From sequence record OK570374: a stretch of DNA of 64,000 bases. One strand, 5' to 3'. The notes under the pieces are model-generated. The model was not told the DNA's origin. It worked only from the letters and a program-made list of their open reading frames with translations, and did no database searches. The DNA is from Escherichia phage UoN_LG358_1. This document shows positions 1 to 64,000 of this stretch, in pieces. Numbering within the stretch: position 1 is the stretch's first letter; each line of letters begins with the position of its first letter. The position numbers were made by a program, and so were the translations under genes.

Positions 1-2317
<2,317 letters not shown>

Positions 2318-2347
2318 TACTAAAGCACACATCTAGAGGATTTATTC

Positions 2348-4324
2348 ATGGCTTTACTCTCGCCGGGCGTTGAGCTCAAAGAAACTAGTGTACAAAGCAC
2401 TATTGTTAATAATGCTACAGGCCGTGCCGCTATCGCTGGTAAATTTCAATGGGGTCCTGCATTTCAGGTAATTCAGGTAACCAATGAAGTTGAACTCGTC
2501 GATTTATTTGGTACTCCTAATAGCGAAACTGCTGATTATTTTATGTCAGCTATGAACTTCTTGCAATACGGTAATGATTTACGTGTAGCACGTGCAGTTA
2601 ATCGTGACGTGGCGAAAAACTCTTCTCCTATTGCAGAAAATATTGAAACCACAATTTCCGCGGCTGGTTCTAACTATACAGTTGGCGATGTTATCCGTGT
2701 ACGTCATAATATGGATGTAATTGAAACTGCTGGTAAAGTTACTCGTGTAGATGCTGACGGTAAAATTCTGGGAGTGTATATTCCTACTGGTAAAATTATC
2801 GCTTATGCGAAAAGTACTAACCAATATCCAGACCTAGGTCCAAACTGGACTGCAGAAATAGCTTCAAGTTCTTCTGGCGTATCTGGTACTATTACTCTTG
2901 GAAAAATTATCACTGATTCTGGTATTTTGTTAACTGAACCTGAAAATGCTTATGAAGCTATTCGTAATACCACTTTCCAGAACAATTTGAAAAAATATGG
3001 TATGCCGGGTGTAGTTGCTCTTTATCCAGGTGAAATCGGCTCTCAACTTGAAATTGAAATTGTTTCAAAAGCTACGTATGAAAAGGGCGCGGCATCTGAA
3101 CTTTCAATTTATCCAACGGGCGGAACTCGAGTTACTACCGCGCGGGCAGTATTTGGTTATGGTCCACAAACTGATGACCAATACGCGATTATTGTTCGCC
3201 GTGATGGAGCAATTGTAGAGTCAGCTGTTCTTTCAACTAAAGAAGGCGAAAAAGACATTTACGGAAATAACATCTATATGGATGATTATTTTGCCAAAGG
3301 TTCTAGTAACTATATTTTTGGAACAGCAATAGGCTGGCCTAAAGGTTTTTCTGGCATCATCAAATTGAACGGCGGCATTTCTGCGAACTCAGCTGTTACC
3401 GCAGGCGATGTAATGCAAGCATGGGATTTATTTGCTGACCGCGAAGCATTGCACGTTAACTTACTTATTGCTGGCGCGTCTGCAGGCGAAAGTTTAGAAT
3501 TTGCTTCTACTGTGCAGAAACACGTAGTTTCTATTGCCGACGAACGCCAAGATTGTCTTGCTTTAATTTCTCCTCCGCGTGAAATTATCGTAAATATTCC
3601 GTTAACTCGTGCTATTGATAACTTGGTTAACTGGCGTACAGCATCGGCAGCTTATACCGACGATAACATGAACATCAGTTCAACTTACGCATTTATTGAT
3701 GGTAACTATAAATATCAATATGATAAGTACAATGATGTTAACCGTTGGGTGCCACTTTCTGCTGATATGGCGGGTCTGTGCGCTCGTACTGATAATGTTA
3801 GTCAACCTTGGATGTCTCCAGCTGGTTATAACCGTGGTCAAATTCTGAACGTAATTAAACTAGCTGTTGAAGCTCGTCAACCGCAACGTGACCGTTTGTA
3901 TCAAGAAGCAATTAACCCGGTTACTGGCACAGGTGGTGATGGTTTTGTTCTGTTTGGCGATAAAACTGCTACCAAAGTTCCAACTCCATTTGACCGTGTT
4001 AACGTTCGTCGTTTGTTTAATATGCTGAAAACGAATATCGGTAATTCATCGAAATATCGTCTGTTTGAGATTAACGATAACTTTACTCGTTCTTCTTTCC
4101 GCATGGAAACTAGCCAGTATCTGCAGGGAATTAAAGCTCTTGGTGGTATGTATGAGTATCGCGTAGTTTGTGATACTACTAATAACACCCCATCGGTCAT
4201 CGATCGTAATGAGTTTGTTGCAAGCTTTTATGTGAAGCCCGCGAGATCGATAAATTATATTACCCTCAACTTCGTTGCAACTGCGACTGGTGCGGATTTC
4301 GACGAATTGATCGGACCGCAATAA
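2348..4324 (+). CDS. 18: contractile tail sheath protein
   Basis: 658 aa (T4 gp18 is about 659); TATAAATA box about 30 nt upstream; position after gene 17. Confidence 0.95.
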   Translation: MALLSPGVELKETSVQSTIVNNATGRAAIAGKFQWGPAFQVIQVTNEVELVDLFGTPNSETADYFMSAMNFLQYGNDLRVARAVNRDVAKNSSPIAENIETTISAAGSNYTVGDVIRVRHNMDVIETAGKVTRVDADGKILGVYIPTGKIIAYAKSTNQYPDLGPNWTAEIASSSSGVSGTITLGKIITDSGILLTEPENAYEAIRNTTFQNNLKKYGMPGVVALYPGEIGSQLEIEIVSKATYEKGAASELSIYPTGGTRVTTARAVFGYGPQTDDQYAIIVRRDGAIVESAVLSTKEGEKDIYGNNIYMDDYFAKGSSNYIFGTAIGWPKGFSGIIKLNGGISANSAVTAGDVMQAWDLFADREALHVNLLIAGASAGESLEFASTVQKHVVSIADERQDCLALISPPREIIVNIPLTRAIDNLVNWRTASAAYTDDNMNISSTYAFIDGNYKYQYDKYNDVNRWVPLSADMAGLCARTDNVSQPWMSPAGYNRGQILNVIKLAVEARQPQRDRLYQEAINPVTGTGGDGFVLFGDKTATKVPTPFDRVNVRRLFNMLKTNIGNSSKYRLFEINDNFTRSSFRMETSQYLQGIKALGGMYEYRVVCDTTNNTPSVIDRNEFVASFYVKPARSINYITLNFVATATGADFDELIGPQ

Positions 4325-4333
4325 TATCTCACT

Positions 4334-4350
4334 GGGCCTTCGGGCCCTTT
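4334..4350 (+). terminator. hairpin terminator after gene 18
   Basis: GGGCC-ttcg-GGCCC followed by TTT. Confidence 0.6.
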
Positions 4351-4359
4351 GGATTAAAA

Positions 4360-4980
4360 GTGATTATCTCTAAAACTGTTAAGATAAAAATCGTTCCTCA
4401 GAACTTCAAGTACTTCTCTAATCTTGGATATAAACTATCTCCGCTTGGAGCAGTTAAACATGGATTTGAATATTATTCTATCGATGTTAGTGTAGAGCAT
4501 CTAAAACCTGGATCAAATATTGATGTAGAATGTGTATGTGATAAATGCAGTGAGCATTATACTCAAAGATTTTGTAGAAATACTGATGTATGTTATGAAT
4601 GTAGAAGTGGAAAATTTAAGCTCGGCAATAAAATTGGAACTAAGAACAAAGGAAAAATCTTGGTTTCTATGCACGGCGAAAATCATCCTCGTTGGAATCC
4701 AAACAAATCAGACTACAATAAGTACGCTTCTGAAGTTCGTCGCATAACCAATAGAAATAAATCGATTTATTCAAAGTGGGAAAATTTCGATAAAATCGGA
4801 TTATGTGGTGTAGAAGGAGCTTATCAGTTAGATCACAAGGTTTCTATCAAATACGGATTTTATCATCATATACCAGCAGAAATTATAGGGTGTATTGACA
4901 ATTTAGAGATAATCACTTGGGAATCCAATAGAGATAAGTCCGGTAAATCTAGTATCGATTTATGGGATTTACTTAAGTGA
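4360..4980 (+). CDS. putative HNH-type homing endonuclease (free-standing)
   Basis: 206 aa between genes 18 and 19; Cys cluster CVCDKCSEH..CYECR, HGENHPRWNP, and DHKV..IDNLEIITWESNRDK resembling an HNH core; track start is GTG; hairpins on both sides. Confidence 0.5.
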   Translation: MIISKTVKIKIVPQNFKYFSNLGYKLSPLGAVKHGFEYYSIDVSVEHLKPGSNIDVECVCDKCSEHYTQRFCRNTDVCYECRSGKFKLGNKIGTKNKGKILVSMHGENHPRWNPNKSDYNKYASEVRRITNRNKSIYSKWENFDKIGLCGVEGAYQLDHKVSIKYGFYHHIPAEIIGCIDNLEIITWESNRDKSGKSSIDLWDLLK

Positions 4981-5088
4981 TCATAGAATTAACTTAGGGA
5001 CCTTCTAACGAGGGTCCATAAATATATACAGATCACACAATTTAATTCGTCTCGATGGTTCTGGTGAATCTGGAGCTATATAAATAAA

Positions 5089-5096
5089 CACATAGA
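5089..5096 (+). promoter_or_regulatory. late promoter box for gene 19
   Basis: TATAAATA upstream of the ATG at 5104. Confidence 0.7.
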
Positions 5097-5103
5097 GGTT
5101 ATT

Positions 5104-5595
5104 ATGTTTCTTGATGACATGACTCGTGCATTTGAGTCTGGCGACTTAGCTCGTCCTAACTTGTTTGAAGTAGAAATTCCGTACCTTGGCAGAAACTTTA
5201 GCTTTAAATGTAAAGCTGCTCCAATGCCCGCTGGTATCGTAGAAAAAGTACCAGTTGGTTATATGAACCGTAAAATCAACTTAGCTGGTGACCGTACATT
5301 TGATGATTGGACTGTGACTATCTATAACGATGATGCTCATACTACTCGTCAAGCTATCGTTGACTGGCAGGCTATCTGTCATGGTCAAGGCAACGAAATT
5401 ACTGGCGGTACTCCGGCTGAATATAAGAAAACTGCGGTTGTTCGTCAATACCATCGTGATGGTAAGACAGTAACTAAAGAAGTAACAATCACCGGGCTGT
5501 GGCCAACTAACGTTGGTGAAGTACAAATGGATTGGGATTCGAATAACGAGATAGAAACGTTTGAAGTAACGTTTGCGATGGACTGGTGGTTGTAA
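5104..5595 (+). CDS. 19: tail tube protein
   Basis: 163 aa, same length as T4 gp19; TATAAATA 8 nt upstream region; position. Confidence 0.9.
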   Translation: MFLDDMTRAFESGDLARPNLFEVEIPYLGRNFSFKCKAAPMPAGIVEKVPVGYMNRKINLAGDRTFDDWTVTIYNDDAHTTRQAIVDWQAICHGQGNEITGGTPAEYKKTAVVRQYHRDGKTVTKEVTITGLWPTNVGEVQMDWDSNNEIETFEVTFAMDWWL

Positions 5596-5600
5596 TAAAT

Positions 5601-5632
5601 ATATTCAAACCTCAACTTCATTGTTTGAATAT
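5601..5632 (+). other. AT-rich hairpin downstream of gene 19
   Basis: Perfect 10-bp inverted repeat ATATTCAAAC / GTTTGAATAT with 12-nt loop. Confidence 0.4.
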
Positions 5633-5655
5633 ATTGCACTTATCTTACAATTTAT

Positions 5656-5684
5656 ACGGGGAATAAACTTCCCCGTCATTTTTT
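5656..5684 (+). terminator. rho-independent terminator after gene 19
   Basis: ACGGGGA-ataaact-TCCCCGT then TTTTTT. Confidence 0.7.
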
Positions 5685-5701
5685 AGATGCTGCAAAACTG
5701 T

Positions 5702-5709
5702 TATAAATA
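5702..5709 (+). promoter_or_regulatory. late promoter box for gene 20
   Basis: TATAAATA about 35 nt upstream of the ATG at 5744. Confidence 0.7.
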
Positions 5710-5743
5710 AGTATATGCTTATTACCCTTTCACGGAGACTCTA

Positions 5744-7309
5744 ATGAATTTCAATATTTTAAGTCTTTTTGCTCCTTGGGCGAAAGAAGACGAACAAAAT
5801 TATAAAGAACAAATTAAAAATGACTTAGAGTCTATTACTGCTCCAAAACTGGATGACGGTGCGCATGAGATTGAGTCTTCAGCCAATGAAGCTTCTTATA
5901 ACGGCCTGTTCCAAAAAATGCTAGGAAGTCATGAACCTGGCATGAAAAATACCAGGGAGCTTATCAATACATACCGTAATTTGATGAATAATTACGAAGT
6001 TGATAACGCTGTACAAGAAATAGTAATGGATTCTATCGTATACGAAGACGGTCATGAAGTTGTTGCTATTGAGCTTGATACAACGGATTTTAGTCAACGT
6101 ATAAAAGACCGGATTATTGAAGAATTTAACGAAGTTTTAAATTGTCTTAATTTTCAAAGAAAAGGCGCTGATCATTTTAGGCGTTGGTATATCGATTCCA
6201 GAATTTTCTTTCACAAAATAATAAATCCAAAAAACGTCAAAGAAGGAATTCAGGAGCTCCGTCGTTTAGACCCACGAAATGTTCAATATATCAGAGAAGT
6301 TGTAACTGATATGGAACAAGGAGTAAAAATTGTAAAAGGGTATAAAGAATATTTTATATACGACACCGGCAATGAGTCTTATCAATGCGACGGCAGAACG
6401 TATGATGCCGGCACAAAAATAAAAATTCCTAAATCTGCTGTAGTATATGCTCATTCTGGTCTAGTAGATTGTACTGGACAAAATATAATCGGATATTTGC
6501 ATCGGGCTGTTAAACCGGCTAACCAACTGAAATTGATGGAAGATGCTTTAGTTATTTACCGTATTACCCGTGCTCCTGACCGTCGTGTATTTTATATTGA
6601 TACAGGGAATATGCCTTCACGAAAGGCTGCGCAACACATGCAAAATATCATGAACACGATGAAAAACCGTGTTGTATATGATGCATCTACAGGTAAAATT
6701 AAAAATCAGCAACACAATATGTCCATGACGGAAGATTATTGGTTGCAACGTCGTGACGGAAAAGCAGTAACAGAAATTGATACTCTTCCGGGTATGTCAG
6801 GAATGAGTGATATGGATGACGTTCGTTGGTTCAGAAACGCTCTTTATATGGCTTTACGAGTTCCATTATCTCGTATTCCTAACGACCAACAAGGCGGAGT
6901 TCAATTCGATGCCGGCACATCTATCACTAGAGACGAATTAAGTTTTACAAAATTTATCCGTGAGCTTCAGCATAAATTTGAAGAAATCTTCTTAGACCCT
7001 CTTAAAACTAATTTAATTTTAAAAGGCGTAATTACTGAAGATGAGTGGAATGATGAAATAAATAATATTAAGATTTCATTCCACCGCGATTCATATTTCT
7101 CCGAGCTTAAAGACGCTGAAATCATGGAACGCAGAATCAATATGCTTCAGATGGCCGAACCATTTATTGGTAAATATATTTCGCATCGTTCAGCTATGAA
7201 AGATATTCTTCATATGAGCGACGAGGAAATTGAACAAGAGGCTAAGCAAATTGAACAAGAGTCTAAAGAGGCTCGTTACCAAGACCCAGAAAATCAAGAG
7301 GATTTCTAA
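5744..7309 (+). CDS. 20: portal vertex protein
   Basis: 521 aa; late promoter upstream; position between 19 and 67. Confidence 0.95.
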
Positions 7310-7551
7310 TGGAAAGTCAATTTATTTCCGCATGCTTATCCAACGACCTCGTTCAGGCACGTAAGCTTTTTGAAAGCATCATGCTTGAAAGGACTACGGA
7401 TTTAATTGGCGAACGCAAAGTTGAAATTGCGCGTTCGTTTTTAATTGAAGGCGAAGAGCCAAAAGACGAAGATGAGTCAGATGAAAAAGATAAAAAAGAA
7501 TCTGACGACGCCGATGAAGGCGATGACGAAGATGAAGATGAGGATGACTAA
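7309..7551 (+). CDS. 67: prohead core protein with poly-acidic C-terminus
   Basis: 80 aa; TAATG overlap with gene 20 stop; C-terminal run [28 protein letters not shown]. Confidence 0.7.
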
Positions 7552-7976
7552 TGTTTCTTATCCCTGAAGACCATGAATTAGTAATCGAAAATGTCGAGAC
7601 TCTTATTCCAGAAGCTCAGGGCCGTTACGAGTCATTATCAAAAGCGTTAAGCAAAGACGATATAAATACAATTGTAGAAAACATGATTGAAACCGATACC
7701 GATTTAGCAATTGCACTCGGTTCAATTAACGAAGATATGCAAATTAACGAATTTATCGTTAAGCATGTTTCAAGTAAAGGCGAAATAACTCGAACTAAAG
7801 ACCGAGCTACTAGAGCTAGAAACGCATTTCAAACTACAGGATTGTCTAAAGCTAAACGCCGCCAAATTGCTCGTAAGGCAACCAAGTCAAAACGTGCTAA
7901 TCCGTCAGGACAAGCTCGTGGACTTCGTAAACGTAAGAAAGCTATGAAGCGCCGCAAAGCGTTAGGATTAAGCTAA
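7551..7976 (+). CDS. 68: prohead core protein
   Basis: 141 aa; TAATG coupling to gene 67; basic C-terminus; position before the protease gene. Confidence 0.65.
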
Positions 7977-8581
7977 TGAAAAAATATGGTAACCACAGAA
8001 AAATTTGGGAAGCAGTTAATGGTCCTATACCATTAGATGAATTTGGACGTAGTTACCATATACATCATATTGACGGAAATCCAGCGAACAATGAATTATC
8101 AAATTTATTATGCTTAAGCCCAAATGACCATTTTGAATTACACAGGTCTCAAGGCGATTTCGGGGCAGCGTTTTTATTACTGAATAACCATTTATCTTTA
8201 TCCGCAGAAGAGCGCTCTGATATTATATCTAAGGCAAATTCAAATAGATGGAAAAATTATTCTGATGCTGAACGCAAAAGCATAATAAATAAAAATAGAA
8301 ATTCAAATATATTTACTTGGTCTTCTGAAAGGCTTCGAAGAGAGACTGGTGCTAAAATTAGTGCATCACACTCAGCCAGGACCAAAGAGCAGAAAGAGCA
8401 AGAATCAATATTAAGATCTTCTTCTATAAAATCTGCTTGGAAATCTAGTTCATTTGACGCTCAAAGAGAACATATGTCAACTAAAGTTGTATGTCCTCAT
8501 TGCGGAAGGGAAGGACAAAAAGCTGCTATGAGCAGATACCATTTTGACAGGTGCAAATATGGAAGAGCAGTTATTAATTGA
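7976..8581 (+). CDS. HNH homing endonuclease-like protein
   Basis: 201 aa; motif YHIHHIDGNPANNELSNLLCLSPNDHFELH; inserted between 68 and 21 and overlapping the gene 21 start. Confidence 0.7.
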   Translation: MKKYGNHRKIWEAVNGPIPLDEFGRSYHIHHIDGNPANNELSNLLCLSPNDHFELHRSQGDFGAAFLLLNNHLSLSAEERSDIISKANSNRWKNYSDAERKSIINKNRNSNIFTWSSERLRRETGAKISASHSARTKEQKEQESILRSSSIKSAWKSSSFDAQREHMSTKVVCPHCGREGQKAAMSRYHFDRCKYGRAVIN

Positions 8582-9200
8582 GAACTGGGGTTTACCCGGT
8601 GAGATAAAAGAAGGAAAACCTCTAATTGAATCAGTAGATTCAAACGGAGAAAAATTGCCTCCTGGCTTGTATATTGAAGGAATATTCCTCCAAGCTGAAG
8701 TTGTGAACCGTAATAAGCGTCTTTATCCAAAACGTATCTTGGAAAAAGCTGTCGCTAATTACATGAAAGAACAGGTTCAGACTAAGCAAGCATTAGGAGA
8801 ATTAAACCATCCACCTCGCGCTAATGTTGACCCTATGCAAGCCGCTATAATTATAGAAGATATGTGGTGGAAAGGAAACGACGTATACGGACGAGCTCGT
8901 ATTATTGAAGGTGACCACGGTCCCGGAGATAAATTAGCAGCTAATATCCGAGCAGGTTGGATTCCGGGTGTTTCAAGTCGTGGACTTGGTTCTTTGACTG
9001 AAACTAACAAAGGTTATAAGATTGTGAACGAAGGTTTTAAACTTACTGTAGGCGTTGATGCAGTATGGGGACCTTCCGCTCCAGATGCTTGGGTGACTCC
9101 GAAACAAATTTCGGAAGGCACACAAGATTCGGCACCAGCTGCCAAGAAAAGTGCTGATGAAGCATTTAAGACTCTCGCAGAGAGTTTAAAAGCATTATAA
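8559..9200 (+). CDS. 21: prohead core scaffold protease
   Basis: Track ORF begins at TTG 8544; the ATG at 8559 gives MEEQLLIENWG, matching the T4 gp21 N-terminus; conserved GELNHPPRANVDPMQAAIIIEDMWWKGNDVYGRAR. Confidence 0.9.
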   Translation: MEEQLLIENWGLPGEIKEGKPLIESVDSNGEKLPPGLYIEGIFLQAEVVNRNKRLYPKRILEKAVANYMKEQVQTKQALGELNHPPRANVDPMQAAIIIEDMWWKGNDVYGRARIIEGDHGPGDKLAANIRAGWIPGVSSRGLGSLTETNKGYKIVNEGFKLTVGVDAVWGPSAPDAWVTPKQISEGTQDSAPAAKKSADEAFKTLAESLKAL

Positions 9201-9203
9201 ATA
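9196..9203 (+). promoter_or_regulatory. late promoter box for gene 22
   Basis: TATAAATA overlapping the gene 21 stop, 30 nt before the ATG. Confidence 0.7.
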
Positions 9204-9233
9204 ATAATGTAACTTAACAACAGGAACATCAAA

Positions 9234-10055
9234 ATGCTGAAACAAGAACTTATTGCTGAATCCGGTGCGCTGGAAATCGCGGTAGAACTCGACAGCGTTT
9301 TCGAATCAGTTGAACTTTCTCCGGAAGTAAAAGCTAACTTCAGCACTGTATTCGAAGCCGCAGTTAAAAAAGGTGCCGCTGACCTGGCAGAAAAACGTAT
9401 TAATGCTCTGGTAGAAGCAGCAGAAGAAAAAGTTAAAGACGAAAAAGAAAAAGCCGAAGAAGAAGCTGAAAAGAAAATCACAGAAGCTGCTTCTAAATTT
9501 TTCGACCATTTGGCCAAACAATGGCTGAGCGAAAACCAGATTGCTGTTGACCGTGGTATTAAATCTGAGTTGTTCGAATCTATGCTTTCTGGAATGAAAG
9601 AACTCTTCATTGAACACAACGTTGTAGTCCCAGAAGAAAGTGTCGACGTTGTCGCTGAAATGGAAGAAGAACTAGCTGAGCAGAAAGAAGAAACTGCGCG
9701 TCTGTTCGAAGAAGTTTCAATGCGTGATGCTTATATCAATTATGTAAGTCGTACCGTTGCTGTTAATGAAGCCGTTAAAGACCTGACTGAATCTCAGAAA
9801 GAAAAAGTTGAATCTTTAACTGAAGGTATGGAATATTCTGATGCTTTTGGTTCCAAACTTGAAGCAATCGTAGAAATGGTTAAAGGTAGTTTTTCAGAAA
9901 ATGCGGCAGTAAATGAAAGCATAAATACTGTTGATACTGAGGCAACTGGCCTTAATTTCGTAACTGAAGCGGTCGCTGAACCGTCTGATCCGGCAGAAAA
10001 AGTAGTAGCTCCTTCAATGGCAGCATACTTAGCTGGTGCAAAACGTCTCTATTAA
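9234..10055 (+). CDS. 22: prohead scaffolding protein
   Basis: 273 aa, acidic, coiled-coil-like; TATAAATA at 9196..9203; position. Confidence 0.85.
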   Translation: MLKQELIAESGALEIAVELDSVFESVELSPEVKANFSTVFEAAVKKGAADLAEKRINALVEAAEEKVKDEKEKAEEEAEKKITEAASKFFDHLAKQWLSENQIAVDRGIKSELFESMLSGMKELFIEHNVVVPEESVDVVAEMEEELAEQKEETARLFEEVSMRDAYINYVSRTVAVNEAVKDLTESQKEKVESLTEGMEYSDAFGSKLEAIVEMVKGSFSENAAVNESINTVDTEATGLNFVTEAVAEPSDPAEKVVAPSMAAYLAGAKRLY

Positions 10056-10076
10056 TTTAACAAGGTTATACAACAC

Positions 10077-11636
10077 ATGAAAAAGAATAAACTCGTAGAA
10101 AAATGGCAGCCGCTGCTGGAAAACGAAGAACTGCCGGAAATTGTTGGTGCTAGTAAAAAAGCTCTGATTGCTAAAATTCTTGAAAACCAGGAAGCAGATT
10201 TTAAAGTATCTCCGGAATACCGTGATGAGAAAATCGCTCAAGCTTTCGGTTCTTTCTTGACTGAAGCTGAAATTGGCGGAGACCACGGTTACGATGCTCA
10301 GAATATCGCTGCAGGTCAGACTTCTGGCGCAGTAACTCAGATTGGGCCGGCTGTTATGGGTATGGTCCGTCGTGCTATCCCTAACCTGATTGCTTTTGAT
10401 ATCTGTGGCGTTCAGCCAATGAACAGCCCTACCGGTCAGGTTTTCGCTCTTCGTGCTGTATACGGTTCTGACCCGCTGGCTGATAAAGCAAAAGAAGCTT
10501 TCCATCCGATGTATTCTCCGGACGCAATGCATTCTGGTCAAGGTGCCGCTGAGAAATTCGCTAAATTGACCGCTGGCGTTGCTATCACTGAAGGCGATAT
10601 CGTTGTTCATGATTTTGCTGAAACAGGTCGCGCTTATCTGCAGGCTGTAGTTGCTGTAACTCCAGATGCTGGCGCTACTGACCCGGCTAAACTCGACGCT
10701 GCTGTAGTTGCTCTGATGGAAGCTGGTCAGCTGGCTGAAATCGCTGAAGGCATGGCTACCTCTATCGCTGAACTTCAGGAAGGATTTAACGGTTCCCAGA
10801 ATAACTCTTGGAATGAAATGGGTTTCCGTATCGATAAACAAGTTATCGAAGCTAAATCTCGCCAACTGAAAGCTGCATATTCCATCGAATTGGCACAGGA
10901 CCTCCGTGCTGTTCACGGTATGGATGCTGACGCTGAACTGAGTGGTATTTTGGCTACTGAAATCATGCTGGAAATTAACCGTGAAGTTGTAGATTGGATT
11001 AACTTCTCTGCACAGGTTGGTAAATCTGGTATGACCCAGACTGTTGGTTCTAAAGCTGGTGTATTTGACCTTCAGGACCCTATCGATATCCGCGGTGCTC
11101 GTTGGGCTGGTGAAAGCTTTAAAGCTCTTCTGTTCCAGATTGACAAAGAAGCTGCAGAAATTGCACGTCAGACTGGCCGCGGTGCTGGTAACTTCATCAT
11201 CGCTTCCCGCAACGTAGTTAACGTTCTGGCTGCTGTTGATACTTCCGTATCTCCTGCTGCTCAGGGTCTGGGTCGTGGTTTTGAAACTGATACCACTAAA
11301 GCAGTATTCGCTGGTGTTCTTGGCGGTAAATATCGCGTCTATATTGACCAGTATGCTCGTCAGGACTACTTCACCATCGGTTATAAAGGCGCTAACGAAA
11401 TGGATGCTGGTATTTACTACGCTCCTTACGTTGCTCTTACTCCGCTTCGTGGTTCCGATCCGAAGAACTTCCAGCCGGTCATGGGGTTCAAAACTCGTTA
11501 TGGTATCGGTATTAACCCGTTCGCTGATTCTGCTGCACAGCAACCTAAAGGCCGTATCGTTTCCGGTATGCCTTCTCTGGTTAACTCTGTTGGTAAGAAC
11601 GCTTACTTCCGTCGAGTTTACGTCAAAGGAATTTAA
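10077..11636 (+). CDS. 23: major capsid protein
   Basis: 519 aa (T4 gp23 about 521); strong hairpin plus T-run terminator after the stop. Confidence 0.95.
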   Translation: MKKNKLVEKWQPLLENEELPEIVGASKKALIAKILENQEADFKVSPEYRDEKIAQAFGSFLTEAEIGGDHGYDAQNIAAGQTSGAVTQIGPAVMGMVRRAIPNLIAFDICGVQPMNSPTGQVFALRAVYGSDPLADKAKEAFHPMYSPDAMHSGQGAAEKFAKLTAGVAITEGDIVVHDFAETGRAYLQAVVAVTPDAGATDPAKLDAAVVALMEAGQLAEIAEGMATSIAELQEGFNGSQNNSWNEMGFRIDKQVIEAKSRQLKAAYSIELAQDLRAVHGMDADAELSGILATEIMLEINREVVDWINFSAQVGKSGMTQTVGSKAGVFDLQDPIDIRGARWAGESFKALLFQIDKEAAEIARQTGRGAGNFIIASRNVVNVLAAVDTSVSPAAQGLGRGFETDTTKAVFAGVLGGKYRVYIDQYARQDYFTIGYKGANEMDAGIYYAPYVALTPLRGSDPKNFQPVMGFKTRYGIGINPFADSAAQQPKGRIVSGMPSLVNSVGKNAYFRRVYVKGI

Positions 11637-11653
11637 GATTTAACCTTAATTAA

Positions 11654-11677
11654 GGGAACCTTCGGGTTCCCTTTTTT
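11654..11677 (+). terminator. rho-independent terminator after gene 23
   Basis: GGGAACC-ttcg-GGTTCCC then TTTTTT. Confidence 0.85.
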
Positions 11678-11699
11678 CGTTTTTGATGTAAAACAATAT

Positions 11700-11707
11700 T
11701 ATAAATA
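11700..11707 (+). promoter_or_regulatory. late promoter box for gene 24
   Basis: TATAAATA 26 nt upstream of the ATG at 11733. Confidence 0.7.
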
Positions 11708-11732
11708 AAATATATCACAAAAGGAAAGCGCA

Positions 11733-13016
11733 ATGGCAAAGATTAACGAATTACTGCGCGAGTCAACTACAACTTCTAGCAGCTCTTTAGCTCGTCCTAA
11801 TTTGGTTGCTTTGACCCGTGCTACCACTAAATTAATTTACAGCGATATTATCGCAGAACAACGTACCAATCAACCTGTAGCGGCTCTTTATGGAGTAAAA
11901 TATCTAACTCCAGATAATGAGTTTAGTTTTCAAACTGGTGCTACTTATGGCGGACAAATCAGTGAAAAAGACCGTGAAACTATTCCAGAATTAACTAGTA
12001 AAACTCAAACACTTGCGGTTGGTGATTATTTTAAATATCAAAATGTTGTGTATAAAGCTTTACAAGCTAATCCGTTAGCATCTACAAGCGCAACAGATTT
12101 ATCAGACGCACTGCAAGAAGGATTAATTTCTCTTACTTGCCGTTTAGTTCCAGACGCTGCTAATACTGAAAAATTTGAAGATACCGACGTTGAAATTAGT
12201 AGTGCTGTATTTGAAGTAAATAAATGGAATGCTCCTGTTAAAACTCGTAAATTGAAAACCTCGTTGACTGTCGAACTTGCGCAGGATATGGAGTCAAACG
12301 GGTTCGATTCTCCAGCATTTTTAGAAGATTTATTGGCTACAGTTATGGCTGATGAAATTAATAAAGATGTTCTTCAGTCACTGATTACGGTGTCTAAGCG
12401 GTACAAAGTTACAGGTGTTTCTGATAATGGTATTGTAGACTTGAGTTACGCAAATGCCCCGGAAGCTTCACGCAAACTGTATGAAATTGTGTGTGAAATG
12501 AATTCAGAAATTCAGAAAACAACTTCTTATTCGGGTACTTACGTAGTAGCTTCTTCTAGAGCAGCCGCATTGCTGGCAGGTTCAGGCTGGTTAAAACATC
12601 GTCCAGAAGATGATGAATGGTTGCCTTCTACCGCGTATGGATATCTGTTAAATGGGCTTCCTGTATTCTGCGATGTAAATAGTCCTCTGGATTATGTGAC
12701 GGTAGGCGTTAAAGAAAACTACGGTGGAAAAGAAGTAGTTGGTTCTATTTTTTACGCTCCATACACAGAAGGATTAGACCTAGATGACCCGGACCATATC
12801 GGTGCATATAAGGTAATTGTTGACCCAGATAGTTTGCAACCATCAATTTCATTGATGATACGTTATGCTTTGTCTGCTAACCCGTATACAGTAGCTAAAG
12901 ATGAGAAAGAAGCTCGCATCATAGATGCTACTGACATGGATAAAATGGCTGGACAAAGTGATATGTCATATTTGGTTGGGGTTAAACTGCCTAAAATAAT
13001 TTATGAGGCGCCTTAA
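11733..13016 (+). CDS. 24: capsid vertex protein
   Basis: 427 aa; N-terminus MAKINELLRESTTT.. matches remembered T4 gp24; TATAAATA at 11700..11707. Confidence 0.9.
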   Translation: MAKINELLRESTTTSSSSLARPNLVALTRATTKLIYSDIIAEQRTNQPVAALYGVKYLTPDNEFSFQTGATYGGQISEKDRETIPELTSKTQTLAVGDYFKYQNVVYKALQANPLASTSATDLSDALQEGLISLTCRLVPDAANTEKFEDTDVEISSAVFEVNKWNAPVKTRKLKTSLTVELAQDMESNGFDSPAFLEDLLATVMADEINKDVLQSLITVSKRYKVTGVSDNGIVDLSYANAPEASRKLYEIVCEMNSEIQKTTSYSGTYVVASSRAAALLAGSGWLKHRPEDDEWLPSTAYGYLLNGLPVFCDVNSPLDYVTVGVKENYGGKEVVGSIFYAPYTEGLDLDDPDHIGAYKVIVDPDSLQPSISLMIRYALSANPYTVAKDEKEARIIDATDMDKMAGQSDMSYLVGVKLPKIIYEAP

Positions 13017-14296
13017 TGCAAAAAATAGATAATTTAATTAGAGAATCTACTGTCTCATCGGCCAACTCGCTTGGCCGTCCTAATTTATTGTCATATACAA
13101 AAGCTACAAATAAGCGTATTTTCAAATCTCTCGTTGCTGAACAGAAAACTAATCAGCCGATTGCTGCGTTATATGGAATACGCGTTCTTAATCCAGTTGA
13201 TAAAATGACATATTTAGGCGGCGCTACTTATGCTGGTCAAATTGGTTTGTCTGAACGCGAATCACTACCTTTAGCTTCTACTCCATCCCAATCTTTTAAT
13301 AAAGGTGAGATGTTTTTATTTGAAGATGTTGTTTTTAAAGCGTTAGAAGATAATCCATTCGCTGGAACAGCTGAGACTGATATGAGAGAAGTTATTTCAG
13401 AAGCTATCGCTGCTGGACATATCAGAATGGTATCTGATGCCGCTAACACAAACAAGTTTGAAAATGGTCACCCAGAAATTGCCGAAGCTGGATTTCGTAT
13501 TGATAAATGGCAAACTGAAGTTAAATCCCGTAAATTGAAAACCTCAATAACTGTTGAGTTAGCACAGGATTTAGAGTCTAATGGTTTTGACGCTCCAAAT
13601 TTTATCGAAGATGTTTTAGCAGTACAAATGGCTGAAGAAATTAATAAAGATGTTCTTCAGTCATTGATTACAGTGTCCAGCCGGTTTAAAGTACAAGGTA
13701 TATCGGAAAAAGGTGTTTTAAATTTAACCGATCCTAAATACGATAATGCTCAAGACCGCGCGCGTACTCTTTATTATTATATGTGCGAAATGAATTCCGC
13801 AGTTCAGAGACAAACATCATTTTCTGGTACATACGCAGTAGCTTCATCTCGATGTGCCGCGATTTTAGCTGCATCCGGTTGGGTTGAAAAATCAGAAGAC
13901 CAAGATGAGTTAGCATATGGTGTATTAAAAAATGGTTTGCCACTCTATGCTGATGTAAACAGCCCATGTGATTACGTTATTGTCGGTGTAAATGCTGATT
14001 TAGGTGAAGGACAGACGGTTGCATCACTGTATTATGCTCCGTATGTTGAGGGGCTAGATGATGTTGATGAAGAAGGTGATACTTCTGTTGGCGAGTTCAA
14101 AGTAATTGTTGACCCAGATAGTTTACAGCCTACTATTGCTCTTTTAGCTCGGTATGCATTAACTGCTAATCCATATACAGTAGCTAAAGATGAGAAAGAG
14201 GCACGAGTTATTGATGGTGCTGACATGGATAAAATGGCTAATCAAAGCCAATTAAGTTCTTATCTTGGCGTTAAGTTACCACCGCTTGAGAAATAA
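13016..14296 (+). CDS. second gp24-like vertex protein paralog
   Basis: 426 aa; colinear similarity to the preceding ORF (LIRESTVSS..GRPNL, VKSRKLKTSITVELAQDLESNGFDAPNF, ANPYTVAKDEKEAR); TAATG start/stop overlap. Confidence 0.8.
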   Translation: MQKIDNLIRESTVSSANSLGRPNLLSYTKATNKRIFKSLVAEQKTNQPIAALYGIRVLNPVDKMTYLGGATYAGQIGLSERESLPLASTPSQSFNKGEMFLFEDVVFKALEDNPFAGTAETDMREVISEAIAAGHIRMVSDAANTNKFENGHPEIAEAGFRIDKWQTEVKSRKLKTSITVELAQDLESNGFDAPNFIEDVLAVQMAEEINKDVLQSLITVSSRFKVQGISEKGVLNLTDPKYDNAQDRARTLYYYMCEMNSAVQRQTSFSGTYAVASSRCAAILAASGWVEKSEDQDELAYGVLKNGLPLYADVNSPCDYVIVGVNADLGEGQTVASLYYAPYVEGLDDVDEEGDTSVGEFKVIVDPDSLQPTIALLARYALTANPYTVAKDEKEARVIDGADMDKMANQSQLSSYLGVKLPPLEK

Positions 14297-14317
14297 GAAA
14301 AAAGGGCCTTCGGGCCC
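14297..14317. terminator. bidirectional hairpin terminator between the second gene 24 copy and the minus-strand block
   Basis: GGGCC-ttcg-GGCCC with an A-run on the plus side (U-run for minus transcripts). Confidence 0.6.
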
Positions 14318-14881
14318 TTATAAACTAAATATATCAAACTTCGGAGCATACTGTTCTTGTAGCTCTTCGAAAACTTTCTTATCATTCAAATTTGTACAAG
14401 GTATTCCGTGTTGTCTTGCAATACGAGTAGCTATACGAGTTCCACCCTGTTCTTCCCCATTTCTTACTGGACACCAATAATAAACGCGGTCAACCGGTGA
14501 CATACAATCTTCTCCCAAAACTTGCATCGCATTTCGACAGAACAATGTCTTTATAATATCTCGTTCAGAATCCAGCCCTGGATAAGCTTGCTTAGCTTTG
14601 ACGTAACTCTTTATACGAGATTCATTACTTAAATCAGACCAGCAAACCACACCAATACCGGTGTGGCAATGATTAAACCCATCATAAGGAATAATCCTAA
14701 GCGAAAGATGTCTATCATATCTGCTCAACCAAGCTTCGTCTGAGCCTGGAGCTCCACCAGAATAAGAGAAATGACCAGCCTCCGAAAAGGCCAATCCCAT
14801 TAAACTCATTAAGTCAAGATACTTTCTTGGTGCTTCTCTTGACCCGATTAATGCTAATCTTAACTTACGATTTCTAGCCAT
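14318..14881 (-). CDS. DprA/Smf-like (SLOG-type) Rossmann-fold protein, function unknown
   Basis: 187 aa; [10 protein letters not shown] .. [11 protein letters not shown] resembles the DprA/SLOG glycine-rich nucleotide-binding pattern; start overlaps rnlB stop by 22 nt. Confidence 0.45.
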
Positions 14882-15867
14882 TTTTCTCTGATAGTATTAC
14901 TCACAACAGTCTGAAGTTCTCGTTTTACGAGGTCCGGATTATCAGCATGAACAATATCAACACCTTCTCGTTTAGCTTCAATAAAGATATCCTGTATTGT
15001 CAGACCCATAACCTTACCGAAGTCTTTAGCTTTAACTTCGCCAATATGACTAATCACGTTAGATACACGGTTCCACGTAGAGTATTCACAGAGGTTCGCC
15101 AGAACGGTCGAGTCGTTACTAGTTAATACAGCTTTAGGTTTAATTGGCTTATCAGATTTTTTCTTCTCAGTGAATCTGGAGTTCTTAGATTTAATTGCAA
15201 TGCGGGTGCCATTATTAAAGAAATCAGGATAAACTGGTTTTAGTACGTAACCTTCAGCAACATTATCATCTGTCACTAATGGGTCAAATACACACAAATT
15301 GACTTCTTTCAAATCATCTTTTGCTGCTTCGTTATAAGCTTTGATTACAGATGTAAAATTATTTGGTAATTGAATAAGTTCATCAAAAGAACCACATCCA
15401 ATAAATGGAGCCATTTTAAATCCGAATTCGTTACAGAACGAAGTCATCATCATATCGTCCATATAAAGAACATTACCATTTTGAGTATTTACTAGAATGT
15501 CAAATACATAAAAGTCTTTTTCACCATAATCAACTTCTTTCTGAATTCCTTGACCCGCGAACTCACCAAAAATTTGATAAGAACTTACTGAACCAAGTTC
15601 ATTCGCATTCATGCATCGTTGAATAGTTTTAATAGACTCGTCATAATTCTTCAATATAATTTCGTGGCCATAGAATGATTCACTAGGAAGAATGGGACCA
15701 CTGCGCTTGCACGCAGAAACTGAGTCTTTGGATACGATGATTGAGAAATTAGTGCCATGAATTTTTTCACGAGCTACCCACAGACCACCATCTTTACCTT
15801 CAAACCGAATTTTAGAAATAAATTTATTGTTGTAGTGGTTTTCAAGAGAGGAGTACTTCTTAAACAT
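14860..15867 (-). CDS. rnlB: RNA ligase 2
   Basis: 335 aa; N-terminus [13 protein letters not shown] and KIHGTN adenylylation motif match remembered T4 Rnl2. Confidence 0.9.
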
Positions 15868-15982
15868 TTTTTCACCATTATAAATAGATTAAATAGAGAA
15901 CTTCTATTCTTTTCCGGCAGAGTGTAATGGTTACTAGATATTATCCTTGAAACCATTATACACCATAAATTCTTAAAGCATT

Positions 15983-16228
15983 TTACCACGTAATCATAAT
16001 ATACGTGCCGGAAATTTGGCATTGGTTCCAGTATGCCGTAAATCCTTCATCTTTTAACCATGACATGATATTTCCTTTGAAATTAGTTTCTTTTGGGTAG
16101 AAAACCAGTTGAGTCTTCCCATTTTTGGCAGCATTATTAATTGATTCTTCAATTAGTTCTTTTTGCTTAACAAATCCTTCATTGTTATAAGAATCTGCTA
16201 AGTTACGGTATTTTTCTGATAATAACAT
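15983..16228 (-). CDS. hypothetical protein
   Basis: 81-aa ORF in the rnlB-hoc interval, same strand as neighbours. Confidence 0.45.
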   Translation of the reverse strand: MLLSEKYRNLADSYNNEGFVKQKELIEESINNAAKNGKTQLVFYPKETNFKGNIMSWLKDEGFTAYWNQCQISGTYIMITW

Positions 16229-16585
16229 TTAGACCTCGCTTGGAATAATACGAATATCGATGAAACTAAAATCTTTTGATTGTCGTAATTCAATCTGATT
16301 TTTATCACCAACTTCAATAACCACTATTTCATTTAATTCGATTTCAGCGATATTAAAAGCAAATCGGTTTTTAATTATGTTATAAAGTATCACAAGATAA
16401 TGTTCATTGTAAAACGAACTACTATCTCCAAAAGAATACGATAATTTTTTCATAAAATCTTTGATTGAACACCATTTGTTCACACCAAGCGATGCTGGAG
16501 CAAACAAATTTTCATACAGCATATAATCAATGATGTCAGTAACAACTAGTTCCGAGTCTATCAGCACTTGAGTTAAGTTTTTCAT
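16229..16585 (-). CDS. hypothetical protein
   Basis: 118-aa ORF; 4-nt overlap with the upstream ORF. Confidence 0.45.
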   Translation of the reverse strand: MKNLTQVLIDSELVVTDIIDYMLYENLFAPASLGVNKWCSIKDFMKKLSYSFGDSSSFYNEHYLVILYNIIKNRFAFNIAEIELNEIVVIEVGDKNQIELRQSKDFSFIDIRIIPSEV

Positions 16586-16824
16586 ACTATTCCTCTCATT
16601 TTATTAACAAGTTTCTTACGACGAATATTAACATCAATATTTGATAAGTGTTTACGATAAACAATCTTCTCTTTGTTTTTCGCTTTATCTCTTGCGGCCT
16701 CAACTTTAGTAAACATCAAAGCCGCATCAAAAGCACTTATTCCACCTATCATTTTAGCAATATCTTTAAATGACTTGCCGTTTTCATGCATCATGTGCAC
16801 TTTAATTTCTGTTTTCATAATCAT
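16582..16824 (-). CDS. hypothetical small basic protein
   Basis: 80-aa ORF; K/R-rich C-terminus. Confidence 0.45.
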   Translation of the reverse strand: MIMKTEIKVHMMHENGKSFKDIAKMIGGISAFDAALMFTKVEAARDKAKNKEKIVYRKHLSNIDVNIRRKKLVNKMRGIV

Positions 16825-16868
16825 CTCTTCGTTGGAATTGAATTCATTGTAATCATACTTTAGAAAAG

Positions 16869-16889
16869 CAAAAAGGGCCGCAAGGGCCC
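16869..16889 (-). terminator. terminator downstream of hoc
   Basis: GGGCC-gcaag-GGCCC; minus-strand U-run from the plus A-run. Confidence 0.6.
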
Positions 16890-16895
16890 TTCATG

Positions 16896-17990
16896 TTATG
16901 GATAAATAATACCAGCTTCTAAAGCAGAACGATGCACAATATATCCATTTCTAGATTCCTGAACATCAACTTCTGGATAATCATTAAGCATTTTTGCTAA
17001 TACCGCAAGATGACAATAATATGGTGTATCAGCTTCGGTAGCTGTTTTCCAATCTTTACCTTCTTCAGTGAGCTTCTGGATGGCATCCATAACCCACCAG
17101 CCAACCCAAATATAAGCTGAATGACGTTGTGGAAGAGGATGAACATAAATCAGTGGGCATTCTTCCGGAACAACAGGTTCTGCTGCTTCAACAGTAACAG
17201 ACACATTACCGGTTTTAACTGAATCTGTAAATCCAGATTGTGACACAGTAACTTCACAAGCATATGTCTTCAAGCCTTCAGTAGATTCAGATACTACTCT
17301 TGTGGCTTCTGTCGAGTTGTCATCCCATTTATACGCAAGAGTAGCACCAGGAATAGCAGGGTTTATAGAAGCTGTCAAATTGAACGGAACATCAACTGTT
17401 GCAGTAGACGGGCTCGAAATGTCAACAGTGAACTCAGGGAACGTATTATTTTCAACAGTAATAACTACCGCGTCTGGCGTTATAGTTTGATTGTTATAAT
17501 CCGTTGCAGAAACGGTAATTAAACAAGTCAAAGAAACAGGTCCCGCGACAGTAGCAGTACGAGTAATATCTTTAGTAGTTTCACCAGTAGACCACAAATA
17601 ATCAAATGTTGCACCACTTGGGGCACCTTCAACATTTGCAGAGGCTTTATATTCCTGTCCAACTTTAACCGTTGGAGTAGAAGTTGATAATGTACCGGTT
17701 GCAGTCATAGTTTTATTATTGACTGTAATGGTAGTTTGAGCTTCTGCTGTTTCAGGTTCTCCTTCTGCCGGGGTTGTGGTCGCCACAACCTTAACTACTT
17801 TCGAACCCGCCGGACTAGCCGCGATGTAATCCATGGTAGCAATAACAGAACTCTGTGGAACCCCATCAACGGTCCATACAAATGATTCTGTGCCCTCAAC
17901 TGTAGCACCCGCAGCGGTAGCAGTAAATTTAGTTGTTGCTCCTACGACAGCTGTAGGCGTTAAAGGGGCAATTGTTACGGTAAATGCCAT
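16896..17990 (-). CDS. hoc: outer capsid decoration protein Hoc (Ig-like domains)
   Basis: 364 aa; N-terminus MAFTVTIAPLTPTAV and C-terminus YVHPLPQRHSAYIWVGWWVMDAIQKLTEEGKDWK match remembered T4 Hoc; T/S/V-rich repeats. Confidence 0.85.
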   Translation of the reverse strand: MAFTVTIAPLTPTAVVGATTKFTATAAGATVEGTESFVWTVDGVPQSSVIATMDYIAASPAGSKVVKVVATTTPAEGEPETAEAQTTITVNNKTMTATGTLSTSTPTVKVGQEYKASANVEGAPSGATFDYLWSTGETTKDITRTATVAGPVSLTCLITVSATDYNNQTITPDAVVITVENNTFPEFTVDISSPSTATVDVPFNLTASINPAIPGATLAYKWDDNSTEATRVVSESTEGLKTYACEVTVSQSGFTDSVKTGNVSVTVEAAEPVVPEECPLIYVHPLPQRHSAYIWVGWWVMDAIQKLTEEGKDWKTATEADTPYYCHLAVLAKMLNDYPEVDVQESRNGYIVHRSALEAGIIYP

Positions 17991-18025
17991 ATTTCCTCCA
18001 AGGGGCTTTCACCCCTTTGTTATTT

Positions 18026-18676
18026 TTAATATAAACGTATAAAAGATGAGTTGCGAGTTTCGCGAACAAGAATAAATCCGTCACGATTTATATAATAAAT
18101 CAAACTTAAAAGTGTTTGATGCGCCGTAGCATGTGGAAAAGACAATGGTCTTTCTTTCCAGTCAGGATTTTCAGAAATCCATTGGTAAATCCACCAAGGT
18201 AAAGTATAATAACCTGGATTTTTACCCATCAGTTGAAAATGTGGATTAAACGATTCAGGAAGAGAAAAGCTTTTATTTTCAACAACCGCCGTATCATTAA
18301 TAATCTTCATGATTTCGACAGCAGAGACAGTTTCTGGAATTTCTTTGGTTGTCACTTCTAAAACATTAATAATGTCTTCAGTCGGAGAATCAATAATAAG
18401 CTCTTTGACTTCTACTTTATCTTCGGGTTGAACCAAATCTTTTTGTTCTTCTTTATCAATATCAATTAAGTCAGAAATTGATATTCCTTCGTTTTCTTCG
18501 GGCAGAGGTTCATCCGCCAAATTCTCGTATTCAGTTTGAAGGTCAATAAGCATATTTTCAAATGACTTAGTTTTCTTCAATTTAATACCGAATTGCATTG
18601 CATACTCATCGAGCTTATCTTTAGCTTCTTTCTTTTCAAGTACACGGATTTCTTCTATATAATTCATGTCTAGCAT
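18026..18676 (-). CDS. inh: inh-like protein (putative prohead protease inhibitor)
   Basis: 216 aa at the position of T4 inh between hoc and uvsW; acidic central region; assigned by position and size only. Confidence 0.5.
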   Translation of the reverse strand: MLDMNYIEEIRVLEKKEAKDKLDEYAMQFGIKLKKTKSFENMLIDLQTEYENLADEPLPEENEGISISDLIDIDKEEQKDLVQPEDKVEVKELIIDSPTEDIINVLEVTTKEIPETVSAVEIMKIINDTAVVENKSFSLPESFNPHFQLMGKNPGYYTLPWWIYQWISENPDWKERPLSFPHATAHQTLLSLIYYINRDGFILVRETRNSSFIRLY

Positions 18677-18693
18677 AGTCTTGCCTCTCGTTG

Positions 18694-18701
18694 TATAAAT
18701 A
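18694..18701 (+). promoter_or_regulatory. late promoter box for uvsW
   Basis: TATAAATA 30 nt upstream of the ATG at 18731. Confidence 0.65.
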
Positions 18702-18707
18702 TACTTG

Positions 18708-18715
18708 TATTTATA
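18708..18715 (-). promoter_or_regulatory. late promoter box for inh-like gene
   Basis: TATTTATA on plus = TATAAATA on minus, upstream of the minus-strand ATG at 18676. Confidence 0.55.
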
Positions 18716-18730
18716 ACTAAGGATTTCAAG

Positions 18731-20233
18731 ATGTCAGACATCCAAGTAAATTTTCATGATTTTAGTCATGTTCGTATCGATTGCGAAGAATCGATATTTC
18801 ACGAATTAAGAGACTATTTTAGTTTTGAAGCAGACGGATATAAATTTAATCCACGCTATCGCTATGGTAACTGGGATGGCAGAATTCGTCTTTTAGATTA
18901 CAATCGTCTTTTACCTTTCGGTTTAGTTGGTCAAATTAAAAAGTTTTGTGATAACTTCGGATACAAATTTTGGATTGACCCTAAGATTTTTGAAAAAGAA
19001 GACTTGTCCCGTAAGGACTTTGATGAATGGTTAGGGAAGCTCCAGATATACTCTGGGAACACCAAAATTGAACCACATTGGTATCAAAAGGATGCTGTAT
19101 ACGAAGGGATAGTGAACCGCAGGCGTATTCTAAATTTACCCACCTCCGCCGGTAAATCTCTAATTCAGTGTCTGTTAGCCCGGTACTATATAGAAAATTA
19201 CGAAGGTAAAATTCTCATTATCGTCCCGACTACAGCCCTTGTTGACCAGATGCAAAACGATTTTTGTGATTATCGTTTATTCAGTAAACAACATATACTC
19301 GGTATCCGTTCAGGAACAAAACGTGATTCCGACGCTATAATTTATGTGGCAACTTGGCAGACTGCAATAAAGCAGCCAAAAGAGTGGTTCAATCAGTTTG
19401 GTTTGATGATGAATGACGAGTGCCATTTATCTACGGGAAAATCGATAGCTTCTATCGTATCAGGTCTTAATAATTGCATGTTCAAATTCGGTCTTTCTGG
19501 TTCTCTGAAAGATGGTAAAGCTAATATCATGCAGTATGTTGGAATGTTCGGTGAAATTTTTAAACCAGTTTCAACTGCTAAATTAATGGAAGACGGTCAA
19601 GTAACAGAGCTTAAAATTAATTCTATCTTCTTGCGTTACCCAGATGAAGCTACAGTTAAGATGAAAGGTAAAACATATCAAGAAGAAGTTAAAGCTGTCA
19701 CTGGATTTAAAAGAAGAAATAAATGGGTAGCGGCTCTAGCCAAACGATTAGCTGATAAAGGCGAAAATGCTTTTGTTATGTTTAAATTTACTGCTCACGG
19801 TAAAGAGCTTTATCAAATGATTAAAGACCTTGGACATGAAAAAGTTTATTATGTTTCAGGCGAAGTGTCAACAGAAACTCGTAATGCTCTCAAAGAAATG
19901 GCGGAAAACGGTAAAGGAATTATTATTGTAGCTTCTTACGGAGTATTCTCTACCGGTATTTCTGTTAAGAACCTTCATCACGTTATTTTTGCTCATGGTG
20001 TAAAATCTAAAATTACTGTATTGCAATCAATTGGCCGAGTTCTACGTAAGCATGCGTCAAAAAGCTTAGCTACTGTTTGGGATTTAATTGACGATTTAGG
20101 TGTTAAACCGAAGTCAGCCAACACAAAGAAAAAATATGTTCATATTAATTATTTGCTGAAGCATGGTTTAGAGCGTATTCAACGATATGCTGATGAAAAA
20201 TTCAATTACGCTATGAAAACTATCGATCTTTGA
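18731..20233 (+). CDS. uvsW: UvsW DNA/RNA helicase
   Basis: 500 aa; Walker A PTSAGKS, DECH box; late promoter upstream. Confidence 0.9.
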   Translation: MSDIQVNFHDFSHVRIDCEESIFHELRDYFSFEADGYKFNPRYRYGNWDGRIRLLDYNRLLPFGLVGQIKKFCDNFGYKFWIDPKIFEKEDLSRKDFDEWLGKLQIYSGNTKIEPHWYQKDAVYEGIVNRRRILNLPTSAGKSLIQCLLARYYIENYEGKILIIVPTTALVDQMQNDFCDYRLFSKQHILGIRSGTKRDSDAIIYVATWQTAIKQPKEWFNQFGLMMNDECHLSTGKSIASIVSGLNNCMFKFGLSGSLKDGKANIMQYVGMFGEIFKPVSTAKLMEDGQVTELKINSIFLRYPDEATVKMKGKTYQEEVKAVTGFKRRNKWVAALAKRLADKGENAFVMFKFTAHGKELYQMIKDLGHEKVYYVSGEVSTETRNALKEMAENGKGIIIVASYGVFSTGISVKNLHHVIFAHGVKSKITVLQSIGRVLRKHASKSLATVWDLIDDLGVKPKSANTKKKYVHINYLLKHGLERIQRYADEKFNYAMKTIDL

Positions 20234-20240
20234 GGAAACT

Positions 20241-20468
20241 ATGGAATTTAAACAATTTATACGTGAAGCGAGCATTGGTTCATTTATGAATAAAATCGCT
20301 CAATGTCAAACATTAGATGGTTTAAATGAGCTAGAAGCTTATTACAAGAAAAGAATTAAAACAACTGAAATCAATGACACTGATGATATCTCTATTCGAG
20401 ACGCTTTGGCGGGAAAAAGAATGGATTTTGAATCAGATGATGAGTCTGAAGTTGAAGAAGATTTCTAA
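20241..20468 (+). CDS. uvsW.1: UvsW.1 small acidic protein
   Basis: 75 aa immediately after uvsW; acidic C-terminus. Confidence 0.65.
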   Translation: MEFKQFIREASIGSFMNKIAQCQTLDGLNELEAYYKKRIKTTEINDTDDISIRDALAGKRMDFESDDESEVEEDF

Positions 20469-20471
20469 TAC

Positions 20472-20499
20472 AAAAAAGCCCCAACCGCGAGGAAGGGGC
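20472..20499 (-). terminator. terminator downstream of the uvsY block
   Basis: GCCCC..GGGGC stem with minus-strand U-run (plus AAAAAA 20472..20477). Confidence 0.55.
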
Positions 20500-20529
20500 A
20501 AAACCAACAAGTTGGCTATCAACACTAGA

Positions 20530-20694
20530 CTAAATTAGCAATTGAGTTTCGTTTAAATGCTCTTCTGTATTTTCAGATACCGGCAATTCAACGACATAAT
20601 TATAACACGGCCCAGGATGAACAGGACCTTTATCTGTGTGAACAACCAATGCCGAATCGATCGGTTGCTTACAAACAGCGCAGATTTCAGACAT
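20530..20694 (-). CDS. small Cys-containing protein (54 aa) downstream of uvsY
   Basis: Not in ORF track; ATG preceded by AAAGGAGACAAACA and a minus-strand TATAAATA box (20724..20731); followed by hairpin terminator; contains CAVC..PGPC. Confidence 0.45.
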   Translation of the reverse strand: MSEICAVCKQPIDSALVVHTDKGPVHPGPCYNYVVELPVSENTEEHLNETQLLI

Positions 20695-20723
20695 TGTTTG
20701 TCTCCTTTAGTTAATTACATATC

Positions 20724-20731
20724 TATTTATA
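20724..20731 (-). promoter_or_regulatory. late promoter box for the 54-aa ORF
   Basis: Minus-strand TATAAATA 30 nt upstream of the ATG at 20694. Confidence 0.55.
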
Positions 20732-20734
20732 CAG

Positions 20735-21148
20735 TTATTTACCCGCCTCAAACTGTCTCATCTCAATAACATGCTTAATTCCAAAACCTCTGGATTTAAT
20801 AGCATCCATTGCTCCTGAGCAAAATTCAAGCAAAATTCCCCAGTATTGTAAACTAGTGTCAATTTTAAGAACTTCAGAATCAGCTCCCAAAACTGTTTTC
20901 ATTTCAGACTTTTCGTAACGGTCCATGCTAAAATCATCTCCATCACCACGTCCCGTGTAGTAGTCCAATTTCTTTTTAAGAGCTGATTTTTTCTGTGCTT
21001 CAATACGAAGCATTTCTTTACGAATTGATGAATGCTTATTTAACCATTTTCCATACAAAACTGGATTATTAGCAGCTTCGTATTGTAATTTAGTTGAGTC
21101 TAAGATTAAATCTTGTTTCAACTCTTCTTGTAAATCCTCGAGTTTCAA
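20735..21148 (-). CDS. uvsY: recombination mediator UvsY
   Basis: 137 aa, same as T4 UvsY; translation (M)KLEDLQEELKQD.. matches; track start is TTG. Confidence 0.85.
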   Translation of the reverse strand: MKLEDLQEELKQDLILDSTKLQYEAANNPVLYGKWLNKHSSIRKEMLRIEAQKKSALKKKLDYYTGRGDGDDFSMDRYEKSEMKTVLGADSEVLKIDTSLQYWGILLEFCSGAMDAIKSRGFGIKHVIEMRQFEAGK

Positions 21149-21238
21149 TTCATTACCTCTTTCTTGTTCATTTGTAATCTTGTTGTTATTGATTGAAAGG
21201 AATTAAGACCATTATAACCATTAATCACTGAAAGCGTA

Positions 21239-21634
21239 TCATCTATTACTTGAAGCAAGTTGTAGTTTAATCTGCTCGATATCATCCGGATTATCAACAA
21301 CGCTGAATTGAACTTCCACTATAAGCGTGTAATCATCATAAACTGGAGTGACATTAACTGCTAAATATCTAATCCTCGGCTCGTATGCTCGTATAGAAGA
21401 TTCTATATTTCGTTGAACAGTGTCAGCAGTCAATGGCGTCATATTTTCAAATAATTGGTCCGTAAGCGAGCAACCAAAATTTGGGTCAAAAGGCCTGCTT
21501 CCTTTTCTAGTTGTTATAATACCTAAAAGAGAGTTTTTAATTGCCCGAAGCCCGCGTGAGCGCGCTACGTCTTTATCCCAGTCCATTTTAAATTCTGGGT
21601 CAATATCTGAATACAAATTTTTTATATCAGCCAT
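21239..21634 (-). CDS. 25: baseplate wedge protein
   Basis: 131 aa; MADIKNLYSDIDPE.. matches remembered T4 gp25. Confidence 0.9.
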   Translation of the reverse strand: MADIKNLYSDIDPEFKMDWDKDVARSRGLRAIKNSLLGIITTRKGSRPFDPNFGCSLTDQLFENMTPLTADTVQRNIESSIRAYEPRIRYLAVNVTPVYDDYTLIVEVQFSVVDNPDDIEQIKLQLASSNR

Positions 21635-22263
21635 TATATTAACTTAAAGAATTCTTTAAGCCCCTTTATGATATGAACATGATTTTCTCCGCATTCACTG
21701 CATTTAACCGGAACTGCGAGTTGTACTGTGGGTTTTAGCAGGAGATTTTTAATATTAATGATATCGTCTTCTGTTATAGCAGAATATAAATCTTCTATTT
21801 CTCTGCTGTTTAAATCTTCAATACCGATAGTTTCGCCATTAACGTGAATGGTTTGAATACACGACGATATCATAGAAGCAATGTTCTCATCCTCGAAAAG
21901 ATTTGGATATCTGAGTTTTATTTTAAAATGTCTCAGGTTATACCAGAGCTCCTCTGGTTCATCGATACATGCGAATGTAAAGTTAATCGGCACTTGTGTT
22001 TCATGTCCGCAGGAACACACCCATGTATTCTGGTGATTAACCTCACCTAAACTGTGAGACCACAAATTTACTAACAATAATTCAGATTCTTGCTTGTTCA
22101 AATTTTTAGCATTTGTACAGTTTTTAATCAAATCTAATACGTTTTGCTTTACATGACCATTTTGTTTAGCTATGATTAGATTTTTATATTCTTCTAGTGT
22201 AAAAGCCCTGCACTCGATGGTCTTTTCACCGATTAGGACTTCAAAATTATAGTCATAGTTCAT
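21634..22263 (-). CDS. 26: baseplate hub protein
   Basis: 209 aa; position between 25 and 51; late promoter at 22285..22292. Confidence 0.8.
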   Translation of the reverse strand: MNYDYNFEVLIGEKTIECRAFTLEEYKNLIIAKQNGHVKQNVLDLIKNCTNAKNLNKQESELLLVNLWSHSLGEVNHQNTWVCSCGHETQVPINFTFACIDEPEELWYNLRHFKIKLRYPNLFEDENIASMISSCIQTIHVNGETIGIEDLNSREIEDLYSAITEDDIINIKNLLLKPTVQLAVPVKCSECGENHVHIIKGLKEFFKLI

Positions 22264-22284
22264 GATTTACTCCTCTTATTACTT

Positions 22285-22292
22285 TATTTATA
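22285..22292 (-). promoter_or_regulatory. late promoter box for gene 26
   Basis: Minus-strand TATAAATA upstream of the ATG at 22263; overlaps the gene 51 box. Confidence 0.6.
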
Positions 22293-22296
22293 AATA
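22289..22296 (+). promoter_or_regulatory. late promoter box for gene 51
   Basis: TATAAATA upstream of the ATG at 22315; part of palindrome TATTTATAAATA. Confidence 0.65.
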
Positions 22297-22314
22297 TTAA
22301 TAAAGGAGACCACA

Positions 22315-23067
22315 ATGGCTAATATCATACGATGTGTGCTTCCTGATGGTGTTCACCGTTTCAAACCGTTTACAGTCGCAGATTATCGAGATTTTCTGCT
22401 TGTTAGAAACGATTTACTGAACAAGTCATCGGACGAGCAGACTAATATACTAAATGAACTTTTAAATGATTATTTTCCCGAATTTCCCGAAACTTGGAGA
22501 CCTCATATTTTTCTTAAAGTTTTTACCGGGTCAATAGGAAAAACAAAAATACCAATTGCGTTTTCATGCCCGGTTTGCGAAAAGAAGAAACAAACATTAT
22601 TTGATTTGCATTTGAATGATTTAAAATCTCCAGAAGTAGAAGTTGCTGGTATTAAAATTTATTTTAATTTTCCTAATAAATTTTATGAAGATAAAGCCCA
22701 ACAAATTAATGATAATATAAAGTCTGTTTTATATAACGGAACAGAAATTTTATGGGAAGATTTATCAGAAGACGATAAGTTACAAGTTATCGACGCTATA
22801 GATATTGACACATTAGAAAAAATAATAAGTCAAATGACACCAATGAGTTTAACTCTTAAAATGAAATGCTGTAAAACTACCACTATAAAATATGAAGATT
22901 TTTTAAATATATTTTGTCTTCTATTAAATCCAGATGAAGTTTTTAGTTTTTATCAGATTAACCATATGCTGGTAAAGAACCAATACGATATGAACAGTAT
23001 AATGAATATGATACCTGTAGAACGAAGCATAGCTCTTTCGTTGGTGGAGAAGGATAATAGCAAATGA
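22315..23067 (+). CDS. 51: baseplate hub assembly protein
   Basis: 250 aa; divergent from gene 26 across a shared late-promoter region. Confidence 0.8.
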
Positions 23068-24206
23068 TAACACAAATTCCAGGTTTTCCCAATTTAAGTA
23101 TAAAACTTTATCAAGATTATGATTCTTGGCAAACCAACCGATACGTCGAGCTTGCGGCTACCGTAATAACTTTAACAATGCGCGACGGTCTATATGGTAG
23201 AAATGAAGGTGTATTGCAATTCTTCGATTCAAAGAATTTACACACTTTAATGGACGGCAGACAAATAATACAAATATCCGTAGCTAATTCAAATACAAAG
23301 AAAGTGCAAAACAGAATTTATGGATGTAAACACTATAGCGTATCTGTTGATTCCAAAGGAGATAATATTTTAGCTATAAATTTAGGACTGATACATGAAA
23401 TAGAAGACCTAAAATTTAGCAGATGCTTTTTTAATGATGCTGGTGAATCACTTAAAGAAATGATCGGTGTCATATATGAAGATAAACCTTTAATAGCTCC
23501 TGCTATCAACACAATCAACACATACGTTCCTCGGGTTCCGTGGACTAGCAATATAACAACTTATAAGCAATACGTCCGAGATATAGGTTTAGCTGTAGAT
23601 AATGACCAATTTGTTTTTGTATGGGAAGACATTTATGGTTTAAACATGATGGACTATAACACTATGGTAAATCAAGAGACCACAAAAGTTGTAGTTGGTG
23701 AACCTAGGACAATAGGACAATTTGTTAATGAGCTTGAGTATAATTTAGCTTATGATTTTGAGTGGCTAACTAAAGCCAACTCTCATGTACGAGACCCTAT
23801 TTTTAACGCTACTATATATTCACACTCATTTATGGATAATGAAATTCCAAGAATAGTAACTGGAGATGGTAGCAATAGTATTTTTGTTTCTAGGTCTGGT
23901 GCGTATTCGGAGATGACATACAGGAACGGATATGAAGAAGCAGTTCGTATCCAAACTATGGCGCAATATGATGGTTATGCTACCTGTAAAATGGTCGGAG
24001 ATTTTGAAATGACTCCAGGCGATAAAATAAATTTCTTCGATACAAAGAGACAGTTCAGAGCTGATTTTTATATCGATGAAGTCATTCATGAAGTTTCCAA
24101 TAATCAAAGTATAACTACTCTGTATATGTTTACTAATTCTCGTAGAATAGAGAATGTTGAACCAATTAAGGTGAAAAATGAACTTAAACCTGATACTTCC
24201 AATTAA
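23064..24206 (+). CDS. 27: baseplate hub subunit
   Basis: 380 aa; ..GYPNLS..RFVELAATxxTLTMRD.. matches remembered T4 gp27. Confidence 0.9.
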
Positions 24207-24705
24207 GAAAATAAAATGCAATAATAAAGAAATATCTATTCCTAAGCTCGGTTTAAAACATCATCATTTAATAAAAGAAGTGAGAGACCTATCAGAAAAT
24301 ATGGGGATTTTGTTGGATTCAATCCACCCAGGCCTCACTGCAGCAGAATCCGACTTAGTGTGTCTTCATTTATTAGAATTCAACGGTAAATTAAAGTCTA
24401 CTGTAACAAAGGACGGTTTTACTTACAATATAAATGACATTTATATATGCCAACGGTTAGAATTTCAATATCAAGGAATTACATTTTATTTTCGTTCTCC
24501 TGAGAGGTACGAAGTTTTTACCACAGTAGATAAAATGCTGTCTTCTTGTTTTATTAAAACTAATTTATCCGACGAGGCACCTGATTTCCTTAGAATGCCA
24601 GCATTTGTTTCAAAATGGGCAGATGATATAACAAACATGATAGCAATTCCTGGTCCACATGAACCTATCAAAGGAACCTCTAAAATATTAGGGCTATTTG
24701 AATGA
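24178..24705 (+). CDS. 28: baseplate hub distal subunit
   Basis: 175 aa; position; overlaps gene 27 end. Confidence 0.75.
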
Positions 24706-26435
24706 AAACCGAAAACATGACATCCTTTAGACGCCGCAAAGTTATTGCTGATTCTAAAGGAGAAAGAGATGCAGCCGCGGCTGCATCAAATCAAGTTGAA
24801 TCATTAGATTCCATAGGGTACAAATTAGACTCAGTTCAATCTGCTACGGAGCTCACATCTGAGGCAATTGAACAGAAATCCAATGATATTATATCCGCTG
24901 TGAATGACACTACAGCTGGTGTTGAATTAACAGCCGAATTTGCTGAGAATACTTCAAAGACGGTAAGAGAATTAACTGATGTAACATCTGCTATAAGCGA
25001 CAAAATATCTAAATTGACAGATATGCTTGAGCAGAAAATACAGGCAGTTCAACAAAAATTTGTTGATAGCTCAAAGGTTACCGATGATACTCTTAAAGTC
25101 ATTGGAGACAGCATTCCTGAGCCCGTTGAAAGTAATTTACCTGCAATCCCGGAAAAAATATTCGATAAACCTGAAGAAAATAATTCTCCGGATGCTGATT
25201 TCTTTCCAACTTTACCAAGTAAAGCCGAAGAAGTTGATAACAAAAAAGACTCCGATAAAAAAATTCTTGACACTGAAAATTTGTTAAAAGATTTAGTCGG
25301 GACTACAAAGACTGGGTTCAAAGCAACAGTTTCAATAACAGATAAGATATCAAATATGTTATTCAAATATACTGTGTCTGCTTTAGCTGAATCGGCAAAA
25401 TTAGCTGGAACTATTTTTGCTATTGTACTTGGTATAGATTTGCTTAGAGCCCATTTTAAATATTGGAGCGATAAATTCAGCAGCAACTTTGACGAATTCA
25501 GTCAATCCGCCGGAGAATGGGGTAGTTTATTGCAATCTGTTCTGGGTTCTTTACAAGAAATTAAAAAATTCTGGGAAAATAATGACTGGTCCGGGTTAGC
25601 TGTGGCAATAGTTAAAGGTCTTGCTGATGTTCTTTATAATTTAAGCGAATTAATGTCTTTAGGCATTTCAAAAATATCCGCCGCTATTTTAAGCGCTCTT
25701 GGATTTGATAATGCTGCTCTATCAATTAAAGGTGCTGCTCTTGAAGGATTTCAAGCAAGAACAGGAAATGAGCTGAATGAAGAAGACCAAGATACATTAG
25801 CTCGTTATCAAACTCGCCGAATTCAAGAAGGGCCGGATGCTTTTGATAAATTTTCCGAATATAAGACTAGAGCTTTTGATTTTATAACAGGACGAGATAA
25901 TAAAAACACCACAACAACGGAACAAGAACGGGAAGCTGAAGTTAAGAAGTTAAAATCTCTTCCAGAAGAAGAATTAAACGAGATTAATAAAAAGAGCAAT
26001 AACGCTAGAGCCGCTTTAGTTAGATTTGAAAAATATATGGGTGATGTTGACCCTGAAAATGCGACTAATATTGAATCTCTGGATAAAGCTTACAATAATG
26101 TTAAATCTCTTGTTAATGATTCTGAACTGAATAAAGCCCCAGCTATTAAAAAGGAATTAGAAGTACGTTTACAAAAAGCTGAAGCTAGATATCAGAAAAT
26201 TAAAACTGAGTCTAAGCCTGAACCTGCTGCCCCATCAGCCTCTGAAGACGTGCAGAAAGTTCAAAACATCGAAAAGGCAGAGCAAGCTAAAAAATCAGAT
26301 GCTAATCAGAACAGTTCATCTAGCGTTGTTAATGCCCAAGTTAATAACGTAAATAATAGTAGAACAATTCAAACTATTAATCCTGTTACTGCTACACCTG
26401 CTCCAGGTGTATTTAAAGCAACGGGCGTAAACTAA
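24702..26435 (+). CDS. 29: tail length tape-measure / hub protein
   Basis: 577 aa, low-complexity and helical; position. Confidence 0.8.
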   Translation: MKTENMTSFRRRKVIADSKGERDAAAAASNQVESLDSIGYKLDSVQSATELTSEAIEQKSNDIISAVNDTTAGVELTAEFAENTSKTVRELTDVTSAISDKISKLTDMLEQKIQAVQQKFVDSSKVTDDTLKVIGDSIPEPVESNLPAIPEKIFDKPEENNSPDADFFPTLPSKAEEVDNKKDSDKKILDTENLLKDLVGTTKTGFKATVSITDKISNMLFKYTVSALAESAKLAGTIFAIVLGIDLLRAHFKYWSDKFSSNFDEFSQSAGEWGSLLQSVLGSLQEIKKFWENNDWSGLAVAIVKGLADVLYNLSELMSLGISKISAAILSALGFDNAALSIKGAALEGFQARTGNELNEEDQDTLARYQTRRIQEGPDAFDKFSEYKTRAFDFITGRDNKNTTTTEQEREAEVKKLKSLPEEELNEINKKSNNARAALVRFEKYMGDVDPENATNIESLDKAYNNVKSLVNDSELNKAPAIKKELEVRLQKAEARYQKIKTESKPEPAAPSASEDVQKVQNIEKAEQAKKSDANQNSSSSVVNAQVNNVNNSRTIQTINPVTATPAPGVFKATGVN

Positions 26436-26444
26436 GGAAAAATT

Positions 26445-27497
26445 ATGATTGTTAAAGAGCTTAAAGATACGGCTAAAGAACTATGGAATAAAGGCGAAAA
26501 AATTTCTGCTGGTCAAAGTTCTCAATCATCTAAAATTAAAAGTACTGTAACTGTACAATACCCGTCTGAGCGTTCAGCTGGTAACGATGTTACAGGCAAC
26601 TTGAGAGTTCACGATTTATATAAAAACGGTCTTTTATTTACCGCATACGATATGAATTCTAGAACCTCTGGTGATATGAGAAATATGCGTCTGGGAGAAC
26701 TCAGACGTACTTCACAAGATATAGTCAAATCCGTGACCGGTAAAAATACTAAACAGGTTGATAAAATACCTGTTGCTAATATTCTTTTGCCTAGGTCTAA
26801 ATCTGACGTTGATTCGACTTCGCATAAATTTAATGACGTTGCTGATTCTTTAATTTCAAGAGGCGGGGGAACTGCTACGGGAGTTTTAAGTAATGTTGCG
26901 TCAACTGCTGTATTTGGTGCGTTGGAGTCTGTAACTCAAGGACTAATGGCTGATAATAATGAGCAGATATACAATACGGCTAGAAGCATGTATGCTGGCG
27001 CTGATAACCGTACAAAAGTATTCACTTGGGACTTAACTCCGCGTTCTGTTCATGACCTTATAGCTATTGTTGAAATATACGAATATTTTAATTATTATTC
27101 TTATGGTGAAACTGGTAATTCAACTTTTGCAAAAGAAGTTAAATCTACTTTAGATGAATGGTATAAATCCACTTTTTTAGATACTTTAACACCTACCGGT
27201 GCTCCTCAAAACGATACAGTGTTTGAGAAAATAACTTCATTTTTAAGTAACGTTATTGTTGTAAGTAACCCTACCGTGTGGTATGTAAGAAACTTTGGTA
27301 ATACTTCTAAATTTGATGGTAAAACTGATATTTTTGGACCGTGCCAGATACAAAGCATACGATTTGATAAAACTCCTAACGGAATTTTCAATGGTCTGGC
27401 TGTTGCACCAAACTTACCGAGTACTTTCACTTTAGAAATAACAATGCGCGAAATACTTACACTCAACAGGTCGTCAATATATTCGGAAGGTTTTTAA
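26445..27497 (+). CDS. 48: baseplate-tail tube junction protein
   Basis: 350 aa; position. Confidence 0.8.
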   Translation: MIVKELKDTAKELWNKGEKISAGQSSQSSKIKSTVTVQYPSERSAGNDVTGNLRVHDLYKNGLLFTAYDMNSRTSGDMRNMRLGELRRTSQDIVKSVTGKNTKQVDKIPVANILLPRSKSDVDSTSHKFNDVADSLISRGGGTATGVLSNVASTAVFGALESVTQGLMADNNEQIYNTARSMYAGADNRTKVFTWDLTPRSVHDLIAIVEIYEYFNYYSYGETGNSTFAKEVKSTLDEWYKSTFLDTLTPTGAPQNDTVFEKITSFLSNVIVVSNPTVWYVRNFGNTSKFDGKTDIFGPCQIQSIRFDKTPNGIFNGLAVAPNLPSTFTLEITMREILTLNRSSIYSEGF

Positions 27498-28414
27498 TGT
27501 ATACTTTAGATGAATTTAAAAATCAGGCAGCTAATATAGACTTCCAAAGAACAAATATGTTTAGCTGCGTCTTTGCGACTACTCCTTCTGCGAAATCCCA
27601 GCAGTTATTGGACCAATTTGGAGGGATGCTATTTAATAATCTTCCACTGAATAATGACTGGCTTGGGTTAACGCAAGGAGAATTTACTCAGGGCTTAACA
27701 AATATAATAACTTCTGGTACAAGAGATTTAACTAGAAAATCTGGCGTATCCAAATATCTCATTGGAGCTATGAGTAACCGAGTTGTTCAATCTTTATTAG
27801 GCGAATTTGAAGTAGGAACATACCTGATTGATTTTTTCAATATGGTTTATCCTCAATCGGGCTTAATGATTTATTCTGTTAAAATACCAGAGAATAGATT
27901 GTCACATGAAATGGACTTCATGCACAATTCTCCTAATATAAAAATAACTGGCAGAGATTTAGAACCGTTAACAGTGTCATTCAGAATGGACCCAGAAGCT
28001 TCAAATTATAGGGCTATGCAGGATTGGGTTAATGCTGTTCAAGACCCGGTAACAGGGCTTAGAGCACTTCCAACTGATGTTGAAGCTGATATACAAGTCA
28101 ATTTACACGCTCGTAATGGAATACCTCACACTGTTATTATGTTCACTGGGTGCATACCAATTAGTTGTGGAGCCCCTGAATTGACATATGAGGGAGATAA
28201 CCAGATTGCTGTTTTTGATGTAACATTTGCTTATAGAGTGATGCAGGCGGGAGCCGTTGGACGTCAGGCAGCGATAGATTGGTTAGAAGATAAAACTGTC
28301 GATTCAATAGATAAGATAAATCCCGATTTATCTCTAAACGGAAGTTTAAGCAGACTTTCGAGATTAGGAGGAGCTGGCGGGGGTATTTCTAATATTGTAA
28401 ATAGAGTATTCTAA
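27497..28414 (+). CDS. 54: baseplate-tail tube initiator
   Basis: 305 aa; TAATG coupling to gene 48; hairpin terminator after stop. Confidence 0.8.
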   Translation: MYTLDEFKNQAANIDFQRTNMFSCVFATTPSAKSQQLLDQFGGMLFNNLPLNNDWLGLTQGEFTQGLTNIITSGTRDLTRKSGVSKYLIGAMSNRVVQSLLGEFEVGTYLIDFFNMVYPQSGLMIYSVKIPENRLSHEMDFMHNSPNIKITGRDLEPLTVSFRMDPEASNYRAMQDWVNAVQDPVTGLRALPTDVEADIQVNLHARNGIPHTVIMFTGCIPISCGAPELTYEGDNQIAVFDVTFAYRVMQAGAVGRQAAIDWLEDKTVDSIDKINPDLSLNGSLSRLSRLGGAGGGISNIVNRVF

Positions 28415-28446
28415 AATAAAAGGGGACCAACGCGGTCCCCTTTTTT
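28415..28446. terminator. bidirectional terminator between gene 54 and the alt-proximal ORF
   Basis: GGGGACC-aacgc-GGTCCCC flanked by an A-run and TTTTTT. Confidence 0.8.
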
Positions 28447-28448
28447 AG

Positions 28449-28739
28449 TTAACGAAATACAACAAATCCTACTACATTAGATATTTGATTGTCCTCAGCG
28501 ATAATACTAATTGCACACGGAACTTCACCAACTAAATTACCCGACAATACGCCAGAAATATAGTTATCAGCTTGTCCTTCTTTTACCCCAAATCTCGGTA
28601 AAGGGTGTAATTGAAAATTTTTGTCAGTTCCATACAATTCTTGAAGCAGTTCATATGCTGCTTCATTAAATTCACGCGAATCAGGTTTAGCATTTTCAAT
28701 TACAATTTCAGTGCTTGCAATACGTAAAATAGATTTCAT
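28449..28739 (-). CDS. hypothetical protein (alt-proximal)
   Basis: Track start 28787 lies upstream of the early promoter at 28768..28797; ATG at 28739 (MKSILRIAS..) has GAGGAA RBS and is downstream of that promoter. Confidence 0.45.
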   Translation of the reverse strand: MKSILRIASTEIVIENAKPDSREFNEAAYELLQELYGTDKNFQLHPLPRFGVKEGQADNYISGVLSGNLVGEVPCAISIIAEDNQISNVVGFVVFR

Positions 28740-28767
28740 AATATGTTCCTCATGTTGATTTAGTATA

Positions 28768-28797
28768 ATTATAACACATCCTTCCATGGATGTAAAC
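28768..28797 (-). promoter_or_regulatory. early-type promoter (-35 GTTTACA, 17-nt spacer, -10 TATAAT)
   Basis: Read on the minus strand; drives the ORF 28449..28739. Confidence 0.6.
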
Positions 28798-28799
28798 GG

Positions 28800-30908
28800 T
28801 CAATCGACAAAACGATTTGGTGTATCGTCGAGGTCTATAAACGAAGCTAAAAGAGATAAAACACTGGTCTCTTCAGATATTTTCGCGGATTTGACAAAAT
28901 TACCAAAATCAATCAATCCAGCGCCCAAACTCCCTCGTTCTGTATCATCTGAATACTCTATAACTTCACCAGTTTCCATTAAATGGTCCCCGTCATAAAC
29001 AACAGTACATTCAGAAAGTTGTTCTGATGTCATGATTTCAGCTTGAATGAATTTTTGATTGCTGTATTCCATTCCGTCATTATATGAAGCATCTGTGATT
29101 TTGTTAATTTGAACCATCGTACCACGAGGTAAAATGATTTCCATTTCACTAGTCATGTTACTTAAATCACCTGGATAAATCACATTAACTTTATGAGCGC
29201 CGTCAATAGCCCAACCAACATTAACTTTAATACGCTCTTGTTTAACTGGGTCCATTTTAGACTCATAATCGTCTAATTTAACGTCTTCAATGCCACCGTC
29301 AATATTCAATACATTCCTAGTAGCGTCAGACGTAAATGCGACACCCTGATTACCTTTCCACCCGCCAAAAATAATCGGAGCTAAAGAAGTTGATACGTAA
29401 TTCCTAAAATAGAATACTCTGTTTTTAACCAAAGCTTCATATATCGGTTTGCGAATTGTTTGAGAACGCCAAATTGTGATTCCTTCTGGTAGTCTATCGC
29501 CTCTTAAAAAAGCTTTATCTAAACTAGAAATCGCCTTTTTGACTTCTTTTTCTGTTAATGTATCATAGTTGTCGATAGTGTATCGACCGAGTAACATATT
29601 ATTGATATCAGAATACGCAGAACCAACATATTCTTTTATGCCCTGACGCTCTTCTTTAGTATATTGCTTTGGAGTGCGGTACATAGTAATATCACGAATA
29701 TTACGAGATACTGTTTTAGCATAACCTTGCAATAGCTCTTTTATAAGCTTAACTCTTTGCATGTTCCATGCGCGTTCAGCGTGTTCTTGCTTTTCTAAAG
29801 CAGACATACCGTAAGGAGCTGATTTTATTTGAGCCTCAATGAAATTATGCTTATTTTCTTCTAATCTGTCAAGCATAGTCTGCACAAATGCTTGCATACT
29901 TTTGACAGAAGTTAAATTATCATCGCCAATTCGCTTTAAAAGCTCCTTTTGAACATTTTTTTCTTCTCTTTCAAAATCCGTAAATGTCTTACCTACGATT
30001 TTGGAAACATGATAGACAATTTCACCTGATGCAGTAAGAGCTGATACAGCCTTTGAAGCTTTTGAGCTTATAGCATTTAAAATCTCTTTGGATTCTGGAA
30101 TTATTTTCGCCGTAGCAGGTTTACTAAATTCAGCGGCGGTAGCTTCATAGCGTTCAAAATCTGGGCCTTCAAAACGTTCAGTTTCCAAAGACTGTGACAT
30201 CGCGACCTGGCGACGAGAAATTTTAGCTCGAGAAATTACGCTTTGAACTGAACGAGTGTCATTTTCCTTTGCAATAGATGAAGCAATTGCCGTGTTTTTG
30301 GAAACTTGATTGCCGGTTTTAACATCAACGTAAACTTCGCCTACAGCAGTATCAACCTTCTTGAACTCATCCGTTGATATCTCTGGGACCCCTGGAACGG
30401 TTGAGAGGTCAATATTTTTACGATGAATAAGAATATATGCGTACTTCTTATCATAATCCCAGAGTTCTTTGAGTATAACGTATTTACCTCCAGTGCGGCT
30501 ACGGACTAATCGGTCCATGATAATCTGGAGTTGACGGGCTTGTCCGCCAATTTTAGATTTAGTGATACGGAACAACACTGCATCAATTTTATATTGACGC
30601 ATAGATGAATAAACAATATTGAATACGGTAGAAATAGTTCCGATTGGGTCTGGACCCAAGTTTTTCATTTTAACCAAAGAACCTTTTTCGCTCAAAGATA
30701 ACATAACTACGTGCGCCATCTTATCGCCAGGCTTAATATTTTTATTAGTATCGCCGCCTGACGTATAAGTACACATACGAAAAGCCGGCGTCGTACCTTG
30801 GTCAATTTCGCCAATAGCAAAAATCTGTGGTATTTTCGTTTTTGGATAAAGATTTGTAACCGGAAGGTCCAACTTATCTTCATCAAAAACTTCATTTAAT
30901 TCTAACAT
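28800..30908 (-). CDS. alt: ADP-ribosyltransferase Alt
   Basis: 702 aa; R..STS..EME ADP-ribosyltransferase-like triad in the C-terminal part (YVSTSLAP, SEMEIILP); T4 alt position; own minus-strand TATAAATA box. Confidence 0.8.
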   Translation of the reverse strand: MLELNEVFDEDKLDLPVTNLYPKTKIPQIFAIGEIDQGTTPAFRMCTYTSGGDTNKNIKPGDKMAHVVMLSLSEKGSLVKMKNLGPDPIGTISTVFNIVYSSMRQYKIDAVLFRITKSKIGGQARQLQIIMDRLVRSRTGGKYVILKELWDYDKKYAYILIHRKNIDLSTVPGVPEISTDEFKKVDTAVGEVYVDVKTGNQVSKNTAIASSIAKENDTRSVQSVISRAKISRRQVAMSQSLETERFEGPDFERYEATAAEFSKPATAKIIPESKEILNAISSKASKAVSALTASGEIVYHVSKIVGKTFTDFEREEKNVQKELLKRIGDDNLTSVKSMQAFVQTMLDRLEENKHNFIEAQIKSAPYGMSALEKQEHAERAWNMQRVKLIKELLQGYAKTVSRNIRDITMYRTPKQYTKEERQGIKEYVGSAYSDINNMLLGRYTIDNYDTLTEKEVKKAISSLDKAFLRGDRLPEGITIWRSQTIRKPIYEALVKNRVFYFRNYVSTSLAPIIFGGWKGNQGVAFTSDATRNVLNIDGGIEDVKLDDYESKMDPVKQERIKVNVGWAIDGAHKVNVIYPGDLSNMTSEMEIILPRGTMVQINKITDASYNDGMEYSNQKFIQAEIMTSEQLSECTVVYDGDHLMETGEVIEYSDDTERGSLGAGLIDFGNFVKSAKISEETSVLSLLASFIDLDDTPNRFVD

Positions 30909-30931
30909 AAACAGTCCTCTATAGTTTATTA

Positions 30932-30939
30932 TATTTATA
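30932..30939 (-). promoter_or_regulatory. late promoter box for alt
   Basis: Minus-strand TATAAATA 24 nt upstream of the alt ATG, then GAGGA RBS. Confidence 0.6.
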
Positions 30940-30943
30940 GACG

Positions 30944-30962
30944 AAAAAAGCCCCGAAGGGCT
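30944..30962 (-). terminator. terminator between gene 30 block and alt promoter
   Basis: AGCCC-cgaa-GGGCT with minus-strand U-run. Confidence 0.55.
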
Positions 30963-31141
30963 TAATACATTTTTGTTACTTGTCGCCAGATTTTAATTCC
31001 CGGAGCTTCTTCAAATGATACTACATCTTCAAAATACTTATCGGCTATATCCCAACTATTAAATTCGAGCTGGTTTGTTGTGATAGCTACATTACCATTG
31101 TCTGATAGAACAGTAACTTCTAATAAAATATCGTAACTCAT
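30962..31141 (-). CDS. small ORF (59 aa) between gene 30 and alt
   Basis: Not in track; ATG overlaps gene 30 stop (ATGA); stop lies in the terminator hairpin. Confidence 0.35.
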   Translation of the reverse strand: MSYDILLEVTVLSDNGNVAITTNQLEFNSWDIADKYFEDVVSFEEAPGIKIWRQVTKMY

Positions 31142-32595
31142 AATCCAGTAACCTCATGGAAATCACCCCAGATATCTGCAAACGTATTAGCAACATCTTT
31201 ATCACGCCGCATCTTTATCGCAATAGGAAGAAACAGTTTAACATAATCGGTGCGACCATCAGCGGCCAACCAACCATTACATTCACTTTCCAATACGCTT
31301 CCGATATATTCTTCTTGGTTTTCCCAAATGCGCGTACGGTCCAGTTCGTGAGCATCTTTTCCGGGCTTGTCTTTTAAGCCTGAACCAGCTTTAACTTTAA
31401 TTAACCCGCATTCCGATTCAAGATAAAAACCACCAGCTTTTCCTGGGTGTTTACTATGAGGATAAATTCCAACAATACGAAGGTCAACAGTAATTACTTC
31501 TTTAAATTTATATTGGTTTTTTGAACGAGCATTCTCCCAAAAACCACCAATATTCTTAAGAATAATCCCTTCGAGTCCTTTATCAACATATTTGCGATAA
31601 ACGACTTTAGCTTCGTCAAGATTGTGGACGATATGGTTCTCAATGAGAATCATCTGAGAGTAGTCTTGAACCATTAGTTCCAGCGCTCGGAAACGAACAT
31701 CATACGCAAAACCAGGTTCTTTTCCATCGGAATATACTACATCCAATGGAACATAATCCCACACTTGAAACTTCATACCTGCAGCTTCTTTGGCTGAGAT
31801 AGTTCCTTTCAGAGATTTGTTGGCTAGTCCGTTTGACGCAGTTCGAGATTCGTTTTCTTCTGATTTACTCAATTCAGTCAAATCACCAAACATGCCATCT
31901 AGTGGTCCAGAAGGTTCTTTCGCAGCATGATAAACCAACTCACCGTCAATCATCACCCCGCCCGGATGACGTTCACGAGCTTCTTTGGTCATATCAATAA
32001 GTTGCTGTTTTAACAAATCTAAACCAAGATATTCGTTACCAGCGCGAGACAGAATTTTTACATCATCTAATTCATCACCACGAACTTCGGCAAACGCCCT
32101 TGCGCCATCGGCCTTAAGCTGTGCAAATGCAGGGAATTTAATATTCTTAAGAATATCTTTTTCGTTATAAGACGAAGCAAGCATTTGTGGTTGTTCTGGA
32201 ATTAATCCAGCCCAAACTTTATTTGCAATAGAACGGGATGCACCACAACGAAGGTCACGAAGAAGAACCTTTTTCAATACTTCGCGGTCAGATTCATTCA
32301 TTCGTTGTAATGTAGAAGCTAATTTGTCTAAAGCTGCATTTCCAGTTATTTTACGAGTAGCGAACAAATTCTCTAAAACATCTAAAGCAGAATTCAAAGA
32401 AAATTGAGTTGCATTAGGCAGATAGCAATCTGGATTATTCCACTTCTTGATGTAATATTGAAGTTTTCCGTCATAAGTCATTCGAAATACGCGCTTTAAA
32501 ACTTCATTATCTTTATTGCGACGAATGATTGCTTCTTTTTCTTTGGTAGAACCTATGGCTGCAATTTCATTAATAATATCTAAAATCATATTCAT
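31138..32595 (-). CDS. 30: ATP-dependent DNA ligase
   Basis: 485 aa; KADGAR adenylation motif; translation matches remembered T4 ligase along its length. Confidence 0.95.
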   Translation of the reverse strand: MNMILDIINEIAAIGSTKEKEAIIRRNKDNEVLKRVFRMTYDGKLQYYIKKWNNPDCYLPNATQFSLNSALDVLENLFATRKITGNAALDKLASTLQRMNESDREVLKKVLLRDLRCGASRSIANKVWAGLIPEQPQMLASSYNEKDILKNIKFPAFAQLKADGARAFAEVRGDELDDVKILSRAGNEYLGLDLLKQQLIDMTKEARERHPGGVMIDGELVYHAAKEPSGPLDGMFGDLTELSKSEENESRTASNGLANKSLKGTISAKEAAGMKFQVWDYVPLDVVYSDGKEPGFAYDVRFRALELMVQDYSQMILIENHIVHNLDEAKVVYRKYVDKGLEGIILKNIGGFWENARSKNQYKFKEVITVDLRIVGIYPHSKHPGKAGGFYLESECGLIKVKAGSGLKDKPGKDAHELDRTRIWENQEEYIGSVLESECNGWLAADGRTDYVKLFLPIAIKMRRDKDVANTFADIWGDFHEVTGL

Positions 32596-32646
32596 CTTCT
32601 CTGTTTATAAGGATACAACTATTTTATCATATCCAGATTAAAGCTT

Positions 32647-33267
32647 TTAAATATTCACGTCATGCCAGCTTTTGACGTAATTGCACTCTAATTTAGGTTC
32701 ATGGTTCCTTTCACCGCGAGGCATGTAAAACACCTTCGCTCGAGAATTATACTGTTTGAACACCGCTGCTGCGGAATCAGTATGTTTGCCCAAGTCATCA
32801 ACGTAACAAACGACACGCTCACCATATTTTTCCATTACCTGGGTTAATAGAGCATCCTTAGATGCATTATAATCACATACTAATATTTCTTTAAATGCTC
32901 CCGGAAAAAGCGCATTTAAATTAAACTGGCGATTTAGATGAGCATCAACTGAGTTACCTAACGCAGTAACCGCAACGAAATCATAAGTTTTCTTTAATTC
33001 GTTAACAACTTTCAACGCATCTTCATAAACTGATAGATACCGTATAAAATCTGAGTTGTTATATTTTAACAAAAGTTTGGTTGCGAATTCTTCTGAACAA
33101 TTAAAAAGAACTCCAGGAGCAATAAATTTTTCATCAACCATCATTTCAAGAATGTGGTTTAATGGAAGATTATATTTCTGGGCAAAATATGGCAAACCGC
33201 TTTGCCACTTAACCAAAATTCCATCAACGTCAGTAACAATTACTGGCTTTTCTTGTTCCAAAATCAT
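32647..33267 (-). CDS. putative HAD-superfamily phosphatase/nucleotidase
   Basis: 206 aa; N-terminal VIVTDVDGIL resembles HAD motif I (DxDG). Confidence 0.45.
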   Translation of the reverse strand: MILEQEKPVIVTDVDGILVKWQSGLPYFAQKYNLPLNHILEMMVDEKFIAPGVLFNCSEEFATKLLLKYNNSDFIRYLSVYEDALKVVNELKKTYDFVAVTALGNSVDAHLNRQFNLNALFPGAFKEILVCDYNASKDALLTQVMEKYGERVVCYVDDLGKHTDSAAAVFKQYNSRAKVFYMPRGERNHEPKLECNYVKSWHDVNI

Positions 33268-33461
33268 ACAAGTTCTCTTAACATTGTAATAGGAGAAAGT
33301 TCTTGTTCCATGTGCACAGACCGATTTCCGTCAACCCAATCAATTTCATATGCAGCTAAAACACCGTACTTAGCAATAGGTTTAATCACATGGCAGATAG
33401 TTCCAGGAATGCCAGATGATTTAAGTTGTACTGTCTGAAGTTCTTTGTATTTTGCTTTCAT
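33264..33461 (-). CDS. hypothetical protein
   Basis: 65-aa ORF; 4-nt overlap with downstream gene. Confidence 0.35.
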   Translation of the reverse strand: MKAKYKELQTVQLKSSGIPGTICHVIKPIAKYGVLAAYEIDWVDGNRSVHMEQELSPITMLRELV

Positions 33462-33703
33462 ACTTTTTCAACCTTAGCCAAAATAACATCACTCCATATG
33501 CCAAACGGAGGGAGAGCTTCCTTAACTTTGTGGAATTCTGTTGTTTTATCTTCCCAGAACCATAGTTTTATTTCTCTAGTTACTTGGAAAGAATCCAGCC
33601 CCCGACCTGATGGTGAAACATCAATTACATCAAATGTTAACTTGTAAGTTGGATAAAGACGCTTAATTAACTTAGTCAATAATTTCATAATACAACCACC
33701 CAT
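33458..33703 (-). CDS. hypothetical protein
   Basis: 81-aa ORF; overlapping coupling. Confidence 0.4.
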   Translation of the reverse strand: MGGCIMKLLTKLIKRLYPTYKLTFDVIDVSPSGRGLDSFQVTREIKLWFWEDKTTEFHKVKEALPPFGIWSDVILAKVEKV

Positions 33704-33846
33704 GACGGAATTTCAAAGAAATCGGGAGCATCAATTTCATACTCAACCGAATGATTGCGCACACGTACTTCAATTACATCAATCATTGGGCAATTAATCA
33801 TACGTTCAAATTTGGCAGCTACAGATTTAGCAACAGATACAATCAT
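33694..33846 (-). CDS. small ORF (50 aa)
   Basis: Not in track; GAGGAA 6 nt upstream of ATG; stop overlaps the next ORF start. Confidence 0.35.
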
Positions 33847-33865
33847 TTTAAATTCCTCAAGTGTT

Positions 33866-33879
33866 GGGCCCGAAGGCCC
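33866..33879 (-). other. GC hairpin without clear U-run
   Basis: GGGCC-cgaa-GGCCC between ORF 33885..34244 and the 50-aa ORF. Confidence 0.35.
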
Positions 33880-33884
33880 TTTAA

Positions 33885-34244
33885 TTAAAATTCAATTTCG
33901 TTAGCAACAACATCCCAAAGTGCTTCAAGTTGTTCTTCAGTAGCTCTTTTACCAATAGCCCGCCGTAGATAAAGCTTGACCAAAAGAGCCCGATTAGTTT
34001 TCCAAGAAGGATGAGTACTTAAATCGCGCCTGAATATTTCATCATGAAAACCAACCTTTATTTCTGAACCATTGAACTGAACATCTAAAGTTGGACCATT
34101 TTCAAAACTGATGAAAACGTAATTATCTTCCCAGTACATATCAATCTGTGCTACTGTACCGTTGTTATGTTCCCACAATAAAGTGGTAGAAATATCCCAA
34201 TCGTTGTTTTGAACGTATTTACGTCTAAAGTTAGTGAAGTCCAT
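33885..34244 (-). CDS. hypothetical early protein
   Basis: 119 aa; own early promoter (34283..34312) and GGAG RBS. Confidence 0.5.
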   Translation of the reverse strand: MDFTNFRRKYVQNNDWDISTTLLWEHNNGTVAQIDMYWEDNYVFISFENGPTLDVQFNGSEIKVGFHDEIFRRDLSTHPSWKTNRALLVKLYLRRAIGKRATEEQLEALWDVVANEIEF

Positions 34245-34282
34245 GTTATTCTCCGTTATATCTGTTTGTTTATTGAGTTTAT

Positions 34283-34312
34283 ACTATAACACATACAACG
34301 GAGGATGTAAAC
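34283..34312 (-). promoter_or_regulatory. early-type promoter (GTTTACA-N17-TATAGT)
   Basis: Minus strand; upstream of ORF 33885..34244; inside a 23-nt repeat. Confidence 0.6.
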
Positions 34313-34314
34313 GG

Positions 34315-34803
34315 TTAGACAAAACTTATTTTGACAGTTTTCTTAGCTTCTAGCTTAAGCTCTGTGATAAAAACACGATAATTATCACTTGGTGCCATAC
34401 GTAGTTCTTCTGCAATTTTCTTGGCTTTTTCTAAAGTAAAGAGGTTCTTTTCATTTTCTTTAAAAACGACTGCACTTCCACATTCAAGAGAGCGAACAAC
34501 CATGAATGTTTCAGGTCCTTCAGTCTCAGATTTAAACTCAATTTTTCCTTGATATACTTCATCAAAATCAAACAGGTTCCAGCCATTCCACTGCGAACCA
34601 CAATCTGCACCATCATAACGACCGCGAAATTGAGCGTCCAAAAATTCTACTTCAGTGATACACTTTCCACCAACGGATACTTTAGTGGCTTTAAGCCAAG
34701 CATTTCCGAACAAACATTTGATTTTGGCGTCAAATGAGTTCAAATCGACATCCCATTTATCAGTCATACGGAATACATCACCAACTTCAAAACATGTTTT
34801 CAT
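34315..34803 (-). CDS. hypothetical early protein
   Basis: 162 aa; own early promoter (34853..34882) and GAGGAA RBS. Confidence 0.5.
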   Translation of the reverse strand: MKTCFEVGDVFRMTDKWDVDLNSFDAKIKCLFGNAWLKATKVSVGGKCITEVEFLDAQFRGRYDGADCGSQWNGWNLFDFDEVYQGKIEFKSETEGPETFMVVRSLECGSAVVFKENEKNLFTLEKAKKIAEELRMAPSDNYRVFITELKLEAKKTVKISFV

Positions 34804-34852
34804 AATTTCCTCATTAAATTTAAACTAAGGCGGTATTGGTTATTGAGTTTAT

Positions 34853-34882
34853 ACTATAACACACTTTTATGCTGATGTAAAC
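34853..34882 (-). promoter_or_regulatory. early-type promoter (GTTTACA-N17-TATAGT)
   Basis: Minus strand; upstream of ORF 34315..34803; same 23-nt repeat as 34271..34293. Confidence 0.6.
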
Positions 34883-34898
34883 GGCAGACTTTAGAAAC

Positions 34899-34924
34899 AA
34901 AAAAGGGACTCCCGAAGGAGTCCC
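34899..34924 (-). terminator. rho-independent terminator after the small basic ORF
   Basis: GGGACTCC-cgaa-GGAGTCCC with minus-strand UUUUUU. Confidence 0.8.
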
Positions 34925-34934
34925 TAACATTGCT

Positions 34935-35114
34935 TTATGCTTTCTTACGCGGATTACCAAAAGCAGCATCATGAGCAAGAACTTTACGAGCACGAGATGC
35001 TAGCTGGTCAGCCAATGGATTGATACGAGAGTTAGACCCACGCTTGTAGCCAGCGCGTTTAGAGGTACCAACAACTTCTTTTACTGCGGTTTTTGCTTTA
35101 GATTGCTTAGCCAT
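34935..35114 (-). CDS. small highly basic protein (59 aa)
   Basis: Not in track; MAKQSKAKTAVKEVVGTSKRAGYKRGSNSRINPLADQLASRARKVLAHDAAFGNPRKKA; strong hairpin plus U-run terminator right after the stop. Confidence 0.5.
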   Translation of the reverse strand: MAKQSKAKTAVKEVVGTSKRAGYKRGSNSRINPLADQLASRARKVLAHDAAFGNPRKKA

Positions 35115-35267
35115 TTTAATATTCCATATTCGGAGTAATACAACGAACTGGTCTTATTGACATTGCCAGTTCTCAAGCCCTCGAAGGGTACTTAGCACTT
35201 TGGTAGCTTACACCCAAGGTTTTGAATTGTTAACGTGGTGATAACCTTGAACGTCCACATCATACAG

Positions 35268-35516
35268 TTACTTCAAAGTAACCACAAAATGACGAACTGC
35301 CTTACGAGCTGAACTGCATAAGCCTTTAGCGAATTTTAATTCGTCTTTTAAAAGAAGAGCATCACGAAAATCAGCTTGCACTGGATTAAGGTGTTTAAAC
35401 CCTTTCAGTACTTCAAGAGCTTCGGCCAATACATCAATTGATGCGCCGTAGTTTTCATGACCTGCATTCCAGGCAGTGCGTTGCAGAGAAAGAGCGTGTT
35501 CAAGTTGTTTGTTCAT
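35268..35516 (-). CDS. rIII: rIII-like protein
   Basis: 82 aa (T4 rIII is 82 aa) at the T4 rIII position beside gene 31. Confidence 0.6.
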   Translation of the reverse strand: MNKQLEHALSLQRTAWNAGHENYGASIDVLAEALEVLKGFKHLNPVQADFRDALLLKDELKFAKGLCSSARKAVRHFVVTLK

Positions 35517-35545
35517 TTAAAAAGCCTCAAATGAGGTGAATAAAA

Positions 35546-35582
35546 GGAAGGCGGTATAAGAAGTTTAATCCCTGCGCCTTCC
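35546..35582 (-). other. long-loop stem between gene 31 and rIII
   Basis: 8-bp stem GGAAGGCG / CGCCTTCC with 21-nt loop; T-rich tract follows on minus strand. Confidence 0.3.
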
Positions 35583-35617
35583 ACCATGTAATCAGAAAGA
35601 TTACAATAATATTTATA

Positions 35618-35941
35618 TCACTTATAAACGCACGCTAACGATTTATAATGACAAGTAACAAATTTTTGTTTAATTTCTTTAGGCTGCTTAATGCCTAACG
35701 CAACCAATGGATGAGTTACATTGCGAATATTACCAACTGGTAGCGGAGTTAAATCACCAACTTCTACGAAGCCAGCGGGTACATCAGCACCAATTGAATA
35801 TACTTCACACATTTCAGGAAGTTGGCCCTGAATTTCTTTACCCAAGAAAATACCCGAATCTGAAATTTTTTCATCACCAGATTGTGCTGGTTCTGATACC
35901 AAAATAACAAATTCGCCTAGAGCTTTAATAGGAAGTTCCAT
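35618..35941 (-). CDS. 31: GroES-like co-chaperonin
   Basis: 107 aa; ..[15 protein letters not shown].. and C-terminus [16 protein letters not shown] match remembered T4 gp31. Confidence 0.9.
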
Positions 35942-36002
35942 TCTTACAGTTTACCTTGCTTGTTAACATGAATTAATAATAACACGAATTTCTTAAAGCA
36001 AA

Positions 36003-36314
36003 TTACTGAGTAACCAATTGGACCAAATGTTCAGCCTTTACGCCATTAACAGAAATTAGTTTATCAAAACTAAAGGCGCGCCAACCTTCACTTTCCGTGT
36101 CATAAACTGGAAGCATATCAACAGCTTCTTTTCGTTTAACTTGAGATTCTTTGACTAATTCAAAATCACTAGGAAGAATATCTCGGTCACGAGTGCAACG
36201 CATTGAACGAATGGTTCCGTCTGCTTTTTCAAAAACCACCTGAGATTCGCCATTACTCAACACGGCTTTCAGAGTTTCACGAAGTTGTACTTTTTGTTCA
36301 GTTGTAAGTTTCAT
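36003..36314 (-). CDS. hypothetical protein
   Basis: 103-aa ORF at the T4 31.1 position. Confidence 0.45.
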   Translation of the reverse strand: MKLTTEQKVQLRETLKAVLSNGESQVVFEKADGTIRSMRCTRDRDILPSDFELVKESQVKRKEAVDMLPVYDTESEGWRAFSFDKLISVNGVKAEHLVQLVTQ

Positions 36315-36318
36315 TTTA

Positions 36319-36552
36319 TTAACCTATAACAGTTTTAATTTTATGTGCGCCACGAACCTTTAATGCTTCATGAAGTTCTTGACAACGTTTAAGCCGCTCT
36401 TCAATTTTGGCTTTATTATCGATAGATACATAATCAGTTTGATAAAGTACTTTCCATTTAGAAAAGAAGTTTTTCTTATATTCTACTGAGTATCCAATAT
36501 TAACTTTAGCATAAGAACTCAATCCAGTTATTTGTACTAATCGAGTTTTCAT
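36319..36552 (-). CDS. hypothetical protein
   Basis: 77-aa ORF at the T4 31.2 position. Confidence 0.45.
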   Translation of the reverse strand: MKTRLVQITGLSSYAKVNIGYSVEYKKNFFSKWKVLYQTDYVSIDNKAKIEERLKRCQELHEALKVRGAHKIKTVIG

Positions 36553-37115
36553 TCTTCAATTCCGCAGTATTCATTAATATTATGCCAGTTCAATTTACCG
36601 AGGCTTTTCTTGGGAACATTGAACACCTCTATACCAGCTGACTTCAAGATATTATCCCAGCCGGGTTCATTTTTATCGTAAGTTTCGCAATAAACTAATG
36701 TTTTAATTCCAGATTGAGCGATAGCTTTTGCACAGTCTGGACATGGAGAAAGAGTTACGTACATTGTAGCTCCTTCAATTGATGAACCATTACGAGCAGC
36801 GAACAAAATAGCATTTAATTCTGCATGAATTTCATTCACTTTTGACCAAGCGCTATGAGCTGCTCTATGTTTGCTAGATAAACCAACTCTCGTAGGTTTC
36901 CATGCATCTTGACGCTGGCCTGACCATTTTTCTGTGATTAACCAACCTTGGTCATCTGCGTGGTCGCAACAGTTAACTCCTCCTGCCGGAGAACCATTAT
37001 ATCCGGTAGAAATAATGCGACCATTTTTCTCAATAACTGCTCCTACTTTCCAAGAGCAACATTTCGATTCCTGAGAAACTAAGTAAGCAATTTGGAGCAC
37101 TGTTGAAGCTTTCAT
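36549..37115 (-). CDS. cd: dCMP deaminase
   Basis: 188 aa; zinc-binding HAELNAI and PCPDCAKAI. Confidence 0.9.
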   Translation of the reverse strand: MKASTVLQIAYLVSQESKCCSWKVGAVIEKNGRIISTGYNGSPAGGVNCCDHADDQGWLITEKWSGQRQDAWKPTRVGLSSKHRAAHSAWSKVNEIHAELNAILFAARNGSSIEGATMYVTLSPCPDCAKAIAQSGIKTLVYCETYDKNEPGWDNILKSAGIEVFNVPKKSLGKLNWHNINEYCGIEE

Positions 37116-37459
37116 TATTTTATCACCAAATAAGTTGAACGATGTGTTTTGACAAGACTTATTTCACTAAACAGTTTTTCAACTGAAAGTACTGTCCCAA
37201 TAATTATATAACAGCCATCTTTAAAGCGTTCTTTCTTATCTAATAACACATCGCCTGCAAATCTTTTACCTACTTCAATTTCTTCAGTAACCCAAGGAAC
37301 ATCTCCGAGCAGCACAGCATCGTATGTTGACGGGTCTATTGAATTAAAGCACCGGTCAAAATGCAAAAGAGTTTTTATTTCTTGGACGCCGTCTTCAGAC
37401 AAGTAAGGGCGATATTCAGTTTCACGAATTCTTTTAATAGCTTCAACTAGTGTAATCAT
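37115..37459 (-). CDS. hypothetical protein
   Basis: 114-aa ORF; 1-nt overlap with cd. Confidence 0.4.
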   Translation of the reverse strand: MITLVEAIKRIRETEYRPYLSEDGVQEIKTLLHFDRCFNSIDPSTYDAVLLGDVPWVTEEIEVGKRFAGDVLLDKKERFKDGCYIIIGTVLSVEKLFSEISLVKTHRSTYLVIK

Positions 37460-37692
37460 AAATTTCCTAAAATATTTGTCATGGTAACTGAACCATCACG
37501 ATTTAACTTTAACCCGGTGTGTTGAGATTTAAATCCTTGCTCAACTGAAATAATAACACCATTAGTTAACGGGTCATTTCGCATAGTAACTGAACCTCCA
37601 GGAATTTTGTTAGCAACCTGCTGCGCAAATTTTTTAGCAAGTTCTGTAAATTCAGTTCGACTAAATGTTTTATCTGATGTCATTATTCCCAC
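37456..37692 (-). CDS. hypothetical protein
   Basis: 78-aa ORF; 4-nt overlap. Confidence 0.4.
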   Translation of the reverse strand: MGIMTSDKTFSRTEFTELAKKFAQQVANKIPGGSVTMRNDPLTNGVIISVEQGFKSQHTGLKLNRDGSVTMTNILGNL

Positions 37693-37979
37693 CCATACAC
37701 TATTTTGAAACTAATAAAATCTTCATTAGAACTATTAAAATCATCATTATCGCATGGATAAACAATGAAGTCAAACGTATAAGAATATGAGTCGTATGAA
37801 GTTATGATACTATACTTTATATCTTTCCATAGAACACCAAAAATCGACTTGATATCAGCATCCATACGTAAGTACAGTGCATTACTTGGGCCTTGGTTAA
37901 TATAATTATCCATCACGTAAGAAATAATTTCTTTAGCAATGCCAGTATATGACAGACTACTATTTGCTCTTACTTTCAT
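37683..37979 (-). CDS. hypothetical protein
   Basis: 98-aa ORF; overlapping chain. Confidence 0.4.
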   Translation of the reverse strand: MKVRANSSLSYTGIAKEIISYVMDNYINQGPSNALYLRMDADIKSIFGVLWKDIKYSIITSYDSYSYTFDFIVYPCDNDDFNSSNEDFISFKIVYGWE

Positions 37980-38194
37980 TAGTGCACCGTATGTACGTTG
38001 ACTTTAACTACGAATTGAGTTACAACTTCTCCAATAGGATTAAACTCAACATGATACTCGCCCTTATAGCGAGAATTTAAATCTGTTCGAATTTGGGCAA
38101 GCTTATTGATAAGCGCTGGTGTCATACTCATACCTACGCATTGCTGTAAAAGCTTGTATGCTTCTTCTTCAACTTCATGATGTTTGTTATACAT
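37979..38194 (-). CDS. hypothetical protein
   Basis: 71-aa ORF. Confidence 0.4.
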   Translation of the reverse strand: MYNKHHEVEEEAYKLLQQCVGMSMTPALINKLAQIRTDLNSRYKGEYHVEFNPIGEVVTQFVVKVNVHTVH

Positions 38195-38402
38195 TATATT
38201 CTTCCAAATATTCTAGCACAATTTCAACGGATTTAAAAATCCCGCCACCAATGAGTTCTTCATTGTCATAGTCCATTATGTCTAAACCAATAGTTCCATC
38301 GTTTAAACAATATGCACAAAACAGATATTCTTGTTTCTTTTCAATTTCTGTAATTAAATCAAAAATCTCTTTAAGATTATTCATAAGTCGTAGGTTTTCC
38401 AT
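38187..38402 (-). CDS. hypothetical acidic protein
   Basis: 71-aa ORF. Confidence 0.4.
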   Translation of the reverse strand: MENLRLMNNLKEIFDLITEIEKKQEYLFCAYCLNDGTIGLDIMDYDNEELIGGGIFKSVEIVLEYLEEYNV

Positions 38403-38584
38403 GGTAGAGGGATTTTAGTTTTCTTAACAGTTAACTCAATACCGGGATTTAATTTTCTCAACCTAAGACATTCATCCCATGCTTTAATTTCACTGGAAAA
38501 TGAATAAAACATACCATCTACAGTAACAATACGTTTTTCATTATTCATATTAACAATAGCCCAGATTTCATGATGAGTTGCCAT
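38381..38584 (-). CDS. hypothetical protein
   Basis: 67-aa ORF; stop adjacent to pseT. Confidence 0.4.
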   Translation of the reverse strand: MATHHEIWAIVNMNNEKRIVTVDGMFYSFSSEIKAWDECLRLRKLNPGIELTVKKTKIPLPWKTYDL

Positions 38585-39474
38585 TAAAAATCTCCAAAGT
38601 TAACTTGCCAGCATTCGACGCCAATACGTCGCCACATTTCTACCACTTGAGACCTGTCATCAACGGCAAGAACTACATTATACTTATCAGCAATATGGGT
38701 CCAAAAGATTTCTTCTTTAACTACATCATCTTTGCGAGAATCACCTTGTGCCCGCTGAAAATGGTCTTCTGGAACACAGATATGATTATCCCATAACCAA
38801 TGAAGAGTATGAATACGATACTTTAACGGTTCATCTTTAGTTCCAGATTCTCTACCAGATACAGTTATGATTTTATATCCTTTATCTGAAAGCATTTTAA
38901 GAAAATTAACAACCATTTCCCTAGGAGTATCTTCCCTAAGTTTTTCTAAGTCGAAAGGAGAACGACGGCTGTTATCTGCAAGTGTTCCGTCAAGGTCAAA
39001 GATAACTGCCTTTGGTTTAGACAAATCCGGAACGTACATTTTCTCAACTTCCATCAACTGATAGAAATGACGCAGAATATCGATTGGAACAGCCTTTTCA
39101 CCACGATACTGGTTACGCTTAAGAAGCTCAGTCCATGGTACACTAAATTTCTTGAACTCAATTTTATATTGTTCTTTAAAACGAAGTTCCCACTTTTCTG
39201 TGGTTTTTGGGTTCAAGTTCGTGTCTGCAATAATGACACCTTTGGTATGCTCCAAATTAAGTAAAGACTCCGCCGACGACATCTGAGCTGTAGTCACAGC
39301 TTTTTCGCGCTGCTTGGAACATTTGTAATTATTCCGCGCATTTAGGCCAAACAATTTCTCACGGAAATCATCTCGGCTTAGAATATACCAACCCTGGTTC
39401 TTTGATACAAACTCATTCGCCCAAGTGCTTTTACCTGAACCGGGGCAACCAACAGTCATAATAATCTTTTTCAT
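38584..39474 (-). CDS. pseT: polynucleotide 5'-kinase/3'-phosphatase
   Basis: 296 aa; Walker A GCPGSGKST; HAD phosphatase DLDGTL; C-terminus matches remembered T4 Pnk. Confidence 0.95.
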   Translation of the reverse strand: MKKIIMTVGCPGSGKSTWANEFVSKNQGWYILSRDDFREKLFGLNARNNYKCSKQREKAVTTAQMSSAESLLNLEHTKGVIIADTNLNPKTTEKWELRFKEQYKIEFKKFSVPWTELLKRNQYRGEKAVPIDILRHFYQLMEVEKMYVPDLSKPKAVIFDLDGTLADNSRRSPFDLEKLREDTPREMVVNFLKMLSDKGYKIITVSGRESGTKDEPLKYRIHTLHWLWDNHICVPEDHFQRAQGDSRKDDVVKEEIFWTHIADKYNVVLAVDDRSQVVEMWRRIGVECWQVNFGDF

Positions 39475-39517
39475 TTTTCACCTAAGAATTATTCAAGAGC
39501 TTCGATTTTATTATCCA

Positions 39518-39533
39518 AAGGGCCGAAGCCCTT
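39518..39533. other. hairpin between spanin genes and pseT
   Basis: AAGGGC-cgaa-GCCCTT. Confidence 0.35.
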
Positions 39534-39599
39534 ATTTTGTAAAAAGTTTTACTGTATAATACACGGTTACACAAATAATTAAAACAACTAATGGGTCCA

Positions 39600-39890
39600 T
39601 CATTTACACCGCTCTTCATTTAAGTCTTTACGATAATAACATATCGTAGCATTAGCATCTTTTACGTATCTGCTTACATCATTTAACCAAATCCTCATTT
39701 CTTGAGATTCGGCAAAAGGCATTCCAACCCAAGCTTCTCCGTCGATAACTTTAACTTCCCACTTCCCATTCCATGCTGTTATTGGTTCGGGCCATGATGG
39801 ATGGATTAATGGTTTAGGGACAGCCTCTGGCTTGCTAGCACACCCTATTAGTAAAGCCATAGATACTATCAGTAACATGTTCCGAATCAT
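39600..39890 (-). CDS. pseT.2: outer-membrane spanin (lipoprotein)
   Basis: 96 aa; signal peptide with lipobox LLIGC; ATGA overlap with the upstream ORF; gene symbol assigned by position from memory. Confidence 0.65.
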   Translation of the reverse strand: MIRNMLLIVSMALLIGCASKPEAVPKPLIHPSWPEPITAWNGKWEVKVIDGEAWVGMPFAESQEMRIWLNDVSRYVKDANATICYYRKDLNEERCK

Positions 39891-40234
39891 CTAGTTGATT
39901 CCTGTAAATCTCTGGCAAATGAATTAAAACTCTCGTTGATTTGTTTTTCGACGAGTCTTGGCTTTGCAGCCACCACGTTGCTTTTCTTCGCGTCTTTATG
40001 CATTTTCGCATTAGAAGTTTCCGTGATTAATCTATTTGAACTACGTTTCTCATCTAAAATTTTTATATTTTTAAAATCTTCTTTGAGTTGGTCAATAGAT
40101 TTGGCCTGCTCATCTGCAACTTCTTTTACTGCATGCAAATCTTCTTTTAACCCTTCTACCCGCTGTGAAAGGTAAAAAATAGAACCTGCAACAACAATTC
40201 CAGCTATTGCTAGCGTTTTTATACTTATTTGCAT
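39887..40234 (-). CDS. pseT.3: inner-membrane spanin
   Basis: Start taken at MQISIK (track starts at 40282 inside alc); N-terminal TM segment then coiled-coil periplasmic domain; directly before the lipoprotein. Confidence 0.6.
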   Translation of the reverse strand: MQISIKTLAIAGIVVAGSIFYLSQRVEGLKEDLHAVKEVADEQAKSIDQLKEDFKNIKILDEKRSSNRLITETSNAKMHKDAKKSNVVAAKPRLVEKQINESFNSFARDLQESTR

Positions 40235-40725
40235 AATTTGACAATTACCTCTACAATATCGTCTTGAGATAATCCATTCCATAAGACGTGATTTGGAGCA
40301 TCTGACTGGGACACTTTAAATCCTTGAATTTCATCTGCCATTTCTGACGAATCCATATACGGATTATGAATACCTAAGCGATGCTTACCATAAATTGGGT
40401 CAACCGTTATATAGCATTTACAATCATTAATAAGCACGTTAGGCTGAGTGATATTAATAATCACTTCTGCTCCATATTTTGTAAGCTGATTTTCAAGAAA
40501 ATTTTTCATTTCTTCAACAGCTTCAGGCATCGCTTCTTGGCGAGCCTCTGTAACTTTATTGTTGTACTCTTTTTGCTTTTTGCGCTTTTTCTGATCCGTG
40601 GCGAATGCCTTTCTGAGGTCAGTTAAGTATCCAACCCGCCGGGAACCTTTGAATACCGAGATACCGTCGTGATGAGTACCATACTTTTCTACTAAAGCTT
40701 CGTTAGTGATAAGTTGTAAGTTCAT
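40225..40725 (-). CDS. alc: Alc-like protein (host transcription shutoff)
   Basis: 166 aa (T4 Alc about 167) at the T4 alc position; early promoter at 40756..40785; no motif confirmation. Confidence 0.5.
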   Translation of the reverse strand: MNLQLITNEALVEKYGTHHDGISVFKGSRRVGYLTDLRKAFATDQKKRKKQKEYNNKVTEARQEAMPEAVEEMKNFLENQLTKYGAEVIINITQPNVLINDCKCYITVDPIYGKHRLGIHNPYMDSSEMADEIQGFKVSQSDAPNHVLWNGLSQDDIVEVIVKLCK

Positions 40726-40755
40726 TGTTAATCTCCGTTTAGTTGGTGTAAGAAC

Positions 40756-40785
40756 ATAGTATCATAACAAAACGGAGATGTAAAC
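40756..40785 (-). promoter_or_regulatory. early-type promoter (GTTTACA-N17-TACTAT)
   Basis: Minus strand; upstream of alc-like ORF. Confidence 0.5.
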
Positions 40786-40789
40786 GGTC

Positions 40790-41920
40790 TTATTCGTATT
40801 CTTTTGGAATGAACGTTTTGTGGTTCTTCATGAACAGTTCATTGACCTTCTTGATAGTTGTATCATAGTCCATGTTGTCATTGAACATCAACATCAAAAT
40901 TGTAAACAAGAACGGTAAACGTTCAGCATCAGCCAGTCTCTTTGCCTCGCCTGCGTATGTTTTACGGTCTAAACCACGAAGTTTTTGATACGACGTAGAG
41001 ATAAACGACAATGAACGGCGCAGATAATCAAGATAAACTTCTTCGAACTTATTAATTTTCTTTAAAGAATAAGCATCGTTAGAAAAAAGTCCTTTGAGGT
41101 CATCAGAAGCGTTATTCACAATAACTTCAAATAGTCTATCATTTTTTGTGATAGAGTCCTTGGTGTGATGTAAAGCTGTGTACCAATCAGTCTTTAACTT
41201 AAATCGAAGACCATTGTCCATCACAAAAACATAACCTTCAATCCCTTCCATTGCTTTAATATCGGATACAAAATCTCCTTCCGGAATTTCATACGACTCT
41301 ACCAAATACTGACGAAGAACAGGGTCTTTAGCGATTTCGTTGTATGGAACATAAGCTCCAGTATCGTTTTCCCGGATATTCAAAAGAATAAGGTCTTTTT
41401 TCTGATAAGCGAGAACAATACGATTTTCAGGAGATACGTATTCAAAGTTAGCTGTAAAACCATCACGAGCTAGTTCAAGAAGTCTCCACAACAACGCTTC
41501 ATGAGTAATGCTAGTAAGCATAGCAGAAGACAAATAAGCTTGTTCAGATTTAAGCGAAGACTTTGATTTAAAGCGAAGAATATTGCCATCCAAATAGCTT
41601 GACACCAAAGAACCATCTTCTTTCTTCATCATATGAACCGCGTTAGAAAGATCGAGGTTCATTGTAAATGGAGTTTCATTTAAATTAAAGAATTTTTCCA
41701 TTGGTCTAGAAGCAATTCTTACTGGTACTCCGTCAATCATTTCAAACATAATGCCTCGACACTCTAAAGCATCTGGAAGCAACCAATCTGAATATGAAGC
41801 ATAGTTATAACTAAAAATTCTGTACTTTAGCCCAGACGGAGAAATATCATCACGATAAAAGAATCGTGATTCGTCCGTATCATTACATAAATTCATCAAA
41901 TTGTTGAATAGCTCTTTCAT
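40790..41920 (-). CDS. rnlA: RNA ligase 1
   Basis: 376 aa; KEDGSL adenylylation motif; translation matches remembered T4 Rnl1. Confidence 0.9.
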   Translation of the reverse strand: MKELFNNLMNLCNDTDESRFFYRDDISPSGLKYRIFSYNYASYSDWLLPDALECRGIMFEMIDGVPVRIASRPMEKFFNLNETPFTMNLDLSNAVHMMKKEDGSLVSSYLDGNILRFKSKSSLKSEQAYLSSAMLTSITHEALLWRLLELARDGFTANFEYVSPENRIVLAYQKKDLILLNIRENDTGAYVPYNEIAKDPVLRQYLVESYEIPEGDFVSDIKAMEGIEGYVFVMDNGLRFKLKTDWYTALHHTKDSITKNDRLFEVIVNNASDDLKGLFSNDAYSLKKINKFEEVYLDYLRRSLSFISTSYQKLRGLDRKTYAGEAKRLADAERLPFLFTILMLMFNDNMDYDTTIKKVNELFMKNHKTFIPKEYE

Positions 41921-42330
41921 GGTTTAGCCTTGTGTTGAGTGTTCCATGGAGGATTAAATCTTTTAATAAACATAGGTTCTTCAAGAGACATCGTCTCTAC
42001 CGACATTGTACCAAGCTCATTGGTCATGCTCAAGTTAAAGCATTGACGAGCCCAGAATTCAACTTTTTTACCTTCCATTAAAGCTTCTAAAATCTTTGCT
42101 GATTTTACGGAATCTGAAGTCTGGTCTTTTCTGTTTATAGCAGTACGATAATAATTTATACGCTTACGAAGATTTTTTGTTTTTCCAATATAAACAAGTT
42201 CATCATCAACAGCAATTGCATAAACTACATTCTTCTTATTGGGAACCTCTATAGTTTTAATAGAGGCATCTTCTAGTAATTCAAGCTCAGCGTATTTTAT
42301 AAATGAAAATTCATTAGCAATATCTTTCAT
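41917..42330 (-). CDS. denA: endonuclease II (GIY-YIG)
   Basis: Start taken at ATG 42330 (137 aa; T4 DenA is 136); GIY-YIG core VYAIAV..LVYIGKT..RINYY; track start is an upstream TTG. Confidence 0.75.
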   Translation of the reverse strand: MKDIANEFSFIKYAELELLEDASIKTIEVPNKKNVVYAIAVDDELVYIGKTKNLRKRINYYRTAINRKDQTSDSVKSAKILEALMEGKKVEFWARQCFNLSMTNELGTMSVETMSLEEPMFIKRFNPPWNTQHKAKP

Positions 42331-42333
42331 ATT

Positions 42334-42355
42334 AAAAAAGGGGCCGAAGCCCTTT
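42334..42355 (-). terminator. terminator after nrdB, abutting denA start
   Basis: GGGC-cgaa-GCCC plus flanking pairs; minus-strand UUUUUU runs straight into the denA ATG. Confidence 0.6.
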
Positions 42356-42358
42356 ACC

Positions 42359-43537
42359 TTAGAAATATTTTTTGAAACCAATAATTACATTGTCGTCAAC
42401 GTCGCTGTCGATTTGAGCTACTAAGTAACTTGAAATTTCAACTTCCTGTGGAGCAGATTGTACCGCATCTGAGTTTAAGTATTCACGAATCCATGGAATT
42501 GGATGACGAGTAGGAGCATCGACTATTGGACATGGAAGACCACAACTACGCATACGAGAAACTGTCAAATAGTCAACAAAATCATGCAGAATTTTTACAT
42601 TCAGACCTGGCAACCCGCCATCTTTGAACAAGTGAATAGCCCATTCTTTTTCTTGACGGTTGATTTCCATAAAAATATCAACCGCTTCTTGTTCGCATTC
42701 ACGAGTAATCTGAACCCATTCGTCCCCATCTGCGCCTTGTTGAAGCTGACGAATAATATATTGAGTACCCTTAAGATGCAACTGTTCATCACGAGCGATG
42801 AACTTCATAATCTTGGAGTTGCCTTCCATTATTTCCATATTCTTATGGAAGTTAAAGGTACAAGCAAAACTCACATAAAAACGAATTGCTTCAAGACCAT
42901 TGATGACATGCAAACACAAATAAAGCGCTTTCATTAAGTCATGCTTGCATTGGTCTACGTAATCTTTAGCAGCTTGAACGAATTCTTCGTCATGGTCAGT
43001 GCCTTCATAAAACTCTAAATCAGCTTTAGAATTTTCCCAGTAACGAGTTTTACGAATAACATCATCATAGTAACGGCCAATTGATTCAGCTCGAGCCATA
43101 ATAGCATCATCTAAAACAATTTCATCAAAAATTTTGGCCGGGTCCGCAAACAGGTTACGCATAATATGCGTGTAAGAACGAGAGTGAATCGTTTCAGAGA
43201 AAGTCCAAGTCTGGTTCCAAGTATCTAATGACGGGTCAGAAATCAAAGCAGAAAGAACTGCAGCAGGTGCCCGTCCTTGAATACTGTCTAAAAGAGACTG
43301 ATATTTCAAGTTGTTAATAAAAATATTTTTTTGATGCTCTGGGAGTTTATCAAATTGAGCTCTGTCAGTCATCAAGTTAACTTCTTCTGGGCGCCAGAAA
43401 AATGAGAGCTGCTTTTCAATCAGTTCTTCAAATGTACGGTGACGCTGAATATCATACCGTGCTAAACCAAGACCGCTTCCGAAGAACATCGGTTCATTCA
43501 AAACATTAACTGGTTGTGTATTAAAAACTGTACTCAT
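42359..43537 (-). CDS. nrdB: ribonucleotide reductase small subunit
   Basis: 392 aa, uninterrupted; position; hairpin terminator after stop. Confidence 0.95.
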   Translation of the reverse strand: MSTVFNTQPVNVLNEPMFFGSGLGLARYDIQRHRTFEELIEKQLSFFWRPEEVNLMTDRAQFDKLPEHQKNIFINNLKYQSLLDSIQGRAPAAVLSALISDPSLDTWNQTWTFSETIHSRSYTHIMRNLFADPAKIFDEIVLDDAIMARAESIGRYYDDVIRKTRYWENSKADLEFYEGTDHDEEFVQAAKDYVDQCKHDLMKALYLCLHVINGLEAIRFYVSFACTFNFHKNMEIMEGNSKIMKFIARDEQLHLKGTQYIIRQLQQGADGDEWVQITRECEQEAVDIFMEINRQEKEWAIHLFKDGGLPGLNVKILHDFVDYLTVSRMRSCGLPCPIVDAPTRHPIPWIREYLNSDAVQSAPQEVEISSYLVAQIDSDVDDNVIIGFKKYF

Positions 43538-44262
43538 TTATTCACCTTTGCTCTTCCTCTTATCCATCCTTCAGGAATAGTTTCAGAGGATTCAATTAAT
43601 TTATTCTTAAACCCGTCGTTTATACAAATTTTACCACGGGCTCCTTTATAATTTCGTGGTTTTATTTTATCAAAATTAGGAGTAAGCGAATACGACCATC
43701 TGAATCCGTAAGCATACTGGAAATGGCCTTCAGCGCAATATTTGATATTAGAACCGTTCCCATTAACTGATTTAGCAGCTTCGGATATAGAAGGAAATGT
43801 CTCTATGAAATTACCGTCTAAATCAAATTTGTGTATAGTTACAGAAACTTCTTCTGCCCTTTTAATTAATGGTAATTTAATCTTTTCTAAAGAATCTTTA
43901 GAGTGCTTTTTGCCAAGCATTCCCTTGGGGTGTGGGTTATTAGCTAAATATTCTTTCATATATTTAGAGGATTCTTCGGAAAATCTCTCTCGGTGCCAAG
44001 CATATAATCTATTATTAATTCTATTTCCGGATTTATCGGTGCACATTAAAGTGATAGCACATAATAAACCGTATGTTTTATGAATTTTATAAAGCAACTG
44101 ATGCGCAATAAAGTGTTCTCTTGCGCTCAATGCCACTAAGTTATCTTTATCATCTGAACCACCCATGCATCGGGGAATGATGTGGTGATTTTCGGTATAG
44201 CCGATGAAAGGAGAGGCTTTTCGCCTCTCCATTAAGCTATCATATATTCTTTGATAGTTCAT
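43534..44262 (-). CDS. mobE: HNH homing endonuclease (MobE-like)
   Basis: 242 aa; ENHHIIPRCMGGSDDKDNLVALSAREHFIAH; sits between nrdA and nrdB as T4 mobE does. Confidence 0.8.
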   Translation of the reverse strand: MNYQRIYDSLMERRKASPFIGYTENHHIIPRCMGGSDDKDNLVALSAREHFIAHQLLYKIHKTYGLLCAITLMCTDKSGNRINNRLYAWHRERFSEESSKYMKEYLANNPHPKGMLGKKHSKDSLEKIKLPLIKRAEEVSVTIHKFDLDGNFIETFPSISEAAKSVNGNGSNIKYCAEGHFQYAYGFRWSYSLTPNFDKIKPRNYKGARGKICINDGFKNKLIESSETIPEGWIRGRAKVNK

Positions 44263-46517
44263 TATAATTTACAAGCTGCACAGTCATCTGCTTTTGGTTG
44301 CTCAACTTCATAGTCATCTGTGCCAGAACCATCTCTAGTGTTATGATAATAGAGACTTTTTCCGCCAAAATACCAGAAGTAAAGTAGGTCATCAAGCATC
44401 ACGCTCATTGGTACTTTACCCTTTTCATAATTCTGAGGGTCATAGTAAGTATTAGCGGAAGCGCTTTGACACAAGAACTTGGTCATGATAGCAACTTGAG
44501 TTAGGTAAGGTTTGTTACCCTGTTTAGCCAATTTCCACGCATAATCATAAAGGTCTATGTTGTGCTCAATATTGGGCACGACTTGATTAAAGGAACCCTC
44601 TTTTGACTCTTTAACAGAGACTGGTCCACGCGGAGGTTCGATACCGTTTGTACTATTTGATACTTGGCTGCTTGACTCGCATGGCATGAGTGCAGATAAG
44701 GTGCTATTACGGATGCCGTAGTTAACCAAGTCTTTCCGCAGGCTCTCCCAGTCACACACATAATTGGGCGCTGCGATTTGGTCAATCTTTTTATTGTACC
44801 AGTCGATAGGTAATTCGCCTCTAGACCAACGAGTTTCTGAATAATATTCGCAAGGTCCTTTTTCTTTGGCGAGTTTAATTGAGGCTTTAATAAGTGCATA
44901 TTGTAATCTCTCAAATAATTCATGAGTTAAATCATTTGCGTCGGCATATGATGCAAAATTATCAGCCAACCAAGCAGCGTAGTTTGTAACACCTACACCT
45001 AATGCCCGCCGCTTCTTAGCTTTCAATGCTTCTTTTACAGGATAACCTTGATAGTCCAATAAATTATCTAAAGCACGAACTTGAACTTCTGCAAGTTCTT
45101 CAATCTTGTCTTGGTCCTGCCAGTCAAAATTACCCAACACAAATGCAGCTAATGTGCACAACGCAATTTCAGGGTCATCACTACCAACGTCTTTGGTCGG
45201 TAAAGCAATTTCTAAACAAAGATTACTCTGTTTAATTGGCGATGTTTCACGAATGAACGGAGTATAACGGTTCATATTATCAGTGAACGCTGGATACACT
45301 CGAGCCGTGCCAGAACGTTCTGTCATGAACAATTCAAACAATTCAAGAGCTTTGATGCGTTTCTTGCGAATAATTGGATTTTTTTCTAGTTCTTCATACA
45401 ATTCACGGAATTTATCTTCATCCCGGAAATAAGAATCGAACAATTCGCCATTAGCCACATCTGGACTGAACAGTGTGATGTACCCATTTTTACCGAGACG
45501 TTCCATCATCAAATCATTGATTTGCAGACCATAGTCTAGATGACGAATACGGTTTTCATCTACGCCTTTGTTGTTCTTTAATACCAACAGGTTTTCAACC
45601 TCAAGATGCCACATTGGATAATAAAGAGTAGCTGCACCACCACGTACACCGCCTTGAGAACAAGATTTTACTGCAGTCTGAAAATGTTTCCAGAAAGGAA
45701 TTACGCCAGTATGTTTTACTTCGCCATTACCAATTTTTGAGCCTTCAGCTCGAATCATACCGGCGTTGATGCCGATACCAGCTCGCTTGCTGATATACTT
45801 AATAATACTGTTACTTGCCGCATTAATAGAATTCAGTGAATCGCCAGCTTCAATAACTACACAAGAACTAAACTGACGAGTAGGAGTACGAGCCCCTGCC
45901 ATAATCGGTGTAGGCAATGAAATCTGTCGAGTAGATACAGCGTCATAAAAGCGAATAATATGAGCCAGACGATTTTCTGGTTCTTCTTGGTGTAGTGCCA
46001 TACCAATTAGCATGAATGCAAATTGAGGTGTCTCGTAAATTTTACCAGTTGAACGGTCTTTAACCAGATATTTTTCTTTGAGCTGCATCGCCCCAGCGTA
46101 AGTTAAATCAAAATCACGTTCGTGTTTGATTTTTGATTCCAAGAAAGTGATTTCTTCAGCTGAATACTTGGAGAGTAATTCTGAATCATATTTACCCTCA
46201 TTAACACAATAAGAAATGTGGTCAATAAAAGACGGCGGTTCGAATTGCCCGTACACTTCTTTGCGTAATGCGAACATAGCCAGGTTAGAAGCAACATATT
46301 GATAATCCGGTTCTTCTTTTGAAATGGAGTTTGCAGCTACTTTAATAGCAGCTTGTTGAATATCCTTAGTGCTGATTCCATCTTGGATATGGCTTTTAAT
46401 ACGCTCATATAATTCATATGGGTCAATTGAAGTACCTTCAGCGGCCCATACTAAAATCTTTTGAAGTTTGGATGGAATAAATTCCTGTTTAATTCCCGAT
46501 GATTTTACTACTTGCAT
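44262..46517 (-). CDS. nrdA: ribonucleotide reductase large subunit
   Basis: 751 aa (T4 NrdA about 754); position. Confidence 0.95.
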   Translation of the reverse strand: MQVVKSSGIKQEFIPSKLQKILVWAAEGTSIDPYELYERIKSHIQDGISTKDIQQAAIKVAANSISKEEPDYQYVASNLAMFALRKEVYGQFEPPSFIDHISYCVNEGKYDSELLSKYSAEEITFLESKIKHERDFDLTYAGAMQLKEKYLVKDRSTGKIYETPQFAFMLIGMALHQEEPENRLAHIIRFYDAVSTRQISLPTPIMAGARTPTRQFSSCVVIEAGDSLNSINAASNSIIKYISKRAGIGINAGMIRAEGSKIGNGEVKHTGVIPFWKHFQTAVKSCSQGGVRGGAATLYYPMWHLEVENLLVLKNNKGVDENRIRHLDYGLQINDLMMERLGKNGYITLFSPDVANGELFDSYFRDEDKFRELYEELEKNPIIRKKRIKALELFELFMTERSGTARVYPAFTDNMNRYTPFIRETSPIKQSNLCLEIALPTKDVGSDDPEIALCTLAAFVLGNFDWQDQDKIEELAEVQVRALDNLLDYQGYPVKEALKAKKRRALGVGVTNYAAWLADNFASYADANDLTHELFERLQYALIKASIKLAKEKGPCEYYSETRWSRGELPIDWYNKKIDQIAAPNYVCDWESLRKDLVNYGIRNSTLSALMPCESSSQVSNSTNGIEPPRGPVSVKESKEGSFNQVVPNIEHNIDLYDYAWKLAKQGNKPYLTQVAIMTKFLCQSASANTYYDPQNYEKGKVPMSVMLDDLLYFWYFGGKSLYYHNTRDGSGTDDYEVEQPKADDCAACKL

Positions 46518-46588
46518 TTTATATCCTTAGTTATCAGATAATTTATTTTATCATCAAAGACTTTTAGCTTATCGTTTCCTCAAAGACT

Positions 46589-46611
46589 AAAATGGCAGCC
46601 CGAAGGCTGCC
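46589..46611 (-). terminator. hairpin upstream of nrdA
   Basis: GGCAGCC-cgaa-GGCTGCC; short minus-strand U-run. Confidence 0.45.
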
Positions 46612-46631
46612 TGTAGTGTTATATTTATTAT

Positions 46632-46820
46632 TTAAGCTTCTATTAATACAACAACTTTAACTGGACTTCTGTTCATATCAATACTCAGAAATATTGATTG
46701 GATAATATAAAAATATCCATTAATCATTATTTGACCGCCTTCTTTCAATTCGCGACCAATATCACTTTCAGTTTCGGCAAATACTTTATCACCATGCTCT
46801 GATGTAAATTTAATAAGCAT
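46632..46820 (-). CDS. hypothetical protein
   Basis: 62-aa ORF with GAGGAA RBS between td and nrdA. Confidence 0.4.
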   Translation of the reverse strand: MLIKFTSEHGDKVFAETESDIGRELKEGGQIMINGYFYIIQSIFLSIDMNRSPVKVVVLIEA

Positions 46821-46829
46821 AATATTCCT

Positions 46830-46907
46830 CTATAGAAACAGATTCAACGAAATAATTATAATAAGAAAAATGATAAGCGCAATAGTTAGTTTGTTCATAG
46901 CAGTCAT
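46830..46907 (-). CDS. putative 25-aa hydrophobic peptide
   Basis: Not in track; MTAMNKLTIALIIFLIIIISLNLFL; ATG overlaps td stop (ATGA). Confidence 0.25.
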   Translation of the reverse strand: MTAMNKLTIALIIFLIIIISLNLFL

Positions 46908-47215
46908 ACGGCCATTTTTCCTTTAATTACTGGGTGGCTTTCATAGTTTTTAAGAATAAAGTCGTTTATCTTCATATGAGTACAAACCCAATATAACTGC
47001 ATTTCAGTATCCCAATCTTCAAAACTATCTGGAAAATTAATTTCCAGTTCGCATAACTCTTTTGGCTCTCTGCAAAGAATTTCTTTACACTGTTCTGTAT
47101 GGTTCAAATATATGTGGGTATTGCCGCCAGTAAATACTAGATGCCCTGGTTTTAACCCAGTCATTTTAGCTATGATATGAATTAAAGCTCCGTAAGACGC
47201 GATATTAAATGGTAG
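46904..47215 (-). CDS. td: thymidylate synthase, exon 2
   Basis: Begins LPFNIASYGAL.., continuing the ..QRSVDVFLG end of exon 1 (ThyA FLGLPFNIASY junction). Confidence 0.9.
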   Translation of the reverse strand, partial: LPFNIASYGALIHIIAKMTGLKPGHLVFTGGNTHIYLNHTEQCKEILCREPKELCELEINFPDSFEDWDTEMQLYWVCTHMKINDFILKNYESHPVIKGKMAV

Positions 47216-48227
47216 CATTGTGTTCAGCTGAGGACGTTAATCTCAGCCCGGAATTTATCCAGCTGCATGTCACCATGCAGAGCAGACTATATCTTCATCT
47301 CAATGAGATGTCTATCGTTTCGAGCCACTTGGCCCTACTCCCTAAAGGGATAGTCGTTCGGCATTTAGCAATAAAACCAGTTCCATTTATCAGATTTTAC
47401 ACGGTATGTAACTAAGCCTGAAGAAATCTCAAAATGTCTAGCAGCATCTGCGGCGCATTCAAAAATAATACCATCACATGAAATTTTCTTAATATTAGAT
47501 GGCTTTCTGCCCTTTGCCTTGTTAGACAATATTTCTCGTGTTTCTTTTGAATGTTCTTTACCGAAGAACGGATTACTTTGTCCTGAACGGTCTCTACAAT
47601 TTGAACAAGTTTTAAATGCTGGGCTTATTCTTTTCCCGCACTTGCAAAACTTATGTTTTTCTGGGTTCCACCGTCCATTTAATTCACCTGGTTTACCATA
47701 AATTACTTTACGTCCATCAATACCAAGTTTTTCCATCTTAGCTTTAACAGTAGCAGCTCGCTTTTTTATAATTTCTTTCTTTAATGGATAATTAGTAAAA
47801 ACATCTCCAAAAGAAGCATCTGCGATGTTATAACCATTTTGTTTTGAATTTAGTGTTTTAATCCAGAAATTTTCTCGTTCAATAATTATATCTTTTTCGT
47901 ATGGAACTTCTTCCAATACAGAACATTCAAATACATTACCATGTTTATTATAAGACCGTTGGAGTTTTATAGAATGATGTGCATTATTAGATAAATCGGA
48001 AAAATGACGTTTCCATCTTTTATCAAAATCCTTTGCACTTCCAACATAAATCTTATTGTTTAAAACATTTTTAATTTGATAAATTCCACTTTTCATAAAC
48101 ACCTCTAAATTATAGAAGTATTTATTAAAGGGCGGTCCTACACATTTAGCACGGGATTGTCTACGAGAGAGGTTCCCCGTTTAGATAGATTACAAGTATA
48201 AGTCACCTTATACCCAGGCCTAAATTA
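47216..48227 (-). mobile_element. group I self-splicing intron in td, carrying a homing endonuclease gene
   Basis: Intron 5' end reads TAATTTAGGCCTGGGTATAAGGTGACTTATACTTGTAATCTATCTAAACGGGG on the minus strand, matching the remembered T4 td intron; 3' end ..ATG before CTACCATTTAAT; about 1012 nt. Confidence 0.9.
47365..48096 (-). CDS. I-TevI: intron-encoded GIY-YIG homing endonuclease I-TevI-like
   Basis: Start at ATG 48096 (MKSGIYQIKN..KIYVGSA GIY-YIG); track ORF begins at an upstream GTG; C-terminal ..VTYRVKSDKWNWFY. Confidence 0.9.
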   Translation of the reverse strand: MKSGIYQIKNVLNNKIYVGSAKDFDKRWKRHFSDLSNNAHHSIKLQRSYNKHGNVFECSVLEEVPYEKDIIIERENFWIKTLNSKQNGYNIADASFGDVFTNYPLKKEIIKKRAATVKAKMEKLGIDGRKVIYGKPGELNGRWNPEKHKFCKCGKRISPAFKTCSNCRDRSGQSNPFFGKEHSKETREILSNKAKGRKPSNIKKISCDGIIFECAADAARHFEISSGLVTYRVKSDKWNWFYC

Positions 48228-48776
48228 ACCCAAGAAAACATCGACACTGCGTTGATACCACTGGAGGTCCAGAAACCCATTTCTTACGTTAAATTGATAT
48301 ACCATATGGCATGGTGGAAGCGCCATCTTAGAGAGCTCTAGAGGGTTCCAAGCTGTCACAATCTGCCTTCGGTCTGCCGGCATTTCTTTTATTCTATCAA
48401 TGACTAACTTCAATTGGTCCACGCCCATGAAATCACGCCATTGTTTACCATAAACCGGTCCTAGTTCACCGTCAGTATAACCCATCGAAACAGCTTGATT
48501 TTCATAATTATCATCCCAGACGGTTTTCCCTTCTGTTCGAGAACCATGTTGAATTTCGCGGAGGTCATCTACATTTGTTGAGCCAGATAAGAACCACAGC
48601 AATTCAGCAATGCACGATTTCCACGCGAGTTTCTTTGTTGTTACTGCGGGAAATCCTTCTTGTAAATCAAACCGAAGCTGAGTGCCAAATACAGCAATTG
48701 TTCCCGTGCCCGTACGATCATCAGTCTCATAGCCTTCGTCAAAAATGTGTTGAATTAGTTCTTGATATTGTTTCAT
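48228..48776 (-). CDS. td: thymidylate synthase, exon 1
   Basis: 183 codons ending ..DVFLG; stop codon of the track ORF is the first intron triplet; PPCH active-site motif. Confidence 0.9.
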
Positions 48777-49123
48777 TGTTTTCCAACTTTAAAGAGAATT
48801 TCAGCGCCTTTCTTTTCAAAACGTCCTTGCATCCAAAGGAGACCATTTTCAACTTTCATATAACCAAGATTAATATAGTCCAACATTTGACGATTACTGA
48901 AAAACGCTTTAAATGTTCCATGGTTAGAACGTACATATATACCATTAGTGCACGCAGAGTGGATATTCTCCAACGGCGCCCTAACCTCATAAAACCCGTG
49001 AGGAATAGTAACATATTTCTCTGGATTTCGTTTAAACTGGTCAATCGTAGGGGCCATTCCATCGATAACCAAAGCCCAGTTCTTTTGCTTCTCTTCAACA
49101 ATTAAATCTAATTTAGCAGTCAT
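48773..49123 (-). CDS. hypothetical protein inserted between frd and td
   Basis: 116-aa ORF; stop overlaps td start (ATGA); 12 nt after frd stop. Confidence 0.5.
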   Translation of the reverse strand: MTAKLDLIVEEKQKNWALVIDGMAPTIDQFKRNPEKYVTIPHGFYEVRAPLENIHSACTNGIYVRSNHGTFKAFFSNRQMLDYINLGYMKVENGLLWMQGRFEKKGAEILFKVGKQ

Positions 49124-49135
49124 ATTATTTCCAGT

Positions 49136-49729
49136 TTAAATTTTTACATAAACATCTTCTGAAATATTAGTAAGTTCGTCAATATTATACCAATGAGTCT
49201 CAACAAGTTCCATATCTTCACTGATATTCCATATAAAATCTGCTGAGAGTTTAATATCAGAATTTACACGGTGTTTTTTGCGAATAGTTGTGCATATAAT
49301 TTTATCTGCGTAAATTCTTGAATGCTCAATAATATGTGCGCCACCAATAACAGAATAATTGGCATCATCGCGTTGAATAAAACAATTATACCCAAAATCA
49401 TGCCCAGAAACTTGAACTTTATTACCTTCTAAAAATTGTTGAAACTGTGTTTCATTAATATAGAGCTCGGCAGTTTGTCCTGATTTAGTTTTTGCATAAG
49501 GACGAGAAAAATCTTGCACTACAATATGAGAACGTCCATGAAGTTTTCCTCTTAAGCTCATAAATGTTTTTGCACCCATAATAAGAACAGTATCTTTAGT
49601 TCTGGAAGCAAAATTTTGCATGTCTTGCTTGATATGTCCCCATGGAAGACCAGTGTTTAACCCAAACGCAAATTCATTTTTATTGTCGACAGTTTTAGTA
49701 GGGCAATACGCAAAAATTAACTGAATCAT
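49136..49729 (-). CDS. frd: dihydrofolate reductase
   Basis: 197 aa (T4 Frd 193); position upstream of td. Confidence 0.9.
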   Translation of the reverse strand: MIQLIFAYCPTKTVDNKNEFAFGLNTGLPWGHIKQDMQNFASRTKDTVLIMGAKTFMSLRGKLHGRSHIVVQDFSRPYAKTKSGQTAELYINETQFQQFLEGNKVQVSGHDFGYNCFIQRDDANYSVIGGAHIIEHSRIYADKIICTTIRKKHRVNSDIKLSADFIWNISEDMELVETHWYNIDELTNISEDVYVKI

Positions 49730-49824
49730 TATCCTTGCCTCATTTTACAATTAGGACAAATTCCACCTGCGAACAAAAGTCCGCTGCCGCAATATTTACA
49801 CTCCCAGTCGGTTAAAATTTTCAT
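49729..49824 (-). CDS. putative 31-aa zinc-ribbon peptide
   Basis: Not in track; MKILTDWECKYCGSGLLFAGGICPNCKMRQG with two CxxC pairs; AGGAA RBS; ATGA and TAATG overlaps with neighbours. Confidence 0.3.
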   Translation of the reverse strand: MKILTDWECKYCGSGLLFAGGICPNCKMRQG

Positions 49825-50030
49825 CTTAAGTTCCTAATACGTTCACGGATGATATTCAAAAACTGCCGTGTCATTTCGATGTTAGCTTCTCGCCATAAGA
49901 AGTTACTATTCATATCATTATATTCCGCGGTCACATTGTCGTTAAGCTCACATAATGCACACAATTTGCCGTGTTTTACTGCATCAGAAATTGCTTTATC
50001 AAACTCTTCTTTTGACATTGTAATTTGCAT
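49821..50030 (-). CDS. hypothetical protein
   Basis: 69-aa ORF. Confidence 0.4.
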   Translation of the reverse strand: MQITMSKEEFDKAISDAVKHGKLCALCELNDNVTAEYNDMNSNFLWREANIEMTRQFLNIIRERIRNLR

Positions 50031-50356
50031 TATTTGTTTGAACCCTTTTTAGAGGCTAAAACCATGGTACGAAGCATTCTAAGGCCTTTATCAACAGCTT
50101 CAGCAATTTCGCCCGCCACGTTCTCATTGAATAGACCGAGAGTTCCTGATTTGATATCTTCCATTAAAATGTAGTTTATGTCATTTTCAGTTAAAGAAAT
50201 TTCTGGACCATTTCCACACGAAAAATTAATCTTACAAAATACATTCTGTCCACGTTGTTCTTGGTAGCGAATATTAATGTGTGTCACACCAGGAACATGG
50301 TCAAACTGACAACGAACATTAACTTCAGGAGCAGCAGAACACCAGATATCAGCCAT
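50030..50356 (-). CDS. hypothetical protein
   Basis: 108-aa ORF; 1-nt overlap. Confidence 0.4.
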   Translation of the reverse strand: MADIWCSAAPEVNVRCQFDHVPGVTHINIRYQEQRGQNVFCKINFSCGNGPEISLTENDINYILMEDIKSGTLGLFNENVAGEIAEAVDKGLRMLRTMVLASKKGSNK

Positions 50357-50631
50357 TATAATTCTTCCTTAGCTTCTTTAAATGATTTTTTGAAATCTTC
50401 AACATATTCGATAGGAATCCAGAACCCAGAACCATAACCGTCTTCATAGCATGGGCACATATCGCAAAACTGTTGCCAATGAACAGTTTTACCTTCTACG
50501 GTGAAGGGAGCTTCCATTTCGCACAAAGACTCTTCAATAAGTTCAATCATCGCTGGATTTTTATCATAGATGCAGAAATTCCAAACACCTTTAACTGTGG
50601 AATCTTTAATGCTTTCACGCTGTAATTTCAT
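50356..50631 (-). CDS. hypothetical acidic Cys-rich protein
   Basis: 91 aa; early promoter 50662..50691; GAGGA RBS. Confidence 0.45.
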   Translation of the reverse strand: MKLQRESIKDSTVKGVWNFCIYDKNPAMIELIEESLCEMEAPFTVEGKTVHWQQFCDMCPCYEDGYGSGFWIPIEYVEDFKKSFKEAKEEL

Positions 50632-50661
50632 TTTATTATCCTCATTTGTTTTGATAGGGTT

Positions 50662-50691
50662 ATAGTATCATAACCATAACCCGTTGTAAAC
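50662..50691 (-). promoter_or_regulatory. early-type promoter (GTTTACA-N17-TACTAT)
   Basis: Minus strand; within 45-bp repeat 50646..50691. Confidence 0.5.
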
Positions 50692-50693
50692 GG

Positions 50694-51074
50694 TCATTTG
50701 AAAATTTTTTGTAAAAGTTCAATGATTTCGTCTACGTTTTGTTTTGTAACAACACAATGAATTTTAGTTACACCGTCAGTATCTTTACATTCGTCGTCAA
50801 GAACTGGTTCTTCATATTCGCGAAAGCAATAGAACTCATTATCGTAAAGTTCAAAATAACAATCACCTAGACCATCGTCGCAAAAGCACTCACCATTAGC
50901 GCAGACAATTTCAGTTACAAAATATTGGTTGTCAAATAATTCTATAGATTTTACTTCAAACCAACCGCCATTTTCGTGGATAATATCTACCATCTCAGTA
51001 TTATTCAAAGGGCTTAAGCCAATAAAATCATTAATAAGCTCTGGGACTAGTTCGTATTTTTTGCCTATTTTCAT
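50694..51074 (-). CDS. hypothetical acidic Cys-rich protein
   Basis: 126-aa ORF, D/E- and C-rich. Confidence 0.45.
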   Translation of the reverse strand: MKIGKKYELVPELINDFIGLSPLNNTEMVDIIHENGGWFEVKSIELFDNQYFVTEIVCANGECFCDDGLGDCYFELYDNEFYCFREYEEPVLDDECKDTDGVTKIHCVVTKQNVDEIIELLQKIFK

Positions 51075-51088
51075 TTTGATTTCCTCAA

Positions 51089-51316
51089 TTATTCTTTAAT
51101 CAAACCCATGTAAAACATTTTATCTTCAGGTTCCATGCCATCGCAGTACTCAATTTCCATAAAACGATTAATAGCTTTTAAAGGACCATTAATGACAACG
51201 TTCATGTTCCATGATTTGGAATTCTGTGAATTAGCGATACGAAGTTCTGGGTATCGATTACGAATAACTTCTTCAATGTATTCAAAATCTACAACATCAA
51301 TATCAACACTAGCCAT
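51089..51316 (-). CDS. hypothetical acidic protein
   Basis: 75 aa; early promoter 51347..51376; GAGGAA RBS. Confidence 0.45.
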
Positions 51317-51346
51317 TTTATTTTCCTCGTTTGTTTTGATAGGGTT

Positions 51347-51376
51347 ATAGTATCATAACCATAACCCATTGTAAAC
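51347..51376 (-). promoter_or_regulatory. early-type promoter (GTTTACA-N17-TACTAT)
   Basis: Minus strand; within the second copy of the 45-bp repeat (51331..51376). Confidence 0.5.
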
Positions 51377-51378
51377 AA

Positions 51379-51636
51379 TTAATTGATATCACTCATATAC
51401 ATTTCGATATCTTCATATTCGCAAATTTCCAAATACTCACGGATATCTTCAACTTCACCAATGATTTCAACTAAAGGCCATCCGCCAGCGGGTCCACGTT
51501 CTGCTATAACGTTAAACTCCAATTTACCAGGAAGAATTTCCATGAACCGAGTGCAATCATCAAATTCTAAATCAATAATCATTCCGCCTTCGTCTTTGAT
51601 AATTTCACATACTAAGTCAAGTTCTAAACGTGCCAT
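51379..51636 (-). CDS. hypothetical acidic protein (MARLELD paralog A)
   Basis: Start at second ATG (AAGGAA RBS); MARLELDLV..GGWP; own early promoter. Confidence 0.45.
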   Translation of the reverse strand: MARLELDLVCEIIKDEGGMIIDLEFDDCTRFMEILPGKLEFNVIAERGPAGGWPLVEIIGEVEDIREYLEICEYEDIEMYMSDIN

Positions 51637-51667
51637 GATATTTTCCTTCATTTGTTTTGATAAGGTA

Positions 51668-51697
51668 ATAGTAACACAGTTTAAAGCGGATGTAAAC
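51668..51697 (-). promoter_or_regulatory. early-type promoter (GTTTACA-N17-TACTAT)
   Basis: Minus strand; upstream of MARLELD paralog A. Confidence 0.5.
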
Positions 51698-51795
51698 AGT
51701 TAATTGCAAATTTCTGCATCAACTTTACTCTTTCACAACTTAATTCATTGCCTAGAAAAATCATATACAATAGTCATTTGAACTCAATAACATCG

Positions 51796-51826
51796 TATGA
51801 GGTTATACCATAACTATAACCTCATA
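51796..51826. other. perfect 12-bp hairpin/palindrome
   Basis: TATGAGGTTATA-ccataac-TATAACCTCATA; no flanking U-run. Confidence 0.45.
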
Positions 51827-51840
51827 ATGTAGTATACGTA

Positions 51841-52101
51841 TTATTGTTCCATAAATTCATCTAGCAACCAATCAATGTCTTCCCATTGATTATCTTCAAG
51901 CCATTTGCGGATATTTTTTTCAGACCCGCGAAGATAAATCACTGGCCAGCCGCCGCCGGTGCCTTCTTCGATTATAAGGTCAAAATCAAGACCATGGTCA
52001 ACATCATAAAAACGGCTTCCATCCTCAAAAATTAAATCAGTTGCAATTCCACGCTCATTGCGGTGAACTTCAGCTACAATATCAAGTTCTAAACGTGCCA
52101 T
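51841..52101 (-). CDS. hypothetical acidic protein (MARLELD paralog B)
   Basis: Start at second ATG (GAGGAA RBS); MARLELDIV..GGWP; own early promoter. Confidence 0.45.
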   Translation of the reverse strand: MARLELDIVAEVHRNERGIATDLIFEDGSRFYDVDHGLDFDLIIEEGTGGGWPVIYLRGSEKNIRKWLEDNQWEDIDWLLDEFMEQ

Positions 52102-52132
52102 TTTCAATTTCCTCATTTGTTTTGATGAGATA

Positions 52133-52162
52133 ATAGTAACACAGTTTTTGGAGGATGTAAAC
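52133..52162 (-). promoter_or_regulatory. early-type promoter (GTTTACA-N17-TACTAT)
   Basis: Minus strand; upstream of MARLELD paralog B. Confidence 0.5.
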
Positions 52163-52184
52163 GGTTAGCTCCAGAAACAACAAA

Positions 52185-52204
52185 GGAGCCCGTAGGCTCC
52201 TTTT
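52185..52204 (-). terminator. hairpin downstream of gene 32
   Basis: GGAGCC-cgta-GGCTCC; U-rich flank is weak on the minus strand. Confidence 0.45.
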
Positions 52205-52208
52205 ATTA

Positions 52209-53114
52209 TTAAAGACCGTTCAAAATGTCGTCCAGGTCATCATCGTCAGATGAACTAACATCTGAAGTAGAATTGTTAGTTGTAGAACCAGATGAGAAAG
52301 CTTCCATATCTTTATCAAAAGCGTCCAGGTCATCAGCTACTTTATCAGCCTGTCGTTCAGCTTTTGCTGCGGCACCGCCCATAGCAGCAGTTCCCATAAC
52401 TTTCTCAAATTTCTTTTGGTTGTCGTCAAAAGATTTAAATTTATCTTTAGAGGTCATTTCAGTTAAATCAACCATCTGGTCATTGAGAGATTTCTGAACA
52501 GATTCATCGTCAATATTTGGGATTTCAGATTGGCCCAAGAATTTCGATTCGTCGTAGTTACTAAAGCCTGATACTTTCTTAACTTTCAGTACAAAGTTTG
52601 CGCCTTCATAAGGACAAGTTACATCAACTGGAGTTTCACCCATATCAGTATCAACTGCAATCATTGCGTTGATTTTGTCCCAAATTTTCTTACCAAAACG
52701 ATATTTGAAAACTTTACCTTCATTTTCTGGAGCAGCCGGGTCTTTAATAACCAGGATATTCGCCCAGTAAGAAGTTTTGCGTTTCAGTAGTTTATATTCT
52801 TCTTGGTTTGTGTTATAGCTGTCGTTTTTAGACAGATGCTGGCATACCGGGCAAGAATCGTAATCACCGTGTGTAGATGTGCAATTTTCAATATACCACT
52901 GATTATTTTTCTTAAAGCCATGATTAATCAAAATTGCAAACGGAGCAGCTTCTTCATTTTTGGAAGGCAGAAAACGAATCACCGCTTGGCCATTACCTGC
53001 ATTATCGAGCTTAAGTTTCCATTCACCTTTATCTGAATCTTGGAAACCACCTTTGTTACCAGACAGAGCGGCCAGTTGAGCTTGAAGTTGAGCGGGATTT
53101 TTGCGTTTAAACAT
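52209..53114 (-). CDS. 32: single-stranded DNA-binding protein
   Basis: 301 aa; zinc site [11 protein letters not shown]; translation matches remembered T4 gp32. Confidence 0.95.
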
Positions 53115-53128
53115 GGGTATTTACCTTA

Positions 53129-53782
53129 TTAATATTTACAGTTTTTTACAGTTTTTATGAACAGTTGTTTTGCTTCTAATGCATCAACATCAAGAATTTT
53201 CTTGTATGCGTTGAGCTTAGTTGAATAATTTGACCAAACTAAATTATCTGTCGCCTGGTCATGATTATTTATAATATCCAAAAATGAATCAAGAATTATA
53301 AAAGTTTCGAAAGAAATAATACTACTTTGAAGTAGTTTAAACACATATGATGTGTTGATTTTGTTATTATATACAAATATTTCGTTTAGCGTTTTAACTT
53401 CAACTTTTTTGCTAAAGTAATAAATGTTTCTGACATCTTCTTCAAACGTGCTTTTAATCATTTTCAATTTGCCGATATATTCTCTATAGAATACCAAAGC
53501 ATCGGCGTCACTGATATCTCCAATCCAAGCATCTTGGTTAGCAACCAGATTGCTCACGAAGATTATTGCAAGCTCTTTAAGCTTATATTTTTCTGACAGT
53601 TTTTCAAAGAAATATTTATCGCGGCGCTTCTGATACGCCTTATCAGAAACCCGCATACGCCAGTTGTATTTTATTACATCATATCTGCCAGCGAAATGAT
53701 TTTTTAACATCAAATACAGCAAATAGACTGATTTTCCATTGATGTATCTATCACCATCAGGCGGCATGCGGATTTTAATCAT
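53129..53782 (-). CDS. 59: helicase loader
   Basis: 217 aa, same as T4 gp59; MIKIRMP..GKSVY.. matches. Confidence 0.85.
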   Translation of the reverse strand: MIKIRMPPDGDRYINGKSVYLLYLMLKNHFAGRYDVIKYNWRMRVSDKAYQKRRDKYFFEKLSEKYKLKELAIIFVSNLVANQDAWIGDISDADALVFYREYIGKLKMIKSTFEEDVRNIYYFSKKVEVKTLNEIFVYNNKINTSYVFKLLQSSIISFETFIILDSFLDIINNHDQATDNLVWSNYSTKLNAYKKILDVDALEAKQLFIKTVKNCKY

Positions 53783-54102
53783 AACAGAAATTCTAATGTA
53801 TTAGTTTTTTCACCACGAGAAACACTAGGCCTTAACATGTGTTCATCTATAGCTTCAGACCTAATTTTTTCAATAATACCAGATGGAACAAATTTAGAGT
53901 ACATTGTTTCTGGAATAGAATTTTCTTCCATCCACATAGTAGTGGCTTCTAAATATCCCAGTCCATTTTCTTCAACTAAAGTTTCAATAATAAATCCGTT
54001 TTGCTGCTTATCTAGCAGCTCATTTAGTTTATCATTTTTTTCTTTAGCGGATGAAATCGGAGTTGTTTCGTCATTTAGTGAAAATAGAGTCATAAATTTC
54101 AA
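53779..54102 (-). CDS. 33: late transcription co-activator
   Basis: 107 aa at the T4 gene 33 position. Confidence 0.7.
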   Translation of the reverse strand: MKFMTLFSLNDETTPISSAKEKNDKLNELLDKQQNGFIIETLVEENGLGYLEATTMWMEENSIPETMYSKFVPSGIIEKIRSEAIDEHMLRPSVSRGEKTNTLEFLL

Positions 54103-54358
54103 CTACCTTATCTTTTTCTTCTTCAAATTGTTCACGAGTGTCTTTATGATACATCGCCAGCAGTTGGTTAAAAGCTTTTGAATCAACACCGAGGTCGTCT
54201 TTGGCGGATGTTTTCAAATCAGCAATTAGTACTCGATAACCGGAAATTTTCAGAAGATGGTCAGAAGCTTCTTTAATTTTCTTACGGAGGTCTTCACCAT
54301 GAATAGCTTCATCAAATTCTACAGCAACTTTCTTTTCTTTGGCCATTTTAAAACTCAT
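54071..54358 (-). CDS. dsbA: dsDNA-binding protein
   Basis: 95 aa between 33 and rnh; assigned by position and size. Confidence 0.6.
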   Translation of the reverse strand: MSFKMAKEKKVAVEFDEAIHGEDLRKKIKEASDHLLKISGYRVLIADLKTSAKDDLGVDSKAFNQLLAMYHKDTREQFEEEKDKVVEIYDSIFTK

Positions 54359-55277
54359 TAATATGATTAGTTAATTTAGAAAGACCCGACTTCACAAAGT
54401 AAGAATAAATCTTACCGCGAGGAGGTGTTTTGTATAATTCATAATATTCTATAATCGGTTTAGCAATTTCTTCTGGAATATAACTAAAATCGATAAGAAC
54501 TCTATTTTCAAGATAACGATTATATTCGGCTTCTGTTAAAAGCGATTTCATTCCTTCTGGACCAGCATCTAAGCACTGCTCGAGAAGCTTAGTTGAAAAT
54601 GAAGGAGTTCGTTCACCATCAATTTTAGTGTACCAATAATCAGAACGCACTTTAACAGACGCGACGTTATCTTTGCGATCGCCTTTTAATACTTTAGTTA
54701 AACATTCAAGTTCAGCGTCCCCGGTTTTGCATACAACGAATTTCTTCTGCATCGGTGACCATTGTTTAACATTAGGATATCTGTGAAGCTGTTTAAAGTC
54801 GCCATCAGAAGAAACAATCATAATTTTGTGTCCCTTCAAAGAAAGATGAGGAACAAGAATACCGATATGGTCATCCGCTTCATATTTGTCAATATTCATA
54901 ATAGTGTAAGGCATATATTTTTGAAATTCATCGATAATTGTGCGAATTCCAGTAAAATATCCTTCCCAATCCCATAATGACTCTTCCCGGCCTTGTTTAC
55001 GGTTCTTTTTATAATAATACGCAATATCGCGTCGCCAATAACCAGACTTAGCGTTATCAGTACAAATTACAACTTTTTCATAACCTTGTTTGCGAAATTG
55101 TAAAACATTCTTTTTAAGAGTGCTTAGAACCAGATGCCGCATCATTGCGGGTTGAATTTTCTCTTTATCAGAGAATGTATTCAGCGCTGCAGCCAAAGCA
55201 ATTTGGGATAAATCCACTAACACAACACCTTCTTTCGTTTGGTCTTCTTCGCCAAACAGACAATCTAGATTTGACAT
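54348..55277 (-). CDS. rnh: RNase H / flap 5'-3' exonuclease
   Basis: 309 aa (T4 RNase H 305); position before gene 34. Confidence 0.85.
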   Translation of the reverse strand: MSNLDCLFGEEDQTKEGVVLVDLSQIALAAALNTFSDKEKIQPAMMRHLVLSTLKKNVLQFRKQGYEKVVICTDNAKSGYWRRDIAYYYKKNRKQGREESLWDWEGYFTGIRTIIDEFQKYMPYTIMNIDKYEADDHIGILVPHLSLKGHKIMIVSSDGDFKQLHRYPNVKQWSPMQKKFVVCKTGDAELECLTKVLKGDRKDNVASVKVRSDYWYTKIDGERTPSFSTKLLEQCLDAGPEGMKSLLTEAEYNRYLENRVLIDFSYIPEEIAKPIIEYYELYKTPPRGKIYSYFVKSGLSKLTNHINEF

Positions 55278-55310
55278 TGAATAATCTCATTCAGTAGTTA
55301 ACAGAACTAT

Positions 55311-55318
55311 TATAAATA
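55311..55318 (+). promoter_or_regulatory. late promoter box for gene 34
   Basis: TATAAATA about 30 nt upstream of the ATG at 55347. Confidence 0.7.
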
Positions 55319-55346
55319 CATTCTATAATAGCAAACAGGAGCAATC

Positions 55347-58300
55347 ATGGCCGAATTAAAACGTAAATTCAGAGCGCAAGAAGGTCTGGACGCTGCGGGT
55401 GAGAAAGTCATCAATGTTGCCAAGGCAGATCGGACGGTCATGTCTGACGGTGTTAACGTTGAATATCTCATCCAAGAAAACACATTACAACAATATGACA
55501 GCACTCGTGGTTATCCTGCGCAGTTTGCAGTCATTTATGATAACCGCATTTGGGTATCAAATCGTGAAATTCCTGAACCAGCTGGTGATTTCACCGAGCT
55601 TTACTGGAATTCCGTTCGTACTGATGCAAAATGGAAAACAGTATCGTCTGGAACCACAAATTTGAAATCAGGTGATTTTATTTCGGCTGACACTGCCGGA
55701 AGAACGGATATGAAATTTATTCTTCCAAGTAATCCGCAAGATGGTGATACAATTTTTATTAAAGATATCGGCGGTCAGCCAGGTTACGCTTCTCTTACCG
55801 TAGATGCTTCAGTTCAATCAATACTTTGGCTTGGAAAACAAGTTAGAACTGTACAGATGACGCATCCATATTCACAAATGGTTTTTGTTTTTAGCAATCG
55901 TTTGTGGCAGCTTTACATAAGTGATAATGAAAGAGTAGCAATTACTATTACTCCCGCATCTATTCATGAAGCACAAGCTAATGAATTCTTAGTTCGTCGC
56001 TATACTTCTGGCGCTCCGGTACGTGTTAAATTACCTAAGTATGCCAACAATGGTGACATGATTAATTTCACTGATTTAGATGCTATGAATCCGCAATTTC
56101 ATCTTTATGTTGATACTTATGATGAGAATACAAGCATTGGTTCAGTTGGAACTCACCAGTTAATTTCACGCACTTCAGGTGATGGATTTATAATATTCGA
56201 TGATTCTGAAAACTTGTGGCGCGTATGGGATGGTGATCTTCGTACTCGTCTTCGTATTATTCGTGAAGACACTATTGTTAGGCCTAATGACCATGTTATG
56301 GTATTTGGTGTAAATAACACTGAAGTAAAAACAGTGACTGTCACTTTACCACCAACTCCTGCAATTGGTGATACTGTAAAAATTTCTCTGAACTATATGA
56401 GAAAAGGTCAAACTGTTAATATAACTGCATCTGGCACAGATACAATTGCATCAAATGTTGCTTTACTTCAATTTCCTAAGCGTTCTGAATATCCGCCAGG
56501 AACAACTTGGGTACAAAACAAGACAATTTCATTTAATGGCGATACGTCTTATGTTCCAGTATTAGAACTATCTTACATTGAAGATAGTTCTTTAAAATAT
56601 TGGGTTATTGCTGAAAATAATCCTACAGTTGAACGAGTCGATTCAACAAGCGATTCAACCCGTAATCGTCTTGGTGTAATTGCTTTAGCTACTCAAGCTC
56701 AGGCAAACGTAGATTATGAAAATAATCCAGAAAAAGAAAGAGCTATAACTCCAGAAACTTTGGCTAATCGTATTTCTACTAAAATTCGCCGAGGTATTGC
56801 TCGTTTGGCTACTCAAGCTGAGCTTGAAGTTAAAACTGGTGGAACTCTACTTGATGACGTTATCGTTACTCCGAAAGTTTTGAATGACCGTATTGCTTTA
56901 GAAGACAGACAAGGACTTGCTGAATTAGCAACTCAGTCGGAAACTAATGATGGTGTAGACGATTCAAGAATTGTCACTCCTAAGAAACTTAATAATCGTA
57001 AAGCTTCTGAAATTTTAACTGGTATTATCGCTTTAGTAAAAACTGGTATAAGCACTTTAGCTGGTATAAATCGTGATACGAAAGGCACAAACGTATATGA
57101 CTATACTGATAATGAAAAAGCTGTAACTCCTGCTTCTTTGTTTGAAAATAAAGCTACATATACTTCGCAAGGCGGTTCTTATTTAGCTACAGAAACTGAA
57201 GTTATTCAAGGTACTCCTCATGACCCTAAAGTACCTACAGTTGTAACTCCGGTTGAATTACAAAAGAAAACTGCTACTGAAACTCGTATTGGTTTTACTG
57301 AAACTGCTACTCAAGTTGAAGTTGACGCAGGTACAGATGATTTCAGATATGTTACTCCTAAAAAATTAAATGGACGTAATGCTACTGAAACTTTAACTGG
57401 TATTTCACGAATTGCTACAGACTCTGAATTTTCAGCTGGCACATTAGATAATGTTATTTCAACTCCGTTGAAAATTAAAAATTACTTTTCTTCTGTTGCT
57501 CGTCATTCTGTTATTCCTGAATCTGGACTAGTTGAAACAGGGAACTTCTGGGACCATTATAACCTCGATATTCAAAAAGCATCTGAAACCCAACGAGGCA
57601 CACTCGCGTTGGCAACTCAGGTGTTGACTGATGCTGGTGTTGATGATACTACAGCTGTTACTCCTAAAAAGCTTCAAGCTAAAAAGACATCTGAAACTTC
57701 TGAGGGTATTATTCAAATAGCAACTCAGGCTGAGACTGTAGCTGGTATCGTTGGTAATAAAGCTGTTCCGCCAAAGCATTTGAAGTATGCTATACAGGTA
57801 CAAGCGGATTGGGAAGCAACACCTTTACGTAGAGGCCCAATTAAATTAACGGAAGGCGCATTAAGTTTTGTCGGTGATAAAGTATTTGGTTCGGGTGTTC
57901 AATTTAATGCTTTAACCGGTCTCTATGAAAACGATGATGCTAAATTAGCGTTAGGAAATTATTTCAAATCAGGTTATGCTGTATCTCCGTTTGAAATGAA
58001 CAAGACACTTCAAAACTTTTTGCCGATAAATGCAATTGCTGTTAATTCACACAAGTTAGATAATCTTGATTCAACCCAGTTCATTCGAAGAGATATCGAT
58101 CAGACAGTTGAAGGTTCTTTAACGTTAACCAAACAAACCAACACCAGTGCACCTCTAGTATCCTCTAGTACTGCGAAGTTTGTTAGTATGTTGGTTACCA
58201 CAGAAGCTACTATCGGTGACTCTACAAGTCACTCTGTGATTAATTTGGATGCGAAAACCAATAAATGGGTTATTGATGGCCAAGCTGATTCTTTATACTT

Positions 58301-59168
58301 GGATTTCACAGCAGGCGCTACTGATGTCCTTAAGCTGAAACGTGATGGTGATGTTAACGTAGCTCAAACACTTTATGCTGGAAATAAAGTAGATGCTTCT
58401 AAAGGCTTTAGCGTTGAAGGTGGTACAATGGTTATTAACCCTACCGCCACTAATATTCAAATTGGTTCTCAATCTAAAGCTACCAATATCCAAACAACGG
58501 ATGCTGGTAATTTACAAGTAACTGACCCGTCTGGCTCGTCTGTAGTTCTGACTACGAAAAACGCAATTACTATCGTCGGTAATAATTTCGTTAATAAAGC
58601 CGGAGACTCCATGTTTGGCCGATTGGATGTTTCTGCTGCTGTGAGCGCGGTTATTACTCAGGCTAAAGCTACTGGTCCTCTTACTAATGAAACGGTAGGT
58701 AGTTGGTCTTCTGAAATAATTGACCCGTTAATTTATAACACTTTGCCTGGATTTATGGTTCCGATTTATTCAGATGAAGACGGCGGGAAAGTTATAGTTG
58801 GATACGTTGATTATGACCCGGCAGATGCTTCTAAACGTGGTATAAGAGCTCCAGGTATACTGTCTCAGATTGGAACGAGTAAAAAGGAATTTACATATCA
58901 AATATGGAACCCTCGTCCAGCTACGGCTTATCCAGATGCTAAATCTTCTCTGTGGATTAGAACTTATGACCCAGTTAAAGGCGCATTTAACGAATGGGGA
59001 AGAGTTTATACTACGGAAGCACCAGTTACATCTGCTGAAATAGGAGCTGTTTCTACTGCTGGTTCTGCGTTTAATAACTTAACAATCAGAGATTGGTTAC
59101 AGATTGGTAATGTTCGTATTACTCCTAATCCTGCAACGCAATCTGTTGATTTTACTTGGGTGCCTTAA
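55347..59168 (+). CDS. 34: long tail fibre proximal subunit
   Basis: 1273 aa; late promoter; internal about 40-aa repeats (LATQ..VTPKKL). Confidence 0.9.
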   Translation: MAELKRKFRAQEGLDAAGEKVINVAKADRTVMSDGVNVEYLIQENTLQQYDSTRGYPAQFAVIYDNRIWVSNREIPEPAGDFTELYWNSVRTDAKWKTVSSGTTNLKSGDFISADTAGRTDMKFILPSNPQDGDTIFIKDIGGQPGYASLTVDASVQSILWLGKQVRTVQMTHPYSQMVFVFSNRLWQLYISDNERVAITITPASIHEAQANEFLVRRYTSGAPVRVKLPKYANNGDMINFTDLDAMNPQFHLYVDTYDENTSIGSVGTHQLISRTSGDGFIIFDDSENLWRVWDGDLRTRLRIIREDTIVRPNDHVMVFGVNNTEVKTVTVTLPPTPAIGDTVKISLNYMRKGQTVNITASGTDTIASNVALLQFPKRSEYPPGTTWVQNKTISFNGDTSYVPVLELSYIEDSSLKYWVIAENNPTVERVDSTSDSTRNRLGVIALATQAQANVDYENNPEKERAITPETLANRISTKIRRGIARLATQAELEVKTGGTLLDDVIVTPKVLNDRIALEDRQGLAELATQSETNDGVDDSRIVTPKKLNNRKASEILTGIIALVKTGISTLAGINRDTKGTNVYDYTDNEKAVTPASLFENKATYTSQGGSYLATETEVIQGTPHDPKVPTVVTPVELQKKTATETRIGFTETATQVEVDAGTDDFRYVTPKKLNGRNATETLTGISRIATDSEFSAGTLDNVISTPLKIKNYFSSVARHSVIPESGLVETGNFWDHYNLDIQKASETQRGTLALATQVLTDAGVDDTTAVTPKKLQAKKTSETSEGIIQIATQAETVAGIVGNKAVPPKHLKYAIQVQADWEATPLRRGPIKLTEGALSFVGDKVFGSGVQFNALTGLYENDDAKLALGNYFKSGYAVSPFEMNKTLQNFLPINAIAVNSHKLDNLDSTQFIRRDIDQTVEGSLTLTKQTNTSAPLVSSSTAKFVSMLVTTEATIGDSTSHSVINLDAKTNKWVIDGQADSLYLDFTAGATDVLKLKRDGDVNVAQTLYAGNKVDASKGFSVEGGTMVINPTATNIQIGSQSKATNIQTTDAGNLQVTDPSGSSVVLTTKNAITIVGNNFVNKAGDSMFGRLDVSAAVSAVITQAKATGPLTNETVGSWSSEIIDPLIYNTLPGFMVPIYSDEDGGKVIVGYVDYDPADASKRGIRAPGILSQIGTSKKEFTYQIWNPRPATAYPDAKSSLWIRTYDPVKGAFNEWGRVYTTEAPVTSAEIGAVSTAGSAFNNLTIRDWLQIGNVRITPNPATQSVDFTWVP

Positions 59169-60355
59169 TGGAAAAAATGATGGCGAGTTTTGGTAATGGA
59201 TATACCAAAACTCAAGTTATTTCTGAAAATAATTCCATCAAATACAAAATTTCATTTGCTGCGGGGTCGGTATTTTCGACCCCATCTTCTGCATATTTCA
59301 CCTTTCAGGATACTCCTATAGGTGACCAGCAAGATGGTGCTGGTATAAATGTTAGAATTTTTAACCCAGCATTGAATACTGTATCTACAAAGAAAACATT
59401 CTTATTAACGGCTAATGATGCTGATCCAGGAAATACCGCGTTTATTGATTATTTGGCATCGTTTACACAAGATAATACAAATTTGTTAATATTCACTACA
59501 TCAGGTGATATTAAAACTAGTACTTTAATAGAGAATAAATTTAAGTCAATTTATTCAACTATGTGGCCTAATAAATGGATAACTTCACGATATAGCTGTA
59601 CTTATTGCGGATTGTTTTCTATTAAAAATAACAAAATGATTGCTGAAAACGTAACTTATTCTGATGGGGTTCTTCGTGATGAAGATATAAGGCCTGCGTT
59701 AGAATTTGTTTACGATAAAGCAAATGATATAGGAGCTACCGGATTTTCTTATAGAGCGTTGGAAGATTTTAATGAATATACTAGTTCTTCTGCTACAATA
59801 AAAAGATATCCAATAGATTCAGTGTCAGGTGTAGACATTAGTACTATCGGAATAACACCAGGAGATATTCTTTTTTGGTCATTTGAATTTTTACACGGAG
59901 ACAATATGCCTCCAGAAGTACCCGGAACAAATGACAATAAAATAAGAATAGAAATAAGATGGTTGAATTCAGCTGGAAATTGGATTAAATCTGTTAACGT
60001 AGATTCTAATCATGCAAATGCTGGAAAATGGATAAAGCATGAGCAAACCGTTGAAGTTCCAGCTGACGCAGCTCGAATAGTTGTTCTTGCTTCTAAAACT
60101 ACTCCTAGCGATACTGTCGGAACAGGCGGGGTCCGCAACATGATATTAACTGAGACTTCGAGAGCAGTTGAACCAATGACTTCTCCGGCGGCAATATCGG
60201 TCAACGGAATTCGTTTGAATTCTATAGTATCCGGCACTTACCCAACATTGCTTATTTTACCAGCAAATGAATTTGATTCATCGGGTAAACCATTACCTGG
60301 CGAAGATATTTCTGGTATAATTTATAGCTCCGATTGGAGAGAGTTTGAAAAATAA
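59156..60355 (+). CDS. 35: long tail fibre hinge protein
   Basis: 399 aa; overlaps gene 34 end; terminator after stop. Confidence 0.75.
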   Translation: MGALMEKMMASFGNGYTKTQVISENNSIKYKISFAAGSVFSTPSSAYFTFQDTPIGDQQDGAGINVRIFNPALNTVSTKKTFLLTANDADPGNTAFIDYLASFTQDNTNLLIFTTSGDIKTSTLIENKFKSIYSTMWPNKWITSRYSCTYCGLFSIKNNKMIAENVTYSDGVLRDEDIRPALEFVYDKANDIGATGFSYRALEDFNEYTSSSATIKRYPIDSVSGVDISTIGITPGDILFWSFEFLHGDNMPPEVPGTNDNKIRIEIRWLNSAGNWIKSVNVDSNHANAGKWIKHEQTVEVPADAARIVVLASKTTPSDTVGTGGVRNMILTETSRAVEPMTSPAAISVNGIRLNSIVSGTYPTLLILPANEFDSSGKPLPGEDISGIIYSSDWREFEK

Positions 60356-60358
60356 TTA

Positions 60359-60379
60359 AGGGCCGCAAGGCCCTTTTTT
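60359..60379 (+). terminator. rho-independent terminator after gene 35
   Basis: AGGGCC-gcaa-GGCCCT then TTTTTT. Confidence 0.8.
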
Positions 60380-60427
60380 CTTTTATAAAATAGCAAATAA
60401 ATATGAATATACTCTAGAGGACTTCAT

Positions 60428-61093
60428 ATGGCCGATTTAAAATCAAATAGTACAGTAGGCGGAGCTCCTATATGGCATAAAGGAAATTTTCCTTTATCTC
60501 CAGTAGGTGACACTCTGCTTTATAAGACTTTTAAAGTCTACACAGAATTCGATAAACCTCAGGCAGTAGATAACGATTTTGTTTCTAAAGCTGCTGGAGG
60601 AGAATATTTAAAAAACGTTAATTTTAAAGAAGGTTTATCATTTAGTGATAAAGCTGGTGCTCCGATTTTTATTGGAGTTCCTAAAAATACCACGGCGGCA
60701 GCTACTTATACAGCATCGATAAAATTAACTGGGTCATTCGCTTTAGAAACTCCCGATAATAAGCCATTTATCATATTCAACCCAATAGAAACATTCGGTC
60801 CTGATATATACCGGTTGACTGTCATGGGTGATATGATTGCTCGTCAAATTTATGACGAATCAGGTAGAGTTTTTTCTCCAGGAAATACTCCATCTAAAGC
60901 GCAGGTCGGTTTAGGATTAGTTGATAACGCAAAACAAGTTCAACTTGAGCAATCAGCCGTACAAACAATGACAGGTGTTTTGGCTGCACCGAACTTTATA
61001 AGTACTAATCCGGCGACAGCTGATAACCACGTAGCTCGTTTTGACCAGATTGTAATAAAAGACTCAATTCAAGATTTTGGATATTATAGCTAA
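60428..61093 (+). CDS. 36: long tail fibre distal-half proximal subunit
   Basis: 221 aa, same as T4 gp36. Confidence 0.8.
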   Translation: MADLKSNSTVGGAPIWHKGNFPLSPVGDTLLYKTFKVYTEFDKPQAVDNDFVSKAAGGEYLKNVNFKEGLSFSDKAGAPIFIGVPKNTTAAATYTASIKLTGSFALETPDNKPFIIFNPIETFGPDIYRLTVMGDMIARQIYDESGRVFSPGNTPSKAQVGLGLVDNAKQVQLEQSAVQTMTGVLAAPNFISTNPATADNHVARFDQIVIKDSIQDFGYYS

Positions 61094-61101
61094 GAGGACA
61101 T

Positions 61102-63321
61102 ATGGCTACTATAAAGCAAATTCAATTTAAAAGAACAAAAGTAGCAGGCTCTCGTCCTACTGCAGCTCAACTCGCTGAAGGCGAACTTGCTATTAACTTA
61201 AAAGACCGCACTATTTTTACAAAAGATGATTTGAACCAAATTATCGATTTAGGTTTTGCTAAAGGCGGCGAAGTATCAGGAGATATCACGCAGGTTGGTA
61301 ATTATACCCAAACCGGAAATTATAATCTAACTGGTGATGCTAATGTATCTGGTAAAATTACCACCAACGCATTAGATGTCAGTACTATTTCAGACCTAAG
61401 ACAAACTAACTTTAGACCTGTATTAAGCACAACAGCGGGTTCTAATTTTATTATATCAAACTCCGGCGGTTTAATCAAACCAATTACTTTGACAGTAGAA
61501 GGAACAGCAACAAGCTCAAACACTATTCTTCGTCATACTGTTGATACTACTGTGGCTGCTAGCGGATTTATTGATTCAATTAATGTTTCTCTTAATCCCA
61601 CTGACGGGGCTCTGGTTACAGCTCTTAATGGTACGGTGAATATCGGTAGTTCCCTTAAAACTCCTAAACTTTCTGTTTCCGGCGCCGAAACTATTTTAGG
61701 AGATTATAGCATTTCAATCGGTGATAATGATACCGGATTTAGATGGTCTTCTGATGGAATATTCAATACAGTAACTAATGGAACTTCGATTTACACTCAT
61801 TCTAATGGGATTACTTATTCTAACCGTCCAACACATTTCCGCTATACATCAGATAATGATGCTATGACGCCAACCGCCGTGTTTGATGGCGGTTATTTAG
61901 CTTTGGTAGATACTTCCACTGATGGCAATGCTTATGGCGACGCAATGAGCTATCTCGGTTATAAAGATGCTGCTGGTTATAGTTTTTATTTCCGTGGCGG
62001 TGGAACATTTAATGTAGCTTCTAAAGGCGGATTTAATGTAGATACAGCTGCTGCTTTTTCCAAAACGGTTGATGTATCTGATATTCTAACATGCAGCTCT
62101 ATTATTAAAGCTAAAGGCCCAGGTCAAGTTGACGTTACTAGTGCTGGTAATATTGCACTTGGCGGAACTATTCAATGGGTGCCTTCGTATATGAGCGGAA
62201 GCCCAAGTAAAGCACGAGATACTATAGCTATGGCGGCGTGGGGCGATGGGGCGCAACGAGTAAACGTACTTGAGACATCTGATTCATCTGGCTGGTGGTA
62301 TTATATTCAGCGAGCGTCTCCTAGTATTTCTCCTACCGGTGTAGAAGGTCGTATTAACGGGACGTGGCAAGCTTCAGATTTAATTTCTGATAATACTCTT
62401 AAAGTGGCAGGAGCTTTCACCTGCACTAGAAGAAACTCAGCGTCATGGGGTGATAACGCTGGATGGTATGCAGGAGCAACTCCTGTTGTAGTTAATCAAG
62501 GAAACATCCAAGAAATGGACCCGGGCGTAGGAGGTTTTTATCCTGGATTTGCCCAATATAACGTGAATGGAACCGGATGGAAACAAGCGTTTATGCTAGG
62601 TTTATTAGGTCAAGGTGTACAAAGATGGCGGCGAGGAGTATTAGCTCTTAGAGGTGATGGTCCCGTTGATGCTGGACAACAAATAGCACGTTGGTATTTT
62701 AGTCAAGAAGACGGAAGTTTAGAATCAGAAGGTCCACTGAAAGCTCCTAGCGTTCAGGCCGGTCAAATAACATCTTTTGGTGTGAACGTTACAAACGCGT
62801 TAGGTAGTGCGTCTATAGCCATTGGCGATAATGATAGCGGGTTGCGCTGGGTCAGTGACGGTATTATACAACTTATGGCGAATGGAGGACCTGTTGCAAC
62901 ATGGGATTCGGGTTCATTTTATACGGCAGAGGGAAAAGGGCTTTCATCTAACGGAGCAATGTGGTGCCGCGATAACTTAGACGTCAATGATGTTTATATT
63001 CGTTCTGACATTAGAGCTAAATCAAATATCAAACTGATTGAAAATGCTCAAGAAAAATCTAAGAAATTAGGCGGTTACACTTATCTGCTGAAAAACACTG
63101 AATCTGGTGAAATAAAACCTTCTGCTGGATTGATAGCTCAAGAAGTTCAAGATGTTTTACCTGAGTTGGTCACTAAAGACAAAGACACTGGGTATTTGCG
63201 TCTGAACTATAACGGTATTATTGGTTTAAATACTGCTACAATCAACGAACATACAGATGAAATTAATTCACTTAAATCTGAAATCGCTGAACTTAAAGCA
63301 CTTATTAAATCATTAATGTAA
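61102..63321 (+). CDS. 37: long tail fibre distal subunit with C-terminal intramolecular chaperone domain
   Basis: 739 aa; N-terminus MATIKQIQFKR.. matches T4 gp37; C-terminal ..YIRSDIRAKSNI..GGYTY..GLIAQEVQDVLPELV.. resembles the autocleaving chaperone domain (T2-type organisation). Confidence 0.85.
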   Translation: MATIKQIQFKRTKVAGSRPTAAQLAEGELAINLKDRTIFTKDDLNQIIDLGFAKGGEVSGDITQVGNYTQTGNYNLTGDANVSGKITTNALDVSTISDLRQTNFRPVLSTTAGSNFIISNSGGLIKPITLTVEGTATSSNTILRHTVDTTVAASGFIDSINVSLNPTDGALVTALNGTVNIGSSLKTPKLSVSGAETILGDYSISIGDNDTGFRWSSDGIFNTVTNGTSIYTHSNGITYSNRPTHFRYTSDNDAMTPTAVFDGGYLALVDTSTDGNAYGDAMSYLGYKDAAGYSFYFRGGGTFNVASKGGFNVDTAAAFSKTVDVSDILTCSSIIKAKGPGQVDVTSAGNIALGGTIQWVPSYMSGSPSKARDTIAMAAWGDGAQRVNVLETSDSSGWWYYIQRASPSISPTGVEGRINGTWQASDLISDNTLKVAGAFTCTRRNSASWGDNAGWYAGATPVVVNQGNIQEMDPGVGGFYPGFAQYNVNGTGWKQAFMLGLLGQGVQRWRRGVLALRGDGPVDAGQQIARWYFSQEDGSLESEGPLKAPSVQAGQITSFGVNVTNALGSASIAIGDNDSGLRWVSDGIIQLMANGGPVATWDSGSFYTAEGKGLSSNGAMWCRDNLDVNDVYIRSDIRAKSNIKLIENAQEKSKKLGGYTYLLKNTESGEIKPSAGLIAQEVQDVLPELVTKDKDTGYLRLNYNGIIGLNTATINEHTDEINSLKSEIAELKALIKSLM

Positions 63322-63324
63322 TAA

Positions 63325-63340
63325 AGGGCCTTCGGGCCCT
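63325..63340 (+). other. hairpin between genes 37 and 38
   Basis: AGGGCC-ttcg-GGCCCT followed directly by GGAGG and the gene 38 ATG; no T-run. Confidence 0.45.
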
Positions 63341-63350
63341 GGAGGTTATT

Positions 63351-64000
63351 ATGGCAGTTGTAGGAATTCCAGGAAATATAGGGTCATCCGCCAAGGCAGA
63401 AACAGGACAAGCAAGCATGTCAGCTGCTGCGGTACAATTAAGACTACCTGCTACCGATGTATGGATGTCGCAATTTGCTGGTCTCTCTAAAGAAGAAATT
63501 TGGGAATGGACTGGTCCAAATCACAGTTTTAATAAAGATTGGTTAATAGGCGAACTTCGTAATAGAGGCGGTACTCCTGTGGTAATTAATATAAGAGCTG
63601 ACCAGGTTTCGCATACAGCAGGAGTTCCCTTGTTTGAATTTCCTGGAGACCTTCCAAACGCGTATGTTACACTCAACATTTATGCTACTATATACGGTAG
63701 AGGCGGTAATGGAGGAGGTCGCGGTAATGGAGATAAAGGCGGCGATTGTATTCATAACTGGATAGGGAATCGGTTAAGAATTAATAACCAAGGATGGATA
63801 TGCGGCGGTGGCGGCGGCGGCGGCGGGTCATATTGGGACCCAGGTTGGGGAAATCCGCAATACGGAGCCGGTGGTGGCGGCAGACCATTTGGTGTAGCTC
63901 CTTGGACTAATTTTAATACCCCAGCAACCAATGGTACACTCGAAGCGCCAGGCCATGGTTCAAGAGGAGGCAACTTTGGCGGTGGCGACGGTGGTCAGAC
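63351..64000 (+). CDS. 38: tail fibre adhesin with glycine-rich motifs (partial, runs off window)
   Basis: Not in track (no stop in window); GGAGG RBS then ATG 63351; MAVVGIPG.., GRGGNGGGRGNGDKGG, CGGGGGGGGSYWDPGWGNPQYGAGGGGRPFG. Confidence 0.75.
   Translation, partial: MAVVGIPGNIGSSAKAETGQASMSAAAVQLRLPATDVWMSQFAGLSKEEIWEWTGPNHSFNKDWLIGELRNRGGTPVVINIRADQVSHTAGVPLFEFPGDLPNAYVTLNIYATIYGRGGNGGGRGNGDKGGDCIHNWIGNRLRINNQGWICGGGGGGGGSYWDPGWGNPQYGAGGGGRPFGVAPWTNFNTPATNGTLEAPGHGSRGGNFGGGDGGQ
63803..63826 (+). repeat. GGC/GGT triplet tract encoding a poly-glycine run in gene 38
   Basis: gcggcggtggcggcggcggcggcggg coding for GGGGGGGG. Confidence 0.6.

What the first reader, a model, noticed from the sequence alone, without database searches (positions are those of the whole stretch)
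4360..4980. HNH-like endonuclease ORF inserted between tail sheath and tail tube genes
A 206-aa ORF with a Cys cluster and an HNH-like DH..N..N core occupies the 18|19 junction, flanked by hairpins, with a GTG start. I do not recall a gene at this junction in T4. Placement between two essential conserved genes is typical of free-standing homing endonucleases.
Basis: partly seen in the sequence, partly recalled or inferred. Interest (0 to 1): 0.5.

Follow-up and report, generated by a model that had tools for sequence, protein, structure and literature searches.

The report
Homing-endonuclease gene between sheath and tube
The 206-codon gene between the tail sheath and tail tube genes of this T4-like Salmonella phage is real and is very probably a selfish "homing" nuclease gene of a divergent, unannotated HNH type; it is an ordinary kind of element from a large family that nobody has characterised.

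Summary
The window is Salmonella phage S16. The ORF at 4360-4980 is real: GTG start, 206 aa, between gp18 and gp19. It is a precise 656-bp cassette (4325-4980). It is absent from the sister phage Melville, which is otherwise 99-100% identical. Identity drops only in about 175 nt to the left and 120 nt to the right of the insert, and there S16 resembles Citrobacter phages. That is a co-conversion signature. Phage T6 "ORF19.1" (deposited 1994) is a homologue at the same junction; T4 has none. About 12% of T4-like phage records carry the gene. Its divergence does not track that of gp18 and gp19.

Verdict: a free-standing HNH-superfamily homing endonuclease gene, a new member of a known kind. Cleavage has not been tested.

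The parts
2348..4324 (+). gp18 tail sheath gene (left flank; not part of the element)
   Evidence: Pfam Gp18_dom_I, Phage_sheath_1 and Phage_sheath_1C
4150..4324 (+). Left divergent (co-conversion-like) tract in the 3' end of gp18
   Evidence: S16 versus Melville is 76-85% identical here against 97-100% upstream. S16 versus Ursula (ORF+) rises to 95-99% next to the insert. The gp18 protein stays 99% identical.
4325..4980 (+). The inserted cassette: 35-nt leader with hairpin, plus the ORF
   Evidence: Alignment with the ORF-less phages Moon and Melville: the insert lies exactly between the gp18 stop codon and 'TCATAGA'. T6 and HP3 versus T4 show the same layout.
4334..4347 (+). GC hairpin with a UUCG loop followed by TTT; terminator-like; travels with the cassette
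   Evidence: T6, HP3 and Thanatos-2 have GGGGCTTCGGCCCC at the same place.
4360..4980 (+). ORF, 206 aa, GTG start (PHROG 5104, 'unknown function')
4360..4623 (+). N-terminal domain (residues 1-88), predicted DNA-binding, with a CxxC...CxxC zinc ribbon (C60, C63, C78, C81 = 4537-4602)
   Evidence: Conservation. Weak DUF4379 treble-clef hits in 14 of 35 members. pLDDT about 90-96. Every relative matched over most of its length (match starting by query residue 43) whose flanks were available is at the 18|19 junction.
4624..4668 (+). Variable, low-confidence linker (residues 89-103)
   Evidence: pLDDT 52-62. Mosaic and saturated between S16 and Ursula.
4669..4977 (+). C-terminal nuclease domain (residues 104-206): GENHPRWNPNK motif, helix, then a beta-beta-alpha core
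4831..4836 (+). Codons D158-H159 (inferred metal ligand and general base)
   Evidence: H159 is invariant in all four alignments; D158 is invariant in two and at least 90% conserved in the other two. They lie at the end of predicted strand 155-159.
4900..4902 (+). Codon N181 (structural Asn of the HNH motif)
   Evidence: Invariant or at least 90% conserved; at the start of strand 182-186
4927..4929 (+). Codon N190 (inferred metal-binding Asn in the helix)
   Evidence: Invariant (at least 90% conserved); lies in helix 187-193
4981..5100 (+). Right divergent tract: the ancestral 18-19 intergenic region
   Evidence: S16 versus Melville is 72-87% identical; S16 versus Merlin (ORF-less Moonvirus) is 97-99%
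4998..5017 (+). Ancestral intergenic hairpin, also present in ORF-less phages
5079..5086 (+). TATAAATA, a T4-type late-promoter motif serving gp19. No such motif lies between the gp18 stop and the ORF.
5104..5595 (+). gp19 tail tube gene (right flank; not part of the element)
   Evidence: Pfam Phage_T4_gp19

Best explanation
The ORF is a free-standing homing endonuclease gene. Its product is modular. An N-terminal zinc-ribbon domain (inferred) binds DNA at the sheath|tube junction. A C-terminal His-Me-finger (HNH-superfamily) domain is inferred to nick or cut the DNA of a co-infecting relative that lacks the gene. In that domain H159 would act as general base and D158 and N190 would hold the divalent metal. 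N181 braces the hairpin, and the usual zinc cysteines are missing. Recombinational repair from the ORF-bearing genome would then copy the 656-bp cassette, together with about 100-200 nt of flanking sequence, into the recipient. Expression is probably low and late: the gene has a GTG start, a weak Shine-Dalgarno sequence next to a terminator-like hairpin, and no promoter of its own, so it depends on read-through from the gp18 late transcript.

Shown here: presence/absence polymorphism at a precise site, flank replacement, incongruent phylogeny, modular architecture, purifying selection, conserved catalytic residues, and an HNH-like predicted fold.

Inferred, not shown: catalysis, target site, nick versus double-strand break, and the homing event itself.
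For: 1. Identity and polymorphism. The window is 100% identical to phage S16. Other Gelderlandviruses (Melville, STML-198, CGG4-1) and the Moonviruses Moon and Merlin lack the ORF.
2. Precise cassette. The insert lies exactly between the gp18 stop codon and the ancestral intergenic region. T6 and HP3 versus T4 have the same layout.
3. Flank replacement. S16 versus Melville is 99-100% identical across gp17-gp20 except at 4150-4324 and 4981-5100. In those tracts S16 is 95-99% identical to Citrobacter phages.
4. Distribution. 244 phage records carry the gene, against 1998 with a gp19 homologue. In Tequatrovirus about 70 of about 600 records carry it, and in two lineages that are 57% identical to each other inside flanks that are 99-100% identical.
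5. Incongruence. Spearman correlation is 0.45 for orfX versus gp19, against 0.77 for gp19 versus gp18.
6. Site fidelity. 51 of 80 IMG/VR loci lie at the 18|19 junction, including phages whose gp19 is only about 30% identical.
7. Modularity. The nuclease domain recurs with HTH_23/28/38, NUMOD3 and Zn_ribbon_IS1595 N-termini. Such relatives sit at nrdA|nrdB, after a DnaB-like helicase, and after gp23.
8. HNH evidence.
   - Relatives give sub-threshold HNH_4/HNH hits over the DH strand.
   - One relative hits PHROG 6050, 'HNH endonuclease', at 5.5e-5.
   - JGI labels several relatives McrA.
   - P0082 has the same N-terminal domain and GENHPRWNPN linker but carries a canonical PF01844 HNH in the equivalent position.
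9. Selection. dN/dS is 0.19 overall and 0.04 in the nuclease domain.
Against: - No curated profile recognises the S16 protein as HNH: Pfam, NCBIfam, PHROGs and PADLOC all fail.
- Profile-profile comparison with one canonical HNH subfamily aligned only the linker motif.
- Foldseek against the PDB was not significant, best E = 0.5.
- The two CxxC zinc sites typical of many HNH domains are lost.
- No consistent 'immunising' substitutions in ORF-bearing alleles could be defined, so the target site is unknown.
- No biochemical or genetic data on any member were found in the searchable literature.
Confidence: 0.75

Rival explanations
1. It is a domesticated or dual-use nuclease that the phage keeps because it pays. 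It might exclude the markers of competing T4-like phages, or promote local recombination or amplification, rather than being a purely selfish homing gene.
For: Both domains are under strong purifying selection. The gene persists at one site across very distant T4-like phages, where it can be more conserved than gp19. Precedents exist for seg and mob genes: marker exclusion of T2 by T4 (PMC2993671) and SegB-driven amplification of anti-defence loci (PMC13096335, abstract only, seen).
Against: Only about 12% of T4-like records carry the gene. Near-identical sister phages do without it. Purifying selection is also expected for an actively spreading homing gene. The two readings are not mutually exclusive.
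Confidence: 0.15
2. It is a catalytically dead HNH relic that now acts only as a sequence-specific DNA- or RNA-binding protein, for example to tune expression of gp18 relative to gp19.
For: The zinc-binding cysteines of the HNH core are lost. Curated HNH profiles fail. The gene sits between two genes whose products are needed in fixed stoichiometry.
Against: D158-H159, N181 and N190 are invariant or nearly so across thousands of diverged relatives. The same domain is attached to interchangeable DNA-binding modules at unrelated loci, which is what a catalytic cartridge looks like. Most relatives lack the gene.
Confidence: 0.07
3. It is a terminase-accessory HNH nuclease, like HK97 gp74 or the GVE2 HNH, that helps DNA packaging.
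For: The best structural matches, 4h9d and 5h0o, belong to the small phage/terminase-associated HNH nickase class. The ORF lies two genes downstream of terminase gp17.
Against: It is absent from Melville, T4 and about 88% of T4-like phages, which use the same gp16/gp17 headful packaging system. Relatives sit at nrdA|nrdB, DnaB and gp23 sites. It is separated from the terminase genes by gp18.
Confidence: 0.02
4. It is a chance ORF or an annotation artefact.
For: The GTG start, the weak ribosome-binding site, and the 'hypothetical protein' label in nearly all records.
Against: 82 clusters at E<=1e-3, 244 phage records, 3932 representative clusters for the C-terminal domain, dN/dS of 0.19, and a confident AF2 fold.
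Confidence: 0.01

Closest known systems
[not shown]
   Same: It belongs to the same protein family: 43% identity over the full length. It sits at the same 18|19 junction, starts with GTG, has the same UUCG hairpin in its leader, and is absent from T4.
   Different: It is a different lineage. Its N-terminal domain is much more diverged than its nuclease domain. Like the S16 gene, it has no assigned function.
Free-standing HNH homing endonucleases of T4-like phages (MobA-E; Pfam HNH_3, the I-HmuI type)
   Same: The lifestyle is the same: a small free-standing gene between conserved essential genes, patchily distributed, and modular (nuclease plus DNA-binding module) (PMC2988022). The window itself carries one at 7976-8581.
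   Different: Mob and HNH_3 proteins have the nuclease at the N-terminus and match HNH_3. This ORF has the nuclease at the C-terminus, gives no HNH_3 hit, and has a DH-N-N core without zinc cysteines.
McrA/Cas9-type HNH domains (Pfam PF01844 and PF13395) and the small HNH nickases Gme-HNH (4h9d) and GVE2-HNH (5h0o)
   Same: They are the best structural matches. Relatives give sub-threshold profile hits over the DH strand. From memory of the SpCas9 sequence, the motif spacing is the same: 'DH' on beta-1, then 'IDN...', then nine residues to 'N-R-x-K'. This compares 'IDNKVLTRSDKNRGK' in Cas9 with 'IDNLEIITWESNRDK' here.
   Different: Scores are below every curated threshold. The beta-1/beta-2 insert is about 8 residues longer. 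No CxxC zinc sites remain. The domain is attached to homing-type DNA-binding modules.
Hef / Hef-like homing endonucleases (phage U5; Acj9p227; PHROG 3339)
   Same: They are also free-standing homing endonucleases of T4-like phages that were described as having no similarity to known families (PMC3322345). One relative of this ORF (L071) shares the DUF7487 / PHROG 3339 N-terminal module with the presumed Hef-like protein Acj9p227 (the Hef identification is inferred from its nrdA|nrdB position).
   Different: The nuclease domains are unrelated: hhalign of Acj9p227 against the family gives probability 0.5%. Acj9p227 instead gives a weak REase_MTES_1575 hit.

Membership tests
HNH / His-Me-finger nuclease superfamily | A beta-beta-alpha-metal fold | tested here: met
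   [not shown]
HNH / His-Me-finger nuclease superfamily | A catalytic His at the end of beta-1 (preceded by D or H), a structural Asn, and a metal-binding Asn or His in the helix | tested here: met
   H159 is invariant and D158, N181 and N190 are invariant or at least 90% conserved in four alignments.
HNH / His-Me-finger nuclease superfamily | A match to a curated HNH profile above its threshold (Pfam PF01844, PF13392, PF13395, PF13391, PF14279) | tested here: not met
   The S16 protein gives no HNH hit at E<=1. Relatives give only sub-threshold hits: HNH_4 at 0.0016-0.023 and HNH at 0.04. NCBIfam gives nothing.
HNH / His-Me-finger nuclease superfamily | Divalent-metal-dependent cleavage of nucleic acid | not testable with these tools
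   This needs biochemistry.
Free-standing homing endonuclease gene | Presence/absence polymorphism at one precise site among close relatives | tested here: met
   S16 versus Melville, Moon and Merlin; T6 and HP3 versus T4.
Free-standing homing endonuclease gene | Co-conversion of flanking sequence together with the gene | tested here: met
   Divergent tracts are confined to about 175 nt on the left and 120 nt on the right of the insert, in a background that is 99-100% identical. T6 versus T4 shows a left tract.
Free-standing homing endonuclease gene | A modular nuclease plus DNA-binding architecture, with horizontal spread | tested here: met
   Domain swaps with HTH, NUMOD3 and Zn-ribbon modules; relatives at other homing sites; divergence incongruent with the flanking genes.
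Free-standing homing endonuclease gene | Cleavage of the gene-less allele near the insertion site, and super-Mendelian transfer in mixed infection | not testable with these tools
   This needs cleavage mapping and phage crosses.
Mob-type (HNH_3) T4 homing endonucleases | An N-terminal HNH_3 domain | tested here: not met
   The ORF gives no HNH_3 hit, whereas the neighbouring ORF 7976-8581 hits HNH_3 at 1.9e-12 in the same search.
Hef-like homing endonucleases | Homology to Hef-like proteins (Acj9p227, PHROG 3339) | tested here: not met
   hhalign gives probability 0.5% and E = 0.11. No PHROG 3339 hit.
Terminase-associated HNH (HK97 gp74 / GVE2 type) | Conserved next to the terminase genes in all relatives and needed for packaging | tested here: not met
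   Absent from about 88% of T4-like records and from the sister phage Melville. Separated from gp17 by gp18.

The most novel reading that the evidence does not exclude
This may be a very old, 'site-faithful' homing-endonuclease lineage. It would have kept the sheath|tube junction as its home across the whole T4 superfamily: enterobacterial, Acinetobacter, Sinorhizobium, Campylobacter and uncultured aquatic phages. It would have done so by repeated re-invasion and by swapping its DNA-binding module while keeping a Pfam-invisible, zinc-less HNH cartridge. If so, it would be the most widely distributed single-site free-standing homing gene known in phages, and possibly one retained for inter-phage competition.
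Probability: 0.3. Interest if true: 0.55.

Novelty: new member of a known kind. Interest (0 to 1): 0.35.

Why it matters
It gives a function to a gene that most of the phage records seen here label 'hypothetical protein' (or even holin, head morphogenesis protein or type II restriction endonuclease), out of 244 records that carry it. It also gives a function to a Pfam-less domain family of about 3900 representative clusters.

It adds a homing gene that the 2010 census of T4-related genomes did not count for Acj61, which is listed there with only three seg-like genes.

It explains a local patch of foreign sequence in the gp18 and gp19 region of S16, a phage considered for Salmonella biocontrol.

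It also offers a clean natural donor/recipient pair, S16 and Melville, which are 99-100% identical outside the element, for measuring homing and co-conversion.

Tried and rejected
- Curated profile libraries. Pfam, NCBIfam, PHROGs and PADLOC on the S16 protein gave no functional hit. The only matches were PHROG 5104 ('unknown function') and noise.
- PDB by sequence. The single-sequence search returned noise. The whole-protein profile returned only weak zinc-finger hits. The nuclease-domain profile returned spurious leucine-rich-repeat matches to the 'P-E-I-G-x-L-x-N-L' stretch.
- hhalign against a canonical PF01844 subfamily, gathered from P0082's HNH domain. It aligned only the GENHPRWNPN linker (probability 52%). 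With the linker removed, nothing aligned.
- Foldseek against the PDB. Not significant, although the top hits were HNH proteins.
- The Hef hypothesis, prompted by 'Hef-like' genes next to tail tube genes in LIMEstone1. Rejected for the nuclease domain by hhalign against Acj9p227. The Sandegren 2005 and Repoila 1994 papers are not held in the library.
- An apparent orfX-gp19 fusion in Acinetobacter phage AbTZA1. This was an artefact of my ORF extension; the record has a stop codon.
- Literature searches for 'ORF19.1', 'gp19.1' and S16 homing endonucleases. Nothing relevant was found.
- A search for consistent 'immunising' substitutions in ORF-bearing gp18 3' ends. S16 and Ursula differ from Moon and Melville at several synonymous sites, but HP3 and T6 versus T4 do not show the same pattern. 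The target site therefore remains undefined.

Full report
**What is there.** The window is Salmonella phage S16: nt 4200-5200 are 100% identical to HQ331142/NC_020416. The ORF listing gives a + strand ORF at 4360-4980 with a GTG start and 206 aa. It lies between gp18 tail sheath (2348-4324) and gp19 tail tube (5104-5595), both confirmed by Pfam.

C60, C63, C78 and C81 are at least 90% conserved.
- The DH..N..N core is real. H159 is invariant, and D158, N181 and N190 are invariant or nearly so, in four alignments.
- Both hairpins exist: 4334-4347 upstream and 4998-5017 downstream.
- The GTG start fits the conserved N-terminus M-I-I-S-K of homologues that start with ATG. It also fits the depositors' note on the T6 homologue.

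**It is an insertion with replaced flanks.** Other Gelderlandviruses (Melville, STML-198, CGG4-1) and the Moonviruses Moon and Merlin lack the ORF. Alignment places the insert exactly between the gp18 stop codon and the ancestral intergenic sequence, at 4325-4980, 656 bp.

In 100-nt windows, S16 and Melville are 99-100% identical from gp17 to gp20. The exceptions are 4150-4324 (76-85%) and 4981-5100 (72-87%). In these two tracts S16 is instead 95-99% identical to the Citrobacter phages Ursula (ORF-bearing) and Merlin. The gp18 and gp19 proteins remain 99% and 100% identical. This is the pattern left by double-strand-break repair with co-conversion of flanking markers.

The T-even phages repeat the pattern. 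T4 has a 116-nt gap at this junction. T6 and HP3 carry a cassette with the same layout: gp18 stop, GC hairpin with a UUCG loop, GTG, ORF, and then the unchanged T4-type intergenic hairpin and late promoter. The last 150 nt of gene 18 drop to 84-87% identity against T4.

- Among about 600 Tequatrovirus-like records, only about 70 contain the T6-type insert. A second lineage (HP3, RB5, RB9, RB10) occupies the same site.
- T6 and HP3 have gp19 99% identical and the gp18 C-terminus 100% identical, but their ORFs are only 57% identical. Most of that divergence is in the N-terminal half.
- In IMG/VR, 51 of 80 related loci sit at the 18|19 junction. These include every locus matched over most of its length (match starting by query residue 43), and two in the opposite orientation.
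- Some of these phages have gp19 only about 30% identical to S16 while the ORF is 48-54% identical.
- Over 153 pairs, ORF identity correlates poorly with gp19 (rho 0.45) and with gp18 (0.35). gp19 and gp18 correlate with each other at 0.77.

The gene does not co-evolve with its neighbours. It moves, and it is replaced in situ.

**What the protein is.** AlphaFold2 gives two confident domains joined by a disordered linker (pLDDT 89.6).

The N-terminal domain (residues 1-88) contains the CxxC...CxxC ribbon. It gives weak DUF4379 'treble clef' hits in 14 of 35 members.

The C-terminal domain (residues 104-206) is the conserved cartridge. It recurs in 3932 representative clusters at E<=1e-3. In relatives it is fused to other N-terminal modules: HTH_23/28/38, Sigma70_r4_2, HTH_7, NUMOD3 (E = 2.4e-8), Zn_ribbon_IS1595 and DUF7487. 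These relatives sit at other classic homing sites:
- between the large and small ribonucleotide reductase subunit genes;
- after a DnaB-like helicase gene;
- after the major capsid gene gp23.

One weak full-length relative, P0082, has the same N-terminal domain and the same GENHPRWNPN linker, but a canonical PF01844 HNH domain where S16 has its DH-N-N domain.

Selection is purifying. dN/dS for S16 versus Ursula is 0.11 in the N-terminal domain and 0.04 in the nuclease domain.

**Is it HNH?** By curated sequence profiles, no. Pfam, NCBIfam, PHROGs and PADLOC give nothing for the S16 protein. hhalign against one canonical HNH subfamily failed. An HMM search of the PDB gave only spurious LRR hits.

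Every weak signal, however, points the same way.
- Relatives give sub-threshold HNH_4 (0.0016-0.023) and HNH (0.04) hits exactly over the DH strand.
- One junction relative hits PHROG 6050, 'HNH endonuclease', at 5.5e-5.
- JGI labels several relatives McrA.
- No other nuclease family ever appears.

From my memory of SpCas9, the segment 'IDNKVLTRSDKNRGK' matches 'IDNLEIITWESNRDK' here, with identical N-to-N spacing. The CxxC zinc sites of many HNH domains are replaced (T186, S189; only C149 remains).

I conclude that superfamily membership (His-Me finger, DH-N-N type) is well supported. Membership of any named Pfam HNH family is not.

**Relation to Hef.** The 'Hef-like' class of T4-type homing endonucleases was a lead. 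The presumed Hef-like protein of Acj9 (Acj9p227, a 'homing endonuclease' between nrdA and nrdB, the Hef position; PHROG 3339) shows no relationship to this family: hhalign probability is 0.5%. One family member does share its DUF7487 N-terminal module. The 2010 census of T4-related genomes lists Acj61 with three seg-like genes only. Yet Acj61 carries this ORF at 18|19 (L006). The family was evidently not recognised as a homing gene at that time.

**Expression (inference).** T4-type late-promoter motifs (TATAAATA) precede gp18, gp19 and gp20, at 2310, 5079 and 5702. None lies between the gp18 stop and the ORF. The ORF would therefore be read from the gp18 late transcript, through a terminator-like hairpin whose extended stem includes the only GGA upstream of the GTG. 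This fits the tight, late, low expression described for T4 homing genes (PMC2988022). The UUCG hairpin is conserved, with compensatory changes, in S16, T6, HP3 and Thanatos-2. It belongs to the cassette.

**Verdict.** This is a free-standing homing endonuclease gene of a divergent, zinc-less HNH type. It is one member of a large, uncharacterised family, and many of its members, including all those matched over most of their length, sit at the sheath|tube junction. The kind of element is ordinary for T4-like phages, so interest is moderate. Nothing here shows catalysis, the target site, or actual homing. Those need the experiments listed under next steps.

Noticed in passing
window 7976-8581 (+), with flanks 7551-7976 and about 8559-9200: A second free-standing homing-type ORF: 201 aa, Pfam HNH_3 E = 1.9e-12, with a C-terminal CxxC...CxxC. 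It lies between gp68 and gp21 and is absent from Melville, Ursula and Merlin. It starts at the ATG that is gp21's start codon in Melville. gp21 now starts inside the ORF's 3' end. The first ~110 nt of gp21 are 66-81% identical to Melville, against 98-100% elsewhere.
   Followed up: partly
L001:2272-2850 (Citrobacter phage Moon) and L089:1345-1965: The neighbouring 19|20 junction, which is empty in S16, holds a GIY-YIG (seg-like) ORF in Moon and in a Thanatos-like contig. The two ORFs are 53% identical to each other. The junctions of the tail/head gene module look like general homing hot spots.
   Followed up: partly
L091 (Campylobacter phage CP21, NC_019507 43768-50019): A 388-aa relative, CP21_075 (PHROG 5104, E = 7e-12), lies among four fragments annotated as a gp18-like tail sheath. 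Three more 'homing endonuclease' ORFs follow. The sheath gene may be split by mobile elements.
   Followed up: no
L088:1-2980 (Shewanella phage Thanatos-2): The large terminase is encoded by two consecutive ORFs. The first also hits Tn7_TnsA-like_N, which suggests another nuclease insertion in gp17.
   Followed up: no
window 4334-4347; L093 and L095 about 2960-2990; L088 about 5000: The GC hairpin with a UUCG tetraloop just upstream of the ORF is conserved, with compensatory stem changes (GGGCC/GGCCC versus GGGGC/GCCCC), between ORFs that are only 43-71% identical. In Acinetobacter phages the corresponding hairpin carries TATAAATA in its loop.
   Followed up: partly
Public annotations of homologues (and tables): The same protein is variously annotated as hypothetical protein, HNH endonuclease, type II restriction endonuclease, holin, or putative head morphogenesis protein. 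In RB5, RB9 and RB10 it is not annotated at all.
   Followed up: no
window 3400-3500: There is a small isolated dip to 93% identity between S16 and Melville inside gp18, away from the insert. It is unexplained.
   Followed up: no

Follow-up and report, generated by a model that had tools for sequence, protein, structure and literature searches.

The HNH open reading frame (ORF) between genes 68 and 21 is probably the gene of a free-standing homing endonuclease that was copied by intron-less homing into empty 68/21 alleles. The stretch of DNA that was analysed, 64,000 nt in length and referred to here as the window, showed 100% identity to Salmonella phage STP4-a, a Gelderlandvirus of the Tevenvirinae. 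The ORF listing of the window gave a plus-strand ORF of 201 aa at 7976-8581 with an ATG start codon and a translation that includes HIHHIDGNPANNELSNLLCLSPNDHFELH. The initial annotation had proposed a 201-aa endonuclease ORF with an HNH motif inserted at the 68/21 junction. The ORF and its motif were confirmed by a match to the Pfam family HNH_3 (PF13392; E=1.9e-12, 47 bits against a curated cut-off of 24.8 bits, residues 6-52), and its position by the flanks, which are gene 68 (7551-7976) on one side and the Peptidase_S77 protease gp21 on the other. The coordinates of the features and the basis on which they were assigned are collected in Table 1.

Table 1. Features at the 68/21 junction, in window coordinates
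Feature	Position	Strand	Basis or remark
Gene 68, prohead core protein gp68	7551..7976	+	ORF and annotation of the STP4-a record; left homology arm
Nearest upstream T4-type late-promoter motif, TATAAATA	7661..7668	+	Pattern search; inside gene 68
AGGA Shine-Dalgarno sequence	7964-7967	+	Inside gene 68, 5′ of the HNH ATG
Predicted free-standing HNH homing-endonuclease gene, I-TevIII-like, 201 aa	7976..8581	+	Pfam, PHROG, I-TevIII homology, dN/dS
Whole exchanged segment, STP4-a versus empty-site Gelderlandviruses	7981..8678	+	Outermost positions that differ diagnostically from Melville and STML-198
Predicted catalytic HNH (beta-beta-alpha-metal) module, residues ~6-60	7991..8155	+	Invariant columns, AlphaFold2 model, identity to the I-TevIII HNH
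Predicted five-helix linker or DNA-binding region, residues 77-168	8204..8479	+	AlphaFold2 secondary structure; repeat listing; phrog_655 match
Predicted C-terminal zinc finger CX2CX12HX3C (C173, C176, H189, C193)	8483..8557	+	Invariant columns; I-TevIII finger spacing
AGGTG, putative gene 21 Shine-Dalgarno sequence	8549-8553	+	5 nt 5′ of the gene 21 ATG; presumed ribosome-binding site
Gene 21, prohead protease, Peptidase_S77	8559..9200	+	Pfam E=2.3e-97; start annotated in STP4-a and S16; N-terminal gp21 alignment
Alternative allele of gp21 codons 1-40, co-converted or hitch-hiking	8559..8678	+	Identity drop against Melville; protein-level match to other carriers

At the 5′ end of the ORF, the gene 68 stop codon TAA (7974-7976) and the HNH start codon ATG (7976-7978) have one base in common and form the sequence TAATG. 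At the 3′ end, the HNH stop codon TGA (8579-8581) lies within gene 21, which is read in the +1 frame. The start of gene 21 was placed at the ATG at 8559 (MEEQLLIENWG...) by homology to other gp21 proteins and by public annotation. Measured from this ATG to the TGA, the overlap of the two genes amounts to 23 nt, close to the approximately 20 nt estimated initially. The further claim that translation of gene 21 is initiated inside the endonuclease coding sequence also held, as both the ATG and the AGGTG at 8549-8553 are located within the HNH ORF. The description of the insertion was refined in two respects by sequence comparison. According to the alignments, there is zero intergenic space at the 68/21 junction, given the TAATG overlap, and the element is situated within the first codons of gene 21. 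Moreover, the mobile unit, as delimited by these alignments, exceeds the ORF: it spans 7981-8678 and also includes a substitute start for gene 21 together with that gene's first ~40 codons.

The protein was further assigned with the PHROG profiles, with matches to phrog_12324 at E=1.4e-23, labelled 'intron-like DNA endonuclease', and to phrog_655 at E=4e-18, labelled 'homing endonuclease'. In an alignment of 12 homologues, the residues H28, H30, H31, D33, N38, N39, N43, H52 and H56 were invariant. The AlphaFold2 model, with a pLDDT of 81 overall and of 88-94 across the HNH module, is composed of three parts, namely an N-terminal beta-beta-alpha-metal HNH, five long helices and a C-terminal beta-beta-alpha zinc finger; the strand-strand-helix of the first part was found at residues 28-31, 44-47 and 49-58 with a pLDDT of ~90. 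The helical region shows repeats of ~20 residues of the form (W/Y)S-x-E-x-R-x-x-I, which were seen by eye, and phrog_655 was the only family matching it. NUMOD3 DNA-binding repeats were considered for this region and rejected, as the Pfam profile gave no match even at E<=10, and nothing above threshold was obtained in the Pfam scan of the C-terminal half. The four residues C173, C176, H189 and C193 of the zinc finger were invariant in both homologue alignments, one of them comprising the 12 homologues. The PDB sequence search with the HNH protein yielded no match at E<=1, and no family was matched in the NCBIfam search. Two weak tblastn echoes in the window, at 48977 and 37349, are both located in unrelated ORFs, and no paralogue was found in the window.

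The closest likeness to a characterized enzyme was found for I-TevIII, which is encoded by a group I intron within nrdB in phage RB3 and many Tequatroviruses. Both proteins occur in T4-like phages and have a homologous N-terminal HNH domain. By BLASTP against intact I-TevIII (269 aa), 29% identity was obtained over residues 6-194 (E=3e-25), and the HNH domains share ~48% identity over residues 6-91 (tblastn). The DNA-binding domain of I-TevIII contains two CX2CX12-13HX3C zinc fingers (PMC1865063), and the single finger of the HNH protein aligns to either of them; the C-terminal finger type CX2CX12HX3C is common to both proteins (PMC1865063). The HNH protein differs from I-TevIII in its length of 201 aa, its one finger and its shorter helical linker and is, on this alignment, a shortened, free-standing, one-finger I-TevIII homologue. 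Whereas I-TevIII resides in the nrdB intron, the HNH gene has no intron and is located at the start of gene 21, and therefore its target must differ. I-TevIII acts as a dimer and produces a double-strand break with 2-nt 3′ extensions close to its insertion site. In a Foldseek search, I-HmuI was the only match to a homing-endonuclease fold, over 79 columns in the HNH region and at a non-significant E=0.9; this enzyme of Bacillus phage SPO1, for which a structure has been solved, is intron-encoded and carries other DNA-binding modules than the HNH protein.

Comparison of the junction with that of relatives revealed that the element is polymorphic. Rather than being present at the site in all relatives, the ORF is missing from close relatives in three genera, and empty junctions were found in Gelderlandvirus, Winklervirus and Karamvirus. 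Among ~800 phage records matching the region, the full-length protein was present in 10 records, which represent 7 phages, and always at 68/21. The carriers are the Gelderlandviruses STP4-a, S16, UTK0003, AKM_NP4 and SEA1 and the Winklerviruses Serratia phage X20 and Erwinia phage Vettismorki. The ORF is absent from the Gelderlandviruses Melville, STML-198, CF-SP2 and ABTNLPp2, the flanks of which are 98.6-98.7% identical overall and ~99-100% identical in 60-nt windows, and from the Gelderlandvirus CGG4-1 with flanks of 91.7% identity. Likewise, the Winklerviruses LC53, CHI14, CBH8, Kc304, Virsaitis27 and Gravdalen (flanks 95.9-97.9% identical) lack it. In Karamvirus, a metagenomic contig carries the ORF (protein P0002, 86% identity), and Enterobacter phage EnC07, with flanks 99.0-99.8% identical to those of this contig, does not.

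Further lineages with 90, 72, 70, 69 and 57% identity were retrieved from a large protein database. In all 8 lineages (57-100% amino acid identity) with a readable contig, the ORF is located between gp68 and gp21, while a relative at 35% identity was found in an unrelated genomic context. A scan of IMG/VR for more carriers returned distant relatives only (<=35% identity over the full length). The junction was empty in all of the other T4-like IMG/VR contigs sampled (38/38), by which the 68/21 junction was ruled out as a general insertion hotspot in this sample. Across the records compared, the element is rare, site-specific and polymorphic.

The boundaries of the exchange were determined from the pairs of carriers and empty relatives. 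The sequences of STP4-a and Melville agree at ~99-100% as far as position 7980 and again from 8679; in between, 118 nt of Melville correspond to 698 nt in STP4-a, a length difference of 580 nt at the locus. The left edge follows ATGAA, and in X20 it follows ATGAATGAA. On the right, the crossover was placed at gp21 codon ~41 for STP4-a versus Melville, ~45 for P0002 versus EnC07 and ~47 for X20 versus LC53, and in each genus it coincides with the start of the first strongly conserved gene 21 block, QAEVVNRNKRLYPK. Boundaries that are sharp and differ by genus are as would be expected from independent recombination events. Within the segment, codons 1-40 of gp21 are only 38-73% identical between STP4-a and Melville at the nucleotide level, and the gp21 N-terminus MEEQLLIENWGLPGEIKEG.PLIES... 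is common at the protein level to STP4-a and the carriers X20, P0001 and P0002 of other genera. Co-conversion of flanking gp21 sequence with variable end points is suggested by this comparison. A long, patchy co-conversion tract extending beyond 8678 was ruled out, as the SNPs on either side of 7981-8678 show a scattered distribution, and at several of them the allele is that of the empty-site phage CGG4-1.

Two interpretations of the exchanged gp21 sequence were weakened or rejected. A recoded immunity allele in codons 1-40 is weakened by similar N-termini (…WGLPGE…PLIES) in empty-site lineages, and because carrier-type gp21 N-termini also occur there, the linked allele would most simply be hitch-hiking donor sequence and not a designed recoding. 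A change of W-G-Q-P (TGGGGTCAACC) to W-G-L/T-P as the mark of a destroyed target was ruled out since it is not universal: Q is replaced by L or T in 7 of 8 carriers and kept in the carrier P0006, and W-G-L-P or W-G-I-P is native to some empty-site lineages. The sole change universal to the carriers is the interruption of the conserved sequence ...AAGCTAATGAATGAACCCCAATTA.... Since no other sequence change is common to all carriers, self-immunity has no explanation beyond disruption of the site.

The HNH gene is under purifying selection, with dN/dS values of 0.12-0.24 in four lineages. Judged by these values and by its conservation in 8 lineages at 57-100% amino acid identity, the ORF is not a chance ORF. 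Between STP4-a, X20 and P0002, the dS of the HNH gene (0.62-0.86) is lower than that of gp68 (1.1-1.5) and of the rest of gp21 (1.1-1.75), values which are near saturation and could be biased by the HNH gene's preference for AT-rich codons (GC3 0.23). The lower dS is consistent with more recent sharing of the HNH gene by horizontal transfer. In P0007, a frameshift is present in the zinc finger within an A-run; it may represent either the decay stage of the homing-endonuclease life cycle or an assembly error in the A-run.

At every empty site, gene 21 begins at an ATG that overlaps the gene 68 stop codon. The sequence from -30 to +5 in the carrier, including the AGGA, is identical to that of empty-site Melville, in which the same signals serve gene 21. 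Additionally, the HNH N-termini MNE (X20), MAEP (P0005) and MKP (P0007) resemble the MNEP of gp21. As read from these alignments, the HNH element has captured the native gene 21 start codon and ribosome-binding site for its own translation, and the TAATG overlap with the gene 68 stop codon suggests translational coupling of the HNH gene. Gene 21 restarts at the sequence GA(C/T)AGGTG(C/T)AAAT(CAT)ATG, which also encodes the finger residues D-R-C-K. The AGGTG is kept in 7 of 8 carrier lineages, 5 nt 5′ of the ATG in four of them and 8 nt in three, and this sequence within the Arg-Cys codons of the zinc finger is probably used as the gene 21 ribosome-binding site. The gp21 protein of T4 is essential, and its nine N-terminal residues block the active site and are then self-cleaved (PMC9958956). 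By analogy, the cassette would swap the allele of the autoinhibitory propeptide of the protease and keep the LLIE cleavage motif.

In the pattern search for T4 late-promoter motifs, a second upstream motif was located at 5702-5709, in addition to the one listed in Table 1, and none was found inside the HNH ORF. Since the ORF has no late promoter of its own, the HNH gene is presumably expressed late on a transcript that it shares with the late head genes, a parallel to T4 mobE, which is promoterless (PMC2790892). No significant RNA structure was found at either of the two start sites (z-scores of about -0.05 to -0.4), by which a regulatory RNA structure masking the HNH or gene 21 start was ruled out.

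Homing best explains the observed gene, family and anatomy together with the presence/absence pattern, the exchange boundaries and the purifying selection; cleavage activity, target site, expression timing and use of the new ribosome-binding site are postulated in the following scheme. In a mixed infection with a T4-like phage with an empty junction, the enzyme would nick or cut the DNA of this phage, presumably at or near the end of gene 68 and the 5′ end of gene 21. With the carrier genome as template, recombinational repair would subsequently copy the cassette, the copied unit consisting of the HNH gene and about 40-47 codons of the gene 21 allele of the carrier. The left crossover would be resolved in the conserved end of gene 68 and the ATGAA, and the right one in the conserved gene 21 block mentioned above. 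After the exchange, translation of the HNH gene would use the ribosome-binding site and ATG native to gene 21, and expression of gene 21 would be restored by the new AGGTG-N5-ATG within the zinc-finger codons. Intron-less homing is established for the free-standing endonucleases of T4 encoded by the seg and mob genes (PMC2988022).

One point against homing is that the pattern within each genus is explicable by one gain or one loss. An element inherited vertically as a passive passenger, without active drive and with occasional loss or exchange by ordinary homologous recombination not initiated by the endonuclease, would produce this distribution as well; the element is rare, and the crossovers lie at the first conserved blocks, the expected place of resolution for any recombination between diverged alleles. 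This reading is nevertheless improbable, as the catalytic residues and zinc ligands are invariant across deep divergence at the dN/dS values given above, the family is confined to a single site across at least 5 different phage backgrounds, and the HNH gene has a lower dS than its flanks. Moreover, loss of the element would need a precise restoration of the native start.

There is likewise only a small chance that the nuclease was domesticated and helps the phage, either as a weapon of marker exclusion or interference competition that cuts the protease gene of co-infecting relatives or with a role in head morphogenesis or DNA packaging. Such a benefit would fit the target region in an essential gene (PMC9958956), the marker exclusion caused by T-even homing endonucleases (PMC2988022) and the location in the late head operon, which implies late and possibly substantial expression from the captured gene 21 start. 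However, near-identical isolates without the HNH gene are viable, and the gene is therefore dispensable for morphogenesis and packaging. A packaging role is also opposed by the reliance of T4-type packaging on the nuclease of the gp17 terminase, and the competition version does not really differ from homing, since one cut yields both. An intron-encoded endonuclease in a group I intron interrupting gene 21, in the manner of I-TevIII, is hardly conceivable despite the homology to I-TevIII and the database labels 'intron-like DNA endonuclease' and 'I-TevIII-like', as no intron or ribozyme was found in 7000-9800 in a permissive Rfam scan (E<=1), the ORF adjoins gene 68 and overlaps gene 21 so that there is no room for a non-coding RNA, and the start regions are without significant structure. 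The label 'I-TevIII-like' is accordingly right on homology and wrong on lifestyle.

In its lifestyle, the predicted homing endonuclease resembles MobE (and MobA) of T4, which are free-standing HNH homing endonucleases. In T4, mobE has no intron and encodes an HNH enzyme; it lies between conserved genes, lacks a promoter, shares a transcript with its upstream neighbour and is inherited along with nearby polymorphisms in the essential gene downstream (PMC2790892; PMC2988022). According to the T4 annotation, the mobE start and the nrdA stop have one base in common, as have the HNH gene and gene 68. MobE was the Mob protein compared with the HNH protein, and the pairwise match was marginal and confined to the HNH motif (33% over 39 aa, E=0.009); homology beyond this motif was not found in the comparison. 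Furthermore, MobE showed no zinc finger in this comparison, whereas the HNH protein has one, and T4 mobE is located in true intergenic space and leaves the start of the downstream gene in place, whereas the HNH element replaces the start of gene 21.

A second parallel is provided by Aeromonas phage Aeh1, in which, as Friedrich et al. (cited in PMC2988022) are said to have described in 2007, a mobE insertion splits nrdA and leaves the ribonucleotide reductase as 'genes-in-pieces'. In both cases, a free-standing HNH gene has entered a T4-like phage coding sequence, and new translation signals keep the host gene functional. In Aeh1, the host gene is expressed as two reassembling polypeptides, whereas the HNH element takes the first 3-4 codons and gene 21 is restarted at full length with an alternative N-terminus. 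SegF and SegG, free-standing GIY-YIG endonucleases of T4, co-convert part of the adjacent essential gene, which leads to a localised allele replacement (PMC2988022). As with the HNH element, the allele of a neighbouring essential gene travels with the endonuclease gene, but the two enzymes belong to another nuclease superfamily and their cleavage sites are hundreds of base pairs away.

A further reading, which is doubtful at present, extends the homing interpretation: the cassette may act as a natural 'cleave-and-rescue' unit that is hard to lose and is stabilised by dependence and drive. If so, the 5′ end of the essential gene 21 would be targeted, and a cleavage-resistant start and propeptide replacement would be carried in cis. 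Because the putative gene 21 ribosome-binding site and the ATG lie in the zinc-finger codons, removing the endonuclease gene cleanly would also put an end to expression of the protease. Capture of the native gene 21 start would, moreover, give a homing endonuclease that is expressed late and translated at an unusually high level.

Free-standing HNH homing endonucleases of T4-like phages are textbook knowledge, and the ORF is already annotated in GenBank and RefSeq. In the literature, no paper on an insertion at the 68/21 junction or on the HNH gene was found, and the paper on STP4-a is silent on the gene. The capture of a start codon at a junction of zero length, a replacement ribosome-binding site embedded in zinc-finger codons, the co-transfer of a protease propeptide allele and the occurrence of filled and empty pairs in three genera appear to be undescribed. 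These details are variations on a known theme, and the element is a tidy but ordinary phage mobile element by which no general concept is changed. For phage genomics and the annotation of phages for therapy, it explains a 580-nt indel and a divergent protease N-terminus among near-identical Salmonella phages. It also adds a clean and experimentally tractable case of an I-TevIII-type HNH endonuclease outside an intron, at zero intergenic space in an essential late head-gene operon. Pairs of filled and empty phages that grow on the same hosts occur naturally and are available in culture collections (STP4-a or S16 and Melville; X20 and LC53 or CHI14), and these pairs are open to tests of target recognition by one finger, of nicking versus double-strand breakage and of the expression of an essential downstream gene after capture of its start.

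When the HNH endonuclease protein encoded at the junction of genes 68 and 21 was used as tblastn query, a single place was matched in the genome of Salmonella phage STP4-a, whereas two matching places per genome were obtained in S16 (HQ331142), AKM_NP4 (OR122689), UTK0003 (OQ359887) and SEA1 (OQ927978). Judged from these matches, a second gene for a related endonuclease, absent from STP4-a, appears to be present in the latter four phages, which are close relatives.

Among the HNH genes located at the 68/21 junction, the copy encoding P0007 diverges furthest (57% identity). It is frameshifted at an A-run within the zinc finger, past which the +1 frame continues with ...GQKAAMSRYHFNKCKSYG, and the overlap of the HNH ORF with gene 21 (prohead protease) is lost in this copy. 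Either the endonuclease is decaying or the frameshift is an artefact of assembly. With respect to the overlap on the upstream side, a counterpart is found in phage T4, in which the start of mobE and the stop of nrdA have one base in common; this is the same upstream-gene overlap as that of the HNH ORF with gene 68.

Coordinates of the features in the window and in the compared loci (L016, locus of the P0007 copy; L069, phage T4)
Feature	Location	Strand	Remark
T4 late-promoter motif, examples	2310, 3707, 5079, 5702, 7661, 9196, 11700	+	
Gene 67, 3' part	7400-7551		acidic Asp/Glu-rich gp67 tail
TTT indel	10056-10058		between genes 22 and 23
P0007 HNH copy	L016:3400-3600		metagenomic contig SRR19221883_1167
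T4 mobE	L069:14992-15417		T4 annotation
T4 nrdA	L069:15417-17681		T4 annotation

The T4 late-promoter motif TATAAATA is present in 17 copies in the whole window compared to 8 expected, a count that was reached by no shuffle. In the first 12 kb, the majority of the copies are located immediately upstream of late structural genes.

Local variation among relatives was observed at two further positions. The acidic tail of gp67 is variable in length between near-identical Gelderlandviruses: STP4-a and Melville have 243 nt here, S16 and SEA1 have 237 nt and CGG4-1 has 270 nt. Local identity is lowered there as well. STP4-a, S16, SEA1, X20, LC53 and the metagenomic Karamvirus carrier of protein P0002 all have the TTT indel, which is missing in Melville, STML-198, CGG4-1 and CkP1.

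Serratia phage X20 and Erwinia phage Vettismorki, whose isolation hosts belong to different genera, are 100% identical across the 2.1-kb portal-to-protease region including the HNH cassette. The record PP212877.1 ('Aeromonas phage PS49') shares 99.5% identity in the head-gene region with Enterobacter phage EnC07 (PQ096442.1), a Karamvirus; Aeromonas hydrophila, the host given in its label, seems unusual for a phage of this genus.

A 'carrier'-type N-terminus of gp21 (MSEILLIEDWGLPGE...PLIES) is natively encoded by some T4-like lineages without the HNH ORF at the junction (among the compared loci L031-L068). These empty-site lineages may represent the source from which the gene 21 allele of the cassette was derived.

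Follow-up and report, generated by a model that had tools for sequence, protein, structure and literature searches.

Organisation of the gene 24 locus

The window analysed in this work is a 64,000-nucleotide stretch of DNA from Escherichia phage UoN_LG358_1 (OK570374). Its late head-gene cluster carries gene 23, for the 519 aa major capsid protein that makes up the hexamer lattice around the gp24 pentamers (10077..11636, plus strand; Pfam PF07068, E 1e-121; annotated as 'major head protein' in Salmonella phage STP4-a), followed on the same strand by two genes for the capsid vertex protein gp24. The first, copy A (11733..13016, 427 aa), is the canonical vertex protein and the ortholog of T4 gp24. 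The second, copy B (13016..14296, 426 aa), is a divergent 'type II' vertex-protein paralog. A fills the gene-24 slot downstream of gene 23, and B follows it, ahead of the rnlB region. The original prediction described two adjacent same-strand reading frames of these lengths as colinear paralogs; the coordinates prove to be exact and the two proteins are 55% identical over their full length.

The expression signals are concentrated ahead of A. Gene 23 is followed by a terminator-like hairpin and T-run (11652..11673, plus strand), with a 9-bp stem that includes five GC pairs and a TTTTCGTTTT tail. A T4-type late promoter motif, TATAAATA, lies at 11700..11707 on the plus strand, 26 nucleotides ahead of the ATG of A. 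This is the single plus-strand occurrence of the motif from gene 23 to the end of B, and B has no promoter of its own. The same motif is found 33-36 nucleotides upstream of A in JS10, PWKp16, CGG4-1 and Q7622, it also precedes the single gene 24 of RB32 and JD18, and it is absent from the interior of every A gene compared. The Shine-Dalgarno sequence of A is AAGGA (11721..11725, plus strand), and the context (A/G)AGGAAAGCGCAATG around it is kept at all of the gene-24 loci compared. In T4 the equivalent of A has the same late promoter, the same ribosome-binding context and the same slot between gene 23 and rnlB.

The translation signals of B, on the other hand, lie inside A. A GAGG Shine-Dalgarno sequence (13005..13008, plus strand) is embedded in the final codons of A, 8 nucleotides upstream of the B start, and GAGG is present at the equivalent position in JS10, CGG4-1 and Q7622. 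The two genes overlap as TAATG, in which the TAA stop codon of A (13014-13016) shares its last letter with the B start codon (ATG, 13016-18). In every lineage the junction is either TAATG or leaves no more than 1 nucleotide between the genes. The overlap had been noted before, together with the suggestion that both proteins are made from the same late transcript, and this agrees with the one late promoter and the lack of a second motif before the end of B. Judged from these signals, A and B form a two-gene late operon served by the single gene-24 late promoter, with B predicted to be translated by coupling through the TAATG overlap and the internal GAGG. This layout is kept in five isolate genomes and in uncultivated contigs.

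Directly after B there is a GC-rich hairpin, AAGGGCC-TTCG-GGCCCTT (14302..14319, assigned to neither strand), which is common to a convergent DprA-like gene. Terminator scoring picked it up on the minus strand, and on the plus strand it is without a clean T-run. It is likely to be a bidirectional terminator that closes the A-B unit.

Both proteins belong to the gp24 family

A BLASTP comparison of A with B aligned them end to end, with 236/428 identities (55%), 75% positives and an E-value of 9e-177. An E-value of this size across the full length places the paralogy far above chance. The sequence blocks on which the colinearity had been argued were confirmed: A has VKTRKLKTSLTVELAQDMESNGFDSPAF, B has VKSRKLKTSITVELAQDLESNGFDAPNF, and the C-terminal block ANPYTVAKDEKEAR...DMDKMA is found in both.

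The sole Pfam match of either protein is PF07068, the Gp23 family, which covers residues 20-417 of A (E about 1e-98 to 1.4e-97) and residues 19-419 of B (E about 1e-101 to 1.2e-100). Both match PHROG 138 (E 6e-131 for A, 3e-125 for B). Against the T4 gp24 structure, PDB 1YUE, A scores 672 bits over residues 1-424 and B 518 bits over residues 1-423, whereas the T4 gp23 chains give just 45-52 bits against the two proteins. The phage's own gp23 is 23-28% identical to A and B, over part of the length. The claim that the second reading frame is gp24-like is thus borne out by pairwise alignment and family profiles alike (PF07068, PHROG 138, 1YUE). So is the claim that the first is the closer to T4 gp24: in addition to the higher 1YUE score, A is 71% and B 58% identical to the T4-type gp24 of RB32. 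At least 150 of 427 columns are invariant among A, B and the single-copy gp24 proteins compared.

T4 gp24 (PDB 1YUE, 5VF3, 7VS5 and 8GMO) resembles both copies in length, Pfam family and the site at residue 10, and aligns with them end to end. An AlphaFold2 model of B built from a 17-sequence alignment was poor (mean pLDDT 44, pTM 0.33); we infer an HK97 plus I domain fold for B from its 58% identity to 1YUE. T4 gp24 is cleaved after residue 10 (PMC9958956; Fang et al. 2022, PMC9546572). The corresponding motif at residues 7-11 reads LLRE|S(T) in A and LIRE|S(T) in B, and its L/I-x-E|S core (residues 8-11) is kept in 8/8 A and 8/8 B sequences, so that the two proteins share a predicted prohead-protease site after Glu10.

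Both genes are intact and look functional. Their GC contents are 0.389 (A) and 0.382 (B) and their Nc values 43.4 and 43.5. A compositional signature of horizontal transfer was looked for and rejected, as neither GC, GC3, Nc nor gp23-referenced CAI separates A from B. Both are under strong purifying selection, with dN/dS of 0.031 for A (against CGG4-1) and 0.054 for B, computed at an unsaturated dS of 0.85-0.98. There is no signal of gene conversion between A and B: nucleotide identity is 60-62% within a genome and 61% between genomes, and the longest exact run that they share is 27 nucleotides.

A known pair in several T4-like genera

The pair is already known, and is a regular part of the annotation in several T4-like genera. 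Salmonella phage STP4-a is 100% identical, with both genes annotated as 'head vertex protein' (STP4a_164 and STP4a_165), and S16 is 99.4% identical over the region. Annotated pairs, in the same order and with the same stop/start coupling, are found in Gelderlandvirus (S16-like), Dhakavirus (JS98/JS10-like), Marfavirus and Kanagawavirus, under names that include '24a/24b', '24(2)' and 'head vertex protein I/II'; the JS10 pair (Dhakavirus), for example, is named "24a/24b" and was deposited under an EU-series accession. Erwinia phage FBB1 also has two vertex proteins, and two gp24 places are present in up to about 119/1418 phage records. The novelty that the original prediction implied is therefore gone, since our search of related genomes found the pair annotated in STP4-a and many relatives, the outcome that the prediction itself had named as removing it. 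The annotated JS98/JS10-, S16-, Marfavirus- and Kanagawavirus-type pairs are the same feature as the one described here, with no structural difference. What we add to them is that the pair is probably ancient, that B is its divergent partner and that B always occurs with A.

This last point is consistent across the material. All 16 of the 16 B-type loci in IMG/VR have an A-type gene immediately upstream. Three divergent B-type proteins from metagenomes were also checked (65-69% identity, on four contigs), and in 3/3 cases the gene comes second in a gp23-A-B array. Every B-type gene that was located came second in an A-B pair.

T4 and many of its relatives, in contrast, have one gp24 gene. The statement that T4 has a single gene 24 agrees with the single gp24 place in T4-type phages (RB32, RB51, wV7 and others), and the same is true of the examined Tequatrovirus, Mosigvirus, Karamvirus, Kagamiyamavirus, Gaprivervirus and Jiaodavirus genomes. 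No remnants of B were found in the single-copy genomes: in RB32 and RZ only about 27-30 bp separate gene 24 from rnlB.

In the searchable open literature we found no discussion of the second gp24, no virion proteomics of a pair-bearing phage and no function assigned to the protein. Papers on STP4-a, CkP1, Morganella MP1 and Hoc, Petrov 2010, Tn-seq preprints and Jiaodavirus proteomics say nothing on a second gp24, and neither the PDB copy that we searched nor that literature contains a solved two-gp24 capsid.

The pair is probably older than the sampled Tevenvirinae

How old is the pair? In every tree A and B fall in separate clades and A groups with the single-copy gp24 proteins. The B clade has a bootstrap of 100% and the clade of all A plus all single-copy gp24 proteins 77-86%; the trees were built by neighbour joining, and their key deep nodes are moderately supported (68-86%). 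Outgroup-polarised characters point the same way, with 7 placing B outside the A plus single-copy group and 2 favouring each of the two alternatives. Between genera, B copies share 78-92% identity, and A and B are 55-58% identical in every genome, with synonymous sites saturated. The original prediction had described a local tandem duplication. This does not hold: A and B are not each other's closest relatives, B-type proteins form a separate deep clade, and the pair apparently predates the split from the T4-type lineages.

The uncultivated lineages add a second line of evidence. The A copy of the uncultivated group falls outside the clade of T4, RB69, CC31, EcS1, RZ and the A copies of the four genera (78-80%), and this placement mirrors the B tree. 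The congruence of the A and B trees makes it probable that the pair arose before the T4-type lineages. From these sequence comparisons the pair is probably older than the radiation of the sampled Tevenvirinae.

B has a long stem, and its placement may be affected by a long-branch artefact or by a post-duplication burst of change. The head genes are visibly mosaic among these phages, and the transfer of head-gene cassettes could mimic an ancient pair followed by losses. If the pair is that old, the single gene 24 of T4 more likely reflects a loss of B, or else the A-B cassette moved horizontally as a unit; the gp23 and gp22 trees, used as a species backbone, were poorly resolved and mosaic and give no firm count of B losses against cassette transfers.

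The JD18-type Jiaodavirus has one gp24 gene rather than the A-B pair found here. The middle of this protein (T4 residues of about 105-300) falls in the B-type clade with 100% bootstrap, and the thirds at its N and C termini match canonical gp24. The gene is thus a mosaic of both types and not a pair.

Where the two types differ

We mapped the structural regions onto T4 by alignment and compared conservation region by region. The changes are one-sided. At 21 sites (10 with the uncultivated lineage included) B is fixed for a residue that differs from one invariant in A and the single-copy proteins; the reverse pattern, with the A side changed, is seen at 1 site. Ten residues in B are strictly type-diagnostic, and seven of these are at T4 positions 25-57. 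Diagnostic side chains include those at T4 positions 34 (L/R), 36 (Y/F), 57 (Y/V) and 244 (P/Q). Across the N-terminal residues 11-59, A is 80% and B 57% identical to T4, with 84% conservation within B. The T4 motif LVALTRATTKL[IV]Y is shared with A, whereas B has LLS[YF]TxATNKRIF. For I-domain linker 1, identity is 37% across the types and 73-75% within each type. B differs from T4 in the I domain as well, and its 348-359 loop carries an acidic insertion of three residues, the EEGDT insertion. Identity between A and B reaches 72% in the central and C-terminal blocks, which include the spine helix region.

These regions have known partners in the T4 capsid. Residues 26-29 of the mature protein, gp24*, make a parallel beta interaction with the I-domain linker of the adjacent gp24* subunit, and I-domain linker 2 and the AP loop contact the gp23 capsomers (Fang et al. 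2022, PMC9546572). By this mapping, the fixed differences of B appear to lie in intra-pentamer elements, namely residues 25-57, I-domain linker 1, the I domain and the A-domain region. The gp23-contacting elements (I-domain linker 2, the P domain and spine, and the C-terminal third) appear as T4-like in B as in A. On the side of the lattice, gp23 of JS10, which has the pair, is 98% identical to that of RZ, which has a single gp24, and this suggests that B can be accommodated without special changes in the hexamer lattice.

What are two vertex proteins for?

Two vertex proteins, both strongly conserved, are kept by many T4 relatives, while T4 builds all 11 vertices with one. This is a puzzle, made sharper by the fact that T4 can even dispense with gp24 after a point mutation in gp23. 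The results presented above sharpen the question further: the second type is probably ancient, is never found alone, seems to differ mainly at the intra-pentamer grip, and has left a recombinant trace in Jiaodavirus.

We propose that the locus is a two-gene late operon of anciently separated vertex paralogs that most likely form separate homopentamers, and that the pair predates the Tevenvirinae radiation. We would give this reading as a whole, which we draw from the sequences, a probability of about 0.6. Under this proposal A and B would both be made as precursors, would be trimmed by the prohead protease after Glu10, and would end up in the pentameric vertices of the prolate head, in the same gp23 lattice. 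They would occupy different subsets of the 11 vertices as separate homopentamers, and would not be mixed in one pentamer. It is the combination of differences at the intra-pentamer contacts of B with T4-like gp23 contacts that suggests separate homopentamers. If the types do occupy different vertices, this bears on the specification and stabilisation of prolate capsids and is relevant to the engineering of T4-like heads for display and delivery.

Could each type have a fixed address? One type might sit at the apical vertex or at a ring of five and the other elsewhere, with two-penton heads being ancestral and the single gp24 of T4 a secondary simplification. If true, no tailed-phage capsid would have been shown before to have different penton proteins by five-fold vertex class. 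We give this extension a low probability. Against the proposal of separate homopentamers in general, all 55 gp24* subunits of T4 are conformationally alike across vertex classes (PMC9546572), so a prolate head has no obvious need of two penton types.

A different arrangement would have A and B co-assembling in mixed pentamers, at a fixed or random ratio at every vertex; mixed or alternative vertices were also the hypothesis offered in the original prediction. Tight translational coupling is typical of partners that are produced at linked stoichiometry in the same place, and much of the subunit surface is common to the two proteins, as the 72% identity of the central and C-terminal blocks illustrates. 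A five-fold ring does not, however, permit the symmetric alternation of two subunit types. Furthermore, both contact sides (segment 25-36 and I-domain linker 1) differ between the types and are conserved within each, so they look like two self-consistent interfaces and not like one that is shared. Mixed pentamers are therefore possible but doubtful.

B may instead be an alternative or back-up vertex protein for certain conditions, such as temperature, chaperone background, gut stresses or a defence that senses gp24, with either copy able to build the 11 vertices. Several pair-bearing Dhakavirus isolates (the VR phages) are low-temperature phages. T6 gp24 is one determinant of sensing by type IV Thoeris, and an A380V mutant escapes; sensing was dominant, in that a supply of wild-type gp24 restored immunity (PMC13243611). 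With dominant sensing a second copy gives no escape while A is still made. Escape by duplication was rejected on this ground and because Ala380 is conserved in both A and B. The one promoter and the coupling give no sign of differential expression, and the strict co-retention of the two genes, with strong purifying selection on both over a synonymous-saturated divergence, argues against simple redundancy. We regard a back-up role as improbable.

Less probable still, and in our view very unlikely, is that B is an assembly factor or decoy, active in prohead protease activation or the titration of a host factor and absent from mature heads. The attachment of T4 gp24 to prohead vertices has been proposed to trigger gp21 activation (reviewed in PMC9958956), and a paralog could specialise in such a step. 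Against this, B keeps the full gp24 length, all of the domains, the cleavage motif and the invariant columns (at least 150 of 427), its capsomer-contacting regions are as conserved as those of A, and nothing points to a lost structural function. Finally, a recent, lineage-specific tandem duplication of gene 24 with a redundant or decaying second copy, which the adjacent, same-strand and colinear arrangement might suggest and which is the simplest way to read the original prediction, can be set aside with near certainty: A is 71% identical to T4 gp24 and 55-56% to B, there is no gene conversion, the 55-58% identity with saturated synonymous sites recurs in every genome, the copies are not sister groups, B is intact with a dN/dS of 0.054, and the pair is found in at least four genera and in divergent uncultivated lineages.

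The A-B pair resembles an older duplication in T4-like phages, that of the hexamer and penton proteins. In reviews gp24 is seen as a duplicate of gp23 that has diverged (PMC9958956, for example), likewise a capsid paralog kept beside its parent, and one specialised for one lattice position. That said, gp23 and gp24 have clearly distinct roles at about 20-28% identity, whereas A and B are 55% identical.

A further parallel comes from bacterial microcompartments. In alpha-carboxysomes, for example, the vertex pentamers of a polyhedral protein shell are encoded by two neighbouring paralogs, CsoS4A and CsoS4B. The fold and the biological system are unrelated to those of A and B, and the likeness is one of analogy only.

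A tandem pair of vertex genes in one expression unit

The original prediction held that two adjacent ORFs here encode paralogs of gp24, the T4 capsid vertex protein, and we find the genes correctly placed and identified. Copy A (11733-13016, + strand, 427 aa) and copy B (13016-14296, + strand, 426 aa) have exactly the predicted coordinates and carry the sequence blocks said to be shared. A full-length alignment of the two gives 55% identity and 75% similarity (E 9e-177), and each has PF07068 (Gp23 family) as its sole Pfam match and 138 as its sole PHROG.

The pair is preceded by a terminator-like hairpin 3′ of gene 23 (11652-11673) and a T4 late-promoter motif, TATAAATA, on the + strand at 11700-11707, 26 nt 5′ of A. 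There is no second + strand copy of TATAAATA from gene 23 to the end of B, and a GC-rich hairpin (14302-14319) lies 3′ of B. At the TAATG junction the last base of the A stop codon (TAA, 13014-13016) is the first base of the B start codon, with a GAGG located 8 nt 5′ of this ATG. The sole promoter and the overlap support co-expression of B with A, by a shared transcript and coupled translation, in keeping with the suggestion that both are made from one late transcript. The late promoter and the AGGAAAGCGCAATG ribosome-binding context are kept in JS10, PWKp16, CGG4-1 and Q7622, none of which has an internal late promoter, and RB32 and JD18, with one gene 24 each, have the same late promoter and ribosome-binding site as the pair. 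The two genes are also alike in GC content (A 0.389, B 0.382), effective number of codons (A 43.4, B 43.5) and fit to gp23 codon usage.

Distribution of the pair

The pair is a known and widespread feature of low novelty: the annotation of this genome, and of about a hundred more, already includes it. By megablast, positions 11000-15000 are 100% identical to Salmonella phage STP4-a (NC_026607, genus Gelderlandvirus), where A and B are STP4a_164 and STP4a_165, each a "head vertex protein", and 99.4% identical to S16. Annotated pairs are found in Gelderlandvirus (S16, STML-198, Melville, CGG4-1 ("head vertex protein I/II")), Dhakavirus (JS10 "24a/24b", VR7 "24(2)", IME08 "24b", VR5, Bp7, WG01 and many more), Marfavirus (F48, Marfa and PWKp16; 22 records) and Kanagawavirus (Q7622, ZX14 ("head vertex protein II")). 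A tblastn search with B as the query located 1537 gp24 places in 1418 phage records, therefore at most about 119 records have two. There is a single gp24 in T4-type, RB69, CC31, EcS1, RZ, JD18, Acinetobacter and RB43-type genomes.

In a large protein collection the B-type proteins form a continuum, with identity falling to 65%; this search also showed that Erwinia phage FBB1 has two vertex proteins. Of the B-type proteins that we looked up, the three most divergent are all encoded on uncultivated T4-like contigs, where each gene again comes second in a gp23-A-B array and has a TAATG or adjacent stop/start. An A-type gene lies directly 5′ of the B-type gene at 16 of 16 IMG/VR loci, and no lone B-type gene was found among these loci, the annotated genomes or the divergent contigs.

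Descent and age

A is 71% and B 58% identical to T4-type gp24; in this comparison the two copies are 56% identical to each other, and B orthologs share 78-92% identity across genera. We built neighbour-joining trees from BLOSUM and Kimura distances, with 100-200 bootstraps, for the full-length proteins and for three segments. One clade holds every B copy (93-100% bootstrap) and the other all A copies together with the single-copy gp24s (68-86%), and the branching inside the A clade is the same as that inside the B clade. The A copy of the uncultivated lineage falls outside a group (78-80%) that unites T4, RB69, CC31, EcS1 and RZ with the four genera's A copies, a position that matches the split in the B tree. 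Seven characters, polarised with Acinetobacter-phage and RB43 outgroups, place B outside A plus the single-copy proteins, against two for each of the alternatives.

The simplest reading of these trees and characters is that the A/B split is older than the radiation of the sampled Tevenvirinae, which would mean that B was lost in the single-copy lineages, T4 included. The prediction of a tandem duplication thus stands for a paralogous pair, but not for a local event, as the split appears ancient. Alternatively, the A-B cassette may have spread in one piece from lineage to lineage. The head genes are clearly mosaic: the gp23 proteins of JS10 (Dhakavirus, two gp24 genes; sequence L002, 1578-3137) and RZ (Gaprivervirus, one; L015, 4960-6519) are 98% identical, yet their gene-24 loci differ, so either route, loss of B or transfer of the cassette, may have led to the present distribution. 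It is also conceivable that a burst of change followed the duplication, in place of a deep split, since the deep nodes come from distance trees with moderate support and the stem of B is long.

The gp22 proteins of JS10 and RZ are 87% identical, yet RZ gp24 and JS10 copy A share only 69% identity: the gene-24 locus evolves or exchanges separately from the adjoining gene 23. The single gp24 of Klebsiella phage JD18 (Jiaodavirus; L005, 4001-5281) is a mosaic. T4 residues 1-95 and 310-427 are of the canonical (T4/A) type, with the canonical residue at nine of nine N-terminal diagnostic sites, while the middle (T4 residues ~105-300) is sister to all B copies (100% bootstrap with the B clade), with the B residue at four middle diagnostic sites and the canonical one at two. 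This pattern means that the two gp24 types have recombined, with B-type sequence entering a single-copy gene at least once. In CGG4-1 a SegD-like homing endonuclease separates gene 23 from gp24 A (L004, 3177-3836, minus strand); the same gap hosts small minus-strand ORFs in JS10 and RZ, and none in STP4-a. Homing endonucleases near gene 24 could favour the recombination at this locus.

Both copies are kept by selection. Between STP4-a and CGG4-1, a comparison in which synonymous sites are unsaturated (dS 0.85-0.98), A has a dN/dS of 0.031 and B one of 0.054. There is no sign of concerted evolution: A and B of one genome share 60-62% nucleotide identity, the same as A and B of different genomes (61%).

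Where B departs from A and T4

The two types have diverged very unevenly. B has a fixed residue of its own at 21 positions where A and every single-copy protein share another, unvarying one, and the reverse pattern is found at one position. With the uncultivated lineage included, 10 strictly diagnostic sites are left (canonical to B: V25L, A26S, T32N, L34R, Y36F, K56R, Y57V, Y108F, P244Q and E335Q), seven of them within positions 25-57. Over residues 11-59 (T4 numbering) A is 80% and B 57% identical to T4, with 84% conservation within B. In I-domain linker 1 (60-81) the values are 65% and 43%, with 37% between A and B and 73-75% inside each type. The two copies are closer to one another in their identity to T4 in I-domain linker 2 (143-160; A 56%, B 59%), the P domain and spine (161-230; 80% and 75%) and the last 65 residues (77% and 76%).

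Fang et al. 2022 (PMC9546572) describe the corresponding contacts in T4. During expansion, residues 26-29 of the mature protein, gp24*, engage an I-domain linker of the adjacent gp24* in a parallel beta interaction. The I domain leans on a neighbouring subunit of the same pentamer, and I-domain linker 2, like the AP loop, touches gp23 capsomers. Mapped by alignment onto these contacts, the regional identities suggest that B has changed mostly at intra-pentamer contacts and kept those with the hexamer lattice. The L/I-x-E|S motif is kept in A and B where T4 gp24 is cut after residue 10, and both would be processed shell subunits. A and B would probably form separate homopentamers that occupy different vertices of one gp23 lattice. 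All 55 gp24* subunits of T4 are reported to be conformationally alike (PMC9546572), so there is no evident structural need for two vertex types. In the PDB copy searched the only relatives of A and B are T4 gp24 and gp23, and an AlphaFold model of B is of low confidence.

In T6, gp24 is a determinant of sensing by type IV Thoeris, and an A380V mutant evades it (PMC13243611); a duplication would not by itself give escape, as that sensing is dominant and A and B both keep Ala380. In the literature searched we found no report of the second vertex protein's presence in virions, its copy number or the effect of its deletion. 

The B copies of the four genera also carry a short acidic insertion at residues ~350-356 (EEGDT in STP4-a). 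It maps to the loop formed by T4 gp24 residues 348-359, which is disordered in the vertex-bound gp24* of the unexpanded head.

Neighbouring genes

An inserted HNH endonuclease ORF (7976-8581, + strand; Pfam HNH_3, E 1.9e-12), annotated as an 'intron-like DNA endonuclease', separates gp68 from the gene for the prohead protease and extends over part of the start region of that gene. CGG4-1 and JS10 have no HNH ORF there, and gp68 adjoins gp21.

Between gp24 B and rnlB is a DprA-like gene (14318-14881, minus strand; PHROG 768, E 3e-55; no Pfam match). JD18 and CC31 have ORFs of similar size in this position and CGG4-1, JS10 and RB32 lack the gene, which makes its place a variable slot beside the vertex genes. 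In Marfavirus PWKp16 a 244-aa ORF on the same strand follows gp24 B (L003, 5308-6042, +); it has no PHROG match and no counterpart in STP4-a or JS10. Two uncultivated contigs (L043, 4890-6427; L046, 5326-6841) carry two ORFs directly 3′ of gp24 B on the same strand. The product of one resembles collagen or a fibre protein (PHROG 5073 'tail fiber protein', E 1e-43), that of the other, of 165 aa, matches only the C-terminal capsid-binding part of Hoc-like head-decoration proteins (PHROG 1149, E 6e-37), and together they may form a split or alternative head-decoration fibre.

Follow-up and report, generated by a model that had tools for sequence, protein, structure and literature searches.

Does the small DprA-like protein encoded next to an RNA ligase gene in a T4-like phage serve RNA repair, or does it act on DNA or on ADP-ribose derivatives? 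We addressed this question by computational analysis of a 64,000-nucleotide stretch of Escherichia phage UoN_LG358_1 (OK570374), in the following called the window.

A DprA-like gene overlaps the gene for RNA ligase 2

The locus comprises two genes on the minus strand that share their ends:

14318..14881 (-): DprA-like SLOG-fold protein, 187 aa, ATG start, the equivalent of STP4a_166
14860..15867 (-): rnlB, RNA ligase 2, 335 aa (Pfam RNA_ligase 2.4e-22, T4_Rnl2_C 2.9e-15)
14860..14881 (-): overlap of rnlB stop and SLOG start, 22 nt in two reading frames, likely translational coupling

The rnlB product contains both the RNA_ligase nucleotidyltransferase and the T4_Rnl2_C domain (Pfam), matches PHROG 548 with a profile E-value of 8.5e-123 and is 58% identical to T4 RnlB. 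The first-pass annotation had described the smaller ORF as 187 aa long with two nucleotide-binding motifs and a start overlapping the rnlB stop by 22 nt. All of this was found, i.e., the motifs occupy residues 9–18 and 41–51 with 22 residues between them, and bases 14860–14881 are shared. It had moreover stated that T4 has no such gene beside rnlB, and rightly so: only 29 nt separate gene 24 from rnlB in T4, hence there is no SLOG gene at the T4 site.

Over bases 14000–16300, identity reaches 100% with Salmonella phage STP4-a and 99.8% with S16 (Gelderlandvirus, Straboviridae). RefSeq lists the ORF in the STP4-a genome as STP4a_166, a "DprA-like DNA recombination-mediator protein", adjoining an "RNA ligase". 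The gene is therefore no discovery, as it is already catalogued by its RefSeq name, as PHROG 768 and within a viral SLOG class surveyed in PMC9503650. Between 10 and 30 kb, the window aligns to STP4-a in four pieces with 98.6% identity. At 18731..20233 (+), it has one intact 500-aa ORF, where the STP4-a record annotates a homing endonuclease and, after it, several helicase fragments. We hence conclude that the window comes from a close relative of STP4-a, which is either a different isolate or one without that insertion. Beside the locus, two gene-24 (head vertex) paralogues with 55% identity lie in tandem at 11733..13016 and 13016..14296 (+); T4 has a single gene 24.

Predicted signals around the two genes delimit a putative transcription unit:

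14302..14319 (-): intrinsic-terminator-like hairpin plus T-run, starting within the SLOG stop codon (scan; -11.7 kcal/mol, z -2.1)
15955..15980 (-): site upstream of rnlB that resembles T4 middle promoters (MotA box TGCTTTA, followed after 13 nt by TATAAT)
16892..16872: second terminator, after hoc

The stretch between both terminators contains three small ORFs, rnlB and the SLOG gene, in this order and in an orientation opposite to that of late genes 23 and 24. The promoter-like site follows the MotA-type middle-promoter consensus, and its pattern occurs a single time in the window, with 0.07 matches expected. From these sequence features we infer that the leftward rnlB–SLOG unit is probably expressed early or middle in infection. 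The T4 late-promoter core TATAAATA is present in 17 copies in the window, against 8 expected and fewer than 17 in each of 100 shuffles; one copy, at 11700, shortly precedes the first gene-24 paralogue.

The protein is a single-domain member of the SLOG superfamily

In a profile search, residues 6–180 of the protein aligned to positions 3–181 of the 191 positions of PHROG 768 (DprA-like) at E 3.3e-55. A tblastn search of 50,697 phage records gave homologues in 1227 of them, with Klebsiella (290), Pseudomonas (232), Escherichia (128) and Vibrio (78) as the commonest host names. Moreover, searching 1.84 billion cluster representatives (50% identity clusters) with a profile gave 4596 proteins at E<=1e-3, mostly standalone and of 160–200 aa. 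Because of the PHROG match, the 1227 records, the 4596 clusters and an AlphaFold2 model with a pLDDT of 93.7, we consider the ORF to be a real gene.

The call of a DprA/SLOG fold, made in the first-pass annotation from the motif pattern, is upheld by the AlphaFold2 model, the best Foldseek match and PHROG 768. The model, calculated from 18 homologues with a pTM of 0.88, displays the Rossmannoid three-layer α/β fold common to LOG, DprA, MoCo-carrier, YpsA and ThsA-SLOG proteins; the last ~9 residues are less confident (tail pLDDT 68) and include a short helix at 184–186. Foldseek ranked HpDprA first (E 1.8e-4). LOG structures ranked lower than DprA. On this basis, membership of the SLOG superfamily is secure, and DprA is the nearest clade by a narrow margin.

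Sequence profiles are in part below threshold. The window protein reached 12.6 bits against Pfam DNA_processg_A (PF02481; threshold 29.6; E 0.075), and 79 of 123 family representatives matched this model at E<=0.01 (best 3.8e-7). A further Pfam model, SLOG cluster 4, was matched by 14 of the 123; YpsA and YAcAr were matched by none, and we dropped membership of these two groups. With a profile built from the 123 representatives, a PDB search gave DprA chains (E 5.8e-5), the alignment being confined to the first ~50 residues. In hhalign, the family and E. coli Smf matched over no more than 50 N-terminal residues with a probability of 23%, and single-sequence phmmer against the PDB returned noise only. 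The DprA equivalence past the first 50 residues is taken from the structure match and from alignment by eye, not from HMMs.

DprA pocket residues are conserved

Four segments correspond to nucleic-acid-binding or loop regions of DprA and SLOG proteins:

14837..14845 (-): G13-S14-R15, DprA motif 1 (G-S/T/A-R), aligned to DprA GTR/GSR by hmmsearch
14738..14761 (-): S41-G-G-A-P-G-S-D48, glycine-rich SLOG/DprA loop (SGGAxGxD), aligned to DprA SGgAxGiD
14531..14545 (-): L113-F-C-R116-N117, DprA motif 2 (F/L/Y-x-x-R-N/D), assigned by fold match and visual alignment
14438..14446 (-): G146-G147-T148 loop, 100% conserved among 123 representatives, followed by A151

Both DprA motifs were defined with the HpDprA–ssDNA structure and mutants, their equivalents being G50–R52 and F140–N144 (Wang et al., PMC3950713). 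The exchange R52E weakened ssDNA binding 315-fold and R143E 173-fold, F140E was also studied, and the arginine of the motif 1 loop gates the base pocket (PMC3950713). Across the 123 family representatives, G13, S14 and R15 are kept in 100, 93 and 98%, S41, G42, A44, G46 and D48 in 98, 100, 97, 99 and 100%, and L113, R116 and N117 in 86, 100 and 96%, respectively.

LOG enzymes carry a PGGxGTxxE motif with a catalytic glutamate. Here the glutamate position is A151, and alanine occupies it in 95% of the family. A LOG-type N-glycosidase is therefore unlikely, and we rejected a LOG-type enzyme as candidate.

The gene pair recurs across phages, and each gene also occurs alone

We analyzed how far the SLOG gene is linked to rnlB. 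The rnlB gene lies immediately upstream of the SLOG gene on the same strand in 22 of 26 IMG/VR loci, and the pairing holds down to identities of 31–36% for the SLOG protein and 41–43% for RnlB (RB16/RB43/KP15-type phages). The first-pass annotation had proposed probable co-expression with rnlB from the overlap; among 27 loci with both genes, 18 have stop/start overlaps of 22, 11, 4 or 1 nt, in agreement with this proposal. Insertions of 135–1030 nt separate the genes in five of the 27, and PS2/Muldoon-type phages have three small genes in between. Phages of the RB16/KP15 lineage keep the pair intact though gene 24 is no longer a neighbor.

The overlapping pair is thus found in several T4-like genera, and each gene is also found on its own. 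Krischvirus has the SLOG gene beside gene 24 but no rnlB. In all, 1421 records contain RnlB, led by Escherichia with 556, and Pseudomonas, the host in 232 records with SLOG, is outside the ten commonest host names of RnlB. RnlB of T4, which has no SLOG gene, is with 58% identity as close to the window RnlB as is RnlB of SLOG-bearing phages, and a clamp-type tail on T4 RnlB that would make up for the missing SLOG protein was not found. As either gene is found without the other, a functional tie of the SLOG protein to RNA repair is speculative. In the literature searched, we found no link of RnlB to phage DprA-like proteins.

One fused RnlB–SLOG protein (P0027) was rejected as a Rosetta-stone case, as it stems from a 100-kb assembly with many truncated genes. 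This genome, OR941409.1 (Klebsiella phage vB_Kpn_AM.K1, 100 kb, locus L046), has gp23 in two pieces, a short portal and the fused RnlB–SLOG, and looks deletion-ridden or misassembled.

The pairing could indicate a dedicated adaptor that binds Rnl2 and delivers it to its substrate via single-strand ends or a clamp tether, in a manner resembling T4 DNA ligase, which is tethered by a loop of its own. Adjacency and start/stop overlap across genera, with differing overlap geometries, and the joint movement of the pair in the RB16/KP15 lineage agree with such a role, and T4 DNA ligase binds the sliding clamp gp45 through an LDFLF loop (PMC6212786) whereas RnlB is without the motif. Such an adaptor is nevertheless very unlikely in our view: many phages have RnlB without SLOG or SLOG without RnlB, three small genes part the pair in PS2/Muldoon-type phages, the single fusion comes from a deletion-riddled assembly and is not genuine, and RnlB neither diverges more nor changes its motifs where SLOG is present.

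SLOG fusions and neighbors point to ADP-ribose and nucleic acids

Among the best 150 of the 4596 representatives, four are fused to a NADAR domain of the phage gp30.3 type and one further protein to an SF1 helicase. Two of the four, P0031 (1488 aa) and P0032 (1475 aa), are metagenomic giant polyvalent proteins with three SLOG-type domains (the ORF's family, YAcAr and SLOG cluster 4) and a C-terminal NADAR domain. DarG-like Macro fusions of the SLOG family were also found, and one NADAR–SLOG gene comes after Macro and DUF4326 genes. The contexts of P0022, P0041 and P0074 were short contigs with little information.

Neighboring genes are of a related kind. Just upstream of the SLOG gene, Pakpunavirus PAK_P4 (L006 1-3512) and Otagovirus phiPsa374 (L043 1-4540) encode a Prs-like pyrophosphokinase, a NamPT-like protein and a Macro protein (PHROG 335), a cluster that presumably resembles a phage NAD+ reconstitution pathway. 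In a KP15-like phage, NamPT is encoded 1.3 kb downstream of SLOG. The 64-kb window contains no Macro, NADAR or second SLOG gene.

Viral SLOG domains have been predicted to sense or degrade ADP-ribose derivatives (Iyer et al. 2022, PMC9503650). The ORF product might accordingly bind or hydrolyze a soluble NAD+ or ADP-ribose derivative, e.g., a cADPR-type signal or a by-product of RNA repair, and the two genes would then be neighbors because both belong to an early counter-defence region. We consider this somewhat unlikely. It is the role proposed for viral SLOGs in that survey on the strength of Macro/NADAR fusions, and the same fusions in the present family, the Macro, DUF4326 and NADAR–SLOG neighborhood and the Prs-like, NamPT and Macro genes near SLOG in PAK_P4 and phiPsa374, as well as NamPT in a KP15-like phage, fit it. 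Against it, the LOG catalytic glutamate position is alanine, the residues kept are those with which DprA binds ssDNA, and DprA is closest by both sequence and fold. Moreover, the SF1-helicase fusion and the clamp-like tail described below point to nucleic acid, and the window is devoid of Macro, NADAR and a second SLOG. Finally, DNA bases that carry ADP-ribose have meanwhile been established as substrates of NADAR and DarG-type Macro domains: AdfN/gp30.3 NADAR reverses DNA ADP-ribosylation by DarT1 (PMC11257639), and DarG Macro domains strip ADP-ribose from DNA bases and counter DarT. An ssDNA-binding role is therefore natural for a DprA-like domain fused to them. Phage DprA/Smf has also been proposed as an extra ssDNA-binding protein (Iyer et al. 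2021, PMC7824862). Judged by the partners of the SLOG domain and by its C-terminal tail, a DNA or ADP-ribose context is no less indicated than an RNA one.

The C-terminal tail resembles sliding-clamp-binding peptides

In the T4-like subfamily only, the SLOG protein has a conserved hydrophobic-acidic end after a variable linker:

14321..14344 (-): C-terminal tail P180-KFDIFSL187, similar to peptides that bind the gp45 sliding clamp

LDFLF is the gp45-interaction motif of T4, and the tails of gp43, gp55 and gp33 are interchangeable (PMC6212786, PMC2988020). We compared these with the SLOG tails:

SLOG, window and Merlin: PKFDIFSL
SLOG, Klebsiella/Enterobacter phages: PTFDIFAL
SLOG, PS2: PSLDHLFGNS
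SLOG, RB16/KP15 group: PPTLDFLW(C)
SLOG, metagenomic relatives: PSLDFLF, SLEDLFG
T4: gp43 ...KASLDFLFG; gp55 ...SPSLDFLYEAND
STP4-a and window: gp43 ...KASLEDMFDF; gp55 ...SPNLDFLYEAED; gp33 ...KTNTLEFLL
RB16: gp43 ...RASLNTLFGDDW; gp55 ...ESPTLEMFL; gp33 ...TQTLDDFM
PS2: gp43 ...KASLLDLFDI; gp55 ...QATLESFYEADT

A gp55 tail with ...SLDFLYEAND is also among the compared gp45-binding tails. A loose hydrophobic-acidic-hydrophobic pattern was found in 14 of 16 distinct T4-like SLOG tails and in none of five non-T4-like tails; among the representatives, 10 of the closest 25 have it vs 6 of the other 98; its background is 8 of 88 window ORFs (9%). The FDIF variant of the window is less LDFLF-like than the tails of its relatives. 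In a further locus (L040), the SLOG tail KFDIFSL is identical to that of the window, though the proteins are just 34% identical. There, a 360-aa PHROG 2319 protein at 45..1127 (+), with no Pfam or PDB match, overlaps the SLOG start; it was rejected as a ligase, being not recognizable as one.

By its sequence, the SLOG tail thus resembles a gp45-binding peptide. In the literature searched, no paper ties the sliding clamp to a phage DprA-like protein, and relative to this literature the clamp-like tail is a new detail. If the tail binds gp45, the SLOG protein would sit on DNA at clamp-loaded junctions.

Such a position at forks would also suit a true recombination mediator, in keeping with the RefSeq name, which would load UvsX or the RecA of the host on ssDNA as DprA does in cells, with the adjacency to rnlB being inherited gene order. 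The DprA fold and ssDNA motifs are compatible with a mediator, as is the independent loss of rnlB and SLOG; ShosA, a DprA-like protein, binds ssDNA and RecA (PMC12961424), and the role as an extra ssDNA-binding protein proposed for phage DprA/Smf (PMC7824862) goes in the same direction. But UvsY is already the UvsX mediator in T4-like phages (T4 annotation; a UvsY Pfam match in a related locus), the ORF product is without the SAM or C-terminal domains of most DprA proteins, and Macro/NADAR fusions are unexpected for a recombinase loader, so that we regard a mediator as distinctly unlikely.

Similar peptides occur elsewhere in the window. A homologue of RNase H (54348..55277 (-), 309 aa) has the N-terminus MSNLDCLFGEE, which resembles the gp45-binding LDFLF; RNase H of RB16 begins MSSFASMFNLNSLM. 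Downstream of gene 32, two paralogous small ORFs of 90 and 91 aa (51379..51651 and 51841..52116 (-)) both contain MARLELD..., and the 91-aa paralogue has the acidic-hydrophobic end EDIDWLLDEFMEQ.

A tentative role as a reader of single-stranded bases

We tentatively favor a non-catalytic, DprA-type reader of a single-stranded nucleic-acid base that serves repair or counter-defence enzymes, is co-translated with Rnl2 and is possibly tethered to the clamp, a reading to which we would give a little less than an even chance. According to this proposal, the ORF product would be a minimal single-domain DprA-type SLOG member, most likely with no cleavage activity of its own, made together with RNA ligase 2 from one early or middle leftward mRNA via the overlapping stop and start codons. 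It would bind one nucleotide of an exposed single strand, either DNA or RNA in a hybrid, and seat the base in a pocket of G13-S14-R15, the SGGAxGxD loop, R116-N117 and G146-G147-T148, comparable to H. pylori DprA on ssDNA. The flexible PKFDIFSL tail would probably dock on gp45 and bring the protein to primer–template junctions and nicks of phage DNA, and damaged or single-stranded nucleic acid may then be handed to a partner enzyme. In other phages, the SLOG domain is joined to an AdfN-type NADAR, to a DarG-like Macro, i.e., to domains for removal of ADP-ribose from bases, or to an SF1 helicase; nucleic-acid repair and counter-defence would be the common theme.

The HpDprA match, the DprA motifs, the coupling to rnlB, the terminator and promoter, the fusions and the tail count for the base reader. 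Counting against it are the sub-threshold Pfam match, the HMM alignment over ~50 residues, the chance rate of the tail motif and the independence of rnlB and SLOG. Furthermore, Macro/NADAR partners would suit soluble ADP-ribose derivatives equally well (PMC9503650), and RnlB of T4 is neither closer nor farther and has no tail of its own.

A more specific and improbable version of the base reader would make the SLOG protein of T4-like phages a sliding-clamp client that forms a fork-associated repair or counter-defence module with Rnl2. The tail would bind gp45 while the pocket reads a base in the single strand beside the clamp. The module might seal nicks with RNA 3' ends in RNA–DNA junctions, or handle strands that were damaged or ADP-ribosylated by host defences. 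If true, the clamp-client reading would place T4-type RNA ligase 2 in a physiological context, to our knowledge for the first time, and the SLOG domain would serve to target the NADAR and Macro enzymes fused to it. The value of the present analysis is that of a lead: gene coupling, kept DprA pocket residues, fusions to DNA de-ADP-ribosylating enzymes and a clamp-like tail suggest specific experiments from which a function of both proteins might emerge.

Comparison with known systems

Compared with the T4 rnlB locus (24, rnlB, 24.2, 24.3, hoc, inh), gene order and orientation in the window are alike, with the difference that the window has a SLOG gene and T4 has none.

The ORF is 16–19% identical to the Rossmann-fold domain of DprA/Smf (H. 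pylori DprA 4LJK/4LJR; R. palustris 3MAJ). In contrast to DprA/Smf, it is a single domain of 187 aa without SAM and without DML1/winged-helix domains; moreover, the SLOG family has an insert of its own at about residues 65–105, with PW.GF and HP.W in the consensus, and carries invariant Q120 and N164. To the DprA-like antitoxins ShosA/PsyrA, the sequence match is marginal (PADLOC PsyrA E 0.011). These are bacterial and larger, have a SAM domain and a PRTase toxin as partner, and are unlike the phage ORF in these respects.

Like the gp45-binding tails of gp43, gp55 and gp33, the SLOG tail is a hydrophobic-acidic peptide at the extreme C-terminus after a variable linker. The likeness to gp45-binding peptides is at motif level only, and FDIFSL is identical to no validated peptide.

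PMC9503650 describes viral SLOGs of an NAD+/ADP-ribose network which, like the present family, are phage-encoded, mostly standalone and partnered with Macro, NADAR, DUF4326 and SF1 helicase domains. Most viral SLOGs are placed there in a YpsA-like clade, whereas the window family is nearest to DprA with no YpsA or YAcAr match. The survey also predicts action on soluble ADP-ribose derivatives, and its section on RNA repair makes no mention of the rnlB coupling. By its fusions and neighborhoods, the family of the window protein fits the viral SLOG class of Iyer et al. 2022 (PMC9503650).
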